Of a stretch of 6,203 nt of DNA, positions 1-6,203 are shown in pieces. The stretch comes from a virus. Made by a program: the position numbers and the translations under genes. The stretch is taken from the IMG/VR virus record IMGVR_UViG_3300045988_009266, positions 1 through 6,203 of that record; one strand, given 5' to 3'. Below the pieces are notes generated by a model. It made no database searches. It was not told the origin of the DNA and saw only the letters and a list, made by a program, of their open reading frames with translations. Numbering within the stretch: the stretch's first letter is position 1; every line of letters begins with the position of its first letter.

Positions 1-99
1 GTTGAAAAACGAACTAGAAGTAAAATCAGTTAAAGGAAACGAAAACAATATAGCAACACTAGCGCTAAGAAAATTTCTAGAGCGATGCAGAAAAAAAAC
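1..99. repeat. Terminal redundancy, copy 1 (identical to 6105..6203); wrap-around of a circular contig
   Basis: Base-by-base comparison shows that gttgaaaaacgaactagaag...agcgatgcagaaaaaaaac occurs at both window ends with offset 6104. Confidence 0.97.
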
Positions 100-769
100 A
101 GGAAAGTCACTAAAACACTGGTGCGTAACCGAGCTAGGAGAAGATAGAGGAAGAATACATTTACACGGGATATTCTTCGGAAACCAGGCAGCGGAGTTAG
201 TAATTGAAAAATGGAAATATGGGTATGTATTCATCGGTAATTTTGTAAACGAAAAAACAATCAACTACATCAGTAAATATATGCTGAAAGATGACTTAAA
301 CAATAGAGAATTTACAGGGAAAGTGTTAACGAGTGCAGGAATGGGGAAACAATATTTCGAACGCGGAGACTGGGAGTTTAACAAATACAACGGAAAGAAT
401 ACAAGAGAATACTACGTATTCAAGAACGGTACTAGAGCGATGATGCCAAGGTATTACAAAGACAAGATTTACAGCGAAGAAGAAAAAGAATTACTTTGGC
501 TACAGAAACTAGATAAAGGTGATACATGGGTGATGGGGGAAAAGTGTAAGATAGATTCAGATGAATATAAAAATCTTCTAAGTTACTACAGAGAACAAGC
601 AAAACAGATACACGGAGACAATATAGCTCTATGGAAGGAGAAACAATACTGGCGAAGACTGGAAAAACAACGAAGTATGTACAAAAAACGAAGAAATATG
701 AATGAATATATCGACAGACAAACAGCAAAGAGAATAAACAACTACGAAATTGGGTGTTGTCCGTTCTGA
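2..769 (+). CDS. Rolling-circle replication initiator protein (Microviridae VP4 / gene A-like), C-terminal 255 codons. The 5' part of the same gene is at 5869..6104 across the circular junction.
   Basis: The frame is open from the window edge to TGA 767..769. HUH motif II is RIHLHGIFF (HLH at 158..166). Motif III has two tyrosines spaced as in phiX174 protein A: NYISKYMLK (Y at 266..268 and 278..280). The leading M in the ORF track is an internal TTG (Leu) codon, not a start. The reading frame is continuous with ATG 5869 once the 6104-nt circle is closed. Confidence 0.9.
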   Translation: MKNELEVKSVKGNENNIATLALRKFLERCRKKTGKSLKHWCVTELGEDRGRIHLHGIFFGNQAAELVIEKWKYGYVFIGNFVNEKTINYISKYMLKDDLNNREFTGKVLTSAGMGKQYFERGDWEFNKYNGKNTREYYVFKNGTRAMMPRYYKDKIYSEEEKELLWLQKLDKGDTWVMGEKCKIDSDEYKNLLSYYREQAKQIHGDNIALWKEKQYWRRLEKQRSMYKKRRNMNEYIDRQTAKRINNYEIGCCPF

Positions 770-824
770 CGCACGAAAGTTCGCCATGCTCGAGATTCTC
801 GCTGTACTCGACAGACACGAAGGT

Positions 825-837
825 GTTGCTTCGCAAC
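825..837 (+). other. Small hairpin (5-bp stem GTTGC/GCAAC, loop TTC) in the GC-rich intergenic island
   Basis: Perfect complementarity between 825..829 and 833..837. Confidence 0.4.
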
Positions 838-894
838 TCATTATTTTCCTCACGTTGTTCGGCCGTTCCTCGCTCTCCCAGCTCGTCACTTAGG

Positions 895-918
895 CACGCT
901 CGACCCGGTCGAGACGTG
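895..918 (+). other. GC-rich hairpin (10 bp with one bulged A, triloop CCG)
   Basis: cacgctcgac (895..904) pairs with gtcgag-a-cgtg (908..918), with A914 bulged. Seven of the ten pairs are G:C. Confidence 0.6.
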
Positions 919-933
919 TAACAGCATCAGGCT

Positions 934-955
934 GTTCTTTGTCTCGGCAAAGAAC
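934..955 (+). other. Perfect 8-bp hairpin GTTCTTTG / CAAAGAAC with 6-nt loop TCTCGG
   Basis: 934..941 pairs with 948..955. A T6 run follows at 976..981, but it is 20 nt away, so this is not a canonical intrinsic terminator. Confidence 0.6.
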
Positions 956-998
956 CAAACCGACCCCTTCTCTCATTTTTTATTAGCAATGCTGATGG

Positions 999-1022
999 AG
1001 AAGTGTTAAAGAAGTGTTAAAG
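999..1022 (+). repeat. Tandem direct repeat, 11-nt unit agaagtgttaa x 2.2
   Basis: The units 999..1009 and 1010..1020 are identical, followed by a partial third unit, ag. The repeat ends 12 nt upstream of the predicted -33 promoter element. Confidence 0.85.
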
Positions 1023-1033
1023 TCAGTCATTTA

Positions 1034-1065
1034 TTTGGTTGGCTTATGTTTTTGTATTATCTTTG
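1034..1065 (+). promoter_or_regulatory. Candidate Bacteroidetes-type promoter: -33 TTTG (1034..1037) and -7 TAnnTTTG (TATCTTTG, 1058..1065)
   Basis: Both elements match the published Bacteroides sigma-AB consensus exactly, with a 20-nt spacer. The predicted transcription start near 1072 would give a leader of about 43 nt to the first cassette ORF (ATG 1115). This is a motif match only. Confidence 0.4.
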
Positions 1066-1114
1066 TGGTGTGAGAAAAAGATAAACACCATTAAATAACA
1101 AAAAACTTACAATT

Positions 1115-1327
1115 ATGGAAAAAGAAATAGAAATAAGAGCTAAAGAAAGCGACTCATACAAGCTAATCCTCAAACTAGAATTAAACGAAGAGGACGAAGA
1201 GTTGTTGAAGAAAAGACTTCACTTACTTGCGTTATGGCCAAAATTAAGCAATGAACAGGGAGAAGTGATTGAAACAATATTCGGATATTATTGGTACAAA
1301 AATTGTGAAATCAATATAATTAAATAA
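1115..1327 (+). CDS. Hypothetical small protein (70 aa), first gene of the accessory cassette
   Basis: ATG-initiated ORF about 45 nt downstream of the predicted promoter. It is acidic and helical-looking (EEDEELLKKRL). Its TAA stop is fused to the next start in TAATATG (1325..1331). It is on the same strand as all hallmark genes. I recognise no family. Confidence 0.55.
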   Translation: MEKEIEIRAKESDSYKLILKLELNEEDEELLKKRLHLLALWPKLSNEQGEVIETIFGYYWYKNCEINIIK

Positions 1328-1328
1328 T

Positions 1329-1550
1329 ATGAATAAGATTTACAGCGTTTTAAGAATAGATGATTGGGGTAAAGCCCAATCAGTCTACGAAGGAAGAATT
1401 AGAGATTGTAAAAAAAGTTTAGAGACAATCGAAAAGGAATATCGACAAAGAGGCTGGGAGACAAAATTATACGATTACACGCTAATCATAAAATCAGCGA
1501 CATCAAATTACAAACAATATATCTACTTAATTCACGAACCTGAATTTTAA
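1329..1550 (+). CDS. Hypothetical small protein (73 aa)
   Basis: ATG lies 1 nt after the upstream stop, and the ORF ends in a second TAATATG junction (1548..1554). The composition is balanced and globular-like. I recognise no family. Confidence 0.55.
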   Translation: MNKIYSVLRIDDWGKAQSVYEGRIRDCKKSLETIEKEYRQRGWETKLYDYTLIIKSATSNYKQYIYLIHEPEF

Positions 1551-1551
1551 T

Positions 1552-1743
1552 ATGAGAAACAAGACAATAGCGGTGATTGCCGACAAAGAGACGGGAGTCA
1601 TCAAATCAATAGAAACAGAAGTAATCATCTTACAGAAGGAATTAGAATCTGAAATGAGATGGGAATGCATGGAAGCTATTAAGAGGCTTATAAACAAAAA
1701 GAAATACAAAATTATTAACATAAATACTTACTTTTATGACTAA
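1552..1743 (+). CDS. Hypothetical small protein (63 aa)
   Basis: ATG lies 1 nt after the upstream stop. The 3' end overlaps the next start by 8 nt (ATGACTAA, 1736..1743), which suggests translational coupling. I recognise no family. Confidence 0.5.
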   Translation: MRNKTIAVIADKETGVIKSIETEVIILQKELESEMRWECMEAIKRLINKKKYKIININTYFYD

Positions 1744-1930
1744 AGAACAGAAAGAAAAATTAATTACAGCAGTGGTTACATTCATCACCACAGTATTAAG
1801 CATCCTATTTTTACAGGCGTGCACAATGAGTATGAGTATCGCGAAAAACAATAACGGTACTTTTGAACAAAGACATGAAAACAGTACTAGTGTGGACAGT
1901 ACAAAGATTAATAACAATTTTAATAAGTAA
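1736..1930 (+). CDS. Putative small lipoprotein (64 aa precursor, about 36 aa mature); candidate lysis or superinfection-exclusion factor
   Basis: The N-terminus is MTKEQKEK (charged n-region), then LITAVVTFITTVLSILFL (18-residue hydrophobic h-region), then the lipobox-like L-Q-A-C with Cys29 at 1820..1822. A polar, Asn/Ser/Thr-rich tail follows. This is the signal peptidase II architecture read directly from the translation. Confidence 0.55.
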   Translation: MTKEQKEKLITAVVTFITTVLSILFLQACTMSMSIAKNNNGTFEQRHENSTSVDSTKINNNFNK

Positions 1931-1935
1931 AAATT

Positions 1936-2172
1936 ATGGAAAAAAACGGAATGAACCTATTCAGAATCGAAAAAACAAAAGTAAACGAAGAGGAAAGATT
2001 CGTAATTGTGTGCGGAAAATATCGCGCATCAAAAGTGGAATTCAAAACAAAAGAAAATGCAGAAGACTACATTGCAAACATGATAGATTGGGACATGTTA
2101 GTGACCATTGTAGGACAACTAAGCGAGTATATTGCAGAAAAAAAAGTAAACGAAATGTTAAATAATAAATAA
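1936..2172 (+). CDS. Hypothetical small protein (78 aa)
   Basis: ATG ORF starting 5 nt after the previous stop and ending 8 nt before the VP1 start. It has a balanced mix of hydrophobic and charged residues (FVIVCGKYRASKVEFKTKENAEDYIANMIDWDMLVTIVGQL). I recognise no family. Confidence 0.55.
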   Translation: MEKNGMNLFRIEKTKVNEEERFVIVCGKYRASKVEFKTKENAEDYIANMIDWDMLVTIVGQLSEYIAEKKVNEMLNNK

Positions 2173-2180
2173 GCAAGACT

Positions 2181-4193
2181 ATGGTTAAAAAAACTATCGG
2201 AAAAAACACGCTTGGGGATAACAACAAGATGAAAGTCGCTATGCGTGACTATGAGAGAAGTACACACAACCTCTCGTACATTTGGAGAAACACGCAAGCA
2301 CCAGGAACACTAGTTCCTTGCATGAAAATCTTAGCAACACCAGGTACAACATACAAGATTAAGGCAAACAGTCACATTCTAACACATCCTACTGTAGGAC
2401 CTCTATTCGGAAGTTACAAGTTTCAGATGGACATCTTTACGGTGCCTATCAGACTATACAATGCACTCCTTCACAATAACGCATTAAATGTAGGACTTGA
2501 TATGGCTAAAGTGAAATTTCCAAAATTTGCCATAACATTAGGGAAAGATAGTTCTAAAACTCCATGGAGCAGCAGCAGCCTATTAGCTTATCTAGGGTTT
2601 AGAAACAAGGGTCGAGAATTCTCAGATTCACTAGATTTCGTGCATAAATTTAATGCCATTCCCGCAATCGCATATTATGACATTTTTAAAAATTACTATG
2701 CGAACAAACAGGAAGAAAATTTCTACACAATCGGACTAGGCCAAACAGTAGAATTACCTTATCCAAATAATCAAAGCAATCCGATAAAAGTAATGATTAA
2801 ACCTGGGGGAGGGGCAGAATGGACTTTATCAAAAGCAAACTCAATCGATACTTATACCATAAAAACAGGATATGATTCTGCAATTATAGAAGTCGGGGAA
2901 TCCGTATTCCCTGCTAATGGAGATATAGAAGATTTAGTATTACTAGGTGAATATGGAGGGAAGCCAGGCAGTTCAACGCAATACGTGCAAATTACGGCGA
3001 AACAAGCAGCAGGAAACAAGAGAATCGAATATGCTAATAAAATCTGGCAGATACCATTCACTATAACAGACGACCCTAACAACAGAATATTTACGCTCAA
3101 AGCGATTAAAACATCAGGAGCAATTTCGCTAAAGTCTCATCCGTTAGAGGACATTGATAAGACTAGAGAAGAAATACTATCACTAGGCAGTCAAGAAGGG
3201 TTAATTCAATTCGAGAGAGGAAAAGGGAATATTACTCAAGAATACCTTAAAGACCTTATTCAAGTAGGATCAGAATTTTACAGCTCAAATCCTCAAATGG
3301 GACTAGTTGTAAAAACTTATCAATCAGATATTTTTAACAATTGGATTAATACAGAATGGATTGACGGAGAAAACGGAATCAATGCAATTACAGCGGTAGA
3401 CGTATCAGACGGGAAATTAGAATTAGACACACTGATTTTAGCGAAGAAGGTTTATAATATGCTGAACCGAATCGCAATCAGTGGAGGTACTTATAATGAT
3501 TGGATTGAAACAGTATATACAACCGATTACGTAAGTAGAAGCGAAATTCCCGAATATCAAGGGGGTATGTCTAGCGAAATTCAATTCCAGGAAGTTGTAA
3601 GTAATAGCGCAGCAGAAGGAGAACCGTTAGGAACACTAGCAGGTCGAGGAATTAACGTCGGCAAGAAAGGGGGAGACATCACAGTAAAAGTTACAGAGCC
3701 GTGTTATCTAATTGGTATATGCAGTATTACGCCAAGAGTAGATTACTCTCAAGGAAATGATTTTGACATTATGTTAGACAATCTTGACCAAATTCACAAA
3801 CCGCAACTTGACCAAATCGGATTCCAAGATTTAGTTACATGGAAGATGGACGCGAACCAAATTAAGTGGGTGAATGGGGTGCTAAAAGAGTATAGCGTAG
3901 GTAAGCAACCTGCGTGGATTGATTACATGACAAATTATAACAAAACATATGGAAACTTCGCTGTAGGAGAATCAGAGGCATTTATGGTCTTAAACAGAAT
4001 CTATCAAACAGAATGGGTCTCAAACGCCGGAAGCAACACGCCGAAACTGAACAGCTCAACATACATTGACCCGCAAGCGTATAACTATGTATTCGCAGAC
4101 ACAGACTTACAAAGTATGAATTTTTGGGTACAAATCGGATTCGATATCGAGGCTCGAATTGTAATGAGTGCCAAAGTAATGCCAACACTTTAA
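2181..4193 (+). CDS. Major capsid protein VP1 (Microviridae F-protein family), 670 aa
   Basis: Longest ORF in the window. As I recall them, the conserved microvirus capsid blocks are present: THNLSYIWRNTQAPGTLVP, FGSYKFQMDIFTVPIRLY, IPAIAYYDIFKNYYAN, PEYQGGMSSEIQFQEVVSNS, PLGTLAGRG, EPCYLIGICSITPRVDYSQGN, QPAWIDY and the C-terminal FWVQIGFDIEARIVMS. An alternative start at Met17 (2229) cannot be excluded. Confidence 0.95.
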   Translation: MVKKTIGKNTLGDNNKMKVAMRDYERSTHNLSYIWRNTQAPGTLVPCMKILATPGTTYKIKANSHILTHPTVGPLFGSYKFQMDIFTVPIRLYNALLHNNALNVGLDMAKVKFPKFAITLGKDSSKTPWSSSSLLAYLGFRNKGREFSDSLDFVHKFNAIPAIAYYDIFKNYYANKQEENFYTIGLGQTVELPYPNNQSNPIKVMIKPGGGAEWTLSKANSIDTYTIKTGYDSAIIEVGESVFPANGDIEDLVLLGEYGGKPGSSTQYVQITAKQAAGNKRIEYANKIWQIPFTITDDPNNRIFTLKAIKTSGAISLKSHPLEDIDKTREEILSLGSQEGLIQFERGKGNITQEYLKDLIQVGSEFYSSNPQMGLVVKTYQSDIFNNWINTEWIDGENGINAITAVDVSDGKLELDTLILAKKVYNMLNRIAISGGTYNDWIETVYTTDYVSRSEIPEYQGGMSSEIQFQEVVSNSAAEGEPLGTLAGRGINVGKKGGDITVKVTEPCYLIGICSITPRVDYSQGNDFDIMLDNLDQIHKPQLDQIGFQDLVTWKMDANQIKWVNGVLKEYSVGKQPAWIDYMTNYNKTYGNFAVGESEAFMVLNRIYQTEWVSNAGSNTPKLNSSTYIDPQAYNYVFADTDLQSMNFWVQIGFDIEARIVMSAKVMPTL

Positions 4194-4204
4194 TATTTTA
4201 TAAC

Positions 4205-4543
4205 ATGAAAAAAGTAGGAATTAATTACAGAAGCAAATTAGAAACAAAGCTAGTAGAAGGCGAAAGGCTTGAATTAAAAATTGACAGAATGACGCAAAAC
4301 AACGAACCTATCGGAGATAGCACGCCACTAATCTACACACCAAGGAAAGACGGAGTAATAGCAGCGTACGACATCCGTACAGATAAGTGGGATATTGCCT
4401 TAGATGCGATGGAGAAGGTTAATCGAACAAGAGGTAAGATATCAGAGCTAGGTGGTATGCGTGAAGCGAAGAAGAGTATTGACGAAGAAGCTAAGAAAGC
4501 CGTAGCCGACGGTGCAATTGATTCAAAAAATGAACTCAATTAG
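4205..4543 (+). CDS. Internal scaffolding protein VP3 (112 aa)
   Basis: The segment PLIYTPRKDGVIAAYDIRTDKWDIALDAMEKV resembles the conserved VP3 core of gokusho/alpa-type microviruses (..DIRTD.[FW][DE]IA..). I chose ATG 4205, 11 nt after the VP1 stop. The track start at 4124 would overlap VP1 by 70 nt and adds a Cys/Asn/Arg-rich stretch that does not look protein-like. Confidence 0.75.
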   Translation: MKKVGINYRSKLETKLVEGERLELKIDRMTQNNEPIGDSTPLIYTPRKDGVIAAYDIRTDKWDIALDAMEKVNRTRGKISELGGMREAKKSIDEEAKKAVADGAIDSKNELN

Positions 4544-4546
4544 CAT

Positions 4547-4675
4547 GTACCACTTTAGTGAGACAAGCTCATACGTGTGAAGTGAACGACCATTAAAACC
4601 GAAGATTCCGCGGGGACGCACGGCATAGATTGTCCAATAAGTTTACCGCGGAATCCTCTTTAAAGAGGGTGGTAC
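4547..4675 (+). other. Multi-helix structured intergenic element (candidate ssDNA replication/priming signal or structured RNA)
   Basis: P1 is GTACCAC (4547..4553) paired with GTGGTAC (4669..4675), 7 bp. P2 is GATTCCGCGG (4604..4613) paired with CCGCGGAATC (4646..4655), a perfect 10 bp, extended by GGAC (4614..4617) with GTCC (4632..4635). P3 is the palindrome CCTCTTTAAAGAGG (4655..4668). P2, P3 and the 3' strand of P1 abut with 0-1 nt linkers. I counted 42 G+C of 80 nt (52%) over 4601..4680. Confidence 0.65.
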
Positions 4676-4709
4676 GCACGTAGCATATATTATCTAGTTA
4701 TAATGTGGG

Positions 4710-4726
4710 GCTCTTTTAGAAAGAGC
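4710..4726 (+). other. Hairpin GCTCTTT / AAAGAGC (7 bp, loop TAG) 28 nt upstream of the VP2 start
   Basis: Perfect complementarity between 4710..4716 and 4720..4726. No U-tract follows, so I do not call it a terminator. Confidence 0.5.
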
Positions 4727-4754
4727 GAAATCAATGTAAAAAATTATTATTATT

Positions 4755-5867
4755 ATGGGATTTATCAAAAATGCACTAGGAATGATTGGCGATGCAGCCA
4801 CAGGGGGACTAGCAAGCGGAGTAGGAAGTTTTGTAAGCGGAATATTCGGAGATAGGGGGTTATCGAAGAAAGACCAATTAGAAATCATGAATAAACAGCA
4901 CGGGTATGAATTGGAAAACATGGATTACCAAGCGAAGCTTAATGAAGAGATGGCACAGAGAAACCAAGAGCGCCAAAACGAATACTTCGGAATGACAGCA
5001 GAATATAACTCAGCGAAAAACCAAAAACAACGACTGAAAGATGCAGGGTTGAATCCTGCATTAATGTACGGAAGTGCAGGAAGTGGCGGAGCAGGCACAG
5101 GAAGTACAGGAGGAGCAAGCGGAAGCGGTGTCGGATTATCACAAGCGCAAGCGGTAGGTATGGGACTACAACTAAGCCAAATCAAAGCACAAACGAACCT
5201 GATGAATGCGGAAGCAGCCAAAGCATACGCAGATGCAAACAAAACCAAGGGAGCAGACACAGACAAGGTGAACCAAGATATTGCAGAGAGCGAAGCTAGA
5301 ATCGAAGAAATTATAGCTAAGATACCTTCAGAAAAACAGCAATATTATATCGGCAAAGCGCATGAAGAGGCACTTAAGGCAAGTAAACTACTAACAGAAG
5401 CAGCAGCAGCCAAGACGGACGAAGAACGAAAGGTGCTAGCCGTCCAACAACATGTGTTGTTTAAAGAGGTTGATAAGATGGTTGCAGAAATCGAAGGAGT
5501 GGGATTAGACAACGATCAAAAGAAAATTATCAAAGATTCACTACAAAGAAGTATAAACTCTCATATATACCTGAATACAGCTCAAGCAATAGCAGCAGAA
5601 GCGAATGCTAAATTTACAAACGAAAACATAAAGACCATTGAAGGACAATTACAACTATGGTCAAAACAGGCTGAAAATTGGGAAGGTCAACGAGAGAATG
5701 TAAAAAGACAAATCGAAGAACAGGTTAAACAATGGGCTCAAGAAAACATGTTTGAAGGAAATAAAGTCAACTTAGAAAAGACAAGAACTATAGCAGATAT
5801 AATCCTAAGAAGCCTAGAAAGTGTTCAGAAAATTGGTCAGATAGTAGGAACAGCAATGATTAAGTAA
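4755..5867 (+). CDS. DNA pilot / minor capsid protein VP2 (phiX174 H-like), 370 aa
   Basis: The N-terminus is Gly-rich and hydrophobic (MGFIKNALGMIGDAATGGLASGVGSFVSGIFG). The motif KDAGLNPALMYG is followed by a poly-Gly/Ser/Ala/Thr tract (5070..5135). A long Ala/Glu/Lys/Gln-rich predicted coiled coil follows. Both the position immediately upstream of VP4 and this architecture are typical of microvirus pilot proteins. Confidence 0.85.
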   Translation: MGFIKNALGMIGDAATGGLASGVGSFVSGIFGDRGLSKKDQLEIMNKQHGYELENMDYQAKLNEEMAQRNQERQNEYFGMTAEYNSAKNQKQRLKDAGLNPALMYGSAGSGGAGTGSTGGASGSGVGLSQAQAVGMGLQLSQIKAQTNLMNAEAAKAYADANKTKGADTDKVNQDIAESEARIEEIIAKIPSEKQQYYIGKAHEEALKASKLLTEAAAAKTDEERKVLAVQQHVLFKEVDKMVAEIEGVGLDNDQKKIIKDSLQRSINSHIYLNTAQAIAAEANAKFTNENIKTIEGQLQLWSKQAENWEGQRENVKRQIEEQVKQWAQENMFEGNKVNLEKTRTIADIILRSLESVQKIGQIVGTAMIK

Positions 5868-5868
5868 T

Positions 5869-6203
5869 ATGTGTTTATATCCAAAATTAATTCCAAATCC
5901 TAAGTACAGGACATCTAAGAAGAGAGGGTACTACAAACCCTCTCCACATGATGCAAGACTGAATTATGTACCGGTAGCATGCGGGAAGTGCTACGAGTGT
6001 AGAAAAAAGAAAGCTAGAGAGTGGAGAATCAGACTAGCCGAAGAAATAAGGCACAACAAGAGCTATTTCGTAACATTAACGATTGACGATAATAATTTAG
6101 AAATGTTGAAAAACGAACTAGAAGTAAAATCAGTTAAAGGAAACGAAAACAATATAGCAACACTAGCGCTAAGAAAATTTCTAGAGCGATGCAGAAAAAA
6201 AAC
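5869..6203 (+). CDS. Replication initiator VP4, N-terminal part (true start ATG 5869). It continues into 1..769, and bases 6105..6203 duplicate 1..99.
   Basis: My translation is MCLYPKLIPNPKYRTSKKRGYYKPSPHDARLNYVPVACGKCYECRKKKAREWRIRLAEEIRHNKSYFVTLTIDDNNLEMLKNELEV..., with no stop to the window end. The Cys cluster CGKCYEC followed by W..R is typical of microvirus VP4 N-termini. Motif I FVTLT is at 6067..6081. The ATG follows the VP2 stop in a TAATATG junction. The full protein is 334 aa (236 + 769 nt). Confidence 0.88.
   Translation, partial: MCLYPKLIPNPKYRTSKKRGYYKPSPHDARLNYVPVACGKCYECRKKKAREWRIRLAEEIRHNKSYFVTLTIDDNNLEMLKNELEVKSVKGNENNIATLALRKFLERCRKK
6105..6203. repeat. Terminal redundancy, copy 2 (identical to 1..99)
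   Basis: Same as above. The repeat lies inside the Rep coding sequence, so it is not a biological terminal repeat. Confidence 0.97.

What the first reader, a model, noticed from the sequence alone, without database searches (positions are those of the whole stretch)
1736..1930. Predicted 36-residue mature lipoprotein in a microvirus: candidate single-gene lysis or exclusion factor
The 64-aa product has a textbook lipoprotein signal. This consists of a Lys/Glu n-region, an 18-residue hydrophobic core and L-Q-A-C, with the Cys codon at 1820..1822. A short polar tail follows (TMSMSIAKNNNGTFEQRHENSTSVDSTKINNNFNK).

Non-phiX microviruses have no characterised lysis gene, and nothing here looks like phiX174 E or a peptidoglycan hydrolase. 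Three kinds of very small lipoprotein have relevant activities:
- colicin release/lysis proteins (about 27-35 aa mature);
- outer-membrane spanin subunits of the Rz1 type;
- phage exclusion lipoproteins such as T5 Llp, which blocks its own receptor.

Any of these roles would be unusual for Microviridae.
Basis: partly seen in the sequence, partly recalled or inferred. Interest (0 to 1): 0.7.

Follow-up and report, generated by a model that had tools for sequence, protein, structure and literature searches.

The report
Conserved small lipoprotein of gut microviruses
This 6.1-kb single-stranded DNA phage carries a real and very tightly conserved gene for a tiny membrane-anchored lipoprotein; the family is widespread in gut microviruses, is not described in any paper I could find, and is the best candidate in this genome for the unknown factor that bursts the host cell, though that role is untested.

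Summary
It encodes 64 aa: a K/E n-region, a 20-residue uncharged core, L-Q-A-C with Cys29 at 1820..1822, and a 35-residue polar tail.

- **It is a gene.** Among 11 relatives, variable sites fall 12/9/48 by codon position. Its dN/dS of 0.030 is the lowest in the genome.
- **It belongs to a large family.** There are 2,773 clusters at 90% identity and 105 representatives at 50% identity. Members were found only on microvirus genomes or fragments, apart from two chimeric or unresolved contigs, including lineages whose capsid is only 22-29% identical.
- **The lipoprotein features hold across 74 intact representatives.** The Cys is invariant and position -1 is S/A/G in 95%. No acidic surface-export signal follows the Cys. 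A D-S/T-(T/I/A/V/L) motif sits at a fixed place and matches the Bacteroidota O-glycosylation sequon.
- **The signal half resembles cellular proteins.** It is related to 30-aa Bacteroidota "smalltalk"/DUF6486 proteins.
- **No other lysis candidate is visible.** The genome has no peptidoglycan hydrolase, spanin partner or other membrane ORF.

My best reading is a periplasm-facing lipopeptide, possibly glycosylated, that acts as the lysis effector. Exclusion remains possible. The function is inferred, not shown.

The parts
1736..1930 (+). Complete ORF (64 codons plus TAA) for the small prolipoprotein
   Evidence: Searches give the ORF. Codon-position variability is 12/9/48. dN/dS is 0.030, the lowest in the genome. 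The exact protein is in NCBI nr as DAX04276.1, 'hypothetical protein', and was seen on 48 contigs.
1736..1819 (+). Predicted signal peptide (residues 1-28): n-region MTKEQKEK, then a 20-residue uncharged core
   Evidence: AlphaFold2 models a helix over residues 3-38, with pLDDT 88-96 for the first 20 residues. dN/dS for this half alone is 0.020. A profile-profile comparison with cellular smalltalk/DUF6486 peptides gives 76.7% probability, E 2e-5, aligned Cys to Cys.
1811..1822 (+). Lipobox L-Q-A-C; Cys29 codon TGC at 1820-1822
   Evidence: Passes the PROSITE-type rule. Across 74 representatives at 50% identity, Cys is 74/74 and position -1 is S56/A11/G3.
1823..1852 (+). Conserved start of the mature peptide, T-M-S-M-S-I-A-K-N-N (+2 to +11). 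Polar and hydrophobic residues alternate, and there are no acidic residues.
   Evidence: +2 T in 62/74, +4 S/T in 63/74, +5 L/M in 60/74, +7 V/I in 65/74, +9 K in 63/74, +11 N in 56/74. D/E count in +2 to +7 is 0 in 74/74. The Bacteroidota surface-export signal is C-X-K-(D/E)2 or SDDDD (PMC5080379).
1895..1903 (+). D54-S55-T56, an invariant motif that matches the Bacteroidota O-glycosylation sequon D-(S/T)-(A/I/L/V/M/T)
   Evidence: D54 and S55 are invariant in the A2 alignment; D54 alone is invariant in A1, where the L016/L019 branch carries D-T. The motif is present 23-28 residues after the Cys in 75 of 92 representatives. Third residue counts are T53/I9/A8/V4/L3. The 17 exceptions lose similarity to the family part-way along and look frameshifted or chimeric. 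The sequon is taken from PMC8550257 and PMC12871550.
1736..1743 (+). ATGACTAA: the start codon overlaps the stop of the upstream 63-aa ORF (1552-1743), suggesting translational coupling within the small-ORF cluster
   Evidence: Read directly from the sequence. None of the nine genes has a Shine-Dalgarno motif upstream.
1936..2172 (+). Downstream 78-aa ORF, the other widely conserved accessory gene. It has no membrane segment.
   Evidence: tblastn homologues occur in L011-L013, L016, L019, L030, L031 and L035. No hydrophobic segment was found.
2181..4193 (+). Major capsid protein VP1. The lipoprotein gene lies just upstream of it in most relatives.
   Evidence: Pfam Phage_F and PHROG 514. Synteny is seen in L001-L019, L029, L031, L032, L036, L038, L040, L045, L046 and L050.
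1034..1065 (+). Candidate Bacteroides-type promoter (TTTG-N-TAnnTTTG) in the highly conserved intergenic segment ahead of the small-ORF cluster
   Evidence: It is the only match in the genome, but 0.34 matches are expected by chance, so this is weak. Segment 951-1114 is 94-97% identical in eight of the ten close relatives (84-88% over a shorter stretch in L007 and L009), higher than most of the neighbouring small ORFs in most relatives.

Best explanation
ORF 1736..1930 is a genuine, strongly constrained gene of a circular 6.1-kb microvirus that very probably infects Bacteroidota.

**Proposed pathway (inferred).**
1. The product is exported through Sec.
2. It is lipid-modified on Cys29 and cleaved by signal peptidase II.
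3. This leaves a roughly 36-residue S/T/N/Q-rich lipopeptide tethered to a membrane and facing the periplasm.
4. The lipopeptide is probably O-glycosylated on Ser55 within the invariant D-S-T sequon.

**Proposed function (inferred, untested).** It is the phage's single-gene lysis effector and acts on a conserved envelope component of the host, not on a phage-specific one. The closest analogy is the colicin release (lysis) lipoproteins. In those, a very small acylated peptide and its unusually stable signal peptide together destabilise the envelope.

**Shown versus inferred.**
- Shown: gene reality, family membership, the conservation pattern, the motif content, and the lack of any other lysis candidate.
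- Inferred: processing, glycosylation, location and the lysis role.
For: **Gene reality and constraint.**
- Variable sites fall 12/9/48 by codon position.
- dN/dS is 0.030 at dS 0.89. Other genes: Rep 0.040, VP1 0.100, VP2 0.098, other small ORFs 0.09-0.20.

**Lipoprotein features.**
- It passes the PROSITE-type rule and is the only such ORF in the window.
- In 74 representatives sharing 50% identity or less, the Cys is 74/74 and position -1 is S/A/G in 70/74.
- The signal half is related to 30-aa cellular smalltalk/DUF6486 proteins, which end one residue after the same Cys. The L032 orthologue scores above both curated cut-offs: PF20096 29 bits against 22.7, and NF033879 36.3 bits against 24.7. 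The window subfamily aligns by hhalign at 76.7% probability.

**Periplasmic exposure.**
- No D/E occurs at +2 to +7 in 74/74, so there is no surface-export signal.
- An invariant D-[ST]-[TIAVL] sits at a fixed position and matches the sequon used only on non-cytoplasmic Bacteroidota proteins.

**Bacteroidota host.**
- An integrated relative lies in a Phocaeicola MAG.
- No gene has a Shine-Dalgarno motif.
- The smalltalk relationship and the sequon point the same way.

**Lysis role, by elimination and distribution.**
- No peptidoglycan hydrolase or E-like ORF is present, and this is the only ORF with a membrane-grade hydrophobic segment.
- Within 34 capsid-related loci it never co-occurs with other small membrane ORFs found at the same Rep-to-VP1 locus: 21, 8 and 0 loci, Fisher p = 7e-5 without correction for phylogeny. 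Non-orthologous replacement of this kind is typical of lysis genes.
- The isolated Bacteroides fragilis microvirus phiHBP1 lacks the gene and carries what looks, by eye, like an M15-type peptidase ORF; I did not scan that ORF against Pfam.
- The family is kept at 37-45% identity in microviruses whose capsid is only 22-29% identical and whose gene order differs. This argues for a host target rather than a phage-specific one.
- It is absent from the one clearly integrated relative, L035.
Against: - There is no experimental evidence, and no predictor such as SignalP or LipoP could be run.
- The uncharged core is 20 residues and the Cys sits at position 29. That is long for a signal peptidase II substrate and also fits an uncleaved signal-anchor.
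- Q, and in relatives E, at position -2 is unusual for a lipobox.
- Known single-gene lysis proteins evolve fast and are poorly conserved. A dN/dS of 0.03 is atypical for them.
- Lysis need not involve a membrane protein, so one of the four cytoplasmic small ORFs could be the lysis gene.
- Three apparently complete relatives (L022, L024, L030) show no small membrane ORF at all.
- A three-residue sequon arises by chance in about 14% of peptides of this composition. It could be conserved for another reason.
- The mutual-exclusivity count is confounded by phylogeny.
- AlphaFold2 gave no confident model of the mature part.
Confidence: 0.4

Rival explanations
1. Superinfection exclusion or protection of progeny. 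The periplasm-facing lipoprotein would bind the receptor or an entry component. It would then block adsorption or DNA delivery by the same or related microviruses, as T5 Llp does with FhuA and Cor does in phi80/N15.
For: - It is a small lipoprotein made by a lytic phage, and Llp also acts from the periplasmic side (my own knowledge).
- It has no surface-export signal.
- Strong conservation suits a binder of a conserved host protein.
- The scaffold L053, if it is a true integration, would allow expression from a prophage.
Against: - The protein is nearly invariant (94% identity), whereas capsid and pilot proteins of the same genomes diverge to about 82%.
- It is shared by microviruses with capsids only 22-29% identical, which are unlikely to use one receptor.
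- It is absent from the one clearly integrated relative.
- A nine-gene genome has little room for an accessory function kept under dN/dS 0.03.
- There is no similarity to Llp, Cor or Ltp families, and no PADLOC match.
Confidence: 0.17
2. An uncleaved bitopic membrane protein with the N terminus inside and the C terminus outside. The conserved transmembrane helix would itself be the effector, inhibiting an inner-membrane enzyme as the phiX174 E helix inhibits MraY, or acting like a holin. The Cys would serve another role, such as a periplasmic disulfide.
For: - The uncharged core is 20 residues, long enough to span a membrane.
- The helix is modelled with high confidence.
- The signal half is more constrained than the tail, with dN/dS 0.020 against 0.048.
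- Individual helix positions are conserved across the family.
- The helix is related to stand-alone 30-aa cellular peptides.
Against: - The Cys is invariant with a small residue at -1 in 95%, and +2 is a conserved Thr. This is the pattern of a signal peptidase II site.
- The cellular relatives stop one residue after the Cys, which is hard to explain without processing at that Cys.
- The 35-residue tail is also under strong constraint.
Confidence: 0.15
3. An outer-membrane spanin subunit of the Rz1 type, completing lysis by fusing the inner and outer membranes after the wall is degraded.
For: - The size and lipobox resemble Rz1.
- Single family members give weak PHROG matches to 'Rz-like spanin', with E 0.006 and 0.028.
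Against: - No i-spanin is present, meaning no type II membrane protein with a periplasmic coiled coil next to or around the gene.
- The genome has no endolysin or holin.
- The mature part is not proline-rich and has no Cys beyond the lipobox Cys.
- The PHROG hits are not significant and are not shared by other members.
Confidence: 0.03
4. Another envelope-directed role unrelated to release or exclusion. Examples are changing vesicle production, changing surface glycans, or interfering with host lipoprotein or glycan trafficking to favour replication.
For: - It is exported and membrane-tethered, with a glycosylation sequon.
- Nothing in the data ties it directly to lysis.
Against: - Such accessory roles rarely show the strongest purifying selection in a nine-gene genome.
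- They do not explain the mutual exclusivity with other small membrane ORFs at the same locus.
Confidence: 0.15

Closest known systems
Colicin/bacteriocin release (lysis) lipoproteins (Pfam Lysis_col, PF02402)
   Same: Both have a very small prolipoprotein (about 45-65 aa, mature about 28-36 aa) with a polar mature peptide. Both are encoded by a small selfish replicon that must get a product out of a Gram-negative cell. In both, the signal peptide is unusually important: in this family it is under dN/dS 0.020, and in the colicin proteins it is stable and contributes to lethality (my own knowledge).
   Different: There is no sequence similarity; none of 11 family members matches PF02402 at E 0.1 or better. 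The host phylum differs. Dependence on a phospholipase is unknown. This family has a conserved glycosylation sequon and a long 20-residue core.
Bacteroidota 'smalltalk' proteins (NCBIfam NF033879 / Pfam DUF6486, PF20096)
   Same: The N-terminal 28-32 residues align Cys to Cys. The L032 orthologue passes both curated thresholds. The window subfamily aligns at 76.7% hhalign probability.
   Different: The cellular proteins are about 30 aa, end one residue after the Cys, and sit beside HU-HIG genes. The phage proteins add a conserved tail of about 36 residues. The window's own protein gives no direct hit to either model.
phiX174 protein E (single-gene lysis in Microviridae)
   Same: It is a small membrane-targeted protein of a microvirus with no wall hydrolase, and its N-terminal hydrophobic helix is under constraint.
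   Different: E is overprinted inside gene D, is not a lipoprotein, and has its soluble part in the cytoplasm. This gene has its own reading frame with free synonymous sites (dS 0.89) and a periplasmic tail.
T5 Llp and phi80/N15 Cor exclusion lipoproteins
   Same: They are phage-encoded small lipoproteins that act on the envelope from the periplasmic side.
   Different: There is no sequence similarity. The mature part here is about half the size of Llp and has no disulfide pair. Its conservation is uncoupled from capsid divergence.
Rz1-type o-spanins
   Same: Both have a lipobox and a short mature peptide.
   Different: There is no i-spanin partner and no endolysin, and the mature part is not proline-rich.
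M15 peptidases of some Alpavirinae and Gokushovirinae (proposed endolysins; PMC3394797)
   Same: Both are accessory genes of gut microviruses proposed to serve in release.
   Different: M15 is an enzyme acquired from hosts or tailed phages. It is absent from this window and from the 36 microvirus genomes and fragments compared by tblastn (L001-L034, L036, window); Bacteroides phage phiHBP1 supplied the M15-like query and lacks the lipoprotein.

Membership tests
Bacterial lipoprotein (signal peptidase II substrate; PROSITE PS51257 rule) | K/R in the first 7 residues, an uncharged core, [LIVMFWSTAG]2-[LIVMFYSTAGCQ]-[AGS]-C, and the Cys at position 15-35 | tested here: met
   My regex version of the rule finds K3/K6, core L9-A28, F-L-Q-A-C and Cys29. 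Across the family the Cys is 74/74 and position -1 is S/A/G in 95%.
Bacterial lipoprotein (signal peptidase II substrate; PROSITE PS51257 rule) | Actual diacylglyceryl modification and globomycin-sensitive cleavage | not testable with these tools
   This needs labelling and processing experiments. No SignalP or LipoP was available.
smalltalk / DUF6486 (NF033879, PF20096) | Score above the curated cut-off of the 29-31 position model | tested here: not met
   The window protein has no hit at E 1 or better in NCBIfam and no PF20096 hit at E 0.1 or better in Pfam. Its homologue in L032 does pass, at 36.3 bits against 24.7 and 29 bits against 22.7. hhalign of the window subfamily against smalltalk gives 76.7% probability. 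The relationship is therefore indirect.
Colicin lysis proteins (PF02402 Lysis_col) | Sequence match to the family model | tested here: not met
   No hit at E 0.1 or better for the window protein or for the 10 other family members.
Two-component spanin (Rz/Rz1) | An adjacent or embedded i-spanin gene (type II membrane protein with a periplasmic coiled coil), plus an endolysin | tested here: not met
   This ORF is the only one of 160 aa or fewer with a membrane-grade segment. No hydrolase is found by Pfam or PHROGs.
Bacteroidota surface-exposed lipoproteins | An acidic export signal just after the Cys (C-X-K-(D/E)2 or SDDDD; PMC5080379) | tested here: not met
   +2 to +7 is T-M-S-M-S-I, and D/E is absent there in 74/74 representatives.
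Bacteroidota O-glycoproteins | The sequon D-(S/T)-(A/I/L/V/M/T) in a non-cytoplasmic segment | tested here: met
   D54-S55-T56 is present, and the motif is conserved at a fixed position with only T/I/A/V/L as the third residue. Occupancy by a glycan was not tested.
Known anti-phage defence or exclusion proteins (PADLOC) | Match to any model | tested here: not met
   No match at E 1 or better for six family members.

The most novel reading that the evidence does not exclude
The gene encodes a new class of phage 'protein antibiotic' specific to Bacteroidota. It would be a glycosylation-competent lipopeptide, possibly working together with its released smalltalk-like signal peptide, that causes lysis by hitting a periplasmic or envelope target not used by any known single-gene lysis protein.

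One concrete version is as follows. The membrane-tethered invariant D-S-T sequon engages the phylum-wide O-glycosylation machinery and ties up undecaprenyl-linked intermediates. This would starve wall synthesis.

If true, this would be the first lysis gene identified for the abundant gut microviruses and a new druggable weak point in Bacteroidota.
Probability: 0.3. Interest if true: 0.85.

Novelty: new variant of a known kind. Interest (0 to 1): 0.65.

Why it matters
- **An open question.** Outside phiX174, how microviruses get out of their hosts is essentially unknown, although they are among the most abundant phages of the vertebrate gut.
- **A concrete candidate.** This gene is the most strongly constrained in its genome. 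It is shared by thousands of microvirus variants across deeply divergent capsid lineages. It is the only exported protein these phages encode.
- **Readily testable.** The protein is 64 residues long, and one Cys and one Ser are the obvious point mutants. Genetic tools exist for Bacteroides, and a Bacteroides microvirus has now been isolated (PMC13064476).
- **What a lysis role would reveal.** It would expose a new envelope target in a dominant gut phylum.
- **Value even if the role differs.** This would still be the first phage-encoded member linked to the enigmatic 'smalltalk' peptides, and possibly the first phage protein that uses the Bacteroidota O-glycosylation system.
- **Annotation problem.** Pipelines currently label the protein 'hypothetical', or wrongly 'LolB'.

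Tried and rejected
- **No close annotated relative.** Megablast of the whole window against GenBank phages found nothing. Relatives had to be reached through protein searches.
- **Structure.** AlphaFold2 with a 14-sequence alignment gave only the N-terminal helix and a low-confidence tail, so I ran no fold search. A profile search of the PDB found nothing.
- **Family libraries.** PADLOC, Rfam, and PHROGs and Pfam for the window protein gave no significant match. The sub-threshold DUF6712 hit did not recur in other members.
- **A recollection that did not hold.** I remembered cellular smalltalk genes as lying next to N-acetylmuramoyl-L-alanine amidase genes, which would have linked the module to wall hydrolysis. 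The three loci I could read do not support this; the constant neighbour is an HU-HIG gene.
- **Integration evidence.** I looked for integrated copies carrying the lipoprotein. L055 is an assembly chimera with GC-rich non-coding DNA. L053 joins the phage to Bacteroidota-type genes at a different phage position. Integration is therefore unproven.
- **Other ORFs.** The K/R-rich overlapping ORF 1863-2165 and the antisense ORF 1642-1917 are rejected as genes, because they are interrupted in relatives.
- **Intergenic fold.** Folding the GC-rich intergenic DNA as single-stranded DNA gave nothing (z = -0.8).
Full report
**What the window is.** The 6,203 bases are a circular microvirus genome with a 99-nt terminal overlap, so the unit length is 6,104 nt. 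All genes lie on the + strand:
- Five tightly packed small ORFs at 1115-1327, 1329-1550, 1552-1743, 1736-1930 and 1936-2172.
- The major capsid protein VP1 at 2181-4193 (Pfam Phage_F, PHROG 514).
- A 112-aa VP3-like ORF at 4205-4543.
- The pilot protein VP2 at 4755-5867.
- The replication initiator, from 5869 across the junction to 769 (PF23343).

Megablast found no close relative among GenBank phages. By protein, the nearest annotated capsids are below 50% identical and come from gut or faecal microviruses.

**Checking the observation.** The uncharged core is 20 residues (L9-A28), not 18. The protein satisfies a PROSITE PS51257-type rule that I coded myself, and it is the only ORF in the six frames of the window that does. 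In 34 capsid-related genomes, every + strand ORF passing the rule was a homologue of this one at the same locus. The scattered - strand hits were not conserved.

**It is a gene under very strong selection.** I compared the window with ten relatives whose capsids are 67-94% identical.
- Variable sites in the ORF fall 12/9/48 on codon positions 1/2/3.
- Nei-Gojobori dN/dS is 0.030 with dS 0.89. That is the lowest in the genome: Rep 0.040, VP3-like 0.085, VP2 0.098, VP1 0.100, the other small ORFs 0.09-0.20.
- Synonymous sites are free, so the constraint acts on the protein and not on an overlapping DNA element.
- The overlapping +3-frame basic ORF and the antisense ORF are broken in relatives.
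- Both halves are constrained: dN/dS is 0.020 for the signal half and 0.048 for the mature half.

**It is a large, unannotated family found almost only on microvirus sequence.**
- A single-sequence search returned 228 clusters at 90% identity. The best 120 are 89-97% identical and almost all intact.
- A profile of divergent members returned 2,773 clusters, and every listed hit lay on a contig of about 9 kb or less.
- An exhaustive HMM search of 1.84 billion 50%-identity representatives found 105, nearly all 45-125 aa.
- 66 GenBank microvirus records from humans, lemurs, tortoises, rats and chickens carry the gene. It is annotated 'hypothetical protein' or not at all.
- The exact window protein is DAX04276.1, 'hypothetical protein'. 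JGI's occasional name 'LolB' is an automatic mislabel.
- Divergent members lie directly upstream of VP1 on microvirus fragments.
- The family also occurs in microviruses whose VP1 is only 22-29% identical to the window's. Some of these have another gene order, with the lipoprotein between VP2 and Rep, for example Dulem virus 245 and chicken microvirus mg8_48. The lipoprotein itself stays 37-45% identical.
- No paper in the searchable library mentions a microvirus-encoded lipoprotein. The key comparative papers discuss only M15 peptidases as accessory lysis genes.

**Anatomy across the family.** I anchored 74 intact representatives on the Cys.
- The Cys is 74/74, and position -1 is S (56), A (11) or G (3).
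- Position -2 is variable and often Q, which is unusual for a lipobox. PROSITE allows it, and it resembles local Bacteroidota examples.
- +2 is T in 62.
- +3, +5 and +7 are hydrophobic while +2, +4 and +6 are S/T. I read this as an amphipathic beta-strand pattern, which is my inference.
- +9 is K in 63 and +11 is N in 56.
- The median mature length is 37 residues, and the composition is rich in S, T, N, Q and K.
- No acidic residue occurs at +2 to +7 in any member. Bacteroidota lipoproteins that reach the cell surface carry C-X-K-(D/E)2 or SDDDD there (PMC5080379). The prediction is therefore a periplasm-facing lipoprotein.

**A conserved glycosylation sequon.** D54 and S55 are invariant in the A2 alignment; only D54 is invariant in A1, where the L016/L019 branch carries D-T.
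- In 75 of 92 representatives, D-[ST]-[AILVMT] lies 23-28 residues after the Cys. The third residue is T (53), I (9), A (8), V (4) or L (3), and nothing else.
- The 17 exceptions lose similarity to the family part-way along and look frameshifted or chimeric.
- This is the Bacteroidota general O-glycosylation motif D-(S/T)-(A/I/L/V/M/T). That motif is used only on non-cytoplasmic proteins and is sufficient when engineered into a protein (PMC8550257; PMC12871550).
- A composition-matched peptide would contain such a triplet by chance about 14% of the time. The argument therefore rests on positional invariance and on the substitution pattern.
- Glycosylation itself is untested.

**The signal half resembles cellular 'smalltalk' peptides.**
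- The orthologue in L032 matches Pfam DUF6486 (E 8e-7, 29 bits, cut-off 22.7) and NCBIfam NF033879 'smalltalk protein' (36.3 bits, cut-off 24.7) over the whole 29-31 position models.
- Other members give sub-threshold hits.
- The window subfamily aligns to two cellular smalltalk sequences at 76.7% hhalign probability, Cys on Cys. The window protein alone gives no hit.
- Cellular smalltalk proteins, for example MKKEVWKTILQMLIAVLTAIGTTLGVTSCM, stop one residue after the Cys. In three unrelated chromosomal contexts they sit next to an HU-HIG gene.
- Together with the very low dN/dS of the signal half, this suggests that the hydrophobic peptide is more than a disposable leader.

**Host.** Several independent hints point to Bacteroidota.
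- A relative with 44% VP1 identity is integrated between bacterial genes in a Phocaeicola MAG.
- The smalltalk relationship and the O-glycosylation sequon fit this phylum.
- None of the nine genes has a Shine-Dalgarno motif upstream.
- The single genome-wide match to a Bacteroides-type promoter lies in the most conserved intergenic segment, although 0.34 matches are expected by chance.
- Scaffold L053 joins a complete close relative to GH95, heparinase and hybrid two-component regulator genes. A second long contig (L055) is plainly chimeric and the junction positions differ, so I do not count L053 as proof of integration.

**What it probably does.** The genome has no peptidoglycan hydrolase, no E-like overprinted ORF, no holin and no spanin partner. 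This ORF is the only one with a membrane-grade hydrophobic segment.
- In the 34 capsid-related loci, 21 carry this family.
- Eight carry a different small membrane ORF at the same Rep-to-VP1 locus. One recurrent type is '...GC[WY]EV.ARA.PTVNNW...'; another is a 50-aa type II protein.
- None carries both (Fisher p = 7e-5, not corrected for phylogeny).
- Bacteroides fragilis phage phiHBP1 lacks the lipoprotein and has an ORF that looks, by eye, like an M15 peptidase; I did not scan it against Pfam.
- Swapping of non-homologous membrane or lytic genes at one locus is typical of lysis functions.
- Retention of the family across very different capsids and pilot proteins argues that the target is a conserved host component rather than a phage-specific one.

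I therefore rank a lysis role first. The colicin release lipoproteins are the closest working analogy: a tiny acylated peptide together with a functionally important signal peptide. No homology is detectable.

**Weak points.**
- The 20-residue core and the Cys at position 29 also fit an uncleaved signal-anchor.
- Known single-gene lysis proteins are usually poorly conserved, unlike this one.
- A cytoplasmic small ORF could be the true lysis gene.
- Three complete relatives show no small membrane ORF.
- Exclusion of the Llp or Cor kind is not ruled out. It fits less well with the uncoupling from capsid divergence, and with absence from the one integrated relative.
- A spanin role fails its defining test.

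**Verdict.** This is a new, very common family of small, probably glycosylated, lipoproteins of Bacteroidota-associated microviruses, and the leading candidate for their unknown lysis factor. Its function awaits a simple expression test and a knockout test.

Noticed in passing
window 951-1114: This intergenic segment ahead of the small-ORF cluster is 94-97% nucleotide-identical in eight of the ten close relatives, higher than most of the neighbouring small ORFs in most relatives. It holds a tandem 11-mer (GAAGTGTTAAA twice, about 1000-1022) and the genome's only match to a Bacteroides-type promoter (1034-1065). It is probably a cis-acting promoter or origin region.
   Followed up: partly
window 770-950: A stretch of roughly 45-50% GC (window averages 41-43%) in a genome that is otherwise 31-38% GC here, lying just after the Rep stop codon. 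It shows no significant single-strand fold (z = -0.8). The junction of scaffold L053 with bacterial DNA falls here, at about position 789.
   Followed up: partly
window 1-99 and 6105-6203: A 99-nt terminal direct repeat shows the contig is a circular genome of 6,104 nt. The Rep gene runs across the junction (5869 to 769).
   Followed up: yes
window 1863-2165 (+3 frame): A 100-aa, very K/R-rich ORF overlaps the end of the lipoprotein gene and all of the 78-aa ORF. It is open in most close relatives but carries stop codons in L002, L003 and L009, so it is probably a by-product of A-rich codons.
   Followed up: yes
L020:104-283, L021:2213-2365, L023:4679-4831, L027:3191-3358, L034:3538-3696, L028:4902-5069: A second family of 50-59 aa small membrane proteins ('...GC[WY]EV.ARA.PTVNNW.GTAI...') sits at the same Rep-to-VP1 locus in more distant relatives that lack the lipoprotein. 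Its Cys is not conserved in L028, so it is probably not a lipoprotein. It may be an alternative lysis or holin-like gene.
   Followed up: partly
L041:3312-3422, L051:378-566, L052:626-925: Cellular 'smalltalk'/DUF6486 genes encode about 30 aa: a lipoprotein-type signal, the Cys and one more residue. They are paired with an HU-HIG DNA-binding gene in three unrelated chromosomal neighbourhoods (uvrB/prs, GtrA, hisG), as if the pair were a small mobile two-gene module.
   Followed up: partly
L053:7600-13936: In this ENA scaffold a full-length close relative of the window phage (85% nt identity, same nine genes) abuts GH95, heparinase II/III and a truncated hybrid two-component regulator. The contig ends inside the repeat of the phage start. 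This is either an integration into a Bacteroidota chromosome or an assembly chimera. L055 is a clear chimera with a different junction.
   Followed up: partly
L047 (PP511488) 4175-4372; L049 (MN379648) 4530-4733: In some GenBank microviruses the lipoprotein gene lies between VP2 and Rep rather than upstream of VP1. Their capsids are only 22-29% identical to the window's, which suggests either an ancient origin or transfer of the gene between microvirus lineages.
   Followed up: partly
L035:3289-8462: A microvirus integrated in a Phocaeicola MAG (VP1 44% identical) keeps the 78-aa-ORF homologue, VP1, VP3-like, VP2 and Rep. It has neither the lipoprotein nor any other small membrane ORF.
   Followed up: partly
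window 1936-2172: The 78-aa ORF just downstream is, apart from the lipoprotein, the only small ORF conserved in distant relatives (21-40% identity, including the prophage). It has no family match and its function is unknown.
   Followed up: no

Follow-up and report, generated by a model that had tools for sequence, protein, structure and literature searches.

A stem-loop module of about 60 nt is common to more than 100 related microviruses (about 80 distinct sequences, in register). In the window, by which we mean the whole stretch of DNA analyzed (6,203 nt), it occupies positions 4669-4730 of the spacer upstream of VP2, and we tentatively propose that this spacer carries the replication-origin module of the clade, acting in the folded single (+) strand. 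A folded, non-coding plus-strand element in the spacer is real and is under selection. The preliminary description placed its weight on a multi-helix junction at 4547-4675 and barely mentioned 4669-4730, but it is the latter that is widely conserved. The emphasis therefore shifts: going by its restriction to one narrow lineage, we take the conspicuous junction to be a lineage-specific expansion rather than the functional core, and the inconspicuous 3' part to be the conserved core.

The spacer and its neighbors

The spacer runs from 4544 to 4754, between the TAG of the upstream ORF (4541-4543) and the ATG of VP2 at 4755. The flanking genes are:

4205..4543, plus strand: upstream gene of 112 aa (previously called 'VP3'), from the ORF list; sets the left boundary of the spacer
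4755..5867, plus strand: VP2 (DNA pilot protein), downstream of the module; matches PHROG pilot-protein families, E 7e-9

The basis for the name 'VP3' is position only. Searches of Pfam and PHROG gave no family match for the 112-aa protein; homologs lie between VP1 and VP2 in every relative examined, and in the one annotated relative checked, Microvirus mar49, the gene is labelled 'hypothetical protein'. The Rep protein, VP4, matches Pfam REP_ORF2-G2P.

ORF boundaries and shuffle tests agree that 4544-4754 is non-coding and folded. The RNA fold of the whole spacer has an energy of -55.5 kcal/mol versus -43.7 kcal/mol for dinucleotide shuffles (z -2.84; DNA parameters, z -2.77), so that folding is better than in such controls by a z of about -2.8 with RNA or DNA parameters alike. 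Two of the earlier particulars need amending. From an ATG at 4703 a frame of 50 codons extends into VP2, contrary to the statement that no ORF exceeds 11 codons; this frame is nevertheless unlikely to be coding, because in the alignment most close relatives have TAA directly after the equivalent ATG. The G+C content of about 52% applies to 4600-4683 only and falls to 47.9% for 4544-4683 and to 39.8% for the whole spacer, versus 37.8% for the genome. An alternative genetic code extending the upstream ORF was rejected, as past the TAG at 4541 a TAG and then a TGA follow at codons five and six.

A module shared by a large clade

In the window the module and the motif that follows it comprise, all on the plus strand:

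4671..4682: conserved box GGTACGCACGTA (clade consensus GGTACGCAYGT), core of the module
4684..4705: hairpin HD, CATATA (4684-4689) with TATAATG (4699-4705) and one bulge, predicted in RNA folds
4690-4698: AT-rich loop of HD, TTATCTAGT; clade consensus TATATTATCAAGT
4710..4726: hairpin H2, GCTCTTT (4710-4716), loop TAG, AAAGAGC (4720-4726); consensus CGCTTTT-loop-AAAAGCG
4726..4730: CGAAA motif, 3' end of the module; C, G, A and A at least 90% conserved or invariant (alignment A3)
4733..4740: AATGTAAA motif, an ATG directly followed by TAA, between the module and the VP2 start

The sequences were drawn from IMG/VR, GenBank and genome assemblies, and come from a clade whose VP1 proteins are only 42-50% identical to that of the window. 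The 10-mer GTACGCATGT is present in 40 of 82 distinct genomes, a frequency equal to that of the best-conserved VP1 coding 10-mers; among these 82 genomes there is no other widely shared non-coding 10-mer. Each genome has a single copy of the module, always on the gene (+) strand. Exact-pattern matches in IMG/VR fall in microvirus-sized contigs (27 of 27, 4.1-8.1 kb), and a search of PLSDB plasmids gave no match. The module is also carried by prophages in Dysgonomonas and Paludibacteraceae assemblies, for which reason the clade is probably associated with Bacteroidota. It is absent from the isolated gokushoviruses phiMH2K, Chp2 and SpV4; hence no tested model system carries it. The preliminary description held that no such element had been defined for this group of microviruses, and so it appears: GenBank records leave the module unannotated and our literature searches found no description of it.

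In 58 diverse sequences the TACG of the box is invariant and its G and C are at least 90% conserved. The GTACGCA box as a whole is invariant and usually predicted to be paired, with a partner that may lie downstream, adjacent upstream or far upstream. In minimum-energy folds of 80 sequences, at least five of the 11 nt from GTACG onwards pair to one side in 68, and the partner is downstream in 25 of these, adjacent upstream in 19 and distant upstream in 24. The window's lineage belongs to the last class, its partner being about 95 nt upstream (4572-4579). A crude test based on contiguous runs did not put box pairing above background, since in AT-rich genomes such as these a random 11-mer will often have a 6-nt partner once G.T pairs are permitted. 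Pairing was therefore judged by ensemble probabilities: the mean for the box is 0.67 versus 0.48 and 0.53 for controls (p 7e-10 and 3e-7, values that, like the other p-value for the module, are inflated because the sequences are phylogenetically related).

Directly 3' of the box lies the AT-rich loop, TATATTATCAAG (TATATTATCTAG in the window version), which has CAAG, GAAC and CTAG variants. Averaged over 78 sequences, pairing probability is lowest over ATCAA (0.26-0.33), with paired segments on either side. The HD stems that flank the loop differ between lineages and are complementary in each (CTCT/AGAG, CCTGCTC/GAGCAGG, CATAT/ATATG, CACGTA/TACGTG, GCGTCTAC/GTAGACGC); within the window's own lineage HD shows no compensatory changes, and 77% of cells are paired. 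Hairpin H2 is better supported there, with compensatory changes in three of seven pairs. Over the sequences averaged its pairing probability is 0.83-0.95. Clade-wide it occurs with at least 11 different perfectly complementary stem sequences, and all seven pairs form in 39% of sequences versus 3.5% when one arm is shuffled. CGAAA is found in nearly all spacers, even where it stands 50-100 nt from the ATG (relatives L148 and L162).

For the 80 modules the mean z is -2.2 with RNA parameters and -2.7 with DNA parameters. With DNA parameters the plus strand is the more stable in 56 sequences and the minus strand in 22 (p 2e-8), and the advantage of the plus strand is stronger than with RNA parameters. 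G.T wobbles are present and the compensating A.C pairs absent, pointing to strand-specific folding. RNAalifold gave no consensus structure for a MAFFT alignment of 58 modules because an alignment by sequence alone does not bring the arms of the hairpins into register; the evidence for structure consists instead of per-sequence folds and anchored counts.

A candidate replication origin

The preliminary description suggested an origin-type function. This is still the best available reading of the sequences, with the difference that its seat would be the 3' module rather than the junction. On balance the module is probably a replication origin of one polarity or the other; that it is specifically a (+) origin nicked by Rep is possible but more doubtful. 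Of the two polarities we favor the origin nicked by Rep, though only narrowly over a complementary-strand origin. From the conservation, single copy, strand specificity, predicted fold and covariation described here, we infer origin function, Rep as the reader, and a nick position.

HUH enzymes (the Reps of CRESS viruses, relaxases, the IS608 TnpA and gpII of f1) recognize the duplex of a hairpin and cleave the single-stranded DNA next to it. The module likewise has a conserved stem and an AT-rich loop, in single copy and on the plus strand only, as generic stem-loop origins of HUH Reps do. In the mechanism that we envisage, the invariant GTACGCA box would be held as a duplex with a single-stranded AT-rich stretch directly 3' of it, in or beside a hairpin loop. 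The HUH-type Rep (VP4) would recognize the duplex box and would nick and religate in the adjoining loop, in or beside TATATTATC, making the module both the viral-strand (+) origin and the terminator of rolling-circle synthesis. H2 and CGAAA might then be an accessory site with a possible role in priming. In the window's lineage the loop between the box and its partner would have expanded to a three-way junction that covaries (formed by P3 and P4 and abutted by P2; see below).

Such an arrangement resembles the known HUH stem-loop origins (CRESS-DNA nonanucleotide hairpins, hairpin D of f1 gpII, relaxase oriT, IS608 ends) in that a duplex element adjoins a conserved AT-rich single strand, is present once on the strand that becomes single-stranded, and occurs in a genome encoding an HUH-type Rep. 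It differs from them in that the module sequence is unrelated to any defined nick site, that the partner of the box lies on a variable side, and that H2 and CGAAA are part of the unit. The viral-strand origin of phiX174 and G4 (30 bp, CAACTTG^ATATTAATAAC..., inside gene A) shares with it the virus family, the kind of Rep and ATATTA; unlike that origin, the module is intergenic and folded and does not lie within the Rep gene. Since the phiX174-type origin is inside gene A and needs no hairpin, a true (+) origin could also hide in coding sequence here. A phiX174-type origin proper (CAACTTGATATTAATAAC) was rejected: the 17-mer AACTTGATATTAATAAC has no match on either strand of the window at up to three mismatches. 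In phiX174, ATATTA stands just 3' of the nick, and the module loop also contains ATATTA, on the plus strand. The 8-mer ACTTGATA, found on the minus strand only and thus on the wrong strand, was treated as a coincidence.

The same module could instead be the complementary-strand (minus) origin, which we consider less likely. A host enzyme (RNA polymerase, primase or a PriA-type primosome) would recognize the folded module on the infecting single-stranded DNA and lay down a primer for conversion to the replicative form; such an origin could also coexist with a Rep origin in one module. A partner 95 nt away makes for poor cruciform extrusion from the double-stranded replicative form and so fits free single-stranded DNA, to which a complementary-strand origin is suited at least as well. 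The pairing of the box whatever the side of its partner, 95 nt included, which matters only in free single-stranded nucleic acid, speaks for this reading, as do the plus-strand-specific fold with its G.T wobbles, better than both shuffled and opposite-strand controls as is generic for minus origins, and the modular variation of the upstream part between lineages. The phiX174 primosome assembly site, the G4 origin, the M13 minus origin and ssoA offer a parallel as hairpins of the packaged strand, intergenic between structural genes, a location that the module shares with those of phiX174 and G4. Against it, the sequence of the module hardly varies among lineages and environments of great diversity and is far more conserved than minus origins are in related phages: those of phiX174 and G4 differ, whereas Rep origins stay fixed. 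Host-factor signals moreover tend to recur in unrelated replicons of the same hosts, but the module was found only in microvirus-sized contigs and not in PLSDB. There is no sequence similarity to known minus origins. Plasmid ssoA has a conserved box at the base of its stem (the RSB box) and a conserved loop motif (the CS-6 hexamer TAGCGT, in the terminal loop), an organization like that of the module; TAGCAT at 4681-4686 matches five of six CS-6 positions but is not in a terminal loop, and its position is variable across the clade (RNNC in alignment A3). The same idea was put forward, but left unsettled, by Olo Ndela et al. 2022 (PMC9865509) for intergenic hairpins with compensatory substitutions in reekeekee- and roodoodoo-microviruses, tentatively assigned to negative-strand initiation. 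Those hairpins belong to other clades and lie between Cap and Rep or between an unnamed gene and Rep; the text on them describes no shared box-and-loop module or second hairpin, and the clade of the module is much wider and includes prophages.

As the module usually abuts the VP2 start codon, its position also fits a role in mRNA. It could be an element of a polycistronic transcript and work at the RNA level, as a site of processing or stabilization or as a leader governing VP2 translation; by the same argument, the junction, and in other lineages the hairpins upstream of the module, could serve as partial terminators or 3' stabilizers of the VP1 message. Both proposals seem to us rather unlikely. 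In their favor, the 3' end of the module is usually 0-30 nt from the downstream ATG (e.g., CGAAAATG in L147), and the location of promoter matches in the other non-coding region indicates that the spacer is probably transcribed, with no terminator called there. By reading, hairpins with a G+C-rich stem and a T-run occur just upstream of the module in other lineages, some of the adjacent-upstream hairpins have TTCG loops (L097 and L102), and an ATG-TAA motif comes after CGAAA in several lineages. This motif, AATGTAAA, follows CGAAA in several long-form lineages and occurs in the loops of upstream hairpins in others. The RNA z of the junction, -3.6 for the plus strand versus -2.3 for the minus strand, also agrees with a transcript. 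Prophage L085 argues to the contrary: there the whole module precedes another ORF, leaving only a hairpin in the VP3-VP2 gap, so that VP2 is without the module and the module is not tied to VP2. Nor would a leader readily explain why CGAAA is conserved at 50-100 nt from the ATG in L148 and L162. The start codon is hidden by neither alternative fold, RNase sites and leaders do not usually contain an invariant box of 6-7 nt, Rfam has no matching family, and the advantage of the plus over the minus strand is greater with DNA than with RNA parameters.

In many lineages a long hairpin AAGCG...CGCTT and H2 (CGCTTTT...AAAAGCG) are mutually exclusive. This would permit switching, between a nicking-ready and a priming-ready form or between two mRNA states. 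We give only a small chance to the module being such a single-strand conformational device, of a kind absent from databases, in which the box must be duplexed and evolution supplies the partner from either side. The three-way junction of the window's lineage might in that case be a new structured RNA that controls VP2.

The junction in the window's lineage

Upstream of the module, and sharing the box with it, the following were located on the plus strand:

4547-4553 with 4669-4675: P1, GTACCAC with GTGGTAC; 7-bp complementarity, doubtful
4558..4572: P2 hairpin, GTGAG, loop ACAAG, CTCAT; the first pair is an invariant G.T
4572-4579 with 4675-4682: helix K, TACGTGTG with CGCACGTA; 8 bp, likely closes the insertion
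4580..4603: unpaired junction strand AAGTGAACGACCATTAAAACCGAA; 24 nt, many invariant columns including ACGACC (alignment A4)
4604..4655: P3, long hairpin with a 14-nt terminal loop and a 10-nt bulge, AATAAGTTTA
4604-4613 with 4646-4655: P3a, GATTCCGCGG with CCGCGGAATC, with two CCGCGG cores
4614-4617 with 4632-4635: P3b, GGAC with GTCC, extending P3a
4656..4668: P4 hairpin, CTCTT TAA AGAGG, within the palindrome CCTCTTTAAAGAGG (4655-4668)

Reading of the sequence located every helix that had been listed, each where it had been placed. Alone, the junction (4544-4683) has a z of -3.58 with RNA and -2.34 with DNA parameters, and the sub-fold 4600-4670 one of -3.4 and -3.1, respectively. Among 19 distinct homologs 93.1% of cells are paired versus 33-52% with slid partners, and 14 pairs change on both sides versus 0-2 in the slid controls. 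The compensatory changes back four helices, namely P2, P3, P4 and the 4710-4726 hairpin. In P2, four of five pairs change on both sides (19 sequences), and L010 and L245 retain a shifted hairpin, TCGG/CCGA. In P3 all cells are paired (100%), with changes on both sides in five of ten pairs of P3a and one of four of P3b, and U.G intermediates in five sequences. One of four P4 pairs is compensatory, T-A becoming C-G in L010/L245.

Covariation does not extend to P1, which had been proposed as the closing helix. It shows no compensatory changes, four of its seven pairs vary only by breaking (L010/L245 and L005/L228), and it is broken in the most distant relatives; it is present in the RNA minimum-energy fold and absent from the DNA fold. 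Its 3' arm belongs to the box, which is kept invariant for another reason. Helix K is likely the better candidate for a closing helix: it is invariant across the window's lineage, L010/L245 with their broken P1 included, and is used by the DNA minimum-energy fold. Reading of other spacers gave analogous closures with other sequences, CTACATGC/GCATGTAG in L013, TTACATGCG/CGCATGTAG in L136, TTGTAGGT/ACCTACAA in L103 and ACCACA/TGTGGT in L094. The helices had also been described as contiguous throughout, but 4580-4603 is a conserved unpaired strand.

This strand served as the search pattern for the junction. In IMG/VR and metagenomes it found the window's lineage plus chance matches only, and IMG/VR matches to the 14-mer GATTCCGCGGGGAC were mostly chance. 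The junction is thus limited to about 20 genomes, from near-identical to 79% identical, several of them from human-gut assemblies; in other lineages the part upstream of the module consists of unrelated simple hairpins, a modular variation. It seems very improbable that 4558-4668 is an independent insertion beside the module, a structured RNA or DNA with an activity of its own (for instance as ribozyme, aptamer or protein decoy) and functionally separate from it. Strong covariation in P2 and P3, an RNA z of -3.4 to -3.6, one invariant G.U pair each in P2 and K, and unpaired strands, terminal loop and bulge that are more conserved than the stems would all suit such an element. Its restriction to one narrow lineage would not, and the unrelated hairpins that fill the position elsewhere suggest a tolerated expansion segment. 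The preliminary description had offered a ribozyme-like or other structured RNA as an alternative, but cmscan of the whole window against Rfam, which includes self-cleaving ribozyme families, gave four weak matches at E up to 10 and none in 4544-4754. ARAGORN found no tRNA or tmRNA genes. A tRNA-like fold was rejected as well, the P4 loop being of 3-4 nt and not a 7-nt T-loop, with 31 nt (4573-4603) between P2 and P3.

Implications

Microviruses rank among the most common phages of gut and environmental viromes and, to our knowledge, almost none has been cultured outside the phiX174 and gokushovirus groups. In the literature searched we found no replication signal for the present group, for which the module provides a candidate origin of about 60 nt spanning a large clade. 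If confirmed, it would help to annotate and orient these genomes as a sequence marker, give the clade's Rep protein a substrate for testing and serve as a starting point for minimal replicons or vectors in Bacteroidales. One host of a prophage with the module is a named strain from a culture collection, Dysgonomonas macrotermitis DSM 27370, which makes the origin question directly testable.

Other signals in the spacer

A likeness to GGTGCGCATAA-N6-TTATG first prompted a comparison with dif/Xer sites. The module would then be a dif-like XerC/XerD site for lysogeny attachment or multimer resolution, which we regard as highly implausible. Its segment GGTACGCAT resembles the XerC arm of E. coli dif, GGTGCGCAT; the AT-rich stretch starts with TTAT, and the variant TTATATAACAA (L147 and L151) has exactly the sequence of the XerD-like arm in the attachment repeats that flank Dysgonomonas prophages. 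Additional dif-like sequences within certain Bacteroidetes proviruses were also reported by Krupovic and Forterre 2011 (PMC3091885). The positions of the prophage junctions and the inconsistent geometry led us to reject it, however: in L081 and L086 the flanking repeats, of the AATGGTAATTATATAACAAA type, lie between VP4 and small ORFs, with the module internal and intact, and the implied central region is 4 nt or 8 nt depending on lineage, not 6. In addition, the inner ATAA of the XerC arm is absent, the host-type XerC arm at the prophage junctions (AAACATAA) is unlike the box, and covarying hairpins are no feature of Xer sites.

The GC-rich segment of the other non-coding region showed no match to phages and no excess of structure. 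No sigma-70 promoter match lies on the plus strand of the spacer, and the sole Bacteroidetes promoter match in the window (TTTG-N17-22-TAnnTTTG, 1034-1065) is outside it; in relatives they are concentrated in the other non-coding region and never fall at the module. Intrinsic terminator-like sites are absent from 4100-4900, and those on the plus strand lie at 825-837, 920-936 and 1020-1045. Note, finally, that the 3' arm of P4, AAAGAG, repeats the 3' arm of H2.

Genome organization

The window holds a single microvirus genome, circular and about 6.1 kb long, with a terminal repeat of about 99 nt at its two ends, and its + strand carries every gene.

Features of the window
Spanning the window ends, + strand: Rep (VP4), Pfam REP_ORF2-G2P
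770-1114: non-coding region, 345 nt
Five small ORFs, + strand
2181-4193, + strand: VP1, Pfam Phage_F
4205-4543, + strand: 112-aa gene, no Pfam or PHROG family matched
4544-4754: spacer, 211 nt
4671-4682, + strand: box
4686-4698, + strand: AT-rich stretch
4710-4726, + strand: hairpin H2
4726-4730, + strand: CGAAA
4755-5867, + strand: VP2, pilot protein (PHROG, E 7e-9)

The 112-aa gene was called VP3 in the preliminary description, a label with position as its sole basis, since the classical gokushoviruses inspected (phiMH2K and Chp2) have the order VP1-VP2-VP3. In the one annotated relative checked, Microvirus mar49, its homolog is a 'hypothetical protein'. Nine close relatives (L001-L009; L-numbers denote related genomes and prophages) are 77-84% identical to the window in VP1, 92-96% in the 112-aa protein and 92-95% in the spacer, which hints at capsid hypervariability or at recombination near the spacer.

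The spacer fold and its lineage-specific junction

Direct reading of the sequence located every helix that had been listed for the spacer, and folding against shuffled controls bore out its stability (RNA parameters, -55.5 vs -43.7 kcal/mol, z -2.84; DNA parameters, z -2.77). For 4544-4683 the z values were -3.58 (RNA) and -2.34 (DNA). Other parts of the preliminary description need amendment. A local G+C of about 52% applies to 4600-4683 only, the whole spacer having 39.8% vs 37.8% for the genome. The spacer was said to hold no ORF longer than 11 codons, but the ATG at 4703 starts a 50-codon frame continuing into VP2; in the alignment, most close relatives have TAA immediately after the equivalent ATG. 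The helices, described as contiguous, are broken up by a conserved 24-nt unpaired strand (4580-4603). The spacer matches no Rfam family and is not a tRNA, so these identities were ruled out.

Searching IMG/VR with the 112-aa protein gave nine genomes with spacers 92-95% identical and one at 79%. A pattern made from the conserved unpaired strand found no additional lineage in IMG/VR; in a metagenome collection it added 10 members at 79-98% identity, human-gut assemblies being the source of several. Base pairs were counted on an alignment of this lineage (20 sequences, 19 distinct rows).

Pairs changed on both sides in the lineage alignment
P2: 4/5
P3a: 5/10; 100% of cells paired, U.G intermediates in five sequences
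P3b: 1/4; 100% of cells paired
P4: 1/4
H2 (4710-4726): 3/7
P1 (4547-4553 with 4669-4675): 0/7; four pairs vary only by breaking
Helix K (4572-4579 with 4675-4682): none; invariant bar one unpaired cell

With all helices taken together, paired cells make up 93.1% vs 33-52% with slid partners, and 14 pairs show double-sided changes vs 0-2 in the slid controls. P1, proposed earlier as the 7-bp closing helix, shows no compensatory change and is mostly lost in two members of the lineage (L010 and L245). Helix K (TACGTGTG with CGCACGTA), which crosses P1, is invariant even in these two and is contained in the DNA minimum-energy fold. If it is K that closes the structure, P3 and P4 make up a three-way junction within the loop that separates the box from its upstream partner, with P2 abutting K.

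Other lineages have unrelated hairpins at the junction position, several of which, by reading of the spacers, look terminator-like (a G+C-rich stem, then a T-run). In our view the junction is an expansion segment specific to this lineage and kept folded by selection. An added function is conceivable, given how well its unpaired strands are conserved; that the junction is an independent structured RNA seems highly improbable.

A module shared among distant relatives

More distant relatives (identified by the upstream protein at 45-58% identity or by VP1 at 42-50%) all retain a spacer of about 30-210 nt here. The junction is absent from them, and what they have in common is the 3' part of the window's spacer, a module of about 60 nt (4669-4730). 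It reads rYG GTACGCAYGT RNNC TATATTATCAAGTA, then 8-12 nt, a hairpin (consensus CGCTTTT-loop-AAAAGCG), CGAAA, 0-100 nt and ATG. We collected 80 distinct versions. Carriers include prophages of Dysgonomonas sp. 521, D. macrotermitis DSM 27370 and a Paludibacteraceae genome bin, and GenBank microviruses from animal faeces, a Florida spring and Antarctic cryoconite, in whose records the module is unannotated or overlapped by a mis-started VP2.

The module pattern has one match in the window vs 0.01 expected by chance. Close matches, with at most 8 mismatches against the 28-nt core, fall on the gene strand in every case and occupy a single site in each genome; repeated ones occur only in contigs that exceed one genome or are terminally redundant. 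In IMG/VR the module is confined to contigs of 4-8 kb; it was not found in PLSDB plasmids, nor in phiMH2K, Chp2 or SpV4. Among 82 distinct genomes compared, GTACGCATGT occurs in 40 (the most conserved VP1 coding 10-mers reach 45 and 41), and no other non-coding 10-mer is widely shared.

Is the module tied to VP2? The Paludibacteraceae prophage (L085) rules this out: its entire box/loop/hairpin/CGAAA module (9330-9440) lies upstream of a 116-aa ORF before VP1, so the module can move relative to genes. Its VP3-VP2 gap (12362-12412) has only a G+C-rich hairpin.

The box is paired in nearly all per-sequence folds, but the position of its partner varies.

Pairing partner of the box in 80 module versions
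Downstream, 25/80: the AT-rich stretch is the loop of a long hairpin (L147 GCGGTAC...GTACCGC; L141 GTGGTAC...GTACCAC; L168 GCGTCTAC...GTAGACGC; L166 CCTGCTC...GAGCAGG)
Adjacent upstream, 19/80: L102 GCGTACC-TTCG-GGTACGC; L097
Distant upstream with inserted hairpins, 24/80: window included
None of these three classes, 12/80

Judging from their spacers, L013, L136, L103 and L094 also belong to the distant-upstream class, each with its own complementary arms. Mean ensemble pairing probability of GTACGCA is 0.67, vs 0.48 for random and 0.53 for GC-matched controls; over ATCAA the probability drops to 0.26-0.33, and in the 5' arm of H2 it reaches 0.83-0.95. The stem of H2 occurs in 11 or more different sequences with perfect complementarity. 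Mean module z is -2.2 (RNA) and -2.7 (DNA). The + strand, which tolerates G.T wobbles, folds better than the - strand (56 vs 22, p 2e-8, DNA parameters; 43 vs 37, p 0.006, RNA parameters), p-values that overstate independence because all module sequences are related; a simpler contiguous-run pairing test was not significant. In many downstream-partner sequences the base of the long hairpin (AAGCG...CGCTT) would compete with H2 (CGCTTTT...AAAAGCG). The 3' arm of P4 in the window (AAAGAG) repeats that of H2.

Some smaller features were seen. Clade-wide, loop positions equivalent to 4693-4698 switch between TATCAAGT and TATGAACT among lineages, a coupled C/G swap. GAAC forms pair with an upstream GTTC(AT) (L139 GTTCAT-TAAT-ATGAAC, also L161); the second base of CAAG is free to vary (CAAG, CTAG, CGAG, CCAG). 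A few nt past CGAAA lies AATGTAAA (4733-4740; ATG, then TAA at once), which recurs in L094, L099, L104, L111 and L013 and could serve as a start-stop mini-ORF or as a motif bound by a protein; ATGTAAAAAT is also the loop of upstream hairpins in L094, L110, L111 and L136.

Possible functions of the module

The constant features are a sequence-specific duplex and, directly 3', a conserved AT-rich single strand, present once, on the strand that ends up single-stranded, and only in viruses encoding an HUH Rep. HUH endonuclease substrates combine a duplex recognition element with an adjacent single strand, as in CRESS-virus hairpins (TAATATT^AC), f1 hairpin D, relaxase oriT and IS608 ends. Because the module has the same layout, we favour a viral-strand origin and terminator that would be recognised by Rep. 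A replication origin of either polarity is somewhat probable; a (+) origin specifically is a tentative assignment from this analogy.

A complementary-strand (-) origin is a close rival, itself rather unlikely: a partner 95 nt away matters only in free single-stranded DNA, and the box at the stem base with its conserved loop recalls plasmid ssoA. Both origin roles could share one module. The complementary-strand idea has been raised for hairpins of two other microvirus clades (Olo Ndela et al. 2022, PMC9865509).

Single-stranded DNA phages are known to carry folded intergenic origins, and covarying hairpins were already reported for other uncultured microviruses. New here are the specific module, the breadth of its sharing and the variable position of the box's partner; no paper or annotation found in searchable literature and records describes the module.

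The reverse complement of the clade consensus loop, TACTTGATAATATA, contains ACTTGATA (window 4690-4699, - strand; variant AACTAGATA in the window's own lineage). ACTTGATA is identical to the phiX174 origin nick region (CAACTTG^ATA) and resembles the pC194/pUB110 nick site, a likeness treated as coincidence because it lies on the strand opposite to the genes.

Transcription and attachment sites

A promoter in the spacer was rejected, there being no sigma-70 match on its + strand. The Bacteroidetes promoter consensus is TTTG-N17-22-TAnnTTTG; its sole match in the window is at 1034-1065 (+ strand; TTTG-N20-TATCTTTG), where it precedes the first small ORF by about 50 nt and closely follows terminator-like hairpins (825-837, 920-936 and 1020-1045). 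In relatives, 18 of 24 + strand matches lie 0.35-0.45 genome lengths downstream of the module, in the VP4/small-ORF region, and none at the module. This clustering in the other non-coding region suggests one transcription unit running through the VP3-VP2 spacer, and no terminator was found in the window's spacer. As transcription through the spacer is probable and the next start codon usually lies right beside the module, an mRNA element is conceivable, but we consider it unlikely.

An attachment site was rejected: the junction repeats of Dysgonomonas prophages lie elsewhere, and the module is internal and intact. These flanking dif-like direct repeats (AATGGTAATTATATAACAAA; TAATAGTAATTATGTAACA and TAATAGTAATTATATAACA) are between VP4 and the small ORFs (about 8675-8694 and 14732-14751 in L086; about 2669-2685 and 8671-8687 in L081). 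A Xer site at the module is barely credible, and was set aside since the geometry it implies is inconsistent among lineages. A similar ACACCATTAAATAACAAAA sits at the homologous place in the window (1085-1104), immediately before its first small ORF; this phage could therefore be temperate, using XerC/XerD.

Within this non-coding region (770-1114), the segment 771-913 is G+C-rich (about 54%), and its GC skew and AT skew are both negative. Nothing in the phage collection matches it, and it shows no excess of structure (z +0.6). Close relatives differ by its insertion or deletion: L076 and L038 have it, L053 and L071 lack it, and L010 has part of it. At 1000-1021 there is a tandem 11-nt repeat, two copies of GAAGTGTTAAA; its 10-mers are shared by at most 10 of the 82 genomes compared, a set we take to be the window's own lineage.
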